Source: Spirochaetia bacterium (GTDB taxonomy: Bacteria; Spirochaetota; Spirochaetia; UBA9216). Taken from it: DNA of 64,000 nucleotides. Location of the stretch: the NCBI GenBank assembly GCA_963675665.1, contig OY776510.1:1312001-1376000 (forward strand). Reading direction: 5' to 3'. A program made the translations under genes and the position numbers. Below are positions 1 to 64,000 of the stretch, in pieces. The notes under the pieces were generated by a model. That model was not told where the DNA came from. It ran no database searches and was given only the letters and a program-made list of their open reading frames with translations. Position 1 is the stretch's first letter, and every line of letters starts with the position of its first letter.

Positions 1-927
1 GCATATATCATTAACCTGGTTTCAAAAACTTCAGAAGTCATTACACATAAACTTATAGAAAAAGGTATTGTAAAATACGGACCGCCCTCCTGCAGGTTTA
101 CCTTTCTTGCTTTGGGCAGTGAAGGCCGGGGAGAACAGACTCTGCTGACGGACCAGGATAACGCTATAATATTCGATGATGTTTCCGACGGATCCCTGGA
201 AGCCTGTCGGAATTATTTCCTGAAACTGGGAAGCTATATCAGCGAATCCCTTAATTATATCGGGTACACATATTGCAGCGGAGGTGTAATGGCGTCAAAC
301 CCCAAATGGGTAAAAAGCAAATCTGAATGGCATTACCAGGTAGTAAGCTGGTTTGCCGGAGAATCCTCTGAGAGATTGCTGGATTTGAACATCCTTTTTG
401 ATTTTAAATATATTTATGGAGACAGGAACCTCAGCCGTGAGCTTCGGCAGATTATATGGGACGCTGTGAACAGATATCCGGGATTTTTACGTGAAGTAGC
501 TGATGCTGTAAGCGTGTTCAAACCCCCGCTGACTGCTTTGGGACGAATACAGGTAAAGTATACGGAAAAGGATGATGAAGTCTTTGATATTAAAAAGGCC
601 CTTGGGCCGTTGATAATATATGCAAGAACAATGGCGCTTCGCGAAAAAATTGAGGCCACTTCAACTGCAGCAAGACTTCTGGAAATAAAAGAACGTGAAC
701 TGATATCCGAACACCAGTACCGGAATTATCTCCAGGCTTTTGATTTTCTCACGCAGCTGAGATTTCGGGACCAGGTACAGACAATAGAAGACGGAGAAGA
801 ACTTAACAATTTGATATATATTGAAGATTTGACCGAAGTCGAGATATTGTCGATAAGGCGGATCTTCAGGCAGATAGCATCGGCACAGGACAGGCTGAGA
901 ATCTTGTTGACCGGAAATATCAGGTAA
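1..927 (+). CDS. DUF294 putative nucleotidyltransferase (CBS/cNMP-associated family), 5' end outside the window
   Basis: Frame is open from base 1. Contains the GSEGRGEQTLLTDQDN nucleotidyltransferase motif, C-x-GGVMASNPKW, and a DUF294_C-like FDIKK region. Confidence 0.8.
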   Translation, partial: AYIINLVSKTSEVITHKLIEKGIVKYGPPSCRFTFLALGSEGRGEQTLLTDQDNAIIFDDVSDGSLEACRNYFLKLGSYISESLNYIGYTYCSGGVMASNPKWVKSKSEWHYQVVSWFAGESSERLLDLNILFDFKYIYGDRNLSRELRQIIWDAVNRYPGFLREVADAVSVFKPPLTALGRIQVKYTEKDDEVFDIKKALGPLIIYARTMALREKIEATSTAARLLEIKERELISEHQYRNYLQAFDFLTQLRFRDQVQTIEDGEELNNLIYIEDLTEVEILSIRRIFRQIASAQDRLRILLTGNIR

Positions 928-934
928 AACTGTA

Positions 935-1267
935 ATGAGAGTAGAACGGCACGCAAAACATACTGAAATCCTGTTCGGGGTCAGGGCTGACGATATTCAT
1001 AAATGGATAGACCAGTATTTTGATCAAAGACGATTCAGGCAACCGTTCTGGCGGCTGGTTGCCGACGGGTGGAGTCCGTACGAACACCGGAAGTATCTCC
1101 ATCACAAAGAAGCCCTGCCGCAGGCTATTGAAGCTTTTAAGGATAAGTATTCCGAAGATATCATCGAAAAGATATTCATTCAGCATTTGAAAGATGACTA
1201 CAACGGCTACGTTCCGTCGAAAAAAGATTTTGATGACCCGGGGTTTATGAGAAGATTTCATCATTAA
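935..1267 (+). CDS. Small His-rich hypothetical protein (DUF6915-like)
   Basis: 110 aa with HAKH, IHKWID, HRKYLHH and QHLKDD motifs; family similarity recalled from memory. Confidence 0.55.
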   Translation: MRVERHAKHTEILFGVRADDIHKWIDQYFDQRRFRQPFWRLVADGWSPYEHRKYLHHKEALPQAIEAFKDKYSEDIIEKIFIQHLKDDYNGYVPSKKDFDDPGFMRRFHH

Positions 1268-1358
1268 GGACTTAACCTGTCTATGTTTAAATTAAGTTGA
1301 AAACAGCTCATTCATGTGGTATTCTCGTTAGCGAAAAGTCTACTTCAGGAATGTACAA

Positions 1359-2330
1359 ATGAAAAAAGGTTTACTGATTGCATTATTTCTTTTTTTATCC
1401 GTAATGTCCGTTTTTGCGGCTAATGACAAACCGATAATAACCGTTCTTGATTTTAATTCGGACGGTGTTTCGGAAGCGGAAATGAAATCCATAATTCACT
1501 ATCTTTCTTCTTCTCTCTTTAAAACCGGTAAATTTACGGTTATTGATGTCAGTCAGCGTGAGAATATACTGAACGAACTTGAATTCTCAATGTCCGGATG
1601 TTCCGATGAGTCCTGTTACCTCGAAGTTGGAAAAATGCTTTCGGCGGAAGGAATAGTCGTGGGAAATATCGGCCGTGTCGGAAGCCGTTTTATTCTGACG
1701 GCAAAACTGCTTGAAACCGAAACCGGCGCGACAATAAGTTCGGCGGACGGAATGTATAACAACCTTGATGAGCTTCTGGACGATATTTATGCTGCAGCGG
1801 CCGAGCTGGGAAGACCTTACGGAGGTATGACGGCCATGACAGCTGAAGAGATTCCGGAAGCTGAACCTGCTGAGGTTGAACCGGCTGCTGCCCCGGAAGT
1901 AAAACCGGATACAGAAACAGTTGAACAACCGGAAACGGGGAAGGCTGTGATTCCGGAAATCAATTTACCCGCCTGGGGTTCGCTGGCGGCGGCCGCCGGA
2001 TGTCTCGGCGCGGGAAGTTACTTTCTTGCTGTTTCATTGCCTCTGTTAATTGATTATATGTCCGCGCAGAATGCATATGACGGAGCGGCAGATTCAGTAA
2101 CAGCCGCAGAGCTGTATATTCAGGCGGAAACTGCCAGGGCCGCTGCTGTTGAAGGAAACGTTAATCTGAACTTTCCCCTCGGGGCGGGGCTTGCGACCGC
2201 AGGCATCGGGTTTGGTATTTTATCAATTGTTCTGTTTGCAGGGAACAAAGCCGGAGAAGAACTGCCGGTAGAAACTGTATTTCTTCCTGTACCAGGCGGG
2301 GCAGCCCTCAGCTTTCATATGGCATACTAG
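1359..2330 (+). CDS. Exported protein with CsgG/HfaB/TolB-N-like domain and C-terminal hydrophobic segments
   Basis: Signal peptide; ITVLDF..GVS..E..., IDVSQRENILNELEFSMSGC..ESC..EVGKML.AE.IV.G.IG pattern; Pro/Glu-rich linker. Confidence 0.7.
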   Translation: MKKGLLIALFLFLSVMSVFAANDKPIITVLDFNSDGVSEAEMKSIIHYLSSSLFKTGKFTVIDVSQRENILNELEFSMSGCSDESCYLEVGKMLSAEGIVVGNIGRVGSRFILTAKLLETETGATISSADGMYNNLDELLDDIYAAAAELGRPYGGMTAMTAEEIPEAEPAEVEPAAAPEVKPDTETVEQPETGKAVIPEINLPAWGSLAAAAGCLGAGSYFLAVSLPLLIDYMSAQNAYDGAADSVTAAELYIQAETARAAAVEGNVNLNFPLGAGLATAGIGFGILSIVLFAGNKAGEELPVETVFLPVPGGAALSFHMAY

Positions 2331-2351
2331 CGGCAATTCAGGGAGAATAAA

Positions 2352-3866
2352 GTGAAAAATATTTATGTGCGATTTTTAATAGTAATGACTTTAACAGCAT
2401 CGGCAGCGGCAATCTGCTTTACTGCCTGCGATATTGTTCCCGAAACTGTTCTCGGGCATACAAACCAGCTTGATCCGGATTATAACATCGGCGACAGTTC
2501 CGGCGATACGGCAAGCAGGGTCCCGGATACGCCGGGAGTTCCTTTGGTTCGCGCCGGGGGAAGCGGAACGCTTACGGTAAGCTGGAGCAGCGTAGACGAA
2601 GCGTCCGAATACAGCGTGCTTTACGGCACCTCCGGCAGCAGTGCTTCTGCAACAGAGGTTTCTTCTGCAATGGACGCTGACAAAACCGATACGACCGCGG
2701 TAATAACCGGGCTTGAGAACGAAAAACTCTACTACATCTGGGTTTCCGCGTCAAACAGTATCGGCTCAAGCGGGATCAGCGCCTCGTCGAAATCAGTGCC
2801 CGTTGCCGCAGGAACCGATCATAACGGCGCGGATTTAATCATAACAGCGACCCAGGATCTCGGCGGTACCCACTTTAACGTCGGTACGTTCAGTATTGCA
2901 GATGGTGTTGCTGTGAATGTTATCCACTACGACGGCACCGATGCCGAGACGGGGATGCTTTCGGTATATGCAGAGACGATCAGTGTTGCCGGTACGATTG
3001 ACGCCATCGGGGCCGGTTACGGCGGAGGCGGCGGCGGAGGCGGCGGAGCCGGAGGAAATTACCAGGGAGCGAGCAGCTCCGGCGGAAACAGCGGAACTGC
3101 GGTTCAGGGCGGTTCCGGAGGGACCGACGGAGGTGATTCAAGCAGTGCCAACGGCGCAAACGGAGGTACCGGCGGCAACGGGGCAGGTCCGGGCGGCGGC
3201 AGCGGCGGCAGCGGCGGCAGCGGCGGCAGTGGTGGACAGGACCTTTCAAGCGGTTCGACCCCGTCTGTCGGCAACGCCGGGGGAAGCGCGGGTAACGGTT
3301 ATTATTCCGCGGACGGCAGTACATCAACCAATGAGATAATCGCTATGGGTTCCGGCGGAGGCGGCGGAGCCGGAGGAGGCGGAGGCGGCGGAATTGATGC
3401 TGCGCAAGCTACCGCATTCGGCGGAGGCGGAGGAGGCGGAAGCGCCGGCGGCAACGGCGGCGGAATGATAAGGCTATGCTCTTTTGGTAATATTTCCGTT
3501 ACCGGGACTATTTTTACCAGCGGAAGAGCATACGGAAGTTCCGGAACCAGAAGCGGTAATGATCGCACCGGTGGAACCGGCGGAACAGCTTCATCGTCAT
3601 CCGCGGGATCGGGCGGGTCGGCTCACTATGCAGGTACTTATGCCGGTACGTATCACAGTCCCCAGGACGGTGGGCTCGGAAGAACGGGCGGATCAGGTTC
3701 CGGCGGCGGTATACTGCTGAAAGGGACCGATGTCAGTCTGTCGGGAGGAACTCTCAACTGTACAGGCTATAGCAGTAATAACGGGGTGATCAAAATTTTC
3801 TATTCAGGCACCCTGACAGACGGTACTTACAGTGGAGATACTGATCCCGATAAAAATACGTATTGA
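2352..3866 (+). CDS. Lipoprotein with fibronectin type III domain and long glycine-rich region
   Basis: GTG start after GGGAG; lipobox FTAC; Fn3 pattern LTVSW..Y.V.Y..ITGL.N...YYIWVSA.N..G.S; poly-Gly tracts. Confidence 0.7.
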   Translation: MKNIYVRFLIVMTLTASAAAICFTACDIVPETVLGHTNQLDPDYNIGDSSGDTASRVPDTPGVPLVRAGGSGTLTVSWSSVDEASEYSVLYGTSGSSASATEVSSAMDADKTDTTAVITGLENEKLYYIWVSASNSIGSSGISASSKSVPVAAGTDHNGADLIITATQDLGGTHFNVGTFSIADGVAVNVIHYDGTDAETGMLSVYAETISVAGTIDAIGAGYGGGGGGGGGAGGNYQGASSSGGNSGTAVQGGSGGTDGGDSSSANGANGGTGGNGAGPGGGSGGSGGSGGSGGQDLSSGSTPSVGNAGGSAGNGYYSADGSTSTNEIIAMGSGGGGGAGGGGGGGIDAAQATAFGGGGGGGSAGGNGGGMIRLCSFGNISVTGTIFTSGRAYGSSGTRSGNDRTGGTGGTASSSSAGSGGSAHYAGTYAGTYHSPQDGGLGRTGGSGSGGGILLKGTDVSLSGGTLNCTGYSSNNGVIKIFYSGTLTDGTYSGDTDPDKNTY

Positions 3867-3965
3867 TTTGCTGAATTGAAAATTCCGGATTAAGGTTATA
3901 TCGCTTCCGACATCAATACATATTGACGGCTTGAGGAGAGTTTAACTTAAGAGTATAATCCGGCT

Positions 3966-5795
3966 ATGAAATTTGAAGAATTCAATTTACACGAAGACAT
4001 TATGCGCGGCATAAATGAAGCGGGTTTTACAGAAACCATGCCGGCGCAGGAACGGACCTTTCAGGCGGTATTAAGTGGGAAAGATGTAACGGTCCAGTCG
4101 CAGACAGGTACGGGGAAGACTGCGGCATTTTTAATTTCAATTTATCAGTTGTTTATGACGGATGTATTAGAAAATAAAAAGGCACTTATCGTAGTTCCTA
4201 CCAGGGAACTCGCTGTACAGATAGAAGAAGAGGCCGAGATTCTGGGCAAGTATCTCGATTACAAAACTGTAAGTATTTACGGCGGAGTAGGGTATAAAAA
4301 TCAGCTTGAAAAACTCAGGGCAGGGGCCGATTTTATTGTCGGAACTCCCGGAAGACTGCTTGATCTTGAGAAATCAAACCATATGGATTACGGAGAATTC
4401 GGGGTTCTGGTTATCGATGAAGCCGACAGGCTTTTCGATATGGGATTTTTTCCCGACCTCCGAAAAATCCTCAGAAAACTTCCGCCGAGGGAGAACCGCC
4501 GGACAATGCTGTTCAGCGCCACCCTGAATACAAGGGTCCTTAACCTCGCCTGGGACCAGATGAATGAGTACGAGGAAATCAAGATAGAACCTGAAAAGGT
4601 AACAGTAGAGGAAATATCCCAGCAGCTTTACCATGTTGCCGGACATGAGAAGTTCAGGCTGCTTTTGGGGATCCTTAAAAAAGAACAGTTTGAAAATGCT
4701 ATTATTTTCTGCAATACAAAGAACAAGGTTGCCGAGGTTTCCCAGCGGCTCGACGTAAACGGCTACAAAACAAAATTCCTGATGGGAGATCTTCCCCAGA
4801 AGAAAAGGCTTTCGGTAATCAATAACATGAAAGCCGGCGAACTGGATATCCTGGTGGCAACTGATGTGGCCGCCCGCGGGCTTCATGTTGATGACCTTTC
4901 GATGGTTGTAAATTATGATCTCCCGGAAGATTATGAGAATTATGTTCACAGAATCGGCCGGACGGCCCGCGCCGGAAAGTCGGGGAAGGCGATTTCACTT
5001 GCCTGTGAAAAATATGTATATCATCTTCCCGCAATTGAAAGTTTCATCGGCGATAAAATTACTGTAATGATTGCGGACGACGAACTCTTTCCCGTGGATG
5101 CTTCCGAGGGAATGAGATTCCGAAACGAATATGATGATCGTCCTTCAAGGGATCGCGGAAGCCGTGACGGCGGAAGACGGGACGGAGGAAGCCGAAACGG
5201 CGGGGGCCGAAGCAGTGGAAATCGCAGCGGCGGAAGACGGGACGGAGGCGGACGAAGCGACGGAAGACGTGAGGACGGCGGACGAAGCTATGGCAACAGA
5301 AGCGACGGAAGACGCAGCGGCGGCAGCCGGGACGGCGGCGAAAGACGGGGAGACGCCGTACGAAGCGGAAACAACCGGGGCGGAACCGAAAGAAGAGACG
5401 GCGGCGACCGGTCTCGCAGCAATAACCGCCAGCGCAACGATTATCGAAGAAATGACGGCAGAAACGAAAGCAGGAATTCCGAAAATCTTAAAAATTTGAA
5501 AAGACCTGATGCATCTGCCAATGTTGAAGACAGGCTTGCTTATTACAAAGCGAAATACGGTGAAGATTTCAAGCCTTCCGAGGAAATGCTGAAGCAGCTG
5601 TCCGGATCAGCCGGAAAGACCAAACGCAAGGCAAAACCCCAGAGCGGTAACCGCAAGAACCAGGGCGGACAGAGCCGCAGCGGTCAGGATAAATCTTCAG
5701 GTAATAAATTGAAACAGCAGAACGCCGCTGCCCCTGAAACAGGAAAAACCAAAAAACCGGGATTCATAGGCAGGCTTTTCGGTCGCGGGAAGTAA
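3966..5795 (+). CDS. DEAD-box ATP-dependent RNA helicase (RhlB/RhlE-like) with R/G/D-rich disordered tail
   Basis: Q motif, QTGTGKT, PTRELA, DEAD, SAT, ARGL and HRIGRTAR motifs. Confidence 0.95.
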   Translation: MKFEEFNLHEDIMRGINEAGFTETMPAQERTFQAVLSGKDVTVQSQTGTGKTAAFLISIYQLFMTDVLENKKALIVVPTRELAVQIEEEAEILGKYLDYKTVSIYGGVGYKNQLEKLRAGADFIVGTPGRLLDLEKSNHMDYGEFGVLVIDEADRLFDMGFFPDLRKILRKLPPRENRRTMLFSATLNTRVLNLAWDQMNEYEEIKIEPEKVTVEEISQQLYHVAGHEKFRLLLGILKKEQFENAIIFCNTKNKVAEVSQRLDVNGYKTKFLMGDLPQKKRLSVINNMKAGELDILVATDVAARGLHVDDLSMVVNYDLPEDYENYVHRIGRTARAGKSGKAISLACEKYVYHLPAIESFIGDKITVMIADDELFPVDASEGMRFRNEYDDRPSRDRGSRDGGRRDGGSRNGGGRSSGNRSGGRRDGGGRSDGRREDGGRSYGNRSDGRRSGGSRDGGERRGDAVRSGNNRGGTERRDGGDRSRSNNRQRNDYRRNDGRNESRNSENLKNLKRPDASANVEDRLAYYKAKYGEDFKPSEEMLKQLSGSAGKTKRKAKPQSGNRKNQGGQSRSGQDKSSGNKLKQQNAAAPETGKTKKPGFIGRLFGRGK

Positions 5796-5840
5796 AACAA
5801 AATTACCCGCAATAAAGCTGTTCCATAGTATAATTGCGGT

Positions 5841-7388
5841 ATGGCTGATGAAAAAAAATATATAATTGCAATCGATGCCGGAAGCACCGGCATTCGAAGT
5901 ATCCTTTTTAACCGAAAAGGCGAGATAGTAAGGCGGGAATATGAGAAAACACCCGCCGAACATCCGGAGGCCGGCGCCACCGAGCATGACCCCGAACTTT
6001 TATGGAAGGCCCTCTGTAATACGGTCAATGCACTGTTTGCCGACGGCAGTATAAAGCCGGAAGAAATTGCCGCATTCGGGATTACAAACCAGCGTTCATC
6101 ATTCTGTATCTGGGATCGCGAAACAGGCAAGCCGCTCACGAATTTTATAAACTGGCAGGATATACGGGCGGCCGGAACAATTGCAAAGATGAACCGCCAC
6201 CCGATCTGGGTTCTTTTACGCGGAGCAATGAAACTGTTCAGCCGGTTGATAAACAGTACAATACTGATAGCGACATCGATGCTTGTTCTGACTACGGATC
6301 ATACACTGGGAAAGGTCCGCTGGCTGTTCAACGAAAAACCAGAACTGGAAAAGGCCTGCCGTAGCGGCAAGGCTGTTTTCGGCACTATCGACAGCTGGTT
6401 TATCTACAAGCTGACCGGCGGAAAAAACCACCTGACGGATTATACAAACGCCGCGAGTACCGCAATGTTCAACCCCTTTGATCTCAAGTGGAACGGAATT
6501 TACTGCGGAATTTTCAAAATCCCCATGGAGATGCTGCCCGAGGTGTGCGACACTAACGGGTTTTTCGGCGAAACCGAAGCGTCGTTGTTCGGAGTGCCTA
6601 TTCCAATCAGGGCAGCGGTTGGAGATCAGCAGTCATCGCTTTTCGGTCACGGCTGTTACAACCCGGGAGACGTTAAATGCTCCCTAGGTTCCGGTTCGTT
6701 CGTGTGTGTTAATGTCGGCCGGAAGGGAAAGGTTTCGCGGCGGGGACTGTTTCCGCTGGTAGCCTGGGTGATCGACGGGAAACCGACTTATATGCTTGAA
6801 GGCCAGGTTGCGACAACCGGCACCCTGATAGACTGGCTTGGAAAAGGCATAGGCTTGTCGGACACTCCGGCGGAACTGAACGAGCTGGCTGCCGGCTGTG
6901 AGGATACAGAAGGAGTTTACTTTGTTCCCACGCCGACCGGAATACGCTTCCCGTATTTCGTTCCGGGAGCCAAGGCTTCCGTAGTCGGGCTGTCGCTCAA
7001 AACCGGCAGGCGTCATGTAGCGCGTGCGGTCCTTGAGGGCATAGCGCTGAGAATTGACGATATTCTTGAGGGAGTTGAAAAAGACGCAAAAACCAGTATA
7101 ACGGAGATTATGACCGACGGCGGCGTAAGCCGCTCCGACATCCTGATGCAGTGTCTGGCTGATTTTTCAGGTCACCAGGTTGAACGCGCGCCCGAACCGG
7201 ATATGACCGCCTCAGGGGCGGCTTATCTTGCAGGCCTGTCGTGCGGTTTCTGGTCGGATTACCGGGAGCTTATGACGTTGAGAGAGGGATATGAAACATT
7301 CAAGCCGTTTATTTCCGCCGAAGAGCGGGAAAGGAAAAAAGCTGAATGGAGGAAAATCCTTAAATACCTGTTGAAGCTGTCAATCTGA
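5841..7388 (+). CDS. FGGY-family glycerol kinase-like protein (GK5-like)
   Basis: IDAGSTG, GITNQRSS, WQDIR, GTIDSW, GDQQSSLFG and DGGVSRSD motifs. Confidence 0.85.
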   Translation: MADEKKYIIAIDAGSTGIRSILFNRKGEIVRREYEKTPAEHPEAGATEHDPELLWKALCNTVNALFADGSIKPEEIAAFGITNQRSSFCIWDRETGKPLTNFINWQDIRAAGTIAKMNRHPIWVLLRGAMKLFSRLINSTILIATSMLVLTTDHTLGKVRWLFNEKPELEKACRSGKAVFGTIDSWFIYKLTGGKNHLTDYTNAASTAMFNPFDLKWNGIYCGIFKIPMEMLPEVCDTNGFFGETEASLFGVPIPIRAAVGDQQSSLFGHGCYNPGDVKCSLGSGSFVCVNVGRKGKVSRRGLFPLVAWVIDGKPTYMLEGQVATTGTLIDWLGKGIGLSDTPAELNELAAGCEDTEGVYFVPTPTGIRFPYFVPGAKASVVGLSLKTGRRHVARAVLEGIALRIDDILEGVEKDAKTSITEIMTDGGVSRSDILMQCLADFSGHQVERAPEPDMTASGAAYLAGLSCGFWSDYRELMTLREGYETFKPFISAEERERKKAEWRKILKYLLKLSI

Positions 7389-7408
7389 AACGTTGTTTTT
7401 CTCAGCAG

Positions 7409-8314
7409 TCAGGAGGAGAATTCCCTGATGGCATTTGCTACTGCACTGTCTATTGATCGGCCGGCTGAAGGATACATCTGTTTCAGGCTTTCAGGGGCTT
7501 CGTCTACGGTTCTTGCAGTTCCGGCCCAGCGGAGAAGGTCTTCGTCGTTAAAATCGTTTCCGATTGCAAGAGAAGTTTCCGCATTCAGCCCGTGGCGTTC
7601 AGCAAGCCGGGCTGCCGTTTTTGCTTTTGAAACGTCCGGACTGAATATTTCAACCCAGAGTGATTTGTGATCAATCGGTGATGTGGTTCTGACTATTGAG
7701 CAGGAACTTAATCTGTAGCGCAGATATTCAATCAGTTCGCTTGCGTATTTTTCGTCATCCTTTATCGACGGCGGAATTATTCCGACAAGCTGTGAAACCC
7801 CTTCGTAACAAACCTTTTCAATTGAATCAAGATCCGACTCTTCCTCTTTCGGTGAAAGACCTTCGGCAAAGTCTTCGTATATTTTGATCCGGCGATAAAA
7901 ATCGGGATTGACTGAACCGTTTGATTTTACATGTACAAAATGATGGTTGTGAGGAACTTCTTTCTGAAGCATGAAATCTATTCCGTGTTTGAAAAAAAGT
8001 CCTGCAGCTTCGAAAGCGTCCGCCGCCATCAGGTTTTCTGTTTCCTCAAGTTTGTCGTCGCATAGCCGCAGAACGCCGACGCCTGATGAAAAGATCAGGA
8101 AATCAATATAATCGGAAATCGGTTTTTCAAGTTTTGCCGCCGCCCGTTTAAACGAGAACAGGGATCTGCCGGTATTGATAGCTGTCAGGTACCCGGCTGT
8201 TCTTGCCGTTTCCAGGGCTGCGTAATTGTCGTCGGTAATAAACCTTTTGTGATTGAAAAGTGTCCCGTCGAAATCAGTAAATATAAAGCCCTGCGGTTTG
8301 TCAGAATAATTCAT
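7409..8314 (-). CDS. Cof-type HAD-IIB hydrolase
   Basis: DFDGT, NTGR, SKA and GNDFNDEDLL motifs. Confidence 0.85.
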   Translation of the reverse strand: MNYSDKPQGFIFTDFDGTLFNHKRFITDDNYAALETARTAGYLTAINTGRSLFSFKRAAAKLEKPISDYIDFLIFSSGVGVLRLCDDKLEETENLMAADAFEAAGLFFKHGIDFMLQKEVPHNHHFVHVKSNGSVNPDFYRRIKIYEDFAEGLSPKEEESDLDSIEKVCYEGVSQLVGIIPPSIKDDEKYASELIEYLRYRLSSCSIVRTTSPIDHKSLWVEIFSPDVSKAKTAARLAERHGLNAETSLAIGNDFNDEDLLRWAGTARTVDEAPESLKQMYPSAGRSIDSAVANAIREFSS

Positions 8315-9188
8315 AGCTTGTGTTGATAATCGGAGCCCTCAGGTTATCAAGAACACTTTCAAGAAGTACTCCCTCGCGTCTGGGATATTCATGCCCGAAA
8401 CTCGCCCTGATTGCCTGGGTTACAAACTGAACGCTTCGATCAAGAGCTATGGGAAGGCTCTGCCCGTGAAGCAGGCTGCCGGTCATCACGCTTGTAAAGA
8501 TGTCCCCGGTGCCGGGATAATAAGCAGGAATATAGGTGCACTGAACCTGCCAGAACCTGTCAGCAATCTTGTCGTATGCGACAACCGATGAGAGTTTGGG
8601 TTGCTGCGGAACGGGTATGCTGGTGATAATAACTATTTCAGGTCCGCAGGCGGCAAGTCTTCGCAGCCAGTCCTTGATCAATTCGCGGCTGAATTTTTCA
8701 GCAGGAAGATCCGGGGGTTCCCTTAGAAGAAGGGCTGCTTCGGTTATATTCGGCGTAATAACATCGGCTGAAGCGATAAGGGAGCTCATCTGTTCAACAA
8801 GATCTTTTGTAATGGTGCTGTATGTCTTGCCGTCGTCTCCGAGCACCGGATCTACAACGATAATCTGGTCGTCCTGACGAAAGCTGCTGATAAAATCCTT
8901 TACAATCCTGACCTGACGTGCTGATCCGAGGAACCCGCTGTAAATTGCGTCAAACTGAAGATTAAGGCTTTTCCAGTGGCCGATATACTTCTCAAGCTCA
9001 TCCGTAAAATCTACAAAATGATAATTCTTGAATTCGCTTGTGTGTGTTGATAATATGGCGGTTGGTACGGGGCAGACCTGAATTCCCATGGTGGAAAGCA
9101 CAGGAATGACAGATGTAAGCGAAGATCGTCCGAAACCCGACAAATCGTGGATTGCGGCTGTTTTTGGTACTGGATTCGGCTTATACAT
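8301..9188 (-). CDS. pdxK: Pyridoxal/pyridoxamine kinase
   Basis: IHDLSGFGRSSL, PTAILSTHT, YSGFLGS, DPVLGDDG, TPNITEA and GTGDIF motifs. Start placed at the ATG at 9188. Confidence 0.9.
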   Translation of the reverse strand: MYKPNPVPKTAAIHDLSGFGRSSLTSVIPVLSTMGIQVCPVPTAILSTHTSEFKNYHFVDFTDELEKYIGHWKSLNLQFDAIYSGFLGSARQVRIVKDFISSFRQDDQIIVVDPVLGDDGKTYSTITKDLVEQMSSLIASADVITPNITEAALLLREPPDLPAEKFSRELIKDWLRRLAACGPEIVIITSIPVPQQPKLSSVVAYDKIADRFWQVQCTYIPAYYPGTGDIFTSVMTGSLLHGQSLPIALDRSVQFVTQAIRASFGHEYPRREGVLLESVLDNLRAPIINTSYELF

Positions 9189-9255
9189 GCTATCAGAATA
9201 GACTATTGCGCTTGAAACTGTCAATAAATGACGATAAGTTGAGATAGAGGTAATT

Positions 9256-10086
9256 ATGTTTGGCAAGAATAAAGAAAAGAATAAAATAGACCTTCTGCTT
9301 AAAGAGATAAGAGGGGAATATGATAAACTTGTTATGAATTACAGCAGGCCGCGAAGCATCGCCAAGCAGTTTGATCTGCGGTATCATGATGCAGTAGAAT
9401 ACAGGCTTGATCTGATGAAGTTTCTTGAGGCCGAACGTGAGGCAGTGAAAACCCTGCTTGAACAGGCCGAAAACCGTATAAATACCGAAAAGACTGTTGT
9501 GAAGCCTGCACGGGGAGCATCAGGCAGAAGTACCGCGGGCAAGCCCGCTTCGACGGTTGTTGAGAATACCGAAGAACGGATCAGTTTTGCAGACCGGCTT
9601 ATTCAGGAGTTTGCCGAGCGTATAGAAAAATATCCGGAAATTATCATCCATCCGGATGCGGCATACGAGATAAAAAAACTTTTCGGGGCGCTCTCATGCG
9701 TTGAAAAAGATTACTGGTCAACGGTTGATCGTATCATACGTAACATAACCGGTTCCAAACGCTTTCGTGATTCGATTGATCTTGACCCTGAGATAAACAG
9801 GATGTGTATAACCGGTACGGAAGGAATCCCGTCTGCACTGGGGACTTATCACAGGCTTCTTGAAAGACTGCCCCGCGATTATAAAGAGGTGGAACGGGAA
9901 GAAAAACGCTGCCTTGTAAGCGCCGCCGGGCTTCTGAAGAAACTGCAGATGGAAATAATTAAAGCTCTTGATTCAGGATCCGGTAATCTCGAAGATGAAG
10001 AAAAACAGAAACTGACGGAAGCGAAGGTTTATATTGACGGCATGATTGATGATTTCCGTCTGCGGGACCTTGCAAGGCTTAATTAA
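9256..10086 (+). CDS. Hypothetical helical protein
   Basis: 276-aa ORF with GAGG RBS; no recognised motif. Confidence 0.6.
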   Translation: MFGKNKEKNKIDLLLKEIRGEYDKLVMNYSRPRSIAKQFDLRYHDAVEYRLDLMKFLEAEREAVKTLLEQAENRINTEKTVVKPARGASGRSTAGKPASTVVENTEERISFADRLIQEFAERIEKYPEIIIHPDAAYEIKKLFGALSCVEKDYWSTVDRIIRNITGSKRFRDSIDLDPEINRMCITGTEGIPSALGTYHRLLERLPRDYKEVEREEKRCLVSAAGLLKKLQMEIIKALDSGSGNLEDEEKQKLTEAKVYIDGMIDDFRLRDLARLN

Positions 10087-10105
10087 TTACCAGGGAGCTG
10101 TATTT

Positions 10106-11167
10106 TTATTCATATACGGCGTCCGTATTTTCGGTGCCGAAAGTTGAACTGCTTGTCGGTACAATATGCCAGTCGGCGGAGGTGTTGCTGTCTGCAGGAA
10201 CCGAAGATCGGCAAATCGAACGTGTCGCCGTGGAATCATCGGGGTTTATGCCGTCTTCAGGACGAAGGGCTCCGTCGTCCCCTGTCCCTGTCCAACCGCC
10301 TTCTTCTTTAAGCTGAACAGTTTTATCAAGCATACGGACGCTGCCGAAACCAAGGTAGTTTTCGTCCGAGGAAGATGTCCGGTTGGAATACATAACGGCA
10401 TCAATCAGCCTTCCGCCGGGTGCTTCGTAAACAGCGATTACCCCGTTGTTTCCGGACAGCCCGTCGCCACCGGGTACCCAGAAATCGCGTGCGTCCGGCG
10501 ACGAATCATACCCTTCCGAAGCAGACAAATCGTCGCCGTCCTCATCCGTTTCTTCCGGAATCCCCTGCGGTTTAAAATGAATAAGAATATAGTCTCCGGA
10601 ATAGACGTCGCAGGGCGGCAGGCAGATGCTTTCTTCAGGATAACCGGTGGTTCCTTCAACTATCCAGAGGCCGGCGGTATTTCCGCCTCCTGTGATCAAT
10701 ATTTCAACAATATCGGGGTGTGTTGTTGAACCCTGTGTAGTGAATTCGTTCAGCAGCAATTCGGGCAGATTAGGATTGAAACCGTAAAATGGCATCAGAA
10801 AGCTCATGCTGTTGCCTGTTTCATCGCTTACTTCAGCATTAATGACATATCGGGTGCCGGCCTGCTGGGGAACGGTACAGTTCAGTATAAGACTGTTTCC
10901 CTCCGGGGTGCAGGTGAGATTTCCCAGCTCCGGGGCAAGGACCGGAATTTCCTCCGGCACAACGCTCTCGTTGAAATCCAGTTTGATTGTGTTTTCATCG
11001 ATCGGCAGAATATTTGTGATTACCGGAGGAAAGAGATCCGTGTCGGCAAAACCGCGCGGATCGGTCACGGGCCCGCAGGAGCCACATGCAACGGAAAGCA
11101 TGCCGGCAGCTGAAGCGGCAACAAGCGCCATCGGTCCAAGAATTTTATGAATTGTAATAACCTTCAT
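10106..11167 (-). CDS. Putative lipoprotein with Ig-like and lamin-tail-like domains
   Basis: Hydrophobic N-terminus with Cys; LLLNEF...DIVEI lamin-tail-like pattern; C-terminal STFGTEN. Confidence 0.55.
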   Translation of the reverse strand: MKVITIHKILGPMALVAASAAGMLSVACGSCGPVTDPRGFADTDLFPPVITNILPIDENTIKLDFNESVVPEEIPVLAPELGNLTCTPEGNSLILNCTVPQQAGTRYVINAEVSDETGNSMSFLMPFYGFNPNLPELLLNEFTTQGSTTHPDIVEILITGGGNTAGLWIVEGTTGYPEESICLPPCDVYSGDYILIHFKPQGIPEETDEDGDDLSASEGYDSSPDARDFWVPGGDGLSGNNGVIAVYEAPGGRLIDAVMYSNRTSSSDENYLGFGSVRMLDKTVQLKEEGGWTGTGDDGALRPEDGINPDDSTATRSICRSSVPADSNTSADWHIVPTSSSTFGTENTDAVYE

Positions 11168-11269
11168 GTTATCTGTATAACACGGCTTTTTTCCGTTGCT
11201 TTAGGTTTGCAATATGCTCTATTTGGGTTATATTATTATCTATATCCTGGAATTTAATGAGGCATTTGT

Positions 11270-13093
11270 ATGTGTGGAATAGTCGGGTACTGCGGTGAAA
11301 GAGATGCAGCCGGAATCCTTGTAGAAGGTTTGAAGAGAATGGAATACCGGGGATACGATTCGTCCGGGATCAGCGTCGGTTTTGAGAACAAGCTTACTGT
11401 AATCAAGAAAAAGGGAAAGATAAGTAATCTTCAGGCGGCGGTGCCGGAAAAAATGCCGGGCAAATACGGTATCGGCCATACCCGGTGGGCAACCCACGGC
11501 GAGGTTAACGATATAAATGCTCATCCGCACATCGATTCAACGGGAAAACTTACCATTGTCCATAACGGGATAATTGAAAATTATATATCGCTTCGAAAGA
11601 AACTGGCCGATGAAGGCGTTGAATTCAAGACCGATACGGATTCAGAGGTAATTGCACACCTGGTCAGCAAATTTTACGACGGTGATCTCGAAAAAGCTGT
11701 AAAAGAGGCGCTTAAACACCTGAAAGGTACATACGGGATAGTAGCAATACACGCTGATGAGCCATGCCGCCTGGTAGGGGCGCGTAACGGTTCTCCCCTG
11801 GTACTGGGGATAGGCGAAGGCGAAATGTTTCTGGCTTCCGATGTGACTGCAATGATGGCCTATACAAAACAGGTGGTCTACATGGAAGACGGCGATGTCG
11901 TCGTTGTTGATAAAACCGGTTTTAAAACCACCGACATCCGTGATAATGAACGTGATAAAAAGATAAGCACCGTCGGCTGGGATATTGATGAAATCGAAAA
12001 AGACGGGTTTCCCACCTTCATGGAGAAGGAAATCTTTGAACAGCCCCAGTCGATACTGAGGGGAATGAAAGGAAGACTCGATATCGATCAGGGAACAGCC
12101 AAGCTCGGCGGGCTGAACATGAGCAGCCGCGAACTTAGAATGGTGAACAGGGTCATTATTCTGGCTGCAGGAACCTCCTCATATGCCGCCATGGTTTGTG
12201 CCTACCTTCTTGAAAAGGTTGCCCGCATTCCGGCGAGCGCCGAATTGAGTTCCGAAATAAGGTATAAAAATCCTGTTGTAGACCCCCGAACACTGTATTT
12301 TGTAGTTTCCCAGTCCGGAGAAACCGCTGATACCCTGTACGCAATGCGGGAATTGCAAAGGAAAGGCGCAACAGTTCTCGGAATATGCAATGTTGTAGGT
12401 TCAACCATACCGAGAGAGTCCGACGGGGGAGTATATATTCATTCGGGGCCGGAAATAGCTGTAGCTTCGACAAAAGCATTTACCTCCCAGCTGACAGCCA
12501 TGTACCTGTTCTCGCTGATTATGGCCAGAATGCGCGACATGTCAATGTCGGACGGAAAGGCAATAATCGAAGCAATGATCAAGTTACCGGACCAGATTAC
12601 TCAGGGGCTTGAACAGAATATGCACATCAAGACGGTTGCCGAAAAATACGCGGACTGCCATTCATTCTTTTTTCTAGGCCGGGGATTAAGCTACCCGATT
12701 GCGCTGGAAGGCGCGCTGAAACTGAAAGAAATTTCCTATATTCATGCCGAAGGTTATACCGCCGGAGAGCTGAAGCACGGACCGATTGCGTTAATTAACG
12801 AAGTGACGCCGTCGGTTTTCCTTGTCCCGGATGACAATCTGCGTGAAAAAATAATTTCAAATATGAAGGAAGTCAAAGCCCGCAAAGGCCCGATTATCGC
12901 TGTTGCTGTTGAAGGCGACACTGACGTGGCTGATATTGCAGATGATGTTATCCTTGTTCCGAAGGCGCACGAGCTGATGTACCCGTTTCTTATGGTTGTA
13001 CCGCTTCAGCTGTTTGCCTATCATACTGCTGTCAAACTGGGTCGGAATGTTGATCAGCCGCGCAACCTGGCAAAATCGGTAACTGTCGAATGA
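11270..13093 (+). CDS. glmS: Glutamine--fructose-6-phosphate aminotransferase
   Basis: MCGIVG N-terminus, EYRGYDS, GHTRWATHG, SQSGETADT and C-terminal PRNLAKSVTVE. Confidence 0.98.
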   Translation: MCGIVGYCGERDAAGILVEGLKRMEYRGYDSSGISVGFENKLTVIKKKGKISNLQAAVPEKMPGKYGIGHTRWATHGEVNDINAHPHIDSTGKLTIVHNGIIENYISLRKKLADEGVEFKTDTDSEVIAHLVSKFYDGDLEKAVKEALKHLKGTYGIVAIHADEPCRLVGARNGSPLVLGIGEGEMFLASDVTAMMAYTKQVVYMEDGDVVVVDKTGFKTTDIRDNERDKKISTVGWDIDEIEKDGFPTFMEKEIFEQPQSILRGMKGRLDIDQGTAKLGGLNMSSRELRMVNRVIILAAGTSSYAAMVCAYLLEKVARIPASAELSSEIRYKNPVVDPRTLYFVVSQSGETADTLYAMRELQRKGATVLGICNVVGSTIPRESDGGVYIHSGPEIAVASTKAFTSQLTAMYLFSLIMARMRDMSMSDGKAIIEAMIKLPDQITQGLEQNMHIKTVAEKYADCHSFFFLGRGLSYPIALEGALKLKEISYIHAEGYTAGELKHGPIALINEVTPSVFLVPDDNLREKIISNMKEVKARKGPIIAVAVEGDTDVADIADDVILVPKAHELMYPFLMVVPLQLFAYHTAVKLGRNVDQPRNLAKSVTVE

Positions 13094-13099
13094 GAGCGG

Positions 13100-13159
13100 G
13101 TAATACCGAAGTAAACCTCGGTATTACCGAACGAATGAAGGCCGCCGTATAATCGGCGG
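13100..13159 (+). terminator. Two hairpins downstream of glmS
   Basis: GGTAATACCGA/TCGGTATTACC and CCGCCG/CGGCGG inverted repeats, followed by T-rich sequence further downstream. Confidence 0.45.
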
Positions 13160-13445
13160 TAGAATACGCGTCGATTTTTTATTTTTTTCCGTCCTGAAAA
13201 TCTTTTTCTCATTAATTTTATGAAAAATTTGAATATTCTCATTGTTTATGGATAATTCCTTATTGATTTACTCATGTATTAATACTATACTATATTTGTA
13301 AGCTAATATAGGAGGAATAATATAATAACATCCGTCTTATTATATTATTTTGGAGTATTGAAAGCTAAACCGGAATATCGTTTAGTTTTCCATACTTCCC
13401 CCCTGAAATCCGCATCCTTGCGGGAATATTTATAGGAGTATTTGT

Positions 13446-14234
13446 ATGAAGAGAATAATAGCCTTGGTAATTGTTGCGGCAGCGATTTCTGTATCGGTTT
13501 TTGCCGCATCTTTTCAGAATGGGGTGTATTTTGCACAGGAAGATCAGTTTTCCGGTTCCGGCTGGAAGTATAATGTTACTATTGTAGTCAAAAACGGAAA
13601 AATCACCGATGTAAGCTGGAACGGTTCAAATGTTGATGCCGGAATGGATAAAGATTCCTTTTCCCGGAAAGGACTTTACAAGATGGTCGAATATGGAAAT
13701 GCAATTGCACCATGGTGGAAACAGGCAGAAGCTGTAGAGAAGAAACTCATTTCAACACAGGATGTTAATTCGATCAGGATAAGCGACGCCGAAGGACATA
13801 CCGACGCCGTATCAGGCGCCACTATTCATGTATCTCCGTTTGTAGATCTTGTTAAGAAAGCGCTTGCTGCCGGGCCGGTAGGATACGGTCCGTATAAGGA
13901 CGGAACCTACCGTGCGGAAGAAGAAGCATTCGATCACGGTTATAAATATGCGGTAAATGTTACTGTCACATCCGGATATATTGTTGCAGTTGACTGGGAC
14001 GGAATTGCCGAAGATGGAACCGACAGTAAAGCAAAGAAGTCTATGGACGGAGTCTACGGTATGTTCACCAACGGTAATGCCATAGCCCCATGGTGGGAAC
14101 AGGCCAGAGCGGTAGAGAGTGAAGTTTTAAGAACACAGAAAACCGGGCAGCCCGATGCTGTATCCGGAGCTACAATAGGTCTCGATCCTTTCTATAATCT
14201 GCTGAACAAGGCAATGGCCCGCGCCAAACGCTGA
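13446..14234 (+). CDS. Secreted protein with two FMN-binding domains (PplA-like extracytosolic flavoprotein)
   Basis: Signal peptide; two internally homologous domains, each ending in the ApbE flavinylation motif DAVSGAT (13803-13823 and 14154-14174). Confidence 0.88.
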   Translation: MKRIIALVIVAAAISVSVFAASFQNGVYFAQEDQFSGSGWKYNVTIVVKNGKITDVSWNGSNVDAGMDKDSFSRKGLYKMVEYGNAIAPWWKQAEAVEKKLISTQDVNSIRISDAEGHTDAVSGATIHVSPFVDLVKKALAAGPVGYGPYKDGTYRAEEEAFDHGYKYAVNVTVTSGYIVAVDWDGIAEDGTDSKAKKSMDGVYGMFTNGNAIAPWWEQARAVESEVLRTQKTGQPDAVSGATIGLDPFYNLLNKAMARAKR

Positions 14235-14258
14235 TAAAGCCGGACGGATAAAAATCAG

Positions 14259-14299
14259 GAGGCATTCTTATTGAAAAATTTGAGAATGCCTCTTTTTTT
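14259..14299 (+). terminator. Intrinsic terminator or attenuating hairpin between the FMN-protein gene and ndh2
   Basis: GAGGCATTCTT/GAGAATGCCTC stem followed by T7. Confidence 0.7.
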
Positions 14300-14323
14300 A
14301 GCTATAATTTAGCAGGAGTATAT

Positions 14324-16645
14324 ATGAAACGAATAGTAATATTGGGAGGCGGGTATGCCGGGGTTCATGCCGGGAAGATACTTCATAAAGCTTTCAAAAA
14401 GAATGATAATGTATCGGTTACCCTGATAGACAAAAACTCTTACCATACTCTGATGACTGAACTTCATGAAGTGGCAGGAAACCGTGTAAGTGAGGATTCG
14501 GTAAGAATAAGCTATGATCGTATATTTTCAAAACGTTCGGTGAATGTTGTTCAGGACAAAATCACGGGGCTTGATCCTGTAAAACAGGAAATTTACTCCG
14601 ATTCTGAAACCTTCCAATATGATTATCTGGTGTTAGGGGTGGGCGCCGAATCAACAGATTTTCATATCCCCGGCGTAAAAGAGCATTCATTACCGTTGTG
14701 GAGTTTTGAAGATGCAGTCCGGATAAAAAACCATATACAGAATAAATTCCGTGAAGCCTCAAGAGAGAAGAACGAACAGACGCGACGAAAACTGCTGACA
14801 TTCGTTGTCGCCGGCGCCGGATTCACCGGGATTGAGATGCTGGGCGAGCTTATTGAATGGTTGCCGATCCTCTGTGAAGAATACGGAATTGAACGCGATG
14901 AATGCAGTCTGATAAATGTTGAAGGACTTTCAAGTATTCTGACCATGCTGCCTGAAAAACCGCGCGCAAAAGCTCAGCGCTATATGGAAAAGAAAGGCGT
15001 AAAGTTTATGCTCAAATCGCTGATTACCGAGGCTTCGGAAGGGTCTTTTACCCTTAAAAACGGTAAGGTTATTGAATGCGGAACACTTATCTGGTCCTGC
15101 GGTGTTTGCGGAAGCAAGCAGGGCGGCGACTGGGGCCTGACGGTTGGTCATGTCGAACGGCTGAGAGTCGATAGAGAAATGCGGACTCCCGATTATGATA
15201 ATATTTTTGTTGTAGGAGATCTGCACTGGGCTGTTGAAGATGACAGGCCCGTTCCGCAGATTGTTGAAGCGGCAGAGCAGACGGCGGCAGTGGCAGCCCG
15301 AAACATTATCAATGATATTACAGGAAATGCGGAAAAAGCGGAATTCAAATCGAATTTCCATGGTTTTATGGTCTCCATCGGCGGGCGATATGCTGTCTCT
15401 CACACTGCCGGAATAAGTTTGAGCGGGATTCCTGCAATGGCTATAAAGCATCTGGTTAACTGTTATTACCTTCATACAGTATGCGGGTTCAACGGATGGT
15501 TTAAATACCTTAAACATGAGATCTTTCAGATAAGAAACAAACGGTCGCTGCTGGGCGGTCTCATAGCGGGCAGAGTACAGGGTCTTTGGGCTGTTCCCCT
15601 TCGCATGTGGCTCGGGCTTATGTGGTTTTTTGAAGGGCTGAACAAGGTTGGCGAAGGCTGGCTGAACAGGGCAAAGGGCTCAAGTTCGTCATGGATGTTT
15701 TCTCCGGGGATTCTTCAGCGCGGACTGCCGGGATACGGCGAAATGACTGATGCGGTAACCGCGGCAAGCGGCGACATGGCGGCAGCGGCGGAACCGGTGG
15801 TTGAAGCGGTAGCGGATGCGGTAACCGCGGCAAGCGGCGACATGGCGGCAGCGGCGGAACCGGTGGTTGAAGCGGTAGCGGATGCGGTAACGGCCGCAAG
15901 CGGCGACATGGCGGCAGCGGCGGAACCGGTGGTTGAAGCGGTAGCGGATGCGGTAACGGCCGCAAGCGGCGACATGGCGGCAGCGGCGGAACCGGTGGTT
16001 GAAGCGGTAGCGGATGCGGTAACGGCCGCAAGCGGCGACATGGCGGCAGCGGCGGAACCGGTGGTTGAAGCGGTAGCGGATGCGGTAACGGCCGCAAGCG
16101 GCGACATGGCGGCAGCGGCGGAACCGGTGGTTGAAGCGGTAGCGGATGCGGTAACGGCCGCAAGCGGCGACATGGCGGCAGCGGCGGAACCGGTGGTTGA
16201 AGCAGTAGCGGATGCGGTTCGCAACTGGGCGCCGTTCTGGGATCTCGATAAATCTGTTATTCCCTGGGATAGCGGATTTGTGACCTGGTTCAGGGAAGTC
16301 TTTATGGACGGTATTGCCTCGCATATTGATTTTCTCTGGTTTCAGGGTATGGTCGTTGCGGTTGAAACTTTAATAGGTCTTGCACTGATTGGGGGATTAC
16401 TGACGTTTCCCGCGGCAGGTGTTTCGATTATTATGTGTTTCGTTTTCATTTTTTCCGGGCTTTTCAGCTGGTCGCAGGTTTGGTTTATCTTTGCAGCCGT
16501 TCTTGTTCTGGGCGGAACAGGCCGGACTCTCGGTCTGGATTACTGGGTCCAGCCGTGGTTGAAAAAATGGTGGAACTCCAGTTCGCTGGCGAAGAGAACA
16601 TATCTTTATACCGGAGAACCCCGAAACAGAAAAAAGGGTAAGTGA
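14324..16645 (+). CDS. Type II NADH:quinone oxidoreductase fused to a DoxX-like membrane domain (Listeria Ndh2-like)
   Basis: GGGYAG FAD motif, GAGFTGIE NADH motif and VVGD. C-terminal LRMWLG..W..EG..K and E..IGLALIGGL.T..A..GR.LGLD DoxX pattern, interrupted by tandem repeats. Confidence 0.88.
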   Translation: MKRIVILGGGYAGVHAGKILHKAFKKNDNVSVTLIDKNSYHTLMTELHEVAGNRVSEDSVRISYDRIFSKRSVNVVQDKITGLDPVKQEIYSDSETFQYDYLVLGVGAESTDFHIPGVKEHSLPLWSFEDAVRIKNHIQNKFREASREKNEQTRRKLLTFVVAGAGFTGIEMLGELIEWLPILCEEYGIERDECSLINVEGLSSILTMLPEKPRAKAQRYMEKKGVKFMLKSLITEASEGSFTLKNGKVIECGTLIWSCGVCGSKQGGDWGLTVGHVERLRVDREMRTPDYDNIFVVGDLHWAVEDDRPVPQIVEAAEQTAAVAARNIINDITGNAEKAEFKSNFHGFMVSIGGRYAVSHTAGISLSGIPAMAIKHLVNCYYLHTVCGFNGWFKYLKHEIFQIRNKRSLLGGLIAGRVQGLWAVPLRMWLGLMWFFEGLNKVGEGWLNRAKGSSSSWMFSPGILQRGLPGYGEMTDAVTAASGDMAAAAEPVVEAVADAVTAASGDMAAAAEPVVEAVADAVTAASGDMAAAAEPVVEAVADAVTAASGDMAAAAEPVVEAVADAVTAASGDMAAAAEPVVEAVADAVTAASGDMAAAAEPVVEAVADAVTAASGDMAAAAEPVVEAVADAVRNWAPFWDLDKSVIPWDSGFVTWFREVFMDGIASHIDFLWFQGMVVAVETLIGLALIGGLLTFPAAGVSIIMCFVFIFSGLFSWSQVWFIFAAVLVLGGTGRTLGLDYWVQPWLKKWWNSSSLAKRTYLYTGEPRNRKKGK
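15749..16219 (+). repeat. Coding tandem repeat: 7 full 66-bp units plus a partial unit, encoding DAVTAASGDMAAAAEPVVEAVA
   Basis: Units start at 15749, 15815, 15881, 15947, 16013, 16079 and 16145, with a partial unit at 16211. Differences are synonymous only (ACC GCG in units 1-2, ACG GCC in units 3-7; GCA in unit 7). Confidence 0.97.
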
Positions 16646-17631
16646 TTTTGAAACAGCATCGATTCTGGTCTGAATTTCCTGAAATGGAGAACAGACTGAA
16701 AAAAATCTCGGAATATTTTATCCGGATCCTGGATGATACACCGGCCCTGATTCGCGAGGATCTGAAGATTATGTTCGAAACTCCCGGAAAAATGCTGCGC
16801 CCGGCTTTTGTCCTGATGTCTGCATCTTCAGGCAGCAGGGTTTCGGACAACCTGTACCCGGTTGCCGCGGCGATTGAGCTGCTTCATTCTGCAACCCTTG
16901 TGCACGATGATATAATTGATTATTCCCCTGAGAGGAGGGGGCGTCCGTCGCTTCATTCCAGAATGGGAATAAAACGGGCGGTTCTTGCCGGTGACTATCT
17001 GCTTGCAAAAGCTATGGAGCTTGCTTCAGGTGCTCATAAGGACGGGCTTGTTGAAGCTGTAAATACCGCTGTATCCAGGCTCTGCTTAAGCGAGATAGAT
17101 CAGGACAGCGGACAGGGTCAATATTTTATCGATCGGGATACCTATTATCGCCGTATTAATGGAAAGACTGCCGAGCTTTTTGCATTGTCCTGTAAAGCAG
17201 GGGCTGTTCTCGGAGGATCTGACAATACCGTTTGTGATACTTTTTATAATATCGGAAAGAATTTCGGGACAGCTTTTCAGATTTATGACGATGTTCTTGA
17301 CTACACCGGTTCGGCAGATAAAACCGGCAAACCGCCCGGAAACGATCTGAAAGACGGTATTCCGACGCTGCCGCTTATTCTTGCACTCGAAAACGGCGAC
17401 AGGGCGCTTGAAAGACTTTGCCGATCACGCTTCAGGCTGAAAAGAGCTGAAGCAATACGCAGAAAAGTAATTTCCGGAGGTTTTACCCGAAAAGCGGCTG
17501 ATATCGGCGACAGTTTTTTTACAGAATGTATAGAAGATATTGAAACCCGGGATTTTTCAGACAGAGAGCTTTTTGTTTCAGTTATAAAAAAGCTTAAAAA
17601 CTCGTATGAATCCGTTCAGAACTTTTCTTAG
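16642..17631 (+). CDS. Polyprenyl diphosphate synthase (HepT/DmkB-like)
   Basis: GKMLRP, LVHDDIID..RRG, GKTA.LF, FQIYDDVLD and GNDL.DG.PTLP motifs. Confidence 0.92.
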   Translation: MILKQHRFWSEFPEMENRLKKISEYFIRILDDTPALIREDLKIMFETPGKMLRPAFVLMSASSGSRVSDNLYPVAAAIELLHSATLVHDDIIDYSPERRGRPSLHSRMGIKRAVLAGDYLLAKAMELASGAHKDGLVEAVNTAVSRLCLSEIDQDSGQGQYFIDRDTYYRRINGKTAELFALSCKAGAVLGGSDNTVCDTFYNIGKNFGTAFQIYDDVLDYTGSADKTGKPPGNDLKDGIPTLPLILALENGDRALERLCRSRFRLKRAEAIRRKVISGGFTRKAADIGDSFFTECIEDIETRDFSDRELFVSVIKKLKNSYESVQNFS

Positions 17632-18523
17632 TATAGTTGAAATACGCACAAAGGTTGTCAGTACGGCAACCTTTTCAGCTGCCGCTCTTGGTTCAGCAGC
17701 TTATCTGTCTGAAAACGGAGCCGGCTTTCCATGGGTAAACTGGTTTCTTATGCTTGCGGCAACTTTGTCGCTTGATATGGGAACCACCGGGTTTAATACA
17801 TATTTTGATTTTGTTAAAGGGATTGATCGAAAGGAAACAAACCGCGAAGAGGATAAAGTTCTTGTGCATGACGGGGTTTCACCGGCGCAGGCTTTTTTTA
17901 CGTCTCTGGCGCTTTTCAGCATTGCGGCAGTTCTTGGTTTTATAATCACAGTCAGGACCAGCTGGATGGTTGCCGCCGCAGGATTTATATGTATGCTGGT
18001 GGGGTTTTTCTACAGCGCCGGTCCCCGTCCGATATCTCATACACCTTTCGGAGAATTCTTTGCCGGAAGCTTTCTCGGAGGCGTTTTATTTATAATTACC
18101 TGGTTTGTTCTGACCGGGGAGTTTTCGATCAGGCAGGTTATGTTTTCAATTCCTCTTTCTTTAATGATTTCCGGAATCCTTACAGTAAACAACAACTGCG
18201 ATCTTCAAAACGACTGGACGGCCGGCAGAAAAACAATCTCTGTTCTGTTTGGCTTGAACGCCGGACGGGTCCTTCTGTATCTGGAATATATAACAGCAAT
18301 TGTTTTTTTGGTGTTCATGCAGTTCGGAATAAAAGCATATCCGCAGGGATTTCCCGTTTTATCTGTATGCATTATTGTATTAATGGCTTTTGTAATCTTC
18401 AGAATGGAAAAAAGGGGCTATAGCCCGGTTACAAAGAGGTTTTCCATGGAAAATGTACTGAGACTATTTCTTTTGGGAGCGCTTCTTGTCTGTTATCCCT
18501 GGATAATCGAAATCTTTTGTTGA
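17606..18523 (+). CDS. UbiA-family prenyltransferase, MenA/DmkA-like (DHNA polyprenyltransferase)
   Basis: VEIRTK, NTYFDF.KGID, YS.GP.PIS.TP.GE and NNNCD...D..AGRKT motifs; multiple transmembrane segments. Confidence 0.88.
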   Translation: MNPFRTFLSIVEIRTKVVSTATFSAAALGSAAYLSENGAGFPWVNWFLMLAATLSLDMGTTGFNTYFDFVKGIDRKETNREEDKVLVHDGVSPAQAFFTSLALFSIAAVLGFIITVRTSWMVAAAGFICMLVGFFYSAGPRPISHTPFGEFFAGSFLGGVLFIITWFVLTGEFSIRQVMFSIPLSLMISGILTVNNNCDLQNDWTAGRKTISVLFGLNAGRVLLYLEYITAIVFLVFMQFGIKAYPQGFPVLSVCIIVLMAFVIFRMEKRGYSPVTKRFSMENVLRLFLLGALLVCYPWIIEIFC

Positions 18524-18561
18524 CGGTTGATCGAAAAAACTTAAAGTGATAAACAGAAGGT

Positions 18562-19173
18562 ATGACGCTTTACACGGCGATTATCACTCTTATTCTGATA
18601 ATGGATCCCTTCGGCAACATTCCGCTGTTTCTTGCAGCGCTGAACGGATTTGAACCGAATCGCAGAAAGAAAATAATTCTGCGTGAAAGCGGTTTTGCCT
18701 TTCTTGTTCTGCTTTTCTTTTTATATTTCGGTCGTTTTATTCTTCAGGGGCTTCATATTTCTCAGCCGGCTTTAAGTATTTCGGGAGGAATAATTCTCTT
18801 CATAATAGCAATAAGAATGATATTTCCTGAAAAACCCGGTGTAATTACAAGCGGCGGTGATTCCCGCAGGGATACTGAAAAATTACAGGAAGAACCGCTC
18901 TTTGTTCCTTTGGCAGTTCCCCTGCAGGCTGGTCCTTCGGCTATGGCATTTATTATACTTTCCTCAAGCCGATACCCTAATCAACACCTTAAACTTACGC
19001 TTGCTTTGTTCATTGCAAGTGTAGTCTGTACTACAGTTTTAATGCTTTCGGATTTTCTGCGGAAAATCCTGGGTAACCAGGCGCTTCGTGCTGTTGAACG
19101 CCTGATGGGCATGATTCTGACAACCATGGCCATTCAGATGCTGCTGAGCGGTATCAGTGATTATATTTCATAA
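18562..19173 (+). CDS. MarC family membrane protein
   Basis: IMDPFGNIP, VPLAVPL.AGP and ERLMGMIL motifs. Confidence 0.92.
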   Translation: MTLYTAIITLILIMDPFGNIPLFLAALNGFEPNRRKKIILRESGFAFLVLLFFLYFGRFILQGLHISQPALSISGGIILFIIAIRMIFPEKPGVITSGGDSRRDTEKLQEEPLFVPLAVPLQAGPSAMAFIILSSSRYPNQHLKLTLALFIASVVCTTVLMLSDFLRKILGNQALRAVERLMGMILTTMAIQMLLSGISDYIS

Positions 19174-19239
19174 GGTTCTTTTTTATTTATTATGGAAACG
19201 GTGCCTCCCTCTGTGCTAAAATAAGATACAGGTAGTCGT

Positions 19240-19713
19240 TTGAAAAAAGCAGCTGTAACCATTTTTATACTTTATTTACTCTTTTCTGTAATCTGTGTTT
19301 CGGCGGAGGATGCCGGGCCTGCAGTTCTGGCGCGGGGGCCGGTTTCGCACGACGGTATTGAGTATCTGGGCGTGAATACAGTGCTTTCCCGGTACGGAGA
19401 ATATCGTTACGGCGATGATTTGATTAAAATTTATTATACCGATGAAAATATTTTTTTGTCGGATGAGTGGGTTGAAAACGGTTGTGCCGACGGAATCCGA
19501 AAGCTTGAGCAGCCTGTTGATGATAAGGCTGTTGTAATGGTTTATTCCGACAGAAAAGGCTGGCACGCCTTTTTATCTTTTCCCCGTAACGCGGAATATA
19601 TTTGCGGTTTTATTAAAAGTTATATAAGCAGGCAAAATTATTTTCTGAATATTGCAAGGGATAAATCTGCTTTTTCATTCCCTGCATTGCTGGAGGTCGC
19701 GAATGATGGATAG
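19240..19713 (+). CDS. Hypothetical exported protein
   Basis: TTG start; signal-peptide-like N-terminus. Confidence 0.55.
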   Translation: MKKAAVTIFILYLLFSVICVSAEDAGPAVLARGPVSHDGIEYLGVNTVLSRYGEYRYGDDLIKIYYTDENIFLSDEWVENGCADGIRKLEQPVDDKAVVMVYSDRKGWHAFLSFPRNAEYICGFIKSYISRQNYFLNIARDKSAFSFPALLEVANDG

Positions 19714-20260
19714 ACAGGAATTGGTTGAGAAAATTCTTGAAATGGAACTTGAAATGTTTATGACTGTGCCTGCAATAGGAAACCCCTCATGCAGAGAGTC
19801 TCCCGATAATTTCAGAACACACCGTTCCGCCCAGTTTTCAGCCTGGTCGAAACCGGTCCTTGTTTCGTATCTTGAAGATCTCAAAGCGGCTAAAGCTTCC
19901 GGACGCAACCTTATGACGTATAAATATGCCCGGATGGATGAAATTATTCCTTCTGAGAACGACAGCCCGCTGATTGATGATATAACCGCTGCCCAAAAGG
20001 AATGGCAGCTTTTCATGATAAGGAATTATCCCGGACTTATGAAGAATGCCCGCGGGCTCACTGATAATGATGATTCGATGCTTGATGTTTCCTTTGAGCG
20101 TTATCTTCGGGCGGAACTTGAAAGTTATTCGCCGGAAACTCTTGAGCTGCTTATGAAGGATGTTTCCGATTATCTTGAAAAAGGTGTTAATATGTCTGAG
20201 CTGATCTATCTGTATCTTGTTAAGTCAATGGGATTCGATTCGCTCGAGAGCTTTAAATGA
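19703..20260 (+). CDS. DUF4125 family protein
   Basis: E.EMF..V, CR..P..F...R.AQF..WS, GRNLMT.KYARM and SFE.YLR.EL.SYS patterns; GGAGG RBS. Confidence 0.75.
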   Translation: MMDRQELVEKILEMELEMFMTVPAIGNPSCRESPDNFRTHRSAQFSAWSKPVLVSYLEDLKAAKASGRNLMTYKYARMDEIIPSENDSPLIDDITAAQKEWQLFMIRNYPGLMKNARGLTDNDDSMLDVSFERYLRAELESYSPETLELLMKDVSDYLEKGVNMSELIYLYLVKSMGFDSLESFK

Positions 20261-20267
20261 GGTGTAT

Positions 20268-21422
20268 ATGCTTAATTTTGAATTTTATTCTCCGACAAAA
20301 ATAATTTTCGGCAGGGGTGTTGTGTCCCGGCTCGGCGAAGAGGTTGCTGAATTCGGGAAAACGGCCATGCTTGTTTACGGACGCGACAGTATAAAAAAAA
20401 GCGGGCTTTATCAGCAGATTCTGGATCAGCTTGGTGAAAAAGGGATCAGGGTTGTGGAACACGGGGGTGTATCCGCGAATCCGCTTCTGGACCATGCGCT
20501 TGAAGGTATCCGCAAGGCAAGGAAAGAGGGTGTTGATTTTATTATAGGCGCAGGCGGCGGCAGTGTTATCGATGAAAGCAAGGGAATAGCTGCCGGGGTT
20601 GCCTGCGACGCGGATTTATGGGATTTGTATTCGAAGAAGGAAACGGTAGATGCCGCCCTTCCGGTAATTGCGGTGCAGACTTTGCCGGCGACTTCGTCTG
20701 AAACAAACCAGGCGGCGGTGCTGACAAATATCGAAACGAATGAAAAATTCGGGCTGCGCTCGCCTTTGATCGTTCCGGCGAAAGCCTTTCTTGATCCGGA
20801 ACTTACCTTCACTATTCCGTTGAAATATACAGCATATGCATGCTTTGATATTATTTCTCATCTGCTGGAAGGCTATTTTACAACAACCGCGGATTTCGCG
20901 CCTGTTCACGACGGTTTCGTCGAAGGACTTGCCGGCGCAGTTAAGGTTTCTCTTGAACGTGTGTTGAAAGATCCCCGGGATTATGATGCCAGGGCATCAA
21001 TAATGTGGGCCGGCTCTCTGGCCTGGAACGGTCTTGCCAATGCGGGTCTCGACGGGGCAAAGATTCCCAACCATATGTTTGAGCACCCGCTAAGCGCTGT
21101 TTATAATGCGGCCCATGGGGCGGGGCTGGCCGTTGTAATGCCTGCCTGGCTCGATTTCAAGAAGAATGAAATCGGCGACAGAATTGTTAAATTCGGCGAA
21201 AAGATTCTCGGCCTCAAGGGGGTTGTAACCCCGGATATAGTAATTTATGAGTTCAGGCTGTGGATAAAAAAAATTGGATGCCCCTTAACTTTCGGGGAGC
21301 TCGGTATAGAAAATCCTGATATTGGAGAACTTGTAAAACAGGCCCGGGTCCTTTGCGGAATGTGGAACATAGACGGCTATACAGATGAGGATTTGGAGAC
21401 AGTTTACCGACTCTGCATGTGA
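20268..21422 (+). CDS. Iron-containing alcohol dehydrogenase (BdhA/YqhD-like)
   Basis: NFEFYSPTKIIFG, GGGSVID, D..SH..E and H..EH..SA....HGAGLA motifs. Confidence 0.92.
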   Translation: MLNFEFYSPTKIIFGRGVVSRLGEEVAEFGKTAMLVYGRDSIKKSGLYQQILDQLGEKGIRVVEHGGVSANPLLDHALEGIRKARKEGVDFIIGAGGGSVIDESKGIAAGVACDADLWDLYSKKETVDAALPVIAVQTLPATSSETNQAAVLTNIETNEKFGLRSPLIVPAKAFLDPELTFTIPLKYTAYACFDIISHLLEGYFTTTADFAPVHDGFVEGLAGAVKVSLERVLKDPRDYDARASIMWAGSLAWNGLANAGLDGAKIPNHMFEHPLSAVYNAAHGAGLAVVMPAWLDFKKNEIGDRIVKFGEKILGLKGVVTPDIVIYEFRLWIKKIGCPLTFGELGIENPDIGELVKQARVLCGMWNIDGYTDEDLETVYRLCM

Positions 21423-21445
21423 GCCGGTTTCGGTTTCAGTTCAAC

Positions 21446-22843
21446 TTATACAGAGAATTCCTCACGGCTTTTTTTAATTTTCTTCCGGCTTGCTAGAATT
21501 TCATATGAATAATCCTCAAAAAGCTGGAGAAGGCACCGTTTAAGGGTGTCGTAGCCGAAATAGCGTTTGGCTATTGTAAAGTTTTTTTCCACCATTTTTT
21601 TTCGTTTCTCTTTGTTGTTGAGGACCTCGTATGCCTTATCAAGAGCGCTGTCCGGAATTATAATCGAGTTTTCCTCATTGTAATTGTCGGGCACTTCAAT
21701 CATTTTAAAATCATGGATCCGGATATCGGTTTTGTATACAAGATAGGTTGAGGTTACAATAGGGACCTTTGCCGCAACAGCTTCGAGCAGCGCGTTTCCG
21801 AACCCTTCCCAGATCGGCAGATAGGTTACCAGATCCGCGTTTGCAAGAACGTCCCTGTTGGTGTAGAGTTTTTGCCCTTCTTCGTTTGTTCCGCGCGCCG
21901 AAGCTACTCTTTTGGAGATAAAATGCAACGGCACCTCGTACTCGTCAGCAAGCGCTTTTATGTGATTGATATAGTTTTCATCCGGCTCATCGCCCTGGTA
22001 GAGTGAAATTATCAGGTGCAACCGGCGCATCAGCTCGGGATAACGCATGCCGAGCTTGCCCGCGAACCTGACGGAGTCCTCTATTCTTTTACGCTGGACA
22101 ATACGGGTGGGTTGTAATACGAGGATATCGCTGTCTTTGAACCCGAGTTCCTGTCGGAAGTCGCTGTTGTAATCGTCGAGAACAACCACTTTGTCAAAAT
22201 CCTCGCAATTCGGGATAATCCGCGGATGGATTCTTTTAATTGAGCGCAGAATATGGGCCGCGTAGCTCGAGAGCACGACATGTTCGGTCCCGGGGATTTG
22301 AGGAGGCATGGTTTTCGACAGAATTGTTTCTATGGCCGAATTAACGAATCGGCTTCTTTCCCACCAGAAGTCATGGTGATGAAAAATTGTCGCGATGCGT
22401 TTTTCACTGCAGAGTTTATATACGGCAAGCCCGCCGAGAAGCGTCATTGGCATCGCGTTTGTGTTCTGGGCGACTATGACGTCAATTGAGTTTCTCTGAA
22501 TAAAATCGAAGATACTGTCGGCAATATAGCTGCTCTTATGGTTCATGTCTTCAGCTGTGGCTTTCAGTTTTTCTTCCGAAATATAGGTCTGAAATTTATT
22601 AAGAAACGGAAAGACCATCTGTTCGTATTCATGCTGTCGGGGAGAGTCAAAACGGATGTCGTCTATCAGAAGCCGGTGGTCGTCCGGTATCGACTTAAGG
22701 TTGTTGCTGAATTTTCCTGCCACGGCAAAAATTTCATGGCCTTCCTTTTGAAGAAGATCTACCCATTTTTCGACTTCGAGGGAAACTCCGTCAACATCGC
22801 CCAGTTTTCCCGAAATAAATACTATCCTGAATTTCTCTTTCAT
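21446..22843 (-). CDS. GT4 glycosyltransferase (mannosylglucosylglycerate synthase-like)
   Basis: DGVSLEVEKW, HHHDFWWER, QPTRIVQRKRIE and EGFGNALLEA motifs. Confidence 0.75.
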   Translation of the reverse strand: MKEKFRIVFISGKLGDVDGVSLEVEKWVDLLQKEGHEIFAVAGKFSNNLKSIPDDHRLLIDDIRFDSPRQHEYEQMVFPFLNKFQTYISEEKLKATAEDMNHKSSYIADSIFDFIQRNSIDVIVAQNTNAMPMTLLGGLAVYKLCSEKRIATIFHHHDFWWERSRFVNSAIETILSKTMPPQIPGTEHVVLSSYAAHILRSIKRIHPRIIPNCEDFDKVVVLDDYNSDFRQELGFKDSDILVLQPTRIVQRKRIEDSVRFAGKLGMRYPELMRRLHLIISLYQGDEPDENYINHIKALADEYEVPLHFISKRVASARGTNEEGQKLYTNRDVLANADLVTYLPIWEGFGNALLEAVAAKVPIVTSTYLVYKTDIRIHDFKMIEVPDNYNEENSIIIPDSALDKAYEVLNNKEKRKKMVEKNFTIAKRYFGYDTLKRCLLQLFEDYSYEILASRKKIKKSREEFSV

Positions 22844-22976
22844 TACTTATCCTGCAGCAGTCGTGTTCTCACTCAAGAACCGGATATTTTTATATACTTG
22901 TTCCGGTCCGTAATAAGGTGCTCATAATCAAATATACCGTAAAAAACAAGGTAATACAAACCGTCTGAAATAAAAG

Positions 22977-23005
22977 AAAAGCAGCGGGAATATCTCCGCT
23001 GCTTT
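22977..23005 (-). terminator. Intrinsic terminator of the dehydrogenase operon (possibly bidirectional)
   Basis: AAAAGCAGCGG..CCGCTGCTTT inverted repeat. Confidence 0.7.
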
Positions 23006-23044
23006 GAAATGAATATAAATTGTGAAACCTTTAATTATCGCCGC

Positions 23045-24085
23045 TTAAAAAACGATCATGTTTTTAAGCCCTTCTCCTTTTGCCGATTTATTAATCGCTG
23101 TTTCGAGATCTTCAAGTGCCGATTTGCTTGTTATAAGGTCTTTTACGGACACAAGATCCTGCTCGATCAGCGAAAGGCATGTTCTGAACTGCCTGAGACT
23201 CTGCCGGGTCATGCCTGTAATCGTCAGCTGCTTATAGTGGATTTCATTCGTATCAAGGGCGACTTCCGATTTGCCTGCAGGCAGTCCTCCGAAAAAACAT
23301 ATTCTGCCGAAAATGCCGGCAATTCTGAGCGCGGTCTGCTGGGCCTGGGGCGCGGGACATGCGGTTATGATAACGTCGGCGCCTTTTCCCGCCGTTTCGT
23401 TCATCAGGTTTGCTTCAAAGTTATTGCCGTCCATTGTTAAAAATGACGGGTCAATCTGTTTGCATTCGGCAAGGCGGTCTGTGTTCAGATCATTTATAAT
23501 GATTTTCCCCGCGCCTGCCATTTTTGCAAGCTTGGCGTGCATCAGGCCTATCGGGCCCGCTCCGATTATTACAACGCAGTCTCCGGGGTTGACCCCGTAA
23601 AGTTCAAATGCATTGTAAACGCATGAAAACGGTTCGGCCAGCGCAGCTTCTTCGAATGAAGTATTGTCGCCGATGACGCATATATTGCCCTGCCTGACGG
23701 CGGCGGCCGGAATAACCATGTACTCCGCGAAGGCCCCCGGAATCGTCACGCCCAGGGCCTCGCTTGAGCGGCACATATGGGTATTGCCCGAGACGCACAG
23801 ATCGCAGACGCCGCATCCCAGGTTGGGCGCTACAGCGACTCTGTCTCCAGGTTTGTAAGCCGTGATATTGGCTCCGACTTCGGCTATTTCTCCGGAAATT
23901 TCATGGCCGAGGGTGAGAGGGGTCGATTCCGATGCGTTTTTGTGACCGTTTTTCAGCATTCTGACGTCGGTTCCGCAGATAGCTGAAGCTTTGATCTTGA
24001 GCAAGACTTCATCGGCGTTTATTTCGGGTTTTGAAATTTCAACAACCCTTAAATCTTCTTTTCCGTATAATTGTGCTGCTTTCAT
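23045..24085 (-). CDS. Zn-dependent polyol dehydrogenase (sorbitol/iditol dehydrogenase-like)
   Basis: CGTD, GHE, CGVCDLC...C structural zinc site and GAGPIG. Confidence 0.9.
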   Translation of the reverse strand: MKAAQLYGKEDLRVVEISKPEINADEVLLKIKASAICGTDVRMLKNGHKNASESTPLTLGHEISGEIAEVGANITAYKPGDRVAVAPNLGCGVCDLCVSGNTHMCRSSEALGVTIPGAFAEYMVIPAAAVRQGNICVIGDNTSFEEAALAEPFSCVYNAFELYGVNPGDCVVIIGAGPIGLMHAKLAKMAGAGKIIINDLNTDRLAECKQIDPSFLTMDGNNFEANLMNETAGKGADVIITACPAPQAQQTALRIAGIFGRICFFGGLPAGKSEVALDTNEIHYKQLTITGMTRQSLRQFRTCLSLIEQDLVSVKDLITSKSALEDLETAINKSAKGEGLKNMIVF

Positions 24086-24103
24086 TTGTTTTCCTTCCGG
24101 CCG

Positions 24104-25120
24104 TTATAGCGTTACCGGCCGTTTTTCAATTATTGATGTATTTCCTGCGTTTACAACCTTGACCGCTTCAAGTCCGTCCGTGCCGGTAACCTCGGGAGTT
24201 TTATCTTCAAGGATACTTTCTATGAATTTCTGGTCTTCGAGTTTATATGCATCGAGAAAGAGGTTCTGCCAGCTTTTAACGAAAGGAGTGTTGATTCCGT
24301 TGGGGCTGCATGTCATAACCGAATAGTTATTGGTTTTTCCTACAAATATTATCCCGTGTGTGCCGACAATCTCAACCCTGGAATCGTAACCGTACTGAAC
24401 TCCCTGTGCGCCGTCTACCAGTCCCTGGACATCATTTTTGAATCTTGCCGTAAGCAGAACGTTGTCGTAAAAATCGGGATATTCCTCTTTCGCGTCCGGG
24501 CAGCGGTAGTTGCCGGCAATTGCATACAGCTCTTTAATGTAGCTTCCTGCATACCAGTGCAGCGCATCGATATCATGACTGCTTACTTCGGCAAGTGGAC
24601 CGTTGCTTTTCTTTATGTCGTACATCCAGGGCCGGGGTGTGGACGGTCCGTGAGTGACGGATTTTACACATACAACATCGCCGATTTCCCCGCTGTCTAT
24701 TCTTTCTTTTGCGTGGCGAAACGACTCGTCGAATCTTCTCATGAACCCTATCTGAAGCTTGACCTTCGCGTCGTTGCAGGCCTTGATCATGTTTTTACAT
24801 TCCTGTTCGTTCATTGCCATCGGTTTTTCGCAGAGAACATGTTTTCCTGCTTCTGCAGCGGCAATAACTATTTTTTCATGGAAAACGGTAGGAGTAACAA
24901 CAACAACCGCATCTATTGATTCATCTTCAAGAACATCTTTGTAGTCGAGATAATATTTTTCAATTCCCAGTTCTTTTACTGCTGCTTTTGCGGCGTCTTC
25001 GACAGGGTCGGCCATAGCTGCTATTTCGGCATGCTGAACAGATTTGGCAAAGTTTCTGGCGTGAATCATTCCGGCGCGGCCCGAGCCTATTACGCATACC
25101 TGGATTTTTCCGTTTTTCAT
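24104..25120 (-). CDS. Gfo/Idh/MocA oxidoreductase (inositol 2-dehydrogenase-like)
   Basis: GSGRAG, CEKP, GFMRRFD, HDID and YGYD.RVE motifs. Confidence 0.88.
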   Translation of the reverse strand: MKNGKIQVCVIGSGRAGMIHARNFAKSVQHAEIAAMADPVEDAAKAAVKELGIEKYYLDYKDVLEDESIDAVVVVTPTVFHEKIVIAAAEAGKHVLCEKPMAMNEQECKNMIKACNDAKVKLQIGFMRRFDESFRHAKERIDSGEIGDVVCVKSVTHGPSTPRPWMYDIKKSNGPLAEVSSHDIDALHWYAGSYIKELYAIAGNYRCPDAKEEYPDFYDNVLLTARFKNDVQGLVDGAQGVQYGYDSRVEIVGTHGIIFVGKTNNYSVMTCSPNGINTPFVKSWQNLFLDAYKLEDQKFIESILEDKTPEVTGTDGLEAVKVVNAGNTSIIEKRPVTL

Positions 25121-25193
25121 AATAATCTCCTGGATTATGGTTTTCTTTGTTGTTCATTTTTATTTTACTATAAAATTAAAAAAAATCAATACC

Positions 25194-25250
25194 AAATAAC
25201 AGTAAATGATAATAAATAGGAGATAAATAACAATAAATAATACTAAATGC
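25194..25250. promoter_or_regulatory. Putative DeoR-family operator: tandem AAATRA(C/T)-like repeats at about 10-bp spacing in a divergent promoter
   Basis: AAATAAC-agt-AAATGAT-aat-AAATAGG ... AAATAAC-aat-AAATAAT-act-AAATGC. Confidence 0.4.
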
Positions 25251-25295
25251 AATAAACTTCTTTTATAATACTTGTGATTATGATAATATTTTTGC

Positions 25296-26063
25296 ATGTT
25301 TGCTGAAGAACGAAAACAGAAAATTCTGGAATATGTCCGCGAGCACAAAAAGGCTACTGTTCAGCAGCTGTGCGATACATATGATGTGTCCAGTGCGACT
25401 ATACGAAATGATTTGCGTGAACTTGAAGGTTCCGGTTTGCTGCTTCGCACCCACGGCGGAGCAATACTCAAGAGCAAGGCCAAATTTGAACTCGGAACCA
25501 ACGAGAAAAAAGTGCTTTATAAGGCGGAGAAAGCCGATGTTGCAGAAAAGGCGCTTGAATTTATAGAAGACGGCGATACGATTATTCTTGATACGGGAAC
25601 GACGACCCTTGAACTTGCACGAAAGCTCGGAAGACGGAAAAACCTTACTGTTGTGACGAATGATCTCGACACGGCGCTCATTCTTGATGAAATAGGGATT
25701 GAACGCATTGTAGTACTCGGCGGAATACTTCGAACCGGATTTCACTGCACGATAGGAGGCCCCGGAAGGGAGTTTCTTGACGAACTGCAGGCTGACAAGG
25801 CTTTTATGGGCGTCAACGGGTTTACCTTTGAAAAAGGCGCCTCCACGCCCGATATGCAGCATGCGGAAATCAAGGAAGCAATGGTGGCTTCTGCCGACAA
25901 AGTTTTTCTGATGTTTGATCGTTCCAAACTCGGCCGGAAGGCATTTGCACGATTTGCTGAACCGGAAGAAATTGACGGTGTAATTATTGACGAACTTACG
26001 AAGGAAGAGTTATCGCTGTTTGATGCAGCCGGAATAGATGTTTTTCCAGTAAAAATCAAATAA
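25296..26063 (+). CDS. DeoR/GlpR family transcriptional regulator
   Basis: ERKQKIL..VS.ATIRNDL..LE...RTHGGA and LDTGTTT motifs. Confidence 0.95.
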   Translation: MFAEERKQKILEYVREHKKATVQQLCDTYDVSSATIRNDLRELEGSGLLLRTHGGAILKSKAKFELGTNEKKVLYKAEKADVAEKALEFIEDGDTIILDTGTTTLELARKLGRRKNLTVVTNDLDTALILDEIGIERIVVLGGILRTGFHCTIGGPGREFLDELQADKAFMGVNGFTFEKGASTPDMQHAEIKEAMVASADKVFLMFDRSKLGRKAFARFAEPEEIDGVIIDELTKEELSLFDAAGIDVFPVKIK

Positions 26064-26074
26064 AAACATAATAT

Positions 26075-26116
26075 ATGTAAAGACATATTGACAAAATGAC
26101 ATAAAAACATTACCTT
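26075..26116 (+). promoter_or_regulatory. Sigma70-type promoter with adjacent TGT-N4-ACA operator
   Basis: TGTAAAGACA, then TTGACA (26088)-N17-TACCTT; a close copy of the motif lies at 32802. Confidence 0.55.
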
Positions 26117-26166
26117 TACCATGTATGGTGGAATAATACAAGGCTGACACGACAAAGGAGTGTTTT

Positions 26167-27153
26167 ATGGCTAATAATTATAGTAAAGCAGAAAAAGAAA
26201 CAATGTATTTTATCGGTGTTACTACCGGTAAATCCTCGATTATGAAGGTTTTTCCCGAATGGGCAAAATACCTCGGTATCGATGCCGAAATCAGGGGATT
26301 TGATTTTAAATGGCACGACGATCCTGAAAAATACCTGGAAGCAGTCAGGTTTATAAAAAATGATCCTCTTTCCATGGGGGCTCTTGTAACAACACACAAA
26401 CTGGATCTTCTTGCAGCCTGTCGAAACGAATTCGACGGTCTTGGACCGTATGCAAAAGAACTGCATGAGATCAGTTCAATTTCCAAACGGGGTAAAGAGC
26501 TGTGGGGGCATGCGAAAGACCCGATTACCGTGGGGCTATCATTTGAAGCAATTGCAGAAGACGGATACTGGAACGAGAGCGGTGCGGAAATGCTTATCCT
26601 GGGCGCCGGCGGGTCAAGTCTTGCCCTTGTGACCTATTTAATAGGAAGAGCCAAAGACGGACGTGATATACCTTCAAGAATTATTATAAACAACAGAAGT
26701 GAAAAAAGATTAAATGAACTTCATAAACATGCAGACAAGATGATAGCTGAAGCGGGACTTGAAAGCCTTAAGCTGGAATATAACCTGTGTCCGGATGCAT
26801 CCGGCAATGACGCGGCCGTATCCGGTCTTAAGCCCGGTTCGCTGGTGGTTAATGCCACAGGACTCGGCAAAGACGGTCCCGGTTCACCTATAACAAATAA
26901 TGCTGAATTTCCCCGGAACGGACTCGTCTGGGAATTCAACTATCGTGGTGATCTTGTATTTCTGGAGCAGGCGAAAGCGCAGAAAGTAAAGCGCGATTTG
27001 TCAATAACGGACGGGTGGCTCTATTTTATTCACGGCTGGACCAGGGTAATTGCCGAGGTTTTTCATAAGGAAATACCGACGGAAGGCCCGGTCTTTGATA
27101 AGCTTTGCGAAATTGCATCCGGGACGGAATCACCTGTGCAGAAAGCAGGCTGA
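26167..27153 (+). CDS. Shikimate dehydrogenase-like oxidoreductase
   Basis: GALVTTHK, GAGGS, NRS, VNATGLG and GW.YFIHGW motifs. Confidence 0.75.
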   Translation: MANNYSKAEKETMYFIGVTTGKSSIMKVFPEWAKYLGIDAEIRGFDFKWHDDPEKYLEAVRFIKNDPLSMGALVTTHKLDLLAACRNEFDGLGPYAKELHEISSISKRGKELWGHAKDPITVGLSFEAIAEDGYWNESGAEMLILGAGGSSLALVTYLIGRAKDGRDIPSRIIINNRSEKRLNELHKHADKMIAEAGLESLKLEYNLCPDASGNDAAVSGLKPGSLVVNATGLGKDGPGSPITNNAEFPRNGLVWEFNYRGDLVFLEQAKAQKVKRDLSITDGWLYFIHGWTRVIAEVFHKEIPTEGPVFDKLCEIASGTESPVQKAG

Positions 27154-27240
27154 CAGATTTAATTTGTTTTTAAATGAAAAAGTAAAGCGGAATCTTTTTC
27201 ATTTTATGTTTTCTCAATGTAATTGAGAAAGCTCTCCTTT

Positions 27241-27282
27241 GCCGGGTTGTTGAATTCATGGATTCAATAACCCGGCTTTTTT
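27241..27282. terminator. Intrinsic terminator between convergent genes
   Basis: GCCGGGTTGTTGAAT/ATTCAATAACCCGGC stem followed by T6. Confidence 0.75.
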
Positions 27283-27313
27283 ATCCGCGAATTAAATGAA
27301 ATAAAGTGGTTTG

Positions 27314-28141
27314 TTATTCCAGCAGTCGCCCGATAGCTTCAGCAACACCGCTCTCGTGGTTTGTCTGCCCGGTTGTGAATGATGCCGCTTTTTTGATTTC
27401 AGGCACTGCGTTAGCCATGGCAATACCGGTTCCGGCGAAGTTTATCATGTCCAGATCGTTTAACTGATCTCCGATTGCCGCGGTTTCTTCCACCTTTATT
27501 CCCAGCTTTGTAATAAGATCATTCAGGGCTCTTGCCTTCGAAACGCCTTTTTGCATTGTATCTATCAGGTTCCTGTCCGACTGTGACGGTACCAGTCCGG
27601 TTTGTTTTATTACATCATCGCTGACTGCCTTGAGTTCATCCGGATTATCCGAAAGAATCAGTACTTTATACAGTTCTTCAGATGTGGTCATGATGAAATT
27701 TCTGTAATCCTTGGACATGTAAAGTTTAATCTGTTCACGCTCAGGCAGAAGCAGGTTTCTTTCGTTGTAGTAGCCCATTTTTCCGGTCATGCTTTCACCG
27801 AATATGGTGTTGTGGCAGTAGATATGGTAATCAGCTTCGTGATCATGACAGATGTCTGCGATTTTCAGGATCTTCTCCTTTTCAACAGGAGTTGAAGAAA
27901 ATATTTTATCATGAAAGGGTTCGCGGACCATTGCTCCGTTGCATGAAATTACGGGCATCTCGATGCCCAGAATATCAAGATATGCTTTTATCATTGAATC
28001 ATGTCTGCCTGTTGCAATTACAAAATATATTCCGGCGTCTTGCAGCCTTTTAACTGCTTTAATATTTTCTTTGGAAATTTCTTTATCATCATTAAGCAAA
28101 GTTCCGTCCATATCGCACGCAACAAGTTTTATATCAGTCAT
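27314..28141 (-). CDS. Cof-type HAD-IIB hydrolase
   Basis: DMDGTLL, ATGR, GVSKA, GDQLNDLDM and AMANA motifs. Confidence 0.92.
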   Translation of the reverse strand: MTDIKLVACDMDGTLLNDDKEISKENIKAVKRLQDAGIYFVIATGRHDSMIKAYLDILGIEMPVISCNGAMVREPFHDKIFSSTPVEKEKILKIADICHDHEADYHIYCHNTIFGESMTGKMGYYNERNLLLPEREQIKLYMSKDYRNFIMTTSEELYKVLILSDNPDELKAVSDDVIKQTGLVPSQSDRNLIDTMQKGVSKARALNDLITKLGIKVEETAAIGDQLNDLDMINFAGTGIAMANAVPEIKKAASFTTGQTNHESGVAEAIGRLLE

Positions 28142-28355
28142 ATCGTTCTCCAGTTTTTTATATTATACATTTTATAGGTAATTTGAATCTACACAGAAGA
28201 ACAAATCATTTTTGGCAATATTGTCATGCTTTTTAGCGCATACTGCCCTTGGCTGTATTGATGGCGGCGTGAGAAAGGTTTGCATAAAGAAACGGCGGGA
28301 TATATTACCCATAATCAATTTTATTCATCATGGTTTTATAAAAAGTGGAAAAGGT

Positions 28356-28613
28356 ATGCTACGAATAATATTATTAATTTTAATGTTGGTTCTCTTATTT
28401 GTTGTTCCGTTATCCGCGGTAGAACAGCCCACACTTACAGTTTTTGATTTCACTGTAAACAGCATCACTGAACAGGATATGAATTCCATAGTAAGTTTTC
28501 TTTCAGCTTCGCTTTTTGATACCGGGCTGTGCCGTATAATTGATATCGCGCAGCGTGAAACAATACTTAATGAACTGAAGTTCTCCAATACAGGTTGTAC
28601 AGGAGAATCCTGA
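28356..28613 (+). pseudogene. Truncated paralog of the CsgG-like gene at 1359
   Basis: Signal peptide plus TVFDF..IDIAQRETILNELKFSNTGCTGES*. Aligns with 1359-2330 up to ...SGCSDES and then stops. Confidence 0.7.
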
Positions 28614-29122
28614 ATGCGGACGGGCGGGGTATGATTGCAGATGTTTCATACAGTTTCGGTACCCGCGACCGAAGCTGGGAAACCCCGGTTGTTATCGACT
28701 TGCTCAGCGGATCTGTTGAAGAGCCGCAGATAGCGTTCAACTCATCTGGCAGAGCCGCAGCCGTATGGTTACAGGACGACGGCAGCTATGACGGTGTATA
28801 TTCCAGCATGTATACTGTTGAAAACGGCTGGTCAGATGTTGAAGTAGTCGATATGCTTGATTATGATGCACTATACCCACAGATAGCAGTCGATTCATCC
28901 GATAATGCAACGGCAGTCTGGTACATATATAACGGCACAGCGGAAAACCACTACAAAGTCTATGCTAACCGCTATACTGCCGGCGGCAGTTGGGGAGACG
29001 CTGTGCTTCTTGACTCGGATATTTCTGATTATCCTGAACCCGAGGTAGCGGCGGATCCGTGGGGCAATATGACAGCCGTATGGGCTAATGGTAATGATAT
29101 CTGCGCAGCTAACTACAGATAA
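28610..29122 (+). pseudogene. C-terminal fragment of a secreted beta-propeller-repeat protein
   Basis: Three repeats of P(Q/E)(I/V)A....G/D...AVW; no credible start or signal peptide; abuts the truncated gene in another frame. Confidence 0.55.
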
Positions 29123-29125
29123 AAT

Positions 29126-29149
29126 AGTCCGGCATTTACGCCGGGCTTT
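29126..29149. terminator. Hairpin between convergent genes
   Basis: AGTCCGGC/GCCGGGCT stem followed by T residues. Confidence 0.5.
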
Positions 29150-29179
29150 GCAGGATTAAGTTTATACTGATAAGCCGGA

Positions 29180-31051
29180 CTACCAGCTGCCTCCGCCTCC
29201 GCCTCCGGAACCACCTCCGGAAGAGCCTCCTGATGAAGAGCCGCCGCTTGACGACGGTGAGGAGGTCATTGAGGAATTCATCGATGAAAAGCTGCTGTTG
29301 AGAGTGTTTGTAAAAGCAGCGGCGCTGAATGTATTGTAACGATAGCCACGGTACCACCCCGGCGGCTCCACGGTCATTCCCTCAAAATGGGAGGACCATT
29401 TATCGCTGAGCTTCATTACCATTGCGTAGGGCAGAATATCATAAAAGTATGACGGGTTTGATTCAAACATCATTTCAAGCTTGTCTTTTTCGGCGGTTTT
29501 AATAAACTCTTTAAATCCCAGGGTTTTTTCAAGGATTTGATCTCCGTATGGCGTCCGCCGGGACATAAGGTTCATGAATACCGAGACTGTTATCCCGCTT
29601 GCAACTGCCGCCAGGTATTTATAAATCGGTATACCTCCGCCGGCTACCATGAAAAACGCAAAAAAAGCAAGCGAAAAGCCGCCGAACAGAATAAAAAACA
29701 CAATTTTTCCTTTTTGACCTTCGGTGTTGCCGTTTGCTATGGCGGAGCCGAGTACGAACGACGGGATAATCAGAAAAAGACTGAACGGAACGGCAAAAAG
29801 AACTGCAAACGCCCCCTCTCCGGTGAAAGCCATAAACCCTTCCATAAGTACTGCTATAATCGGAACAGCCGCGAACAGGCCGGTAAGGGCTGTGTAGAAC
29901 CTGTTCGCTTTTACATAAATGGCGCGCTCGGGGTGTTCCGTGAAACTTTTTTTGATGTTTGTTTTTGCTTCATATACCGACTTGTAGAACTTGTTGACAA
30001 GATCGTCCGTTGATACCCTTGTTCCGTCTCCGTAGGTAAAAAGTTTGGCGAATAATTTCTTTTCATAGTATTTGGCCGCATCATCCAGCCCCCTGAGACG
30101 GGTAATATGGAGCTTTTTTCGCTTGAAAACCGCTTTCCCGGTGGTCTCTTCTTCTATTTCAAGATACCCTTTTTCGGCCCAGTAGATTATAAGAGAGGTT
30201 ACATCCCTGTTGTCGACTGATCCGTCAATAATATAGCCTATTTCCGAGGGATTCATTCCCTCGGGCGGTTCGAATTCCACTGAAGGGAAGAGTTTTGTGT
30301 CGCGGCCGTATCGGTACCAGAAAAAGAAGGCAAGCACAATTACCGCAATATAAAGAGGGTAGCCGAAGATAGTGAACAGCAGCCAGCCCTTCTCCCGGTG
30401 GAGCTCAGCCCCGACCCAGTAGCCTTCCGGCAGCGGGAGCGCCACAGTCAGCGCCTGGTAATTCTGCAGCGGTTTCAGCGTACGGCCGGTTATTGTTGTG
30501 CCGTTTATCTCCCATTCGACATTGGAGCTGTCGGTTTCGCCGTAATACCCGGAGGTGCAGTTGACGTAGGCAGGGTCGAAGGATTTCGGCATCTTTATTC
30601 TGAAATTAACCGACGCTATCGGTGTGTCCCACTGGTCGCCGATTATATTGTGATAGAACTCGTCCATATCGCTGAGTTTATCGGCCCCGACATCATAGGT
30701 GTATGAGATGGAGTAGGTGACCTTACCGTTCACGTAAGCATCAGCAGAACCTATACGGATATTAACGTAATCACGGTTTTTCTCAATGCTTGTTTCGTGG
30801 CCGGGTACCGAGATATTGCTTATGAATACGGGCATATCGTCGAAACGCAGTGGAATTTCCCTGTAAATTCCGTGGCGCTGCGTTTGGAAGGTAACATCTA
30901 TTATTTCAGTAATATTGTAAACATTGTTTTCCATTACATCGATATCGACCTGGTAATGATCGATAATAAAATACTCGTCGGCAGCCAGATTCAGGGACGC
31001 CGACAGCAGCAGAAGGATTATAAATAAACCCGGCAATATTGCTTTTTTCAT
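29180..31051 (-). CDS. DUF2207 membrane protein
   Basis: Signal peptide, HGIYREIP, LPYAMV, and C-terminal GGSSGGGSGGGGGGSW; directly downstream of lemA. Confidence 0.88.
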   Translation of the reverse strand: MKKAILPGLFIILLLLSASLNLAADEYFIIDHYQVDIDVMENNVYNITEIIDVTFQTQRHGIYREIPLRFDDMPVFISNISVPGHETSIEKNRDYVNIRIGSADAYVNGKVTYSISYTYDVGADKLSDMDEFYHNIIGDQWDTPIASVNFRIKMPKSFDPAYVNCTSGYYGETDSSNVEWEINGTTITGRTLKPLQNYQALTVALPLPEGYWVGAELHREKGWLLFTIFGYPLYIAVIVLAFFFWYRYGRDTKLFPSVEFEPPEGMNPSEIGYIIDGSVDNRDVTSLIIYWAEKGYLEIEEETTGKAVFKRKKLHITRLRGLDDAAKYYEKKLFAKLFTYGDGTRVSTDDLVNKFYKSVYEAKTNIKKSFTEHPERAIYVKANRFYTALTGLFAAVPIIAVLMEGFMAFTGEGAFAVLFAVPFSLFLIIPSFVLGSAIANGNTEGQKGKIVFFILFGGFSLAFFAFFMVAGGGIPIYKYLAAVASGITVSVFMNLMSRRTPYGDQILEKTLGFKEFIKTAEKDKLEMMFESNPSYFYDILPYAMVMKLSDKWSSHFEGMTVEPPGWYRGYRYNTFSAAAFTNTLNSSFSSMNSSMTSSPSSSGGSSSGGSSGGGSGGGGGGSW

Positions 31052-31064
31052 ATTTTCTCTCCCG

Positions 31065-31619
31065 CTAGAATGATACTTTGACGTTTCCCCGGTCGGAATC
31101 GTCAATTTCAAAGTATTCCTTTTTTTCAAGGTTCATCATTCCGGCGATAATCGACGCCGGAAAAAGTTCACGTTTTGTGTTGAAGGCTTTAACCACCGCG
31201 TTATAGTATTTTCTCGACTGAAGAATGTCGTTTTCCACCGCCTGCAGCTGGTTTTGAAGGTTGATGAAGTTTTCATTGGCTTTTAAATCAGGGTAGGCTT
31301 CACTTAGCGCAAACAGGCTTTTCAGTCCGGCTGCAAGGGCGTTTTCACCGGCCTGAAGATCTGCCATTCCGTTTGAGTTCATGGCCATGTTCCGCGCCTG
31401 AATAACCTTTTCAAGGGTCTCCTGCTCATGTTTTGCGTAACCCTTTACTGTTTCGACGAGGTTGGGGATAAGGTCCCACCGCTTTTTAAGGTAAGCGTCC
31501 ATTGTCGCGAATGATTCTTCAACTTTATTTCTTAACCGAATAAAACCGTTGTATGTTGATACGAAAAACATGATGACGGCTATGACGGCAACAATAATTA
31601 TTATTAATCCGATAGACAT
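31065..31619 (-). CDS. lemA: LemA family protein
   Basis: YN..I.LRN, KRWDLIPNLVETVKGYAKHE, EAYPDLKANENF and RKYYN motifs. Confidence 0.95.
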   Translation of the reverse strand: MSIGLIIIIVAVIAVIMFFVSTYNGFIRLRNKVEESFATMDAYLKKRWDLIPNLVETVKGYAKHEQETLEKVIQARNMAMNSNGMADLQAGENALAAGLKSLFALSEAYPDLKANENFINLQNQLQAVENDILQSRKYYNAVVKAFNTKRELFPASIIAGMMNLEKKEYFEIDDSDRGNVKVSF

Positions 31620-31751
31620 GCTGGCTCTCCTTCTGTTCCGGTATCATCCGGCTTATGCGCAAGTATAGCATGAAGACTGTCCGAAGGTGTCAATAAAAAA
31701 GCTGTTGCCTGTTTACCTGTTCAGGAACGGTAATGGGTAGTATAATAATTT

Positions 31752-32756
31752 ATGGTCCGGAATAATAAAAAAAGGTTTAATCTTACAATATTCATTTATC
31801 TTTTCATTTTCTTTGCGCTTATTCTGATAGTATCGATTGCCTCGTCCAAAGTGCTGTTTCGTCCGTGGACAGCCAGGAAATTTTCCGCAGTGGTTCAGAT
31901 AGAGGACCGTGTTTACCTCTTCGGCGGTGTGGATGATAGCGGAGAGTCCCGCAGTGAAATTATGATGATCGATATGGAAAAACAGGCATTATACAGGATA
32001 GGCAATCTTCCGAAGCCTGCTTATTCTTCTGCGACGGCTGTTTATAACGGCATGATATACCTGGCGGGAGGTTTGTCGGATAAACAGTACCTGGACAAGG
32101 TTTACCGTTTTGATCCGGAGTCGGAAACTGTTCAGGCGATGAAAGATCTGCCGTTTCCCGCGGCCTTCGGTTCGATGTCTGCAGTTGGAGACAGTCTATA
32201 TTATATCGGGGGCTTTGACGGCGAATTGCTTCGCAGCGATATTATTGAAATTGATCCGGAGACCGGCAGCGCCGTCGTCAAGGCTGTTTTACCGCAGCCG
32301 CTGGAATATCACCGGTCAATCACCGCCGGATCCGTGATCTATATAATCGGCGGAGAGAATGATCAGCGGGAATATTCATCCTCTGTTTATGCGTATTCCC
32401 CTGCTGAAAACAGTATAAAAGAGCTGGAAGGCCGGATAAGCCCGGTATCCAGGTTCGGGATAGTCAAAGAACAGTCAGGAAGCCCTGCCGGTACAATAAT
32501 TATTGCCGGAGGATGGGGAAACGGCCAGAGAAATGATTTTCGAAGTCTTCTTTTTGAAAACAGCCTCTGTTCCGAAGAAATTATCGGGACCATTCCGGAA
32601 CCTTTTTCCGATGTTGAGTTAATCAGCTGGAACGGGAAGCTGTATCTGGCAGGCGGCACCGAACCGGAATACAAGCGGCAGATCAGGTTTGTAAAAATTG
32701 ATTCGGAAAATATGGCAAACGAGGATATAAAGCTTAAAAGTTATGTCTGGCGCTGA
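31752..32756 (+). CDS. Membrane-anchored Kelch-repeat protein
   Basis: N-terminal transmembrane segment; repeated YLFGG/YLAGG/YYIGG/YIIGG Kelch motifs. Confidence 0.85.
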   Translation: MVRNNKKRFNLTIFIYLFIFFALILIVSIASSKVLFRPWTARKFSAVVQIEDRVYLFGGVDDSGESRSEIMMIDMEKQALYRIGNLPKPAYSSATAVYNGMIYLAGGLSDKQYLDKVYRFDPESETVQAMKDLPFPAAFGSMSAVGDSLYYIGGFDGELLRSDIIEIDPETGSAVVKAVLPQPLEYHRSITAGSVIYIIGGENDQREYSSSVYAYSPAENSIKELEGRISPVSRFGIVKEQSGSPAGTIIIAGGWGNGQRNDFRSLLFENSLCSEEIIGTIPEPFSDVELISWNGKLYLAGGTEPEYKRQIRFVKIDSENMANEDIKLKSYVWR

Positions 32757-32801
32757 ATGTAACGGCAGGAAGTCCTCAAATAGATTTTTCCCCACCTTTA
32801 A

Positions 32802-32842
32802 ATGTAATTACATATTGACAAATGTACATTTCGTGTTACAAT
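32802..32842 (+). promoter_or_regulatory. Promoter of the aor operon with TGT-N4-ACA operator
   Basis: ATGTAATTACAT palindrome, TTGACA at 32815 and an extended -10 TGtTACAAT. Confidence 0.6.
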
Positions 32843-32887
32843 AATAATCGGTGGTAAACAACAATAAACAATAAAATACGGGAGGAT

Positions 32888-32983
32888 AATAAAAAAAGTA
32901 CTTCCTTGGACTTTTTTTATTTTAAAGTTTGATAAGCGGTGCTCATCAAACTTTACTCTCCGTTGCCCGCCCTCCATGGCGGG
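32888..32983. repeat. REP-like composite palindromic element
   Basis: Hairpin with TTCCTT loop, then hairpin AAAGTTTGAT-AAGC-ggt-GCTC-ATCAAACTTT, then hairpin CCCGCC-CTCCAT-GGCGGG. Confidence 0.55.
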
Positions 32984-33003
32984 TTTGGTATTAGGAGGGA
33001 AAT

Positions 33004-34833
33004 ATGCTCAACGGCGGATACCTGGGGAAGATCCTCAGAATTAATCTCGGTACCAGGGAAATAAGTACTGAAACAATCAGAGAAGAGATTTATTATAAGC
33101 TTCTCGGCGGCAGGGGGTTGGCAGCAAAATATTATTATGAAGAAATTGGGGCCGATGTAAAACCTTTTGATGCCGGGAACAAAATCTTTTTATTTGCCGG
33201 ACCTCTGACCGGATTAACGCTTCCGGCGCCGACAAAGTACCAGCTTTGCACAAAGGCCCCGGAAACCGGGCATTACCTTTGTTCGAATTCATCGGGCAAG
33301 ATGGGTATTATGCTGAAGCGGATGGGTTACGACGGAATGATTCTCGAGGGGAAATGCGACGACTGGACCTGGCTACATGTTAAAGACGGCGAAGTTGTTT
33401 TTAATGATGCTTCGGACTGGGTAGGGAAGATGACCAATGAGGTTATTGACGGGCTTCATAAAAAGGTAGGCAACGATAAGTCGTCGGTTCTTACCATAGG
33501 TCCCGCAGCAGAGAATATGGTGAAGATCTCCTATGTTTGTGTAGACCGCAGGGCTTTCGGGCGCGGCGGGGCCGGGGCGGTTTTTGCTTCAAAAAAGATA
33601 AAAGGAATCGTAACTGAAGGAAGCGGCAAAATCCCGGCTTCTGATCCAGAAAAACTTCTTGAGATTAGAAAGAAGGCTTTTCCGATTCTTCGCGAAACCA
33701 GACCGAATCATACAAAATACGGCACAAGCCAGTATATAACCGCGATAAACGAACTCGGATGTATGCCTACGCGCAACTTCCAGACGACATATTTCGAAGG
33801 CGGCGACAAGGTCGATCATCTGGCACTGTATAATAACTATCTTAAGGGAAATGCTGCATGTACCGGCTGTCCTGTAGCATGCGGTACGGTTGCCAGGGTA
33901 TACGACGGAAAATACAAGGGAGCTGAAGCCAGAACCGAATATGAATCAATCGGACTTCTGGGGCCGAACTGCGGGGTTGATGACTTCGGCGCGGTTGTTG
34001 CGGCGAACCAGCTCTGCGACGAGATCGGGATAGATACAATGAGTGGCGCAAACATTGTGGCCCTGGGAATGGAACTTTACGAAAAAGGGCTTATAACAAA
34101 AGAAGATACCTGCGGAATTGATTTGAGGTTCGGCAACGGCGACGCCCTGATAGAAGCGCTCAGAAAGATTGCAAACCGCGAAGGTATTTTTGATCTGTTG
34201 GCAGAAGGGTCACAAGGCGTGTTGGAAAAACATCCGGAGTGGAAACCTTATATCGTGCACGTCAAGGGAATGAGCCCGGCAGCTTATGACCCGCGCGGGT
34301 TCTATGGAAACGGTCTGACATACGGAACTTCAAGCAGGGGCGCCTGTCACAATGTCGGCGGATGGACTATCCGTGCCGAGCTGCAGAGCGGAGATTACGA
34401 CAGGTTTGCGCTTGAAGGCAAGGGCGAACTGGTTAAGGAAATTCAGGACAACCGGGCCTATGTAGACAGCCTCGGGGTTTGTACAGTAGTAAGAGGATCA
34501 ATGGAGTTTTCAGCCAATCCGAAAGGCGACACCATGAAAGCCGCGACGGGTTATGATTTTATGCCGGAGCTTATCGAAATAGGATCGAGAATTTACACCC
34601 TTGAAAGACTTATTCTCAATCGTGAAGGTCTTGAAAGGGAAGGGGACATGCTTCCGGAACGTCTGCTTAAGGAAGCTGTTCCATCGGGCCCGATAAAGGG
34701 ACAGAGACTGACTGAAGAGATGTATAACCGAATGCTGGACGATTATTATGATGCCCGGGGATGGGATAGAAACGGCGTAGTCAAACCCGAAACCGTAGAA
34801 AACTTCGGGCTTGCGGAGGTTGTTAATCTTTAA
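33004..34833 (+). CDS. Aldehyde:ferredoxin oxidoreductase (tungstopterin AOR family)
   Basis: GY.GKILRINL, LGGRGLA, GRGGAGAV, C.GCPVAC, EYE, CDE.GIDT, YDPR and RGACH motifs. Confidence 0.93.
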   Translation: MLNGGYLGKILRINLGTREISTETIREEIYYKLLGGRGLAAKYYYEEIGADVKPFDAGNKIFLFAGPLTGLTLPAPTKYQLCTKAPETGHYLCSNSSGKMGIMLKRMGYDGMILEGKCDDWTWLHVKDGEVVFNDASDWVGKMTNEVIDGLHKKVGNDKSSVLTIGPAAENMVKISYVCVDRRAFGRGGAGAVFASKKIKGIVTEGSGKIPASDPEKLLEIRKKAFPILRETRPNHTKYGTSQYITAINELGCMPTRNFQTTYFEGGDKVDHLALYNNYLKGNAACTGCPVACGTVARVYDGKYKGAEARTEYESIGLLGPNCGVDDFGAVVAANQLCDEIGIDTMSGANIVALGMELYEKGLITKEDTCGIDLRFGNGDALIEALRKIANREGIFDLLAEGSQGVLEKHPEWKPYIVHVKGMSPAAYDPRGFYGNGLTYGTSSRGACHNVGGWTIRAELQSGDYDRFALEGKGELVKEIQDNRAYVDSLGVCTVVRGSMEFSANPKGDTMKAATGYDFMPELIEIGSRIYTLERLILNREGLEREGDMLPERLLKEAVPSGPIKGQRLTEEMYNRMLDDYYDARGWDRNGVVKPETVENFGLAEVVNL

Positions 34834-34835
34834 CT

Positions 34836-35102
34836 ATGAACGGCGTCACCGTAACTTTTAAGTATCTGGTTAATTTCAGCGATAAGACCGGGAAGAGCCG
34901 GGAAGATGTTTCGTTTGAGGCCGGTGCTGATCTGAATACCGTTTCAGCCTGGCTTAAAGAGACTTATGATGTTCAGGCCCCGGAAAAAGGAATGCTGAAT
35001 CTTTTAAACGGCCATAGCTGGCATCAGTATCAGGATAAAATGGAAACAAAGCTGAAAGATGGCGATGTCATTATTATAATGCCGTCGATTTCCGGCGGGT
35101 GA
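34836..35102 (+). CDS. MoaD/ThiS ubiquitin-like protein
   Basis: 88 aa; LKDGD.I.I.P.ISGG C-terminal diglycine; follows aor. Confidence 0.88.
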   Translation: MNGVTVTFKYLVNFSDKTGKSREDVSFEAGADLNTVSAWLKETYDVQAPEKGMLNLLNGHSWHQYQDKMETKLKDGDVIIIMPSISGG

Positions 35103-35283
35103 TTCAAATAAAACATCCATGTTTTATTTGAATTTGAAGTATTAAAGCAAGGCTTTAATACTTCACTTCGCAAACCTGCCATACCTCCGGTGCTGCTTCG
35201 CAGTCCACGGCAGGATTAGATTTGCAGTTTGTTAAGCTTTGCTTCACAAACTGCTCGATAACTACCGGGCCTCCATGCCCGGA
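35102..35283. repeat. Array of REP-like hairpins
   Basis: Five hairpins: ATTCAAATAAAAC-ATCCAT-GTTTTATTTGAAT; TGAAGTATTAAAGC-aag-GCTTTAATACTTCA; CCTGCC..GGCAGG; GCAGTTTGT..ACAAACTGC; CCGGGC-CTCCAT-GCCCGG. Confidence 0.6.
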
Positions 35284-35335
35284 TTAAATATGTTTGCAGC
35301 CTGTTATGGCAGGAATTATATATTTGGAGAAAAAT

Positions 35336-35914
35336 ATGAGTATGGAAAATCTGCAGTCGGTTTTAACCGACTTCGATATGAAAACCGGTCTTTCAAAAAC
35401 GAAAAAATCACTACAGAGAAAACTTTCAAACATGAAAGGAATGTTTGCCGATGATGACGCTCTGGATAAAGCACTTGCCTCTGAAGACACTCTTGTTTAT
35501 GAGTTCTATGATATGGGTGTTCCCGATTCCGAAAAAGAAGTTGCGTACGGAACGTCAATAACCTATCCCGGGAAGGTCGGCGATGAATATTTCATGACCA
35601 AGGGTCATTTTCATACTGTTCTGGATACCGCAGAAGTTTATTACTGTCTGAGTGGTCACGGTTATATGCTGATGGAAAACCCTGAAGGCGACTGGGAAGC
35701 TGCAGAGCTTACTCCGGGGAATGCCGTATATGTTCCCGGAAGATACGCCCACAGAAGCATCAATATTTCAAACAGCGAACCACTGGTTACTTTTTATGCT
35801 TTTCCCGGTCATGCCGGTCATGATTACGGCACAATAGAGACCAAAGGTTTCAGAAAGCTGATTGTTGAAAGAGACGGCAAACCGGAAATCATCGACAATC
35901 CAAAATGGAAATAA
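35336..35914 (+). CDS. Cupin-type (archaeal-type) glucose-6-phosphate isomerase family protein
   Basis: PGKVGDEYFMTKGHFH, AEVY, YVP..AHRSIN and AGHDYG motifs. Confidence 0.88.
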   Translation: MSMENLQSVLTDFDMKTGLSKTKKSLQRKLSNMKGMFADDDALDKALASEDTLVYEFYDMGVPDSEKEVAYGTSITYPGKVGDEYFMTKGHFHTVLDTAEVYYCLSGHGYMLMENPEGDWEAAELTPGNAVYVPGRYAHRSINISNSEPLVTFYAFPGHAGHDYGTIETKGFRKLIVERDGKPEIIDNPKWK

Positions 35915-35927
35915 GCGGTAACCAATT

Positions 35928-36848
35928 ATGAAAAAGATTCTGGTAACACCGAGATCTCTTTCCGGAAACGGTCATCCGGCTTTGGATGATCTTCGGACAG
36001 CAGGGTATGAAGTTGTTTTTGCAACACCTGGCAAGCAGCCGACTGAAGAAGAACTTTTAGAGATTCTTCCGGAATGCTCGGGATACCTTGCAGGCGTTGA
36101 GCCTGTAAGCGGCAGTGTTTTAAGAAGGTGCCTGAAACTTAAGGTAATCAGCAGGAACGGAGTCGGAATCGATAATGTTGATCTTGCTGCTGCCGAAGAG
36201 ATGGGTATTCATGTCGAGAAAGCCGTCGGGGCCAATTCAAGGGGCGTCGCCGAGCTGGCAGTGACCCTTATGCTTGCAGGAGTGCGTTCGGTCACTTTCA
36301 GCGACCGTCACCTGAAAGCCGGCGGATGGGAACGCCGGAAAGGTTTTGAGCTTGAAGGCAAAACACTTGGTATTATCGGGTGCGGCCAGATAGGCAGGTA
36401 TGTCGCCAAAATAGCGCTTGGGCTTGATATGAAAGTAATGGCATATGATTTATACCCTGATGATAATTTCAAACCGTCGCCAGACTTCGGGTATTCTTCT
36501 ATAGATGAAATTTTCAAAAAAGCAGATGTTATATCGCTTCACTGCCCGCCGGGAGAAAAGCCGCTGATTGATGCAGAGGCTCTTTCCGGAATGAAAGACG
36601 GGGTCTATCTTGTAAATACAGCCCGTGCAGGTCTGGTTGACGAAGCAGCTGTAGTGGCTGCTCTGAATTCTGGCCGGCTTTTCGGAATGGCAACCGATGT
36701 TTTTGCAGAAGAGCCTCCGGTAATGTCTGAACTGATCGCACATGACAAGGTTATGACAACTCCTCATATAGGCGGTCTGACAACCGAAAGTGTCGATCGG
36801 GCAACGCAGACGGCGGTTGATAATATTCTGAAGGTGCTTAATGGTTGA
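35928..36848 (+). CDS. D-isomer-specific 2-hydroxyacid dehydrogenase (phosphoglycerate dehydrogenase-like)
   Basis: SRNGVGIDNVD, GCGQIG, VNTARAGLVDE, DVF.EEP and PHIGG motifs. Confidence 0.9.
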   Translation: MKKILVTPRSLSGNGHPALDDLRTAGYEVVFATPGKQPTEEELLEILPECSGYLAGVEPVSGSVLRRCLKLKVISRNGVGIDNVDLAAAEEMGIHVEKAVGANSRGVAELAVTLMLAGVRSVTFSDRHLKAGGWERRKGFELEGKTLGIIGCGQIGRYVAKIALGLDMKVMAYDLYPDDNFKPSPDFGYSSIDEIFKKADVISLHCPPGEKPLIDAEALSGMKDGVYLVNTARAGLVDEAAVVAALNSGRLFGMATDVFAEEPPVMSELIAHDKVMTTPHIGGLTTESVDRATQTAVDNILKVLNG

Positions 36849-37698
36849 AAACCCCTGTTTTGCGGAGCGACTCCCGCAGGCGGGTTCTGTCAGCTTTACA
36901 TGGCTTGGACAGGCGGGATTTCTTGTTGAAAGCGCTGAAGTAAGGATAGTTATTGATCCCTATCTGTCAGATTCGTTGTATGATAAATACAAGGATAAGA
37001 AATTTCCGCATGTCCGTATGGTCCCTGCTCCTCTGCGTCCTGATGAACTGACGCAGATTGATTTGGTACTGTGTACACACGGGCATACCGATCATATGGA
37101 TCCGGGAACTCTGCCGGTACTTGCTTCAGTCAATCCGGGATGCAGGTTTATCTGTCCGGCTTCTGAAAAGGAAAAAGCTCTGGACCGGGGTGTTCCGGCG
37201 GCAATGTTTATCGGCCTTGATGATGGAGGACGGTTTGACGACAGCTTAAACAGCGGCATCGTCGTATCGGCAGTTGCTTCTGCTCATGAGACGCTTGAAA
37301 AGGACAGTTCCGGCCGAAGTCTGTTTTTGGGATATGTGATCGGGATTAACGGTTTGAAAATATACCATTCCGGCGATTGTATTCCGTATAATGGCCTGTG
37401 GGAAAAACTGCTGAATCTGAAAATTGATATTGCATTTCTTCCTGTAAACGGGCGTGACGATTTTCGTAAATCCAACGGGATTCCCGGAAATTTTACGGTT
37501 GAGGAAGCTGCAGATCTCTGCAGCAACGCCGGAATAGAAGTTTTGATTCCTCATCATTTTGGAATGTTTGTTTTTAATTCCGGGGACCCTCAAAAAATTG
37601 AGCAGGTATTGTCGAAATCAGGTCTAAAATATACAATTCCCGAAATTGGTAAAAAAACTGAGTTTATTAAAAGGGAATATTCGGTAAGTTTTTTATAG
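36841..37698 (+). CDS. MBL-fold metallohydrolase (UlaG-like lactonase)
   Basis: WLGQAGF, IDPYLS, THGHTDHMD, YHSGD and PHHFGMF motifs. Confidence 0.88.
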   Translation: MVENPCFAERLPQAGSVSFTWLGQAGFLVESAEVRIVIDPYLSDSLYDKYKDKKFPHVRMVPAPLRPDELTQIDLVLCTHGHTDHMDPGTLPVLASVNPGCRFICPASEKEKALDRGVPAAMFIGLDDGGRFDDSLNSGIVVSAVASAHETLEKDSSGRSLFLGYVIGINGLKIYHSGDCIPYNGLWEKLLNLKIDIAFLPVNGRDDFRKSNGIPGNFTVEEAADLCSNAGIEVLIPHHFGMFVFNSGDPQKIEQVLSKSGLKYTIPEIGKKTEFIKREYSVSFL

Positions 37699-37719
37699 GA
37701 GGAATGATAAAAAGTCTTC

Positions 37720-37880
37720 ATGAGCTGGTGAATTGATATACTGCCTTAACTTTAATTGAGGCAGTAAGGTTACTGTTCGACATTTTTACTGGTCCGCGAG
37801 ACCGTTTAGGAGATTGAAGAGCCGTAACCGAAACATTCAATGGTCTGCGAGACCGGATAGGAGAATGGAACAATTCACCG
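37720..37880 (+). ncRNA. Putative IS110 bridge RNA with target-binding and donor-binding loops
   Basis: Outer stem GGTGAATTG/CAATTCACC; 5' hairpin ACTGCCT/AGGCAGT; GGTTAC/GTAACC stem; two loops built around GGTC(C/T)GCGAGACC hairpins, flanked by guide segments matching the target and donor sequences. Ends are approximate. Confidence 0.78.
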
Positions 37881-37914
37881 TATAGGCACTGCTTCAAACT
37901 ATTGGAGATAGAAC

Positions 37915-39027
37915 ATGAAGATGAGTATTGGCGTGGATCTTCACAAAACGCAGTTTACAGTATGCCTTTTAAGTGAAGACCGAAAAATTGATCAATTGGG
38001 AATGTATCCGACCAGCGGAAATGGTTATGGAGCATTTCTGAAAATGCTGGATGAATATTGTGAAGAGGAATATGAGTTGAGAGCAGCGGTGGAAACAACC
38101 GGGAATGCCCGTTATTTCCGCAATAAACTGTTAAAGGCTGGAGTCGAAGTGGTTGTAGTGAATACTTTGAAATTCAAGGTAGTGAATGAATCTGTAAAAA
38201 AGACAGACAAACATGATGCACGCACCCTGGCGGAGTTTCTTGAGAAAGACATGCTGCCTGAATCGATATTATGTTCCCAAGAGAGTGAGGATATTCGAAG
38301 GGTGCTGAAATCCAGGTCGATACTGGTAAAATCTGTTGTGTCGTTAAAGAACCAGGTGCATGGCTTATTACTTGGTTATGGAATAGAGACCAAACGCGGA
38401 CAGCTGCAGAGTAAAAAAGAAAGGCAGCGAATCCTGAACGGTCTCGAGGACCACGACTTTTACGGAAGCGCTGCCAAAACGGTAATACCGTTACTGGATA
38501 TGATAGATAATCAGGCATCGCAAGTCAAGCAGCTTGAAAAGGTTTTGGCTGAGCTTGTGGAGGACGATGAAGATGTTGAGCTTCTGCAGACAATACCAGG
38601 CGTGGGTCTAATAACAGCAGCAACAGTAAGAGCCTATACAGACGATATCGGCAGATATGATAGTGCGAAGAAATATGCAGCAAACGCCGGGCTTGTGCCA
38701 TGGGTGCAGAACTCAAATATGACAATACATCATGGACATATAACAAAGCGTGGGCCTGTAGAACTGAGGACAGCCTTCGTACAGATGGTGATGGGAATGG
38801 TTCGTATGCAAAAGAAGACCGGGACGTACCGAATAATGACGAAGTATGCAGCGATGAAGAAGCAGAAAGGCTCGGGTAAGAGTGTAATAGCTGCCGCCCG
38901 CAAGATGAGCACTTTGGTATATACAATTTTAAAAACCAGAGAGCCGTTTGATCCGATGAAAATGGCTTTTAGAAAAGAATACAGGGAAATGCAGGCAGCA
39001 GCATGGGAAGCTGTAATGGTCGGTTGA
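37915..39027 (+). CDS. IS110-family DEDD recombinase/transposase
   Basis: GVDLHK (D), AVETTG (E) and KTDKHDA (D,D); Transposase_20-like region LQTIPGVG..AGLVP...NS..GHITKRG..LR..AAARK. Confidence 0.95.
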   Translation: MKMSIGVDLHKTQFTVCLLSEDRKIDQLGMYPTSGNGYGAFLKMLDEYCEEEYELRAAVETTGNARYFRNKLLKAGVEVVVVNTLKFKVVNESVKKTDKHDARTLAEFLEKDMLPESILCSQESEDIRRVLKSRSILVKSVVSLKNQVHGLLLGYGIETKRGQLQSKKERQRILNGLEDHDFYGSAAKTVIPLLDMIDNQASQVKQLEKVLAELVEDDEDVELLQTIPGVGLITAATVRAYTDDIGRYDSAKKYAANAGLVPWVQNSNMTIHHGHITKRGPVELRTAFVQMVMGMVRMQKKTGTYRIMTKYAAMKKQKGSGKSVIAAARKMSTLVYTILKTREPFDPMKMAFRKEYREMQAAAWEAVMVG

Positions 39028-39089
39028 TATCCGACTAGATCATAAGCTTATATTTTTAGCTTGTGGTTGACTTTTTATAGGAGAAAAGA

Positions 39090-39713
39090 ATGAGTGATAT
39101 TTTTGAAACAATAGGCAGAATAAAACTGGTGCCGGTTGTCAAGATAGATGATGCAAAGGATGCTCCGGCATTGGGCAAAGCTTTATGCGACGGAGGGCTT
39201 CCGATTGCCGAGGTTACTTTCAGAACGGCAGCCGCAGAAGAGGCTATCAGGCTGATGGTGAAAGAAAACAGCGGGATGCTTATCGGAGCAGGTACCGTGC
39301 TGACTGTTGAAAACGCAAAAAAAGCGATTGATGCAGGAGCCGCGTTTATAGTGTCTCCGGGCTTCAATCCTGAAGTTGTAGATTTTTGTATTTCCCAGGG
39401 AATGCCGGTAACTCCGGGAGTTACAAACCCAACCCAGGTCGAGATGGGGTTGTCAAGAGGTTTAAAGGTTTTAAAGTTCTTTCCTGCTGAAGCCGCAGGC
39501 GGATTGAAGATGCTGAAGGCAATGGGAGCCGTATACGATGTGAAATTTATGCCTACAGGCGGAATTAACGCATCCAATTTGAAAGAATACCTGGCATATG
39601 ATAAAATACTTGCCTGTGGTGGAAGCTGGATGGTTAAAGCCGATCTGATCTCATCAGGGAACTTTGCCGAGATTACCAGACTGACTAAAGAGGCAATGGA
39701 ACTGACAAAGTAG
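39090..39713 (+). CDS. eda: KDPG/KHG aldolase
   Basis: EVTFRT, GAGTV, FIVSPG, LKFFPAE and MPTGGI motifs. Confidence 0.95.
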   Translation: MSDIFETIGRIKLVPVVKIDDAKDAPALGKALCDGGLPIAEVTFRTAAAEEAIRLMVKENSGMLIGAGTVLTVENAKKAIDAGAAFIVSPGFNPEVVDFCISQGMPVTPGVTNPTQVEMGLSRGLKVLKFFPAEAAGGLKMLKAMGAVYDVKFMPTGGINASNLKEYLAYDKILACGGSWMVKADLISSGNFAEITRLTKEAMELTK

Positions 39714-39815
39714 CTAATAAACAAGTCTGCATTTTTTCTGAATGAATAAGATGCAGACTCCCAAGGGCCGATGTTGTTTATACAGGCAGTGTCGGCTTTG
39801 AAAGGAAGGTCCGGT

Positions 39816-40577
39816 ATGCTTAAAGAGCTTGCTGATAAATCGATCGATAAAAGTATTCCCATTCCGCTTTATTTTCAATTGAAAGAAATACTGCTCGGTT
39901 ATCTGGAAACCCTTGAGGACGGGGACATAATTCCGACTGAAGTAGATCTTTGCAAGCATTTCGATATCAGCCGCCCGACCGTCCGTCAGGCAATCAATGA
40001 GCTTGTAACCGAAGGCCAGATAGTGCGCCGGAAGGGCAAAGGCTCGTTTGTTTCCCGAAGCAAAATTAAGCAGGATTTTCTTCTTGTCCTTGAAAGTTTC
40101 AATACAGAGATGGCTGAAAAAGGTCTGACGCCTGAAACAAAACTGGTGAGTATAAAGATCCGGGGCGCCAGCGCGCGCGCGGCTGAAGTTTTCGGCATCA
40201 ACACGGGAGATGATCTTGTATTCATCAGCAGGCTGCGATCGATCAATAATGAGCCCATTGTACTTGTAAATACATGGCTTCCGGCGGATCGTTTTGCATC
40301 CATACTGAACTTTGATATGGAACACGAATCACTCTATGAAGTTATGGAAAATGAATTCGGTTGCGTTCTGACTAATACCAAGAGGTACCTGGAAGCGCGG
40401 CTCGCAGGCGATTTTGAGGCTGAAAAACTGGAAATCTCTGTTGGCGATCCCGTCCAGTTTATCGAAACAATTGCCACGGAAGGCGATGATATTCCCGTAG
40501 AATTTTCCCTTGCATATTACCGCGGAGATCGAAACCGGTTTGCCCTTGAGGTCAGCAGGCGCGGGGTGCCGGTCTGA
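39816..40577 (+). CDS. GntR family regulator, HutC/UTRA subfamily
   Basis: PLYFQLKE..PTE..L...F.ISR.TVRQAI..L...G...R.KGKGSFV, followed by a UTRA domain ending YRGDR. Confidence 0.92.
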   Translation: MLKELADKSIDKSIPIPLYFQLKEILLGYLETLEDGDIIPTEVDLCKHFDISRPTVRQAINELVTEGQIVRRKGKGSFVSRSKIKQDFLLVLESFNTEMAEKGLTPETKLVSIKIRGASARAAEVFGINTGDDLVFISRLRSINNEPIVLVNTWLPADRFASILNFDMEHESLYEVMENEFGCVLTNTKRYLEARLAGDFEAEKLEISVGDPVQFIETIATEGDDIPVEFSLAYYRGDRNRFALEVSRRGVPV

Positions 40578-40609
40578 GAGCTGATATACAGGGTATTTCA
40601 GATTATGGG

Positions 40610-40639
40610 GATCTCTAAAAACTGCAGTTTTTAGAGATC
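40610..40639. repeat. Perfect 30-bp palindrome (Treponema-type REP-like) between convergent genes
   Basis: GATCTCTAAAAACTG|CAGTTTTTAGAGATC. Confidence 0.75.
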
Positions 40640-40653
40640 TTCCTTAGATTATT

Positions 40654-42012
40654 TTATTCGAGCTTTACCTTTTCCCAGATCGGTTCCAGTTCTCCGGATG
40701 TTTTCTGCAGCGCATCTTTTACATCGGATTTTATCAGATCCAGGAATTCCCTTCTGCTCATGCCTTTATGCGACGCATCGTTGAAAACCATCGGCTCTCC
40801 CGCAAGAATGACTGCATGCTGTCCCGATGGAGTATTATGTCTGCTGATATCTCCGCCGGAGGCCCTGTTAACCACATCAAGAAGGTTGAGAACAAACTCG
40901 CAGCCTCGTCCCGCAGAAAACGGCGGATCTATATATGACGTATGAATGTATTCCAGCACATCGAATATCCTTTCGTAACGGATAGATACTTCGGCTTTCA
41001 TCGCATTGAAATCCAGCAGCGCGCGTTGCAGCGGAGGCAGCGATGCAGGATCTGTTTTTTCGGGGTAGAATGCGTCCGATCCCGCGTACCTTACCCTGAA
41101 CAATCTGTCCATCGCGGTTCCGTCAGGCGGCAGGCCCGCAGCTTTTTCGGCGGCGGCAAGAAGAGCATCACAAAGATGTTTAATCCTTTCATCGATTTCT
41201 GCCGGCCCGGGTTTTTCTGTTTTCTGCGGCGCCGGAATACCGCAAAGGGGTTCAATAACTGATATCGTTTTATTGGCCGCATCTATAAGCAGATCATGCA
41301 GCTTGCCTGATTCGCGGTTTTCAAGCCGGAAGCCGGTCAAGTCTTCCCACAGCGAAAGTTTATTTCTGATGAAAGCTTCAGGGTCAGGGCCGTAACTGTA
41401 ACCGAGCGAAAGCGGTACAACGGCAACCGGCTTCCCGCTTTCAAGCCCCCACCTGACAAGAGATGAGATTCCGGGTGCAATTTCGAAAGTTCTGTACATG
41501 TGGTAAACAATCTGTTCTTCGGGAGCAAGTATGACTGGAAATCGTCCGTTTTTCATTTCACTGCGCAGGATATGCAGGGCTTGACGGTTGCTGCTCCGGT
41601 TCTGTACAGGTATTGCGCCTATTCGCGGGAAAAGCCAGATGGTTATTTTTCCGGCCCAGTTGGGCACGTCTCTGCCATACAGAAAACGCACATGGCTCAG
41701 GTTGCGCCCTTTTTCGATTTTTCTCCTGAGGGCGTTATTGAAACTGTACATCAGCACCGAAGGGTCTTCTTTTGCGGCATGTCTGAATACAAAAACCAGG
41801 CGGTGTTCGCCGTTATAAAACCCTTTTATTGCATCAATTATCCGTTCTTCGTGAATAAAACTTACTTTTGAAACGCCTTCGACAAACCGAAGGTAGATTC
41901 CGCTGACAATTATCATGAACCTCCGGACCGGCGCAGAAAAATGAGGCGCAAGAAAACCACGGCCTTTTACTGCCCGCCGGATATAAATTCTGTTTCGGGT
42001 TTTTCCGGTCAT
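40654..42012 (-). CDS. Putative phospholipid/glycerol acyltransferase
   Basis: HAAKED (HX4D) and LAPEEQ acyltransferase-like blocks. Confidence 0.6.
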   Translation of the reverse strand: MTGKTRNRIYIRRAVKGRGFLAPHFSAPVRRFMIIVSGIYLRFVEGVSKVSFIHEERIIDAIKGFYNGEHRLVFVFRHAAKEDPSVLMYSFNNALRRKIEKGRNLSHVRFLYGRDVPNWAGKITIWLFPRIGAIPVQNRSSNRQALHILRSEMKNGRFPVILAPEEQIVYHMYRTFEIAPGISSLVRWGLESGKPVAVVPLSLGYSYGPDPEAFIRNKLSLWEDLTGFRLENRESGKLHDLLIDAANKTISVIEPLCGIPAPQKTEKPGPAEIDERIKHLCDALLAAAEKAAGLPPDGTAMDRLFRVRYAGSDAFYPEKTDPASLPPLQRALLDFNAMKAEVSIRYERIFDVLEYIHTSYIDPPFSAGRGCEFVLNLLDVVNRASGGDISRHNTPSGQHAVILAGEPMVFNDASHKGMSRREFLDLIKSDVKDALQKTSGELEPIWEKVKLE

Positions 42013-43349
42013 CAGCTATTTATATTCCCTGCCTCAGCAATCATTCGGTCGTAATAAGCCTTGCTTATCGGGTAGAAAGACAGGATCACCATTCCGGTTA
42101 TGTAAAACAGCGCCGGCGCCGGGCCGCATATTAATTTTATACCGGTAATTGTTTCTCTGGTGAGCTCGGTATTCGGGTTGTAATTGAAGACTGCAAGAAC
42201 CCAGCCGTTAAGCGCCAGCGCAATTGCCTGGCCTATCTTGCTGAGAAATGTCCACAGGCTGGAAAAAACCCCTTCCCGTCTTATTCCTTCATGATGGACC
42301 GAATCGTGTTCGACAACATCAGGAAGAATCGAGTGAGGAATTACATAATGCGTCGACAGGCCTGTTCCGGCTATTCCCATGATAACCACAGCTCCCCATA
42401 CGCCTAAAGCTTCGCCTGCAAGTGAAAAACCAAGCACTCCCGCCGTCATTATTCCCATTCCCGCTATATAACACCATTTTTTTCCGATTTTCTGTGAAAT
42501 TTTCACCCATATCGGTATAAAGGCCAGGCTTGTTACAAGAAGGGCCACCAGCGCTATCTGAAACATTCCCTCGTCCTTGAATATATACTTGAAATAATAC
42601 AGAAGAGCGCCCTGGACCATTGAAGTGCCGAGTATGAAAAGCGACCACGGAACAAGCGCAAGCAGGAAGACCTTATTCGTCAGGGCCTGGGCATAGGTTT
42701 TAAAGAACCCTTCGCCGCCCTGTGGTTCGGGATGCCCGGGTTCTCTGACCGCCCAGATAGTGATCATGCTTGTAACCAGCATTATCAGGCCGGCAAGATA
42801 ACCCATGAATTCCCAGCCTGTTTCGGGCATGCTGAAGATGCCGGTAATCGGCATTACTGCCCCGGCTCCGACAAAGGTGCCGAGAACTGCAAAGCTCATA
42901 CGGTACCCGGTCAGAATAGTCCGCTGATCAAAATCTTGGGAAAGTTCAGGCAGCAGTGCCGCGTAGGGTATGTTTACAAGGGTATAAGCAGTATTGAGAA
43001 GACAGTAAACAAGAGTAAAATAGATAAACAACTGTGTCTGACTGTTGAATCCCGGGGTGGTGAACATCAGGCCCATTAAAACAAGGGCCCCGATTGAGCC
43101 GACAAACATATAGGGCCTTCTTCGGCCCCAACGTGTTCTTGTCCGGTCGGAAAGATACCCTGTAGCAGGATCGGTTACGGCGTCCCATATTTTACCGATC
43201 ATTAAAACAGTTCCGGCCAGGGCGGGCGCCAGGCCTGCAATATCAGTAAGATAAAAAAGGAGATAGAAACCTATCATGGTGAAAAACAGGTTTCCTCCCA
43301 GGTCGCCTATCCCGAAACCAAGTTTGATCCTTTTGCCCAGTTTTTCCAT
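42012..43349 (-). CDS. GPH-family (MelB/UidB-like) MFS sugar:cation symporter
   Basis: IWDAVTDP..GYLSDRTRTRWGRRRP, NIPY.AL and RREG.F motifs; about 12 transmembrane segments. Confidence 0.92.
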   Translation of the reverse strand: MEKLGKRIKLGFGIGDLGGNLFFTMIGFYLLFYLTDIAGLAPALAGTVLMIGKIWDAVTDPATGYLSDRTRTRWGRRRPYMFVGSIGALVLMGLMFTTPGFNSQTQLFIYFTLVYCLLNTAYTLVNIPYAALLPELSQDFDQRTILTGYRMSFAVLGTFVGAGAVMPITGIFSMPETGWEFMGYLAGLIMLVTSMITIWAVREPGHPEPQGGEGFFKTYAQALTNKVFLLALVPWSLFILGTSMVQGALLYYFKYIFKDEGMFQIALVALLVTSLAFIPIWVKISQKIGKKWCYIAGMGIMTAGVLGFSLAGEALGVWGAVVIMGIAGTGLSTHYVIPHSILPDVVEHDSVHHEGIRREGVFSSLWTFLSKIGQAIALALNGWVLAVFNYNPNTELTRETITGIKLICGPAPALFYITGMVILSFYPISKAYYDRMIAEAGNINS

Positions 43350-43453
43350 CGGATTCTCCCTGTTTGAAAGTATGGAATATTGTAAGGGGTAAGTGCCGTA
43401 AACACAAATAAAAAAGACTGATTAAACTGTTGTTGATAAACCTGAGTGGAATT

Positions 43454-43477
43454 AGTTAATAAAACAGTTTACAAAAC
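43454..43477. promoter_or_regulatory. Putative ROK (XylR-like) operator, copy 1
   Basis: AGTTAATAAAACAGTTTACAAAAC; 18/24 identical to the site at 44767. Confidence 0.5.
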
Positions 43478-43505
43478 ATATTTGTCATGCTAAGATTCAA
43501 TCCTC

Positions 43506-44735
43506 ATGGATAAAACGCAACGGCTATCGCTAAAACAGAACAACAGAAAAATCGTCCTGGATATGTTCAGGAAAGCTTCCGTTCTCTCCGTTGCTGATGT
43601 CAGCATAAAAACAGGCATCAGCAAACCGACGATACAGAAAGTAATAAATCATTTTATGGAATCAGGATTTATTATTCCTGAAGGTAAAGGGAGTTCCACC
43701 GATGAAGGAGGAAAAAAGCCTCTTCTGTACAGTTTTAACAGGTTGTATGGTTACGTGATTGCTATTCACGTCGGTCCGGATTTTTTGTATTCCGCAATAA
43801 TAGATATGAAATCTGAGATTCTTCACAGCGATTTTCAACAGCTCGGCGATATCGGTATTGAAGAAGTGACCCGGATGTGCGCCGAAGTAATAACGAACTA
43901 TTCTGAAGATGAAAAAGTTTCCGCCGGCAGATTAATTTCTGTTACTATTGCATTGCCCGGTGTTGTAGATCCGGCAACCGGATGTCTTGTGGTTACTCCC
44001 CACTTTCACAACTGGGGGAATAATTTCCCTTTTGTTTCAGAACTGAAAAAACTTGTTTCGTTATCCGTACCTGTTCAATGCGACAATATTAACAGATACC
44101 AGGCTTTTGCTGAAATGAAAGCCGGCAAGGCAATCGGCAAAAGAAATTTCATGATAATTGATGCAATGGAAGAAGGTTTGGGAAGCGGGATAGTAGTTAA
44201 CGGAGAGCTCAAACACGGGGCCCAGAATTTCTCCGGTGAAGTTGGCCATATGTTGCTGATGCCTATCAGCGGTCCGAAATGTATCTGCGGCGGCAAGGGT
44301 TGTTTTGAGGCCCTTGTAAGTTTGAAAAGAATTGGAGCGTTGATAGAAGAAGGCCGTAAACGGCATAAGGATTCATTAATTTTTGGAGATGAGAATAAAA
44401 ACACTCTTCTCGAGCGGCTTTTCAATGCGTTTGAAAATGAAGATGAGTTTGCCGCGGTCATCATGGATGAAATAGCGTTCTGGTTTGCTTCAGGCATTAA
44501 TAATGTTGTTTTGATAAATGATCCTGAGTTGATCATACTTGAGGGAATATACAATGTTGTCGGAGACAGATTTATAGAGCTTGTTAAATATCATCTTGAC
44601 AGGGTTGCCTATCCCGGAATAAAGCGCTCGGTTCAGATAGAATTTTCTGCCTTTGGTCCGGAGCGGGGCATTCTTGGGGCCGGAACATATGCGATCTGGT
44701 TATTCTTTAATCAGCCTGAATTCTATTCGGATTGA
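43506..44735 (+). CDS. ROK family transcriptional repressor
   Basis: N-terminal HTH, GGKKP, GLGSG, GEVGH and C.CG.KGCFE motifs. Confidence 0.93.
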   Translation: MDKTQRLSLKQNNRKIVLDMFRKASVLSVADVSIKTGISKPTIQKVINHFMESGFIIPEGKGSSTDEGGKKPLLYSFNRLYGYVIAIHVGPDFLYSAIIDMKSEILHSDFQQLGDIGIEEVTRMCAEVITNYSEDEKVSAGRLISVTIALPGVVDPATGCLVVTPHFHNWGNNFPFVSELKKLVSLSVPVQCDNINRYQAFAEMKAGKAIGKRNFMIIDAMEEGLGSGIVVNGELKHGAQNFSGEVGHMLLMPISGPKCICGGKGCFEALVSLKRIGALIEEGRKRHKDSLIFGDENKNTLLERLFNAFENEDEFAAVIMDEIAFWFASGINNVVLINDPELIILEGIYNVVGDRFIELVKYHLDRVAYPGIKRSVQIEFSAFGPERGILGAGTYAIWLFFNQPEFYSD

Positions 44736-44766
44736 TTTTTAAGCTAATGGCTTTTAAAATTTCATC

Positions 44767-44790
44767 AGTTATTAAAACGGTTTGTAAAGT
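44767..44790. promoter_or_regulatory. Putative ROK operator, copy 2
   Basis: AGTTATTAAAACGGTTTGTAAAGT, upstream of the catabolic operon. Confidence 0.5.
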
Positions 44791-44829
44791 CTTAAACATA
44801 TTTTCTATCCAGGAAGCAAGGAGTTATAT

Positions 44830-45624
44830 ATGGAACTGGGATTGAAAGGAAAACAGGTTTTTATTTCGGGCGGAAGCGTCGGAATCGGTCTGGCAGTTGC
44901 CAGGGCATTTGCCCGTGAAGGTGCAGAGGTAGCAATCGGGGCAAGGAACAAAGAGCGTGTTGAAGCGGAAGCTGCAAAGATAGCTGAAGATTTTGGAGTG
45001 AGAACTCTTGGTATTTCGGTAGATGTTTCAAAAGCTGATGCAATCGAGGCTGCACGAAAGATAATAGAGAAAGAGTTCGGAGGTATCGATATTCTGATCA
45101 ATAATGCAGGAACCGGCACCGAAGAAACGGTAATGGATTCAACCGACGAGAAATGGTACGCCGTCTGGGACCTTCATGTTATGAGTACCGTCCGTACGGC
45201 CCGCGCATTCGTGCCCTATATGCGGAAACGCGGCGGCGGAGTAATTCTTAATACAGCAAGTATCTGTGCTACCCAGCCTCTCTGGTATGAACCGATTTAC
45301 AATACGACAAAGGCTGCTTTGCTGATGCTGGGTAAATGCATGGCTAATGAATTTATAGCCGATAACATCAGGGTTAATACAATGAGCCCCGGTCTTGTCC
45401 TTACGCCGGACTGGTGGAAGACCGCCGGAATTCTGGCTGAAAAGGAAGGTACAACGGCAAAGGATTACCTCGACGGAGTTGCAAAGCAGTATTCAAAGAA
45501 TGAAAGGTTCGCAAGCCCTGAAGAAATTGCGGAGTATTATGTGTTTCTTGCCTCCGACTGCGGAAAATACAGTGTGGGTTCAAACTATTATGTCGACGGC
45601 GGCTGGCTTGGCGGCGTTCGTTAA
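44830..45624 (+). CDS. SDR family oxidoreductase
   Basis: SGGSVGIG, NNAG, YNTTK and VDGG motifs. Confidence 0.92.
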   Translation: MELGLKGKQVFISGGSVGIGLAVARAFAREGAEVAIGARNKERVEAEAAKIAEDFGVRTLGISVDVSKADAIEAARKIIEKEFGGIDILINNAGTGTEETVMDSTDEKWYAVWDLHVMSTVRTARAFVPYMRKRGGGVILNTASICATQPLWYEPIYNTTKAALLMLGKCMANEFIADNIRVNTMSPGLVLTPDWWKTAGILAEKEGTTAKDYLDGVAKQYSKNERFASPEEIAEYYVFLASDCGKYSVGSNYYVDGGWLGGVR

Positions 45625-45720
45625 ACAGCCTCCATGCTGAAGCAAAACATCTGCAGCGAAGCGAAGCCGTTTTGTTTCAGTGCAGGTGTTCGCGGGATTA
45701 AATTATTAACAGGAGATTAT

Positions 45721-46761
45721 ATGGGTGAAAAGATGAAACAGGCTGTAATGACAGCCCCGAAAACAATAGAATTTGTACAGGTTGATATACCTTCTCCGGG
45801 GCCGGGAGAGGTACAGATTAACATCAAACGAATAGGTGTCTGCGGCAGCGATATACATGTTTATCACGGGCTGCATCCATATACAAGTTACCCGATCGTG
45901 CAGGGACATGAAACTGCCGGTGAGGTAACAGCGGTAGGCGCAGGCGTTACCTCTTTTAAACCGGGAGACAAGGTTACGCCTGAACCCCAGGTTTTCTGCG
46001 GAAAATGCTGGCCCTGCACGCATGGTCTATACAATATCTGCAATGAGCTCAAGGTTATCGGTTTTCAGACAAACGGAACAGCATGCGACTACTTTACATA
46101 TCCGGCTGACTGTCTGGTAAAGCTTCCCGACGATATGAGTTATGAGCAGGGCGCCATGATTGAGCCCCTGTCCGTTGCAGTTCGTGCGGTTAAGAAAGCC
46201 GGTGATATAAAAGGCAAGGATGTCCTGGTTATGGGTGCAGGTCCGATAGGAAACCTTGTGGCGCAGACAGCAAAAGGGGTCGGGGCTTCGTCGGTTATGG
46301 CTGCTGACATTAACAGTTTCAGGCTGGAGAAGGCGGCGGAATGCGGTATTGATTATACGGTTAATCCCTCAAAGGAGGATCTCGGGAAAAAGCTTAAAGA
46401 ACTTTTTAGTGAAGAAAAGATGGCTGATGTCATTTTTGAATGTACCGGTGTTCAGCCCGGGCTTGAAGCTGTTATTTCCAATGCCCGAAAAGGAACCGAT
46501 ATTGTGGTTGTCGCTGTATACGGCAAACCTCCCACGGTGGATATGGCGCTTGTAAATGAAGCGGAACTCAGGCTTATCGGAACAGCCCGTTATAACATAG
46601 ATGATTTTCGCACTGCCATCGGTTTGGTAAATGACGGAAAAGTCCGGCTTGCTCCGCTGGTAACCGACACCTTTGATTTTGCCGAATATGACGCAGCCTA
46701 CAGGAAGATTGAAAACAGCCCTGAGACGACTATGAAAGTTATGATAAAGGTCAACGATTGA
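45721..46761 (+). CDS. Zn-dependent sugar/polyol dehydrogenase
   Basis: CGSD, GHE, CGKCWPC...C and GAGPIG motifs; start at the ATG at 45721 after AGGAG. Confidence 0.9.
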   Translation: MGEKMKQAVMTAPKTIEFVQVDIPSPGPGEVQINIKRIGVCGSDIHVYHGLHPYTSYPIVQGHETAGEVTAVGAGVTSFKPGDKVTPEPQVFCGKCWPCTHGLYNICNELKVIGFQTNGTACDYFTYPADCLVKLPDDMSYEQGAMIEPLSVAVRAVKKAGDIKGKDVLVMGAGPIGNLVAQTAKGVGASSVMAADINSFRLEKAAECGIDYTVNPSKEDLGKKLKELFSEEKMADVIFECTGVQPGLEAVISNARKGTDIVVVAVYGKPPTVDMALVNEAELRLIGTARYNIDDFRTAIGLVNDGKVRLAPLVTDTFDFAEYDAAYRKIENSPETTMKVMIKVND

Positions 46762-46768
46762 TCAGGAG

Positions 46769-48211
46769 ATGATAATGAAAAAACTGGTTCTGAAAATCGG
46801 TTTAATGGGCGGCGTCCATCCTAATATGCCGGGTGACGACGTCGGTTTGTATAAAAACATTGTAAGCAGTATGTCCGTCATGGCTGATCAGCAGGGCTTT
46901 GAACTTGTAACGGTTTCCGATCCGGTAAAATCAGAGGCTGATGCAAATGCTGCTGTGGCCAGAATGAATGCAGAAGCGGTTGATATTACCGTCTTCTTCA
47001 GCGCGTCTCTGCCTTATGGGCGTACGGCCATGCCGTTGCCGCGGCTTGAATCGGCAATCGGGCTATGGGCTGTGCCCGAGCCTGTTAATGACGGAGTGCT
47101 GCAGCTGAATTCATTTTGCGGCTTGAACATGTTCGGCTCAATACTCAGAAATTATTTCAGCGCCGAAGATATTAAATACAAGTGGTTTTACGGACTGCCC
47201 GACTCGGAAATGTTTCAGAACCGTTTTAAGGTGACCCTGGCTGCGATAAGGGCCGTAAAAAAATTGAAGGAATCAAGAATCGGGCAGATCGGCGATCTTG
47301 CCGACGGGTTTGAGAACCTGTATGTGGATGAGCGAGAATTGAACCACAGGTTCGGGACGTATATTCAATCAAGGCATACAGTTGAGGATATTGTGCGGAG
47401 AGCGGAGTCCTATAAAACGGATGAGCTTGAGCAGCTTGCTTCGACGGTAAGGCAGGAGGGAAACTGGAACAAAGACAGGGTAGGCAGTCTTGAATTTGAG
47501 AAATTCGTAAGGCTTAACCGGGCTTTTTTCGACTTTGCAGATGAGTATGATTACAACGCGCTTGCAATCAGCTGCTGGAGCAAGTTTCAGGAAGTTTATG
47601 ATATTGCCGTATGCGGTGCCCTGAGCAGGCTTAATAACAACGGAATAGTAGCGCCGTGTGAGGCCGATGTCAGCAGCGCGGTCGGTATGCTGATTCTTAA
47701 CGCTCTGAACGGGGAGGCGTCATCACTGAATGATATGGTGGCCCTTGATGAGAAGGATAACAGCGTAAACCTATGGCATTGCGGTGTTGCCGCAGGCTGC
47801 TGGGCGAATACGGCGGGAGTTTCCTGGGATTCCCATTTCAACATAGGTGAATATAAGGGTGCCAAATGGCAGGGCAGAGGTGTTGTTGCCGATATGCAGT
47901 TTAAGCCGGGAGCCGTTACTGTTTTTAACATGCAGAATTCATTTGACAACCTTTTTATTTTGACCGGAGAAATAATGCCTGATAAAAAGGGATATGCAGG
48001 CTCCGGGGGATGGATGAATAATCTGAAAATCAATGATCAGGATGTGAATATTGCCGAGCTTATAAATACAATCAGCATTGGAAAGGTAAATCATCATTAT
48101 CCCGCAGCCTTCGGCAACCTGACTGCTGAACTGAACGAGTTTGCATTCTGGAAAGACTTGAATGTGCTTGGGAAAATTTCATATAAAAATTATATGCAAA
48201 AATTTCTTTAG
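46769..48211 (+). CDS. L-fucose/L-arabinose isomerase family protein
   Basis: NSFCG, CW..FQ, CEAD, LWHCG and HHY motifs. Confidence 0.8.
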   Translation: MIMKKLVLKIGLMGGVHPNMPGDDVGLYKNIVSSMSVMADQQGFELVTVSDPVKSEADANAAVARMNAEAVDITVFFSASLPYGRTAMPLPRLESAIGLWAVPEPVNDGVLQLNSFCGLNMFGSILRNYFSAEDIKYKWFYGLPDSEMFQNRFKVTLAAIRAVKKLKESRIGQIGDLADGFENLYVDERELNHRFGTYIQSRHTVEDIVRRAESYKTDELEQLASTVRQEGNWNKDRVGSLEFEKFVRLNRAFFDFADEYDYNALAISCWSKFQEVYDIAVCGALSRLNNNGIVAPCEADVSSAVGMLILNALNGEASSLNDMVALDEKDNSVNLWHCGVAAGCWANTAGVSWDSHFNIGEYKGAKWQGRGVVADMQFKPGAVTVFNMQNSFDNLFILTGEIMPDKKGYAGSGGWMNNLKINDQDVNIAELINTISIGKVNHHYPAAFGNLTAELNEFAFWKDLNVLGKISYKNYMQKFL

Positions 48212-48220
48212 GTGGTAAAT

Positions 48221-49081
48221 ATGAATAATATTGGTATTCATTACGGTTGTTTTGTTACTAATTGGCGTGATGAGCAATTCGGACTTATAAATAAAGTAAG
48301 CAAAATGGGTTTTAATACGCTGGAGATAGGCTATGATTATCTCCTTGATAAAGATGCTGTTGAACTGAAATCTGTCAGAGAGGAAGCTGAAAGATTAAAT
48401 GTCGAGCTTGTGATGAGTCTCGGCATGGCCCCCGAACACGATATTTCCTCTTCCGACAGCGAAATAAGAAAGGCCGGGATTAAAGCCCTTCAGCGCATGG
48501 CCGAAACAATGGCGACCTGCGGAATTACGGACTGCTGCGGGGTTGTATACTGCCAGTGGAATAAAACCGCGGGAAGTATGAAAGAAAGGAACGAATCGTG
48601 GAAGTTCAGCATTGCATCGATGAAGGAAGCAATTAAAGCCTTTGAAGATAACGGTGTTTTCCTGGATCTGGAACCGACAAACCGGTTTGAAAACTCATTA
48701 ATTAACAGCTGTGATCAGGCCCTTGAGTATCTTCAGGAAGCGGGTTCGGCCAATATAGGTATTCATCTGGATACCTTTCATATGAATATAGAAGAAGATT
48801 CTTTTGTCGCCCCGATTGTGAAAGCGGGAGACAGGCTGAGGTATTTTCATATCGGAGAAAACAACAGAAAGATACCCGGCACAGGTTCTTTGCCCTGGAA
48901 GACCATTTTTGATGCACTCAAAGCGGTATCGTACTCAGGCCCCATAGTAATGGAACCCTTTATCAGGCCTGTCGGAGAAATTGGACCTTCAGTCAGTCTG
49001 TACCGGAATGTTGCAGACCTGTCGAATTATGATGAAGATCTTGTAGTCTCGCTCGGTTTTGTAAGATCAATGCTCAGATAG
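48221..49081 (+). CDS. D-psicose/D-tagatose 3-epimerase family protein
   Basis: EPTNRFE, HLDTFHMNIEE, HIGENNR..PGTG.LPW and VMEPF motifs. Confidence 0.88.
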   Translation: MNNIGIHYGCFVTNWRDEQFGLINKVSKMGFNTLEIGYDYLLDKDAVELKSVREEAERLNVELVMSLGMAPEHDISSSDSEIRKAGIKALQRMAETMATCGITDCCGVVYCQWNKTAGSMKERNESWKFSIASMKEAIKAFEDNGVFLDLEPTNRFENSLINSCDQALEYLQEAGSANIGIHLDTFHMNIEEDSFVAPIVKAGDRLRYFHIGENNRKIPGTGSLPWKTIFDALKAVSYSGPIVMEPFIRPVGEIGPSVSLYRNVADLSNYDEDLVVSLGFVRSMLR

Positions 49082-49095
49082 ACAGGAGGAGAATT

Positions 49096-50130
49096 ATGTA
49101 TTCCGCAGCAGTTATCAAACCCGGAGTTGTCGAAATAGTTGAACTGCCGAAACCGGAAGTTGGGCCTTATGATGCAATTGTAAAGACGGAAGCGGCATTT
49201 ATATGCAATGCCACCGACCGAAAGGTGATAGACGGACATTTTCCCGGCCTGGGGCTGGAAAATTATCCGCTTCTGCTCGGACATGAATCGGTCGGTATAG
49301 TAACGGAAACAGGGGAGAAGGTTGCAACGTTCAGGCCCGGAGACCGTGCAATCGGCGGCCTTCTGCTTAATCCGCCCGGGGGGAAGTACGGATCGGGATG
49401 GGGCGGGCACTCGGAGTATATTCTTATGCGGGACCATAATGCGATGGTGGCGGACGGAGTAGCGGACGCCGAACACGGCTGGGACGACAGTCTTCAGATA
49501 ATGAAGACTGTCCCGAAGGTTCTTTCTCTGGAGGCTGCTGCCCTGCTATGCACCTGGCGTGAAGTATATGCCGGTATGTTTACTGATTTCAGTCTGAAAG
49601 AAAATGATAATATTGTGGTTTTCGGCGCAGGCCCTGTCGGCCTCTCGTTTGTTAAATTTGCCAAACTGAAAGGGCTCGGAAAGGTTGTCAGTATCGATCC
49701 GCTTGAGACCAAACGTAAAAAAGCGCTTTTAATGGGAGCGGATGAAGTGTACGCGCCGGATGATCCGGCAGTTGCGAAACTGAACGGACTTGATGCGGTT
49801 ATTGACGCAGTAGGGCATCAGAACATTATTAATGCGGCCGTTCCCATGGTCCGGATGGGCGGCAGCATATGCGTTTACGGAGTTGTCGGAAGCCCGACGA
49901 TAACGCTGAACAAGGATGCCGGTCCTTATAACTTTAACCTTCTTATTCATCAGTGGCCGACAAGGCATGCTGAAGCGGCAGCGCATGAACCTCTTATTGA
50001 GTGGGTCAAAGCCGGGCATCTGCGGGCGGAAGATTTTGTTACCGGGGTTTTTCCGGTTGACAATATTGCGGATGCGGTTGAAGCTGTAAAAAAACCGGAT
50101 TCAATCAAGACGATGCTGAAATTCAGGTAA
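49096..50130 (+). CDS. Zn-binding MDR dehydrogenase lacking the structural-zinc loop
   Basis: CNATD, GHE and GAGPVG motifs; no 4-Cys cluster. Confidence 0.85.
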   Translation: MYSAAVIKPGVVEIVELPKPEVGPYDAIVKTEAAFICNATDRKVIDGHFPGLGLENYPLLLGHESVGIVTETGEKVATFRPGDRAIGGLLLNPPGGKYGSGWGGHSEYILMRDHNAMVADGVADAEHGWDDSLQIMKTVPKVLSLEAAALLCTWREVYAGMFTDFSLKENDNIVVFGAGPVGLSFVKFAKLKGLGKVVSIDPLETKRKKALLMGADEVYAPDDPAVAKLNGLDAVIDAVGHQNIINAAVPMVRMGGSICVYGVVGSPTITLNKDAGPYNFNLLIHQWPTRHAEAAAHEPLIEWVKAGHLRAEDFVTGVFPVDNIADAVEAVKKPDSIKTMLKFR

Positions 50131-50159
50131 CAGCCTTACTGATTGCAGGAGGAAGCAGG

Positions 50160-51653
50160 ATGAAATATTTACTGGCACATGATTTGGGAACAAGCGGGAA
50201 CAAGGCTACTTTGTTTACAGATGAAGGGGAACTGGTAAAAAGCGTAACCGAATCTTATGATACCGTATACAGGAACGGAAACTGGGCGGAACAGAACCCT
50301 GAAGACTGGTGGAATGCAGTCTGCCGCTCTTCTCTGAAACTGCTAGACGGAGTTGATAAATCGAAGCTTGCATGCGTAGCTTTCAGCGGCCAGATGATGG
50401 GTTGTTTATGTGTTGATAAAAACGGTGTTCCTCTGCGCCCGCACATCCTGTACTGTGATCAACGCGCTGAAACAGAAACCGATAAACTTGTGAAAGCTCT
50501 TGGCGCGGACCGGATTTACAGTATCACCGGGCACAGACCGAGCGCTTCATACGCGATAGAAAAACTGATGTGGGTTAAAAATAACGAGCCTGAAATTTAT
50601 GCTGAAACGGCAAAAATGCTTAATGCAAAAGATTATATGAATTTCAGGCTTACCGGACGAATGGTTACTGATTATAACGACGCCTCCGGAGCCAATGCCT
50701 TTGATTTAAAAACGCTGAGCTGGTCCGACAAGATTATAGATGCAGCAGGGGTTGACAGAAAGATGTTTCCTGAAGCTGTTCCTTCAATTGAAATTATCGG
50801 GAGAATAACGGCTGAAGCTTCAGCTGCAACCGGAATTCCCGAAGGTGTGCCGGTTGCAGCAGGCGCGGGAGACGGCGGGTGCGCCACTGTGGGCGCCGGT
50901 TCGGTATCGCCGGGAAAAACCTACTGCTATCTGGGATCGTCCTCATGGATATCAACAACCAGTAAAGCACCGATGCCGGATAAAGAGATGAAAAATTTCA
51001 CCTGGGCTCATCCGGTGCCGGGGTTGTACCAGCCCTGCGGAACAATGCAGACTGCAGGCAGTTCATATGCCTGGCTGAGGGAACATCTTGCCGACGGTAA
51101 ACCCTATGATGAAATTAATGAACTTATTGCAGGGTCGCCTGCGGGTGCGAACGGGGTGGTCTTCCTGCCGTATATGCTGGGCGAACGTAGCCCGCGCTGG
51201 AATCCCGATGCAAGGGGAGCGTTTATCGGGCTCAACCTGGAAACCTGTCGGGCTGATATGTACAGGGCTGTTCTTGAAGGGGTGTCGATGAATCTCGACA
51301 TAATACTGAAGCTGATGCAGTCCGGCACTGATATCAGGGATATACTACTGATAGGAGGTGGAGCAAAAGGCGCCCTGTGGCGACAGATACTTGCCGATAT
51401 TTTCGGAATCCCCGTAAAGGTTCCGTATTATCTTGAGGAAGCAACCAGTATGGGCGCGGCCATTATCGGCGGGGTCGGCTGCGGCGTGTTCAGCGATTTT
51501 TCAGCTGTGGAAAAGTTTGTAAAAATAACCGGAAGCGCCGAACCTGTTGAGTCGAATCGGAAGATATATGAAAAGATTAAGCCGATCTTTGACGCATGCT
51601 ATACTTCGCTTGAATCAGGAGGGATATTCAGCAAGATAGCGGAAAATTTATAG
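50160..51653 (+). CDS. FGGY carbohydrate kinase (xylulokinase-like)
   Basis: HDLGTSGNK, SGQMMG, FLPYMLGERSP and GGGAK motifs. Confidence 0.9.
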   Translation: MKYLLAHDLGTSGNKATLFTDEGELVKSVTESYDTVYRNGNWAEQNPEDWWNAVCRSSLKLLDGVDKSKLACVAFSGQMMGCLCVDKNGVPLRPHILYCDQRAETETDKLVKALGADRIYSITGHRPSASYAIEKLMWVKNNEPEIYAETAKMLNAKDYMNFRLTGRMVTDYNDASGANAFDLKTLSWSDKIIDAAGVDRKMFPEAVPSIEIIGRITAEASAATGIPEGVPVAAGAGDGGCATVGAGSVSPGKTYCYLGSSSWISTTSKAPMPDKEMKNFTWAHPVPGLYQPCGTMQTAGSSYAWLREHLADGKPYDEINELIAGSPAGANGVVFLPYMLGERSPRWNPDARGAFIGLNLETCRADMYRAVLEGVSMNLDIILKLMQSGTDIRDILLIGGGAKGALWRQILADIFGIPVKVPYYLEEATSMGAAIIGGVGCGVFSDFSAVEKFVKITGSAEPVESNRKIYEKIKPIFDACYTSLESGGIFSKIAENL

Positions 51654-52970
51654 TTATTGAATATCAAGCAGTTTTTCTTCAAGCCCGTGTCTGAATTCTG
51701 CTACGCCTTCTTCGGTATTCTGATCCATGGCAATAATCTTGAAGATTTTTTGATCGATATATTCGTCTATAGAAGAATACCATTTAAAGTTGGGATCAAT
51801 ATAACTGTTTTGAATAATGGATTGCAGGAAAGGATAACCTATAGCTTTTACAGATCCTTCGTCTACAGTAGAATTTCTATATATTTCCTGAACGACATTT
51901 TTATTTGCAGGTAAATTGTTGGTTTGATGCCAAATTTCCTTTTGAAAGTTTTCATTACTCGAGAGGAACTTCAAAAAATTAAAAGCAGCTTTTTTATTTT
52001 TGGATCTGGAACTCATTCCAACCTGGACAGTGTATAGTTTGGAGGACCTGTTTCCACAAGGGCCGGACGGAACCGGGATGGCATCCCATTCAAAATTCGA
52101 ATATTTCAGAATCCTGTAAGGATATGAGCCGTATACTCTGTATTCTGAATAATTAAATACTTTAAAACCGACTCTTCCCTGGGTGAAGTCCTTTTCCGTA
52201 ACCTGGGTACCTTTATTGATATTGTGCATTTTCTTTAAAAAATCCAGGGTTTCCTTCAGTCTTTTATCGGAAAATCCGATTTCATGAGAATCGGGTTTGA
52301 AAAGATATTTGTCGTTTGAGTAAAGTGCCTGGTGCCAGTCATATCCGTAAACACCGAATTGATCCAGGTCGCCGTCTTTATCTGTGTCCCGGGTCAATTT
52401 TGTGCAGATTTCCAGAAATTGTTCCCAATCCCATGAATAACTGTCTATTTCAATATTGTTTTTTGCAAGGAGATCTTTATTTACGATTAAAAATGAAGGA
52501 ACGATTGAAATTGGAAGAGAGTATTGTCCTCCTCTAAACGAACCGGCGTCGAGTGCTCTTCTGTAATAGTTATTTTTATCAAAAGAGAGATCTTTTTCTA
52601 TATAAGGGTTTAAATTTTCCAGTAATCCGATTGATGCATAAGTGTTGAAGTCTTCTTCAACCATCAAAAATAAATCCGGTTCATTGCCTGTTAAAATCTG
52701 CTGGGCGAGTCTTTCTGAGTAATGACTGTATAAACTTCCGGTTTTATATTCTATCTCAATATTCGGGTGATCAGGCATAGTGGTGTACATCTCAGCTGCT
52801 GTGTCGTATATGGCATATGCAAACGCCTGCGGAACTCCCCAGTTGTTACCTGTGTATAGCGACATTCTGATTTTTACCGGTTGGGTTGCCTTCCAGTACC
52901 CGAAACTGATTCCCGATACTATTGCTGCCGAGATGAAAATAATTATTATCCTTTTTAGAACTCTATTCAT
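51654..52970 (-). CDS. Extracellular solute-binding protein linked to a two-component system
   Basis: N-terminal anchor, PDLF, YSLP, NKDL and WDWEQF family-1 SBP patterns; overlaps the response-regulator gene. Confidence 0.8.
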   Translation of the reverse strand: MNRVLKRIIIIFISAAIVSGISFGYWKATQPVKIRMSLYTGNNWGVPQAFAYAIYDTAAEMYTTMPDHPNIEIEYKTGSLYSHYSERLAQQILTGNEPDLFLMVEEDFNTYASIGLLENLNPYIEKDLSFDKNNYYRRALDAGSFRGGQYSLPISIVPSFLIVNKDLLAKNNIEIDSYSWDWEQFLEICTKLTRDTDKDGDLDQFGVYGYDWHQALYSNDKYLFKPDSHEIGFSDKRLKETLDFLKKMHNINKGTQVTEKDFTQGRVGFKVFNYSEYRVYGSYPYRILKYSNFEWDAIPVPSGPCGNRSSKLYTVQVGMSSRSKNKKAAFNFLKFLSSNENFQKEIWHQTNNLPANKNVVQEIYRNSTVDEGSVKAIGYPFLQSIIQNSYIDPNFKWYSSIDEYIDQKIFKIIAMDQNTEEGVAEFRHGLEEKLLDIQ

Positions 52971-53631
52971 CTATCTCTTTCAGCAGCAATCCCGACTGGA
53001 TTGCAAAAATTGCGATTTGTGTTCTGTCTCTAAGGTCCAGTTTTTTCAGAATCTGACTGATATAGTTTCTGATTGTACCCTCCGATAGATTTATCTCATT
53101 TATAATCTCTTTGTTTGAGTATCCTCTGCCTATCAACTGTATTATTTTCATTTCCACTGAAGATAATTCTTCGATGTCTTCTTCCGGCTGATTTGTAAAA
53201 AAAGATTTCGCCATTTTACAGAAAATTCTGAATACCTTTTGCGCCGTTTCCGGTTCAATTGAAGCGCCACCGTCATAGACGGTCTCAATACTGTTGCAAA
53301 GATCTTTCTTTGAAATTCCTTTAAGTAAAAATCCGTCGGCCCCGTTTTTTAACGAATTATAAATATACTCATCACTGTCAAAGGTTGTAAGCATAATAAT
53401 TTTTATTGAATTATTTCTGTCTTTTATTATTTTTACGCATTCGATTCCGTTCTGTTCCGGCATTCGTATATCCATCAGGATAACGTCGGGATTCAGGGAG
53501 TTGCTCATATTTATGGTTTCCCTTCCGTCTTTAGCCATACCGATAACCTCAAAACGTTCATCGGTTGACAGAAGAAGTTCCAGGCTGTCGCGTAATAACT
53601 CCTGATCGTCAGCTATCAGTACTTTTATCAT
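52963..53631 (-). CDS. NarL/LuxR-type response regulator
   Basis: IADDQ, MDIRMP, LTTFD and LSEGTIRNYISQILKKL.LRDRTQ motifs. Confidence 0.95.
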   Translation of the reverse strand: MIKVLIADDQELLRDSLELLLSTDERFEVIGMAKDGRETINMSNSLNPDVILMDIRMPEQNGIECVKIIKDRNNSIKIIMLTTFDSDEYIYNSLKNGADGFLLKGISKKDLCNSIETVYDGGASIEPETAQKVFRIFCKMAKSFFTNQPEEDIEELSSVEMKIIQLIGRGYSNKEIINEINLSEGTIRNYISQILKKLDLRDRTQIAIFAIQSGLLLKEIDE

Positions 53632-54955
53632 TAATTCTGTTTCTCCTTAATGGTATAATTGCTGTAGTACGGAAACCCTTATTTATTTTTGATTGATAGG
53701 TAATTTCACCTCCGAGAAGGTTTACCTGCTCCTTCATGTGCGACAAACCGAAACCGTCGTTTATCTTGCTGCACCCCGTTCCGTTGTCTATAACCATAAT
53801 CTTTAGATCGGGCAGTTGGTAATCAAGGCAAACAGTTATTCTGTCGGCGTTGCCGTGCCGTATTGAATTAGTGAGGCTTTCCTGTATAAGTCGATATACC
53901 GATAATTTTTCATCGTGCTCAAGTGATATAGGAGTACCTTCTATGGTGTATTCAACTTTCTGTCTTCCTATAAGGTTGATATTTTCAACAAGCTCTTTTA
54001 TTGATTCTATCAAGGTCGTGTCGTCTATAGCATCCTGTTTTAGCTGTTTAACAGATCGGCGAATATCTCTCAATCCTTTATCTGAGACTTTCTTAATCTT
54101 TTGTAACCGGGAATTTAATGAAGTTTGAGAGCTGTCTACCACTTCAAGACTTGCTTCAAGTCCGGTTGAAATACAGGTAAGGGAATGTCCCAGGATGTCA
54201 TGTATCTCATGAGCCAGTCTGTTGCGTTCCTTCAGTCTGCCTGCCTCTTCAAGTTTCCCGTTTGCTATTTCCAGTTTTTCAAGATTGTTCTTTAGCTTGT
54301 TATTAAGTTTTATAAATTCCTTGTTTTCCCTGATCTTGCTGTTAATAAGTAAATAAAAATGAAGAATTATCATTATCAAATTCAGTGAAGTTAAAATGCT
54401 TATTATACTGTAGAGGTATATTTTCATTGTCGGCTGGTGGTACTCCACATAGTCCTGAAAAGAAAGCATATTCATTCTGACGGTAAACAGATCATAATCA
54501 AAAATTATAAAACTGAACAAGGCAAGAATCATAATTATCAATTTTATCGGGAAGGATGAATTATGTAAAAAAAGTCCGGCTATCAGAAACAGGAAATAAC
54601 CGTTATAACTGAAATTCAGTGTATAAGAAATTAAAATCAAAAAGAAAAGATCCAGAATGTAAAAATATGGAACGCCTCTGGATTCTTCATCAAGAACGTT
54701 GAACCGGACGATATTTGAGAGTCCGATACAAAGAAACAGAATTATACTGTATGTCGGTACTTTCCAGGCTACATGAGGAAGGTATCTTGCTGCTTCAAGA
54801 AAACCTCTGGCTTTATCGTCATCGATAATTTTATATATCGTTAAACATATTGTAAAAGAGATGAATAAGACAATGATGAAGTTAATACCGTACAGCGCCC
54901 TGTAAACAAGTCGAACCCTTTTGTCCACCACACTATAGTAACATGATTTTTTCAT
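53609..54955 (-). CDS. Membrane sensor histidine kinase (HisKA_3)
   Basis: ERNRLAHEIHDILGHSLT, QESLTNSIRH, DNGTG and GFGL motifs. Confidence 0.93.
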   Translation of the reverse strand: MKKSCYYSVVDKRVRLVYRALYGINFIIVLFISFTICLTIYKIIDDDKARGFLEAARYLPHVAWKVPTYSIILFLCIGLSNIVRFNVLDEESRGVPYFYILDLFFLILISYTLNFSYNGYFLFLIAGLFLHNSSFPIKLIIMILALFSFIIFDYDLFTVRMNMLSFQDYVEYHQPTMKIYLYSIISILTSLNLIMIILHFYLLINSKIRENKEFIKLNNKLKNNLEKLEIANGKLEEAGRLKERNRLAHEIHDILGHSLTCISTGLEASLEVVDSSQTSLNSRLQKIKKVSDKGLRDIRRSVKQLKQDAIDDTTLIESIKELVENINLIGRQKVEYTIEGTPISLEHDEKLSVYRLIQESLTNSIRHGNADRITVCLDYQLPDLKIMVIDNGTGCSKINDGFGLSHMKEQVNLLGGEITYQSKINKGFRTTAIIPLRRNRINDKSTDS

Positions 54956-55112
54956 TTTATCTCTCTGATTTTTGTCAGAAGGAATATGACAATTGTAATA
55001 AAACTGGTGACATATTATTTATTGCAGGAAAACAGAAACCCCTTTATTCTAATATCAATGTTTGGGACTGGTACCGCTGAACAAAAACCATATTGAAAAT
55101 AGAGGATGAAAT

Positions 55113-56048
55113 ATGAAGAAAATTCTATTACTCGGACTTATTATCATTATAAGCGCCGGTGCAGTCTTTGCCGGAGGGCAATCTGAAGAGAGTGAGGGCT
55201 ATACTTTCGGTTATACTTGTATGACCATGAACAATCCGTTTTTCATTGCACTTGAAGGGGCGATTAGAGAGGCTGTTGAAGCCAATGGTGACAAGCTTAT
55301 TACGATGGATCCCGCAATGGATGTTGCAAAACAGATTAACCAGATTGACGACCTTATTGTACAGGGTATCGATGCTATTTTTCTTAATCCGGTAGATTGG
55401 GAAGGTGTTAGGCCGGCCCTGGTGGCGCTTGAGAAGGAGGGGATCCCGATCATTAATTTTGATACGGAAGTAAAGGACATGAACTTTGTAACAGCCTATG
55501 CCGGTTCCGATAACAAAAATGCCGGTTATGTTTGCGGGATGGATCTTGTAAAGCGCTATCCTGACGGAGGGAATATTGTTGTTCTTGATTCTCCGTTAAT
55601 GAATTCGATAAACGACAGAATCTCCGGTTTTATGTCCGCTATCGAAGGCAAGAATTTCACCGTAGTAGCACAGCAGGATGCAAAAGGCGATCTTCCTACA
55701 TCAATGAAGCTTATGGATGATATTCTCCAGGCACACTCCGATATCATCGCAATAATGGGTGGAAATGACCCCACAGCTCTGGGCGCTCTTGCTGCATGTA
55801 AGTCTGCAAACAGAACGGATATTCTGATCTACGGTGTTGACGGTTCTCCTGAAGCCAAGACGGAAATCGCATCAGGAAGTCAGTTTGTCGGATCGGGGGC
55901 GCAGTCTCCTATTTCAATAGGACTTGAATCGGTAAAGCTGGCATATAAAGTTCTTAATAATGAGCCTTACGAAGAGAGAATACCTGTAAAGACTTTTCTT
56001 ATTAACGAAGACAACGTAGGTGAATTCGGAACTGACGGTTGGCAGTAA
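55113..56048 (+). CDS. Sugar ABC transporter substrate-binding protein (RbsB-like)
   Basis: NNPFF, SDN..AG, ND..ALGA, GVDG and AQSP motifs. Confidence 0.92.
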   Translation: MKKILLLGLIIIISAGAVFAGGQSEESEGYTFGYTCMTMNNPFFIALEGAIREAVEANGDKLITMDPAMDVAKQINQIDDLIVQGIDAIFLNPVDWEGVRPALVALEKEGIPIINFDTEVKDMNFVTAYAGSDNKNAGYVCGMDLVKRYPDGGNIVVLDSPLMNSINDRISGFMSAIEGKNFTVVAQQDAKGDLPTSMKLMDDILQAHSDIIAIMGGNDPTALGALAACKSANRTDILIYGVDGSPEAKTEIASGSQFVGSGAQSPISIGLESVKLAYKVLNNEPYEERIPVKTFLINEDNVGEFGTDGWQ

Positions 56049-56072
56049 TCAGCTTTTAAAAATAATTATAGA

Positions 56073-56106
56073 GGAAAACTCTGCCTTGTACGGGGCAGAG
56101 TTTTCC
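56073..56106 (+). terminator. Intercistronic stem-loop after the SBP gene
   Basis: GGAAAACTCTGCC/GGCAGAGTTTTCC. Confidence 0.6.
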
Positions 56107-56128
56107 GGATTAAGTTAAGGAACTAAAA

Positions 56129-57646
56129 TTGAGTCGTCAACCTTTACTGGAAATGAAGAACATCCGGAAGCAATTTCCGGGAGTTTTAGCTTTGAATAAT
56201 GTCAGCATCGAAATCCGGGCCGGAGAAGTTCATGCTCTGCTTGGTGAAAACGGAGCCGGGAAATCAACTCTGATAAAAATCCTGGGCGGAATATATTCTC
56301 TTGACGAAGGTCAGATTCTGATTAATGGTGAAAATGTTCAGATTAAAAATGTTCATGACTCGCAGCTTCAGGGGATAAGCGTGATTCATCAGGAACTTGT
56401 TCTGGTTCCGAAAATGACTGTAGCAGAAAATATTTTTTTGGGAAGAGAACCTGTAAAGAAAGCTGTAGTCGATAAAAAAAACCTGAACAGGAAAGCTTCC
56501 GGACTTTTAAGTGATTTTGATCTTGATATTGACCCGGAGTCTCTTGTAGAGAGTCTGCCAATAGCTGAGCAGCAAATGGTTGAAATAACCAAGGCTTTGT
56601 CTTTTAATTCAAAAATCCTCGTGATGGATGAGCCCACATCCTCTTTATCGGACAAGGAGGTCGACTTCCTGTTTGAGATTATCAGGAAACTCAAAGCTAA
56701 CGGGGTTGGAATAATATATATCTCTCACAGAATGTCGGAGTTAAGAAAAATCAGCGACCGGGTTACTGTTCTCCGGGACGGTGAGTATATAGGTACCGTT
56801 GTAACGGTTGAGACAGATCATGATACTTTAATTTCAATGATGGTAGGCCGTCAGCTGACAAATTACTATACAAGGACTTTTTCGAAACTGAAGAAGAAGG
56901 TCCTTGAAGTTAAAAACCTTGGAGATGGACATTTTTTAAATAATATCAGTTTTGATTTGCATGAAGGAGAGATCCTCGGTTTCGCCGGTCTTGTTGGTGC
57001 GGGCAGAAGCGAAGTAATGAAATGTCTTTTCGGATTAGACCCTTTTACCGAAGGGGAAATACTGCTTGACGAAGAACAAGTCGATATTCATTCTCCTTCT
57101 GATGCAATGAATCTGGGGTTTGGTTTTGTTCCGGAAAGCAGGAAAAAAGAAGCATTGTTCCTGGTCCAGAATGTAAAATTCAACACGACAATAAAGGTGT
57201 TACATGAATTTATAAATGGAATATTTGTTAACAATTCAAGGGAAGATCAAATAACCTCGGAATATATCAGGAAAATGTCAATCAAAACTCCATCCGGGCT
57301 TCAGCTTGTCGGCAACCTTTCAGGGGGGAACCAGCAGAAAGTCGTAATTGGACGTTGGCTTGCTACAAAACCAAGAATCCTGATCCTGGATGAACCGACT
57401 CGTGGCGTAGATGTAGGAGCAAAGGCCGAGATTTACGCAATTATGAACAAGCTTGCCATGCAGGGGATCTCGATAATAATGATCTCATCCGAATTACCTG
57501 AAGTAATAAATATGAGTGATCGGGTTGTTGTAATGGCGCACGGCACAATAAAGGGGTGCCTGAAAAAAGATGAGGTCAATCAGGAAAGAATTATGCATCT
57601 TGCCACTCAGCATATAAATGAAACACAAGTAGAGGATAAGGAATGA
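56129..57646 (+). CDS. Sugar ABC transporter ATP-binding protein (RbsA/MglA-like)
   Basis: GENGAGKST, MDEPTSSL, LSGGNQQKV and DEPTRGVDVGAK motifs. Confidence 0.95.
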   Translation: MSRQPLLEMKNIRKQFPGVLALNNVSIEIRAGEVHALLGENGAGKSTLIKILGGIYSLDEGQILINGENVQIKNVHDSQLQGISVIHQELVLVPKMTVAENIFLGREPVKKAVVDKKNLNRKASGLLSDFDLDIDPESLVESLPIAEQQMVEITKALSFNSKILVMDEPTSSLSDKEVDFLFEIIRKLKANGVGIIYISHRMSELRKISDRVTVLRDGEYIGTVVTVETDHDTLISMMVGRQLTNYYTRTFSKLKKKVLEVKNLGDGHFLNNISFDLHEGEILGFAGLVGAGRSEVMKCLFGLDPFTEGEILLDEEQVDIHSPSDAMNLGFGFVPESRKKEALFLVQNVKFNTTIKVLHEFINGIFVNNSREDQITSEYIRKMSIKTPSGLQLVGNLSGGNQQKVVIGRWLATKPRILILDEPTRGVDVGAKAEIYAIMNKLAMQGISIIMISSELPEVINMSDRVVVMAHGTIKGCLKKDEVNQERIMHLATQHINETQVEDKE

Positions 57647-58641
57647 TGAAACAGAATCTTGAGGCAAAAACTGGAAAAAAGCGAAGCTTCTACTCAAATA
57701 ATTTTTTTATTCAGCTTATTAGGGAAAATATGGGAATTCTTATAGGGTTGGCTATCCTTTGTATAATCCTGACAATTCAGTCGCCTGTATTTCTCTCAAA
57801 AAACAATATACTGAATGTTCTCAGGCAGGTTGCAACCAATCTTTATATTGCCTGTGGAATGACAATGATAATAATACTCGGAGGAATTGATTTATCGGTA
57901 GGATCTGTAATTGCTTTGTCCGGAGTTGTAACAGGCGGCTTGATTGCTTTTGACGGCGCATCAATAATTGTTGCGGTTGTCCTTGGATTGATTGCCGGTC
58001 TTCTTGTGGGCGCATTCAACGGATTTGTTATTTCAACTACGACGATTCCGCCGTTTATTGTCACCCTGGCAACCATGAATATAGCCAGAGGCGCAGCGTA
58101 TGTATATACGGGCGGGCAGCCTATCAGGGTTATGTCGGACAGTTTCAATTTTATCGGTGCCGGTTATGTCGGGGAAGTTCCGATACCGATTATCTATCTT
58201 GTGGTTATTATACTTATATCTTTTTTTATTATGAGCAAGTCCAAATTGGGCAGGCATATATATGCAGTCGGAGGAAACCTGCAGGCCGCAATCTTCTCGG
58301 GTATAAAGACAAAACGGGTAGTATTTTTCGCCTATTTTTTCTCGGGACTTATGGCATCGATAGCAGGTATTGTGTTGGCTTCAAGAATGTTTTCAGGCCA
58401 GCCTACCGCCGGCCAGGGAGCAGAAATGGATGCGATTGCCGCTGTAGTACTCGGCGGAACCAGCATGAGCGGCGGTTCGGGAAAGATCGGCGGAACTGTT
58501 ATAGGTGCGCTTGTTATAGGGATTCTTAGCAACGGGCTGAACTTAATGGGAATAAATTCATTCTGGCAATATATAGTAAAAGGCGTTGTTATTTTAATTG
58601 CCGTCTATGTTGATTATTTTAAAAAGAGAACAAGCGGTTAA
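57643..58641 (+). CDS. Sugar ABC transporter permease (RbsC-like)
   Basis: GGIDLSVGS, PPFIVTLAT and DAIAAVVLGGTS..GG.G motifs. Confidence 0.95.
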   Translation: MMKQNLEAKTGKKRSFYSNNFFIQLIRENMGILIGLAILCIILTIQSPVFLSKNNILNVLRQVATNLYIACGMTMIIILGGIDLSVGSVIALSGVVTGGLIAFDGASIIVAVVLGLIAGLLVGAFNGFVISTTTIPPFIVTLATMNIARGAAYVYTGGQPIRVMSDSFNFIGAGYVGEVPIPIIYLVVIILISFFIMSKSKLGRHIYAVGGNLQAAIFSGIKTKRVVFFAYFFSGLMASIAGIVLASRMFSGQPTAGQGAEMDAIAAVVLGGTSMSGGSGKIGGTVIGALVIGILSNGLNLMGINSFWQYIVKGVVILIAVYVDYFKKRTSG

Positions 58642-58709
58642 GCATTGAGGGCTGGTGAAAGAATTACACTTCGTTTGAATCAGGAGGAATGTTTGAAGGA
58701 TTCGAGTTT

Positions 58710-60179
58710 TTAAAATGAAGGAGACGCCTGATTGCCCGGTATTTTCGAGGAAACCGGAAGTTTGATTATAAATGTTGTTCCATTTCCCTCCTTGCTTTCA
58801 ACCTCTATTATTCCTCCGTGCTTCTGAATAATTCCGTGAGATATGGACAGCCCCAAACCGGTGCCTTTTCCGACTTCTTTCGTTGTAAAGAAGGGATCAA
58901 ACAGCCTGGTAAGATTTTCTTCAGGAATGCCTTTTCCGTCGTCTGAAATTCTGATAATGATCATGTCGTTTTCAAGACGGGATTCAATTGTCACCTTTCC
59001 GTGTGATTCTATGGCCTGGGAAGCGTTTACAAGTATATTGATAAATACCTGTGTGAGCTGGTCCGCCTTGCACGGAATGGGTTTCAGTTTTCCAAGTTTT
59101 TTATCAACCTCGCATTTATATTTAAGTTCATTCCAGGTAAGTCTTAATGCATCCTCAATTGCCTGGTTGACATCCGCTTCCTGAAAATCAGAGTTATCGC
59201 TTCTTCCGAATTTTCTAAGACCGGCGACAATTTCCTTTATTCTGTCGGCCCCGTCTATCGATTCTTCCAGGAGTTGTTTGCTGTCTTTGATCACAAACGG
59301 CAGGTCTTCTTTTTCGATCAGCGCTTTAATGATCCCGGTAATTTCTGTTGACTCTGGATCTGTATCAGGGGTAAAGCCGGAAACCAGTTTGCTCGTCAGT
59401 TCATAGAACGTTTCAATTATATTTACGTATTCAGTCATTGTATGGAGGTTGCTTGATATATAACCTGTCGGGTTGTTTATCTCATGGGCAACTCCTGCAG
59501 CAAGCTGACCAATTGAAGCCATTTTCTCACTGAGCACAAGCTGGTTCTGTGCTTTCTGAAGCTCGTCGTAAGCTTTTTTCAGTTCGTTGTTGCTGCTTTC
59601 CAGTTCCCTGGTTCTATGTGCTATGCGCAATTCGAGGTCATATTGCGATTGAATCAGTGCATCTTTCTGATAGCAGGCTATACATGCCACAGAGAGCCTG
59701 CCTGTGAGTTCCTGAAGAGGCGATACAAGCTCCCTGTCGAATTTTGAGTCCGTTTTGTTCAGAAAAATGAATCCTGTTTCCGGTATCTCCAAAACAAGAT
59801 TCTGGCTTGAGCCGATGGTTAACAGTTTTGGAGGAAACAGTTCTTCGTTATCTGAAACAATTCGCTCTGAAATCATTCTGTTTATGATATCCGTTAACTC
59901 ATTGTATTCTTCGCTGCCGGCAAAGATTCTGGGAAGAAGAAAAGTCCGTAATTTGGGCTGCAGATGACCGGGTTTTACATATAAAAAGATTCCGCCTGCG
60001 GAGCAATTGAGTTTATCTATAAAAACAGAAAGTGATTGCTTGAGCATTTGCTCCAGATCGAGACTTCGTCCTATAGACATTGCTATTTCATAGATAATCT
60101 GAAACCTTTTTATGTCTGTTTCCACGAATCCATACTCCTGTTCTTTCTTTTTTTCAGCATAATTCTTCGAAGAATACAA
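58710..60179 (-). CDS. Cytoplasmic sensor histidine kinase (NtrB-like)
   Basis: EKMASIGQLAAGVAHEINNP, QVFINILVNA and FDPFFTTKEVGKGTGLGL motifs. Confidence 0.95.
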   Translation of the reverse strand: MYSSKNYAEKKKEQEYGFVETDIKRFQIIYEIAMSIGRSLDLEQMLKQSLSVFIDKLNCSAGGIFLYVKPGHLQPKLRTFLLPRIFAGSEEYNELTDIINRMISERIVSDNEELFPPKLLTIGSSQNLVLEIPETGFIFLNKTDSKFDRELVSPLQELTGRLSVACIACYQKDALIQSQYDLELRIAHRTRELESSNNELKKAYDELQKAQNQLVLSEKMASIGQLAAGVAHEINNPTGYISSNLHTMTEYVNIIETFYELTSKLVSGFTPDTDPESTEITGIIKALIEKEDLPFVIKDSKQLLEESIDGADRIKEIVAGLRKFGRSDNSDFQEADVNQAIEDALRLTWNELKYKCEVDKKLGKLKPIPCKADQLTQVFINILVNASQAIESHGKVTIESRLENDMIIIRISDDGKGIPEENLTRLFDPFFTTKEVGKGTGLGLSISHGIIQKHGGIIEVESKEGNGTTFIIKLPVSSKIPGNQASPSF

Positions 60180-60927
60180 CGGCTTTGAATTTATCCCGAC
60201 TCCTGAGTGTTCTGGTAAAAACTCTTATATTTTGACCGTTGTGTTCAGTCTCAAATGAAGTTTGTCCTCCCGGAAGTTCCGTTCCGGTAATAATATTAAT
60301 ACCGGTTTGTCCCGGAAAAATTTCATTAACAGGGGTTCCTGTTTCAGTTTGTTTTCTAAAAAAGGAAAGAAACTCTTTATTGATTAATACAGCCCGATTG
60401 TCGTCTGATACTACGATTGCCGGCTGGGGAAGCATGTCAAGGATGTCGGCATTGATTTCAAGAGCTGTATCGCGCAAGTCAAGCTTTTTTATCAGGGCAA
60501 TATTTTCATCTATCAATCTTTTCATATATACTTTGTTACACTGTAAGGTATTGTATTGTGTAAAACCTTCTTTTATTATTTCCGTCAGCTCGTTCTTTTT
60601 CCAGGGTTTGGCTATAAACCTGTATACTTCTCCACGGTTTATTGATTGAATAAGTGTTTTAGAATCCGTATATCCGGAAAGAATCATTCTTATTGTATCA
60701 GGACTCTGAGTTTTAACCTTTTGAAGCAGTTCTATTCCGGTCATGGTCGGCATTTTTTCATCGGTTATGAGAACCTGAATGTTCTTTTTTGAAAGTATTT
60801 GTAGGGCTTCTGAACTGCTTCCGGCGCAAACTACAGTAAATTCACTGTTTCTTAACTGCCGTGTAATAGAGTTTAGTATCTCTTTTTCGTCATCTACAAA
60901 CAATACAATTCTTTTGTGTTTTTCCAT
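60154..60927 (-). CDS. Response regulator (REC plus PAS-like domain)
   Basis: FVDDE, TDEKMP, LSGY and KPW motifs. Confidence 0.88.
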   Translation of the reverse strand: MEKHKRIVLFVDDEKEILNSITRQLRNSEFTVVCAGSSSEALQILSKKNIQVLITDEKMPTMTGIELLQKVKTQSPDTIRMILSGYTDSKTLIQSINRGEVYRFIAKPWKKNELTEIIKEGFTQYNTLQCNKVYMKRLIDENIALIKKLDLRDTALEINADILDMLPQPAIVVSDDNRAVLINKEFLSFFRKQTETGTPVNEIFPGQTGINIITGTELPGGQTSFETEHNGQNIRVFTRTLRSRDKFKAVVFFEELC

Positions 60928-61113
60928 AGTATTATTACCCCCTTAACACTGTTAAGAGTAGGATAAATCAACCTGAAAGTCAAAAAAAGATTTTCTGCAA
61001 TATTTTGTTTAATCAGTAAAATTGCCTGATTTGTGTTTTGAATTTGAAAATTGAGAATAATCTTTTATACTTAATTAATATACAGGGATGTCGGTTTTTA
61101 AGGAGGATTATAA

Positions 61114-62034
61114 GTGTGTCAGAAGATACTTTTTGTAGATGATGAAGAGAAGATTCTTTTATCGCTTAAAAGATTATTCAGAACGAGCGAATGTAAACTG
61201 CATTTTGTAACAAGCGGAAAAGAAGGGCTGGAATTTCTTCGTAAAGAATCAGTAAGCGTAATAGTCTCTGATATGAAAATGCCGGAAATGAACGGCGTGG
61301 AATTCCTGGTGGAGGCAATGAAAATATGCCCGAATGCAGTTCGAATTATTCTGTCGGGATATGCGGAATCGGGAAAGATTATGGATGCAGTTAATAATGG
61401 ACATATATGGCGTTTTATTCCCAAACCCTGGAATAATGATGAATTAAAGATTTCTATAAAAAATGCGCTGGATCTGTATCGACGGGAAAAAGAGCGAATT
61501 GATCTTACCGAAAAACTTAAACAGAAAACCATAGAACTTGACAGTCTGAATAAACTCCTTGAGAAAAAGGTTGAAGAAAGAACCTGGCATCTGAATGAAA
61601 GAACAAGGCTACTTAATATGCTTTTGGAGGATGCTGATATACAAATAATTGTCAGGGATTGCTGTTCGGATATTTCAAAGCTTCTTGATAGTACACCTGT
61701 TTATGTAAAATCATCATTCTGCAATGATTTCTGTTCATCGGAGAAGAAGCAGACTGAAAATATTCCTCCTGAAGTCTATGACATCGAGAAGAAATCGCAT
61801 GATAAGGCCGGTATAATTTCAATAGGGAATTATATAGTGTTTGAATTAAAAAAAGCTGATACCAGGCTCGGAACTCTTATAATCAAGAAAAACAATTCTG
61901 CTCTTTCGGAAAAACTTGGTGAAAGAATTGCCGGATACACATCTCTTCTTAATATTACGCTCTTTCAGTTTAGATCTTTGAAAGCCGCGCCCGAGCTTAT
62001 AAAAAATATCGATAAAATAATTGGATTGATATAG
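61114..62034 (+). CDS. Response regulator (REC, coiled coil and GAF-like remnant)
   Basis: FVDDE, SDMKMP, LSGY and KPW motifs. Confidence 0.88.
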   Translation: MCQKILFVDDEEKILLSLKRLFRTSECKLHFVTSGKEGLEFLRKESVSVIVSDMKMPEMNGVEFLVEAMKICPNAVRIILSGYAESGKIMDAVNNGHIWRFIPKPWNNDELKISIKNALDLYRREKERIDLTEKLKQKTIELDSLNKLLEKKVEERTWHLNERTRLLNMLLEDADIQIIVRDCCSDISKLLDSTPVYVKSSFCNDFCSSEKKQTENIPPEVYDIEKKSHDKAGIISIGNYIVFELKKADTRLGTLIIKKNNSALSEKLGERIAGYTSLLNITLFQFRSLKAAPELIKNIDKIIGLI

Positions 62035-63777
62035 ATGAAAATAGATTTTAAAAGTATTTCGATTGCTGATGAGTATGGAGAACTTCACAGTATCTCACGA
62101 CAGAATTTGGAATCGCTTTTAGTAAATATTTATAAATCACTCAGACATGCCGAATCTGTAGCCTCAGAATGTTCATTCGAAAATCCCGGACCGCAGGGTT
62201 ATTTTTGTCTTAAAAATGAAGTTTTTATCAAACTGACTGAAGACAAAGCAGGAGATAATGACCTTATTGAAGCAGATGATACTTTTTATGTGAGAAAACG
62301 TGACGGGGCGGCAGAACTGATTGCCCGGGAAAGCGGCTATCCTGTTTTAGAAAACGGGGTAATGACAATTTACAGTCCCTGTAAAATCACGGCTGACAAG
62401 GTTCATCTGTTTTATATTTTTTATCCTGTGAAAAGCGGCCGTGATAATCTCAAGGATGATTTTTTCTCTGCATTATCCATGCCTTCGAAAGAGCATGGAG
62501 TAAGGATGTATTCTGCAGAAGACATTTTTCAGCGGGTGGATTCGGGTAAAATACACATCCTGACCATCAGTATGGGGATTCCTGCTGTGCCGGCGAGAAA
62601 AGAACAATTGAATCTTAAAGTTTCCGGGGTAAAAAAAGCCGAAAGCACACCCGACGGCGGAATTGATAATTATTCGTTCAGTATTTTCCGGGAGGTGAAA
62701 GAGGGCACTGTATTAGCTGAAAAGATTAATGGAATAGAGGGTCAGGCCGGAATTGATGCTTACGGAAACGAAATACCTGTGGTTGCCTGGAAAGAGATTC
62801 CTTTTTCCGCCGGAAAGAATGTAAGAACGGAGGAAATACCTGAGGACGGCAGAATAGAGTACATTGCTGATATAACCGGGGTGCTTGAGCTGAAGGCGAC
62901 AAGCGTCAGTGTTCTTGAAGTTCTGCATGTGGCAGGAGATGTTTGTGCTGAAACCGGAAGCATTGACTTTTCACGCGACGTAATAGTTGACGGTGATGTA
63001 CATTCTCTTTTCAGAATAAAATGTGGAGGCAATCTGACTGTCAAAGGATTTATCGAGAACGGCGCATCGATTATCTGTGCCGGAGATTTTCATGCGGAAA
63101 AAGGAATAATCGGAGAGAAGACGGAACTTGTTGTAAACGGCAATATGGAAACGGAATTTATAAGCGATGCCGGCATACGTATTAAAGGGGATCTTCTTGT
63201 ACACGGCACCATATATTCGTCTGAAGTGTTTTGCGGGGGAACACTTGTAGTTGAAGGTAAAAAACTGAAAAACCGACAACGCGGAAGCGTAATAGGCAGC
63301 AGCGCTACCGCCATGAAAGGGCTTACTGTACATTCCGCTGGTTCGCGGATGTCGAAAACGTCCCTGATTTGCGGTATTGATCGAAAATTGAAAGAAGAAC
63401 TGGATAAAATGCGGGAATCGGTTCCTGTTTTTAATAAAAAGATTCTGGGGCTGCAAAACCGGATTGGGATTGATCTGACCCGATCGGATCTGATTGAAAA
63501 ACTTAAGCATCTGCCGTTGCCGCGTCGACAGGAAATAAAGGCAATACTTGAAGATATCAAAATCTATGCTGAACAGAAAGCAGGGCTTGAAGAGCGTATT
63601 GTAAAACTTCAGCCCAGGGTCCTGAACAGGGATACAGGATCCTTGAAGATAAAAATAAACAGTCATCTGATTCCTGATACCGAGATTCTGATTGGAGAAC
63701 TGCATGTCATGATAGAAAAAGAATACGGGCCGTTGGAAGTCTTCGTTCAGGAAGATGAAATAAAGTTCAGAACCTGA
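62035..63777 (+). CDS. FapA/DUF342 family protein
   Basis: V.EGTVLAEK..G..G.D.YG, GDV...TGSIDF..DV.V.GDV and beta-helix-like repeats. Confidence 0.85.
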   Translation: MKIDFKSISIADEYGELHSISRQNLESLLVNIYKSLRHAESVASECSFENPGPQGYFCLKNEVFIKLTEDKAGDNDLIEADDTFYVRKRDGAAELIARESGYPVLENGVMTIYSPCKITADKVHLFYIFYPVKSGRDNLKDDFFSALSMPSKEHGVRMYSAEDIFQRVDSGKIHILTISMGIPAVPARKEQLNLKVSGVKKAESTPDGGIDNYSFSIFREVKEGTVLAEKINGIEGQAGIDAYGNEIPVVAWKEIPFSAGKNVRTEEIPEDGRIEYIADITGVLELKATSVSVLEVLHVAGDVCAETGSIDFSRDVIVDGDVHSLFRIKCGGNLTVKGFIENGASIICAGDFHAEKGIIGEKTELVVNGNMETEFISDAGIRIKGDLLVHGTIYSSEVFCGGTLVVEGKKLKNRQRGSVIGSSATAMKGLTVHSAGSRMSKTSLICGIDRKLKEELDKMRESVPVFNKKILGLQNRIGIDLTRSDLIEKLKHLPLPRRQEIKAILEDIKIYAEQKAGLEERIVKLQPRVLNRDTGSLKIKINSHLIPDTEILIGELHVMIEKEYGPLEVFVQEDEIKFRT

Positions 63778-63901
63778 AACACCCTGATTAGCTTTCAGGT
63801 TAAATTCAAAAATTTTAAACGTATCCGTTCTCCCGGTTATCTTTTCTTGACACGATCATGTGTAAGTCCGATAATACTGTATCTGTTTGTATGAGGGTGT
63901 T

Positions 63902-64000
63902 TTGGCCAATTTAAAAGATGTTGCCCGGCTGGCAGGAGTTTCTGTTGCAACTGCTTCACAGGCATTAAATGGCAAGTATGTAAACGAAAAAACTCGCGAA
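63902..64000 (+). CDS. LacI family regulator, N-terminal fragment (runs off the window)
   Basis: TTG start after GAGGG; MANLKDVARLAGVSVATASQALNG HTH. Confidence 0.85.
   Translation, partial: MANLKDVARLAGVSVATASQALNGKYVNEKTRE

Follow-up and report, generated by a model that had tools for sequence, protein, structure and literature searches.

The element lies at positions 37702..39083 (+) of the window, i.e., the whole 64,000-nucleotide stretch of Spirochaetia DNA that was analysed, and is an IS110-family insertion sequence of 1382 bp. A gene of the metallo-beta-lactamase fold precedes it, and the TAG stop codon of this gene (37696-37698) falls inside the left target (37690..37701, +), which is composed of a T-run and the Shine-Dalgarno word TAGGAG. 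On the other side, the right target (39084..39713, +) consists of the spacer AAAAGA followed by an intact KDPG aldolase gene (Pfam PF01081, E 3.9e-66) with its ATG at 39090. The genome carries 15 full copies of the element with these same limits, 99.9-100% identity and an intact ORF in each. From this near identity it follows that this IS110-family RNA-guided insertion sequence has been active recently.

Between a left end of 213 nt and a right end of 56 nt is found the transposase gene (37915..39027, +; 370 aa). Its product matches PF01548 (E 9.3e-18) and PF02371 (E 1.4e-17), i.e., a DEDD RuvC-like domain together with a Tnp domain, as well as NCBIfam NF033542, "IS110 family RNA-guided transposase" (216.8 bits for a cut-off of 140), and displays the motifs GVDLHK, VETT, KTDKHD, and GLVPWVQNSN. 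Among 26 lineages checked, VE.T and KTD..D are retained in all, G.DLHK can be found in 22 and is unmatched in the four most distant, and GLVPWVQNSN or a close variant can be found in 25, with the Ser retained and N rather than G as the next residue. In the 26th (L043), where the copy is frameshifted, the search for the pattern G..P....S matched another place. The D, E, D, and D residues align with those of ISEc21, the protein of which can be aligned over the N-terminal 107 aa only (26% identity).

The word TTTTTATAGGAG is present twice, at 37690-37701 and 39072-39083, and is directly followed by GAATGAT on the left and by AAAAGAATG on the right. Everything that the initial annotation had stated on the sequence itself (repeats, loops, and junctions) holds. 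A target-site duplication was considered for this perfect 12-bp repeat and rejected. The right-hand word is identical in 15/15 copies and always comes after the invariant GTGGTTGAC, and is thus part of the element, whereas the left-hand word differs among copies (aaAGGAG, ttTAGGAG, taTAGGAG, etc.), the left flanks diverging upstream of AGGAG, and is therefore the native target. At the window copy, the repeat is a native site which resembles the right end of the element by chance. Terminal inverted repeats and target duplication are both absent; the ends are flanked by the AGGAG shared with the target, and the crossover lies somewhere within these five bases, a finer placement being impossible.

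Two subterminal inverted repeats of 10 bp, 100% complementary and each located 5 nt from its own end, are formed by ATAAAAAGTC (37707..37716, +), which overlaps the -10-like TGATAAAAA, and by GACTTTTTAT (39069-78). They are longer in Marispirochaeta, and the GATAAA of the left repeat region is invariant in 29 lineages. The right end (39067..39083, +) also harbors a -35-like TTGACT (39067-72), the TTGAC part of which most right ends retain across lineages, and finishes with TTTTTATAGGAG (39072-83), which is both the left donor word and the replacement Shine-Dalgarno. As initially proposed, the right end restores a ribosome-binding site to the gene, which can be read directly from the sequence in 15/15 copies.

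The left end is predicted to harbor a bridge RNA of about 160-180 nt (37719..37900, +, its ends being approximate), with a minimum free energy of -57.1 kcal/mol (z -4.46) and compensatory changes in its helices; a search of Rfam with the left-end RNA gave zero family matches. A long-range stem associates GGTGAATTG (37727..37735, +) with CAATTCACC (37871..37879, +), and this duplex can be found in 29/29 lineages, with z < -2 in 26. The 5' strand of this stem is followed by a 5' stem-loop (37739..37766, +), the 3' strand of which can alternatively pair with 37887-37896 (67% vs. 79.7% of cells paired). The predicted target-binding loop, or loop 1 (37768..37829, +), has an outer stem (37768-78/37819-29), a 5' strand CATTTTT (37781-87), a hairpin (37791-37803), and a 3' strand GTTTAGGAG (37804-12), and reads CATTTTT-ACT-GGTCCGCGAGACC-GTT-TAGGAG at 37781-37812. 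The predicted donor-binding loop, or loop 2 (37832..37863, +), has a 5' strand (AA)CATTC (37832-38), a hairpin (37842-54), and a 3' strand GGATAGGAG (37855-63), and reads AACATTC-AAT-GGTCTGCGAGACC-GGA-TAGGAG at 37832-37863. Over 29 lineages, the outer stem of the target loop is 95.5% paired and the apical hairpins 97-100%, with GC/AU and UA/CG swaps. In 27/29 lineages, the conserved loop-1 CAT has its CA engaged in pairing with a UG of the RNA itself, so that this CAT may be partly structural. The likeness between the two loops, initially taken as a hint to the origin of bispecific guides, is already known for IS621, the loops of which are described as pseudo-symmetric (PMC11208160; PMC11208158), and brings nothing new on that origin.

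Regarding insertion sites in this genome, the expectation that other copies would occupy the same type of site is borne out: all 15 are located directly after a native (T)AGGAG and are co-oriented with an intact downstream gene, the ATG of which is found at +5 (n=2), +6 (n=12), or +7 (n=1). The 15 downstream ORFs are open over 93 to >500 aa, and Pfam domains, including PGI, transketolase C, and KDPG aldolase, can be found in 13 of them. The genome without the elements has 6564 AGGAG sites. T is present at -6 in 13/15 occupied sites vs. 16% in the background, and where the loop-1 word is matched at 7/9 or more positions, 13/256 gene-start sites are occupied vs. 0/1190 other sites (Fisher p 1.3e-10). 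A is found at -7 in 10/15 left targets, where the guide has U; gene starts with TATAGGAG (9/43) and TTTAGGAG (3/14) are equally occupied, and -7 is thus not discriminated in this genome. By the counts made here, 47-116 sites per genome are usable and 11-13 are occupied. Separately, Shine-Dalgarno-like words inside genes are not occupied, which purifying selection alone could explain. The empty site sought in relatives was found in four congeneric genomes, which keep the same gene pair uninterrupted by the element; these sites hold one Shine-Dalgarno, the aldolase gene being preceded by, e.g., TTTAGGAG-N8-ATG.

The same mode of insertion can be seen for related elements from Spirochaetota, Desulfobacterota, Lentisphaerota, and further MAGs. 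The site rule is followed by nine Syntrophales copies, ten Oceanispirochaeta copies, six left and six right flanks from separate contig-end loci of Marispirochaeta, and 11 Lentisphaeria loci, the exceptions being L027, which is without a nearby ATG, and L084 and L088, the left ends of which are unlike the shared copy. Over 23 lineages, an ATG can be found at +3 to +9 in 54 of the 59 right flanks and is not nearby in the other five.

The guides had also been expected to covary with target and donor across homologues, and over 29 lineages such covariation can be seen for two of the four predicted guide strands, namely the 3' strand of loop 1 and the 5' strand of loop 2. The former matches the left target at -6 in 28/29 lineages and at -7 in 21/27; covariation is absent at -8 (9/26, p 0.17). 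Over positions -8 to -5, 86/111 cells match vs. 60.3 with permuted guides (0/20000 permutations), and just 53/111 match the loop-2 strand. The clearest case is Oceanispirochaeta, where the targets are tACAGGAG and the guide is GTACAGGAG while the donor is still ATAGGAG. On the donor side, positions +2 to +4 match the 5' strand of loop 2 in 78/87 cells vs. 59.6 permuted (0/20000), with GAATG (37702..37706, +, in the window copy) facing CATTC and, elsewhere, GTATG/CATAC, GCACG/CGTGC, and GCATG/CATGC; a donor-guide mismatch is found in 5/29 lineages (L048, L070, L075, L091, and L049). The left donor is invariant and hence uninformative for covariation.

It is very probable that the element is RNA-guided and programmed for the Shine-Dalgarno. 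An element without RNA guidance, the transposase itself recognizing AGGAG or insertion being random with survival only before genes, would have "loops" that are no more than normal structure in the leader of the transposase mRNA. AGGAG being invariant, it could on its own be a word read by the protein, but the bases adjoining it vary by lineage and follow the loop-1 strand and not the donor (most clearly at -6), the first bases of the element follow the loop-2 strand, the compensatory changes preserve helix pairing, and homologous transposases are reported to require such RNAs (PMC11208160; PMC11187229), all of which renders this explanation highly improbable. Even less credence, next to none, can be given to a relic or an assembly artefact in place of a mobile element. 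The element does collapse to a repeat in short-read contigs; nevertheless, each of its 15 copies has flanks of its own in a genome assembled as a single contig, with near-identical sequences and intact ORFs, the repeat has roughly ten times the depth of the flanks in the runs (232 vs. 22), and the runs show many loose ends with differing flanks.

It is also somewhat more likely than not that the right half of the target, i.e., the spacer and the ATG, is read by the RNA. The initial annotation had deduced from loop 1 a target made of TAGGAG followed by AAAA; the left half (TAGGAG side) stands, whereas "AAAA" is no conserved target word, the spacers being merely A-enriched. In occupied sites, the four positions before the ATG (-4 to -1) contain 2.60 A vs. 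1.66-1.83 in three backgrounds (p 0.0007-0.008), and a 6-nt spacing is found in 12/15 of them vs. 287/895 sites (p 2e-4). Across lineages, guide and spacer anchored on the ATG give 122/212 matches vs. 85.9 (0/3000 permutations), a test confounded by base composition, AT-rich hosts having U-rich guides plus A-rich spacers. A register set by analogy with loop 2 predicts the ATG 4 nt after GGAG, and it is observed at 6 nt. The alternative that the left half alone is read has some plausibility while being the less probable: the RNA would specify the Shine-Dalgarno word, with the ATG spacing and the A-rich spacer as by-products of the location of this word in an AT-rich genome and of the loss of gene-disrupting insertions. 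When the right target is counted from the crossover, its matches are indeed weak (p 0.025-0.32 in the six registers tried, and p about 0.1 inside this genome), the spacers of the 15 sites have no common word, and RNA-internal pairing can account for the CAT. Moreover, IS621 is described as reading just 2 bases past the core on the right (PMC11208160; PMC11208158), and "half-match" recombination has been published, so partial recognition can suffice. However, within one genome the enrichment in A before the ATG is still observed against unoccupied TAGGAG sites with 5-7 nt spacing (2.60 vs. 1.83, p 0.008), and the 6-nt spacing is over-represented; neither bias is explained by selection against gene disruption.

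Overall, the explanation held to be best, with high confidence, is an RNA-guided IS110 element with a two-loop bridge RNA aimed at ribosome-binding sites. The long left end would encode this RNA, in which loop 1 would be the target loop, with a 3' strand (GUUUAGGAG) having top-strand sense and a 5' strand CAUUUUU complementary to the top strand right of the crossover. The latter is probably a weak contributor, favoring an A-rich spacer with an ATG some 6 nt further on. Loop 2, as the donor loop, would read the joined ends of the element in the same register, its 3' strand AUAGGAG matching the right end and its 5' strand CAUUC complementing the first bases GAATG. Recombination within the AGGAG common to target and donor would place the element between Shine-Dalgarno and spacer, in the orientation of the gene, and its last 12 bases (TTTTTATAGGAG) would become the new Shine-Dalgarno of that gene, with the old spacing kept. 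On the joined ends of a putative circular intermediate, TTGACT (39067-72) and TGATAAAAA (37705-13) would meet 17 nt apart as a junction promoter, and the bridge RNA is presumably expressed. By homology with IS621, ISEc21, and ISEc11 (PMC11208160; PMC11208158; PMC11187229), base-pairing would be the physical mechanism. The downstream gene probably stays expressed, which would make such sites a "safe harbour."

The bridge RNAs of IS621 and the IS110 group have been described by Durrant et al. (2024; PMC11208160) and Hiraizumi et al. (2024; PMC11208158). [quoted passage not shown] In contrast, the strand order is opposite. LTG is 5' and RTG 3' in IS621, whereas here, in each loop, the 5' strand complements the right half, the 3' strand being of left-half sense; rotating the target and the donor of IS621 by 180 degrees with respect to the RNA gene would give this geometry. 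The stretch shared by target and donor has 5 bases (AGGAG) vs. the CT dinucleotide of IS621, the right-hand guides exclude the shared bases, unlike those of IS621, and the subterminal repeat is of 10 bp vs. 2-3 bp in the IS110 group. Unlike in IS621, a stem joining the 5' region of the RNA to its 3' part closes the donor loop, the 5' stem-loop and the target loop thus being enclosed within, and the residue next to the catalytic Ser is N rather than G. Of the features of the narrow (IS621-like) IS110 group, the element has the long left end with RNA, its repeat is of IS1111-like length, and its guide order is reversed.

Compared with the IS1111 group and its seekRNA elements (Siddiquee et al., 2024; PMC11187229), the subterminal inverted repeat is in the same range of 7-17 bp and the GL.P....S motif is common to both (PMC11187229). 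By the same account, the RNA region is found downstream of the gene for the transposase in that group, apart from a few exceptions with an upstream one such as ISMtsp17, and upstream here; the protein has 370 aa here vs. 330-350 there, and SN replaces S(T)G. In the literature searched, a guide order opposite to that of IS621 and ISEc21 despite an upstream RNA, the 10-bp subterminal inverted repeat, and the donor loop closed by a long-range stem all look new.

Targeting of the Shine-Dalgarno/start region, on the other hand, is not new for the IS110 family, and the novelty implied in the initial annotation was too high given the report on IS900 from Mycobacterium avium subsp. paratuberculosis, with the target motif CATGNNNNNNTCTCCTT (PMC8141618), also given as CATGN6TCTCCTT (Doran, 1997). 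Its reverse complement is AAGGAGA-N6-CATG, and as far as motif and description go, IS900 likewise is an IS110-family element, the insertions of which fall between a word resembling a Shine-Dalgarno and a start codon some 6 nt off. The motif being written in the orientation of the element itself, the IS900 transposase runs against the target gene, and an ORF on its complementary strand, hed, is said to use host signals. Here, in contrast, transposase and target gene point the same way in 15/15 copies, the element brings its own replacement Shine-Dalgarno, and an element-spanning complementary ORF is absent, the longest complementary-strand ORF having 133 aa. IS901, IS902, IS1110, and IS116 behave like IS900.

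A candidate antisense small-RNA gene can be found within the transposase coding sequence (38412..38528, -). It has a promoter-like TTGACT-17-TATCAT (38528-38500, -), a 5' hairpin, a loop with an outer stem (38469-75/38423-29) and a hairpin (38440-52), and a U-run (38422-38412). The antisense hairpin is conserved and mirrors the target guide, a feature which looks new in the literature searched. It allows for the speculative and rather unlikely reading that there are three RNAs, not one, with an antisense, guide-matched regulator or decoy of ~80 nt beside the bridge RNA, in an element combining IS1111-type guide order, IS110-type layout, and a start-site aim across several phyla. The conserved antisense promoter would then make an RNA of about 80 nt folding as a third loop built like the other two (with an outer stem, an internal loop, a GGUC-YNCGA-GACC hairpin, and a U-run), the 3' strand of which would copy the target guide and change along with it. 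Such an RNA could bind the transposase or the Shine-Dalgarno half of the target, or might mask the transposase mRNA where the target guide of the bridge RNA can also pair. ISPpu9 from Pseudomonas putida (PMC8450116) is likewise an IS110-family element with a small-RNA-regulated transposase gene, with one antisense RNA (Asr9); unlike it, the candidate here is located mid-coding sequence, is shaped like the loop of a bridge RNA, and echoes the target guide, for which the text consulted on ISPpu9 gives no parallel. If functional, the hairpin would be a new layer of control, and if the three-RNA reading is true, transposition would be tuned to the element's own programmed word.

With regards to the IS110 family, the element would be a natural, multi-copy, and multi-phylum case in which the programming of a bridge RNA addresses a functional genomic signal and not a repeat, and it links the IS900 observation of the 1990s to an RNA-guided mechanism. 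For the engineering of bridge recombinases, it would offer a 5-base shared core with the left half strongly and the right half loosely read, as well as guides in reversed order and another topology of the loops. Since repair of the signal is built in, many sites per genome become usable, and central genes such as pgi remain intact downstream of the element.

The repeat TTTTTATAGGAG lies at positions 37690-37701 of the window and again at 39072-39083. Its first copy contains the TAG stop codon (37696-98) of an upstream metallo-beta-lactamase-fold gene and is directly followed by GAATGATAAAAAG; after its second copy come AAAAGA and a KDPG/KHG aldolase gene, whose ATG is at 39090. The initial annotation had described these repeats and flanks, together with two loops at 37781-37812 and 37832-37863, and all are as stated. 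Between the loops and the right end can be found an ORF of 370 aa, which matches PF01548 and PF02371 and scores 216.8 bits (cut-off 140) against NCBIfam NF033542, "IS110 family RNA-guided transposase". Its catalytic-serine motif, GLVPWVQNSN (38689-38718, residues 259-268), reads Ser-Asn, as in 25 of the 26 lineages checked; Ser-Gly is the form described for this motif in IS110/IS1111 transposases (Siddiquee et al., PMC11187229). At 39033-39066, a small hairpin stands just 5' of a -35-like TTGACT. Its shape is kept in homologues and its sequence is not (AAGCT..AGCTT here; TAAGC..GCTTA, GCCTG..CAGGC and GTGAG..CTCAC elsewhere), and in Marispirochaeta it belongs to a longer subterminal inverted repeat. 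When the assembled contigs of four DNA runs of one study were compared with 37300-39500, the repeat was collapsed with many differing flanks, and just two short-sided joints (side 20) were seen.

Fifteen full copies of the element, sharing 99.9-100% identity, can be found in this single-contig genome of 5.15 Mb. All of them start with GAATGATAAAAAGTC and end with GTGGTTGACTTTTTATAGGAG. Their left flanks consist of a variable T/A-rich stretch and AGGAG (TATAGGAG in nine copies, TTTAGGAG in three, and ATTAGGAG, TAAGGAG and AAAGGAG in one each), and their right flanks of a spacer of 6 nt (12 copies), 5 nt (two) or 7 nt (one) and then ATG. Since the element ends are constant and the left flank is variable in 15/15, the right-hand word belongs to the element and the left-hand word is native. 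The expectation that other copies would also sit just upstream of start codons is thus borne out, every one lying after AGGAG with an ATG 5-7 nt downstream. All 15 ATGs open ORFs of 93 to >500 aa, 13 of them with Pfam domains; the downstream genes include those for phosphoglucose isomerase, a transketolase C-terminal subunit, a dihydrolipoyl-dehydrogenase-like protein, an Orn/DAP decarboxylase and the KDPG aldolase. Once the elements are removed in silico, 6564 AGGAG sites are counted in the genome, 910 of which are gene-start sites, defined by an ATG at +4 to +9 with a reading frame of 60 codons or more. Where at least 7 of the 9 positions agree with the loop-1 word GTTTAGGAG, the element occupies 13/256 gene-start sites vs 0/1190 others (Fisher p 1.3e-10). 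T is present at -6 in 13/15 occupied sites vs 16% of gene-start AGGAG sites, and the pattern T-N-TAGGAG, 5-7 nt with at most one G/C, and ATG occurs 47 times in the genome, with 11 sites occupied.

Two other repeated structures can be found around such sites. A conserved hairpin, CC(C/T)GCATCCATGC(G/A)GG, followed by a T-run and TTATAGGAG-ATG, precedes many genes (about 12 sites genome-wide), and four to six of these sites are occupied by the element. The hairpin is present in the left flanks of the copies at 242916, 893425, 2622808, 3764803, 4928657 and 4950698 of the genome's contig (G000:C1), and in two congeners the aldolase gene has a similar hairpin in front of it. The hairpin with its T-run looks like an intrinsic terminator or attenuator adjoining the Shine-Dalgarno of the next gene. 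A small palindrome is located directly after AGGAG in five places on the same contig, none of them within the window (about 2291903, 2400712 and 3764695 on the plus strand, two more on the minus strand), one being 108 bp upstream of a full element copy. It comprises the element's first 15 bases, 6 nt and their near-perfect reverse complement, so that the two subterminal repeats face each other. Translated, it gives a tiny ORF, MIKSPP-stop, and downstream of it come two further hairpins and then the TTATAGGAG-ATG of a gene. The palindrome may be either a miniature form derived from the ends of the element or a leader of the host which the element's end resembles.

A protein-guided scan, with one genome per species, yielded 80 related loci (32-79% protein identity; L-numbers hereafter), mostly in Spirochaetota MAGs, the other hosts being Syntrophales, Desulfobacterales, Lentisphaeria, a Dehalococcoidales, a Dysgonamonadaceae and a Gracilibacteria bin. 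The same insertion rule, namely a left flank in ..AGGAG and a right end TTGACTTTTTATAGGAG (or, in Lentisphaeria, ATCATAGGAG) before a spacer and ATG, holds in the multi-copy relatives compared, i.e., Syntrophales (9 copies), Oceanispirochaeta (10) and Lentisphaeria (8 and 3), along with six left and six right flanks from separate contig-end loci of Marispirochaeta. There are three exceptions: L027 is without a nearby ATG, and the left ends of L084 and L088 mismatch the shared copy. A set of 59 right flanks from 23 lineages was assembled, excluding seven right ends cut at a contig end and five missed by the pattern (one of which, L043, visibly ends ..TTTTTATAGGGG|TAAAAACATG). As foreseen for homologues, an ATG is found near the right end in 54/59, at +3 to +9 with a mode of 6 (29 cases), and none in 5/59. 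In a Treponemataceae MAG, the identical copies L068 and L069 (about 1409-2650) represent a relative with only the donor loop retained at its left end. In the right flank of L046, from a Spirochaeta MAG, TTTTTATAGGAG is followed by TTGAGCTCACGGTTGA, which resembles part of the right end of another copy (its hairpin and -35) and may reflect a nested or tandem insertion.

The bases beside AGGAG in the left target vary by lineage, and the 3' strand of loop 1, the target loop of the predicted bridge RNA, varies in step. In this genome the target T(A/T)TAGGAG goes with GTTTAGGAG; GCAAAGGAG is found with AAAGGAG in Syntrophales and with CAAAGGAG in L042, L043 and L071, GTACAGGAG with tACAGGAG in Oceanispirochaeta, GTTAAGGAG with TAAGGAG in Marispirochaeta, GTCAAGGAG with CAAGGAG in L067, ..CAGAGGAG with AGAGGAG in L044 and L090, and GTTGAGAG with TTTAGAG in L072, from a Leptospira bin. 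Over 29 lineages, position -6 matches in 28/29, -7 in 21/27 and -8 in 9/26 (not significant). Pooled over -8 to -5, 86/111 cells match vs 60.3 with permuted guides (0/20000 permutations), and just 53/111 of the same cells match the loop-2 strand. On the donor side, changes in the first bases of the element go together with changes in the 5' strand of loop 2 (GAATG/CATTC in 16 lineages, GCACG/CGTGC in three, GCATG/CATGC in two, GTATG/CATAC in one). At donor +2 to +4, 78/87 cells match vs 59.6 permuted, with a mismatch in seven lineages; as the lineages are kin, this figure and those for the left target overstate independence, several of the guide changes being unique events nevertheless. The 3' strand of loop 2 reads ATAGGAG, the word at the right ends examined, in 28/29 lineages and AATAAGGAG in L090. 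The guide covariation looked for across homologues is therefore present for both the left target and the element start, and the Shine-Dalgarno half of the target would clearly be read by the RNA.

The other half of the target is less straightforward. The 15 spacers have no common word, and when counted from the crossover they match the complement of the loop-1 5' strand weakly (p ~0.1 in the genome; p 0.025-0.32 over six registers across lineages). The initial proposal that the loop-1 guides match the actual target stands for the left, Shine-Dalgarno half, and its right half fares poorly in this register. Anchoring on the ATG gives 122/212 guide/spacer matches across lineages vs 85.9 (0/3000 permutations), a figure that may also reflect host and guide base compositions covarying on other grounds. 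The A count at -4 to -1 before ATG is 2.60 at occupied sites vs 1.66 at unoccupied gene starts (p 0.0007), 1.70 at TAGGAG gene starts (p 0.002) and 1.83 at those with 5-7 nt spacing (p 0.008), and the 6-nt spacing is over-represented (12/15 occupied vs 287/895, p 2e-4). Within loop 1, the CA of a nearly invariant CAT pairs with UG across the loop in 27/29 lineages. On these patterns we lean towards a loose reading of the spacer/ATG half by the RNA, which seems probable by a modest measure.

The left ends of 29 lineages were aligned and their helices assessed by RNAalifold and by counting pairs directly. Loop 1 has an outer stem paired in 95.5% of cells (one of its pairs, for example, is UA in 11 lineages and CG in 11), and both apical hairpins are paired in 97-100%, with GC/AU and CG/UA swaps in 5-12 lineages; the observed covariation score was reached by 0/500 shuffles. 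A 9-nt perfect complement between 37727-35 and 37871-79 forms a stem in 29/29 lineages, with compensatory forms such as GGTGAATTG/CAATTCACC, GGTGGAT/ATCCACC and GCGGATAATAGC/GCTATTATCCG, and with a duplex z < -2 in 26/29. Since this long-range stem is kept throughout, it would be what closes loop 2, the donor loop, and in the predicted structure it encloses the 5' stem-loop together with all of the target loop. Pairing of the 3' strand of the 5' stem-loop with 37887-96, in competition with the local stem-loop, also appears to be supported (79.7% paired, double changes in 8/10 pairs). The RNA of 37719-37900 folds at -57.1 kcal/mol (z -4.46), and a scan of 37500-39300 against Rfam 15 with E up to 1 gave no match.

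The strongest inverted repeat of the element joins the loop-1 hairpin and 3' guide (37790-37811) to 38432-38453 within the coding sequence (22 nt, 91%). Codons 173-180 (I-L-x-G-L-x-D-H) are complementary to their own lineage's loop 1 at 17-20 of 23 positions in 11 lineages (protein identity 67% or more), and the three variable guide bases match in 21/33 cells vs 11.5 permuted (p 0.001), or 15/27 when collapsed to nine distinct pairs (exact p 0.008). Synonymous-site conservation has a local peak at this segment: among 101 invariant residues with degenerate codons, eight use a single codon in all 10 lineages, five of them in residues 173-184. On the minus strand, a promoter-like TTGACT-17-TATCAT (38528-38500, 10/12 matches) has the conserved form TTGAcN-17-TATnnT, of which TTGA and TA are invariant in 19/19 lineages despite Val/Ile third positions and an Ile codon ATA. 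It is followed by a small hairpin, a stem/internal-loop/hairpin and a U-run. RNAalifold on the whole antisense alignment gave just three pairs, and the named structure was therefore counted directly (90.7% of cells paired, with compensatory changes; fold z -3.66). In the outer and apical stems of this structure, 17 G-U pairs can form in the antisense reading vs one in the sense reading, which points to an antisense RNA, and its hairpin fits the GGUC-YNCGA-GACC form of both bridge-RNA hairpins. The interval 38412-38528 (minus strand), with promoter-like site, 5' hairpin, bridge-loop-like stem/loop/hairpin and U-run, is hence listed as a candidate small-RNA gene. Its 3' strand is a mirror of the target guide in loop 1, the two covarying over the 11 lineages; gene conversion between these similar segments could account for the covariation without any function.

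With regard to architecture, features of both described groups are combined. As in the IS110 group, which Durrant et al. (PMC11208160) define by its long left end and subterminal repeats of 2-3 bp, a long left end carries the RNA. The IS1111 group has a long right end and 7-17-bp repeats (Durrant et al., PMC11208160), and its seekRNAs, encoded downstream of the gene, have the reverse of the IS621 guide order (PMC11187229); the present family shares this guide order and has a perfect 10-bp subterminal repeat (ATAAAAAGTC at 37707-16, GACTTTTTAT at 39069-78). In IS621, each loop carries the left guide on its 5' side, for pairing with the bottom strand, and the right guide on its 3' side, for pairing with the top strand; the CT core is part of both guides (PMC11208160, PMC11208158). 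Unlike that core, target and donor here share five bases, AGGAG, directly after which the right-hand guides begin without covering it. A bottom-strand CT core (..ACT ahead of the hairpin of loop 1) was rejected, the position being N-N-T over lineages (ACT, AAT, ATT, GCT, GAT, TAT, TTT, among others), as was a donor handshake by the loop-1 segment after GGAG (AATGA), which is unchanged in lineages with a changed donor word; the exact crossover cannot be placed within AGGAG. For ISEc21 (L104), candidate guide words were seen by eye in both orders, and the order was therefore taken from the published statement that it is as in IS621 (PMC11187229). A few IS1111-type elements have an upstream RNA region (Siddiquee et al., PMC11187229), so the present combination may already be in ISfinder; no published description of the RNA of such a layout was found. 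IS900 has the target motif CATGNNNNNNTCTCCTT (PMC8141618), and its targeting of translation-initiation signals is in the title of Doran et al. (1997, cited in PMC8141618); for IS900, such targeting by the IS110 family is already in print. In the main texts searched, the IS900 paper was the only one on an IS110-family element at translation-initiation signals, and neither a description of this family nor a link between bridge RNA or seekRNA and the ribosome-binding site was found; the target-motif supplements of Durrant et al. may list AGGAG-type targets.

In four congeneric genomes, the beta-lactamase-fold gene adjoins the aldolase gene without the element, the intervening sequences being TTTAGGAG-AAATAGA-ATG, TTTAGGAG-AGTAAA-ATG, TCAGGAG-AGTGAAT-ATG and TTGGAG-AATTAA-ATG. 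The empty site sought in relatives is thus represented by uninterrupted orthologous sites, which belong to other species and are not the pre-insertion allele. After insertion, the native AGGAG stays in front of the element's first bases, where GGAG-GA-ATG opens a 10-codon ORF, MIKSLHELVN, whose Shine-Dalgarno-ATG spacing is too short for a convincing start. Joining of the ends would create a junction promoter (TTGACT, 17 nt, TGATAAAAA), as reported for relatives (PMC11208160, PMC11208158, PMC11187229). The downstream gene still has an AGGAG at the spacing it had before insertion, provided by the element, whose right end rebuilds the Shine-Dalgarno as the initial annotation had put forward. Neither strand of 37500-39300 gave a terminator-like site, and the downstream gene may be transcribed through the element.
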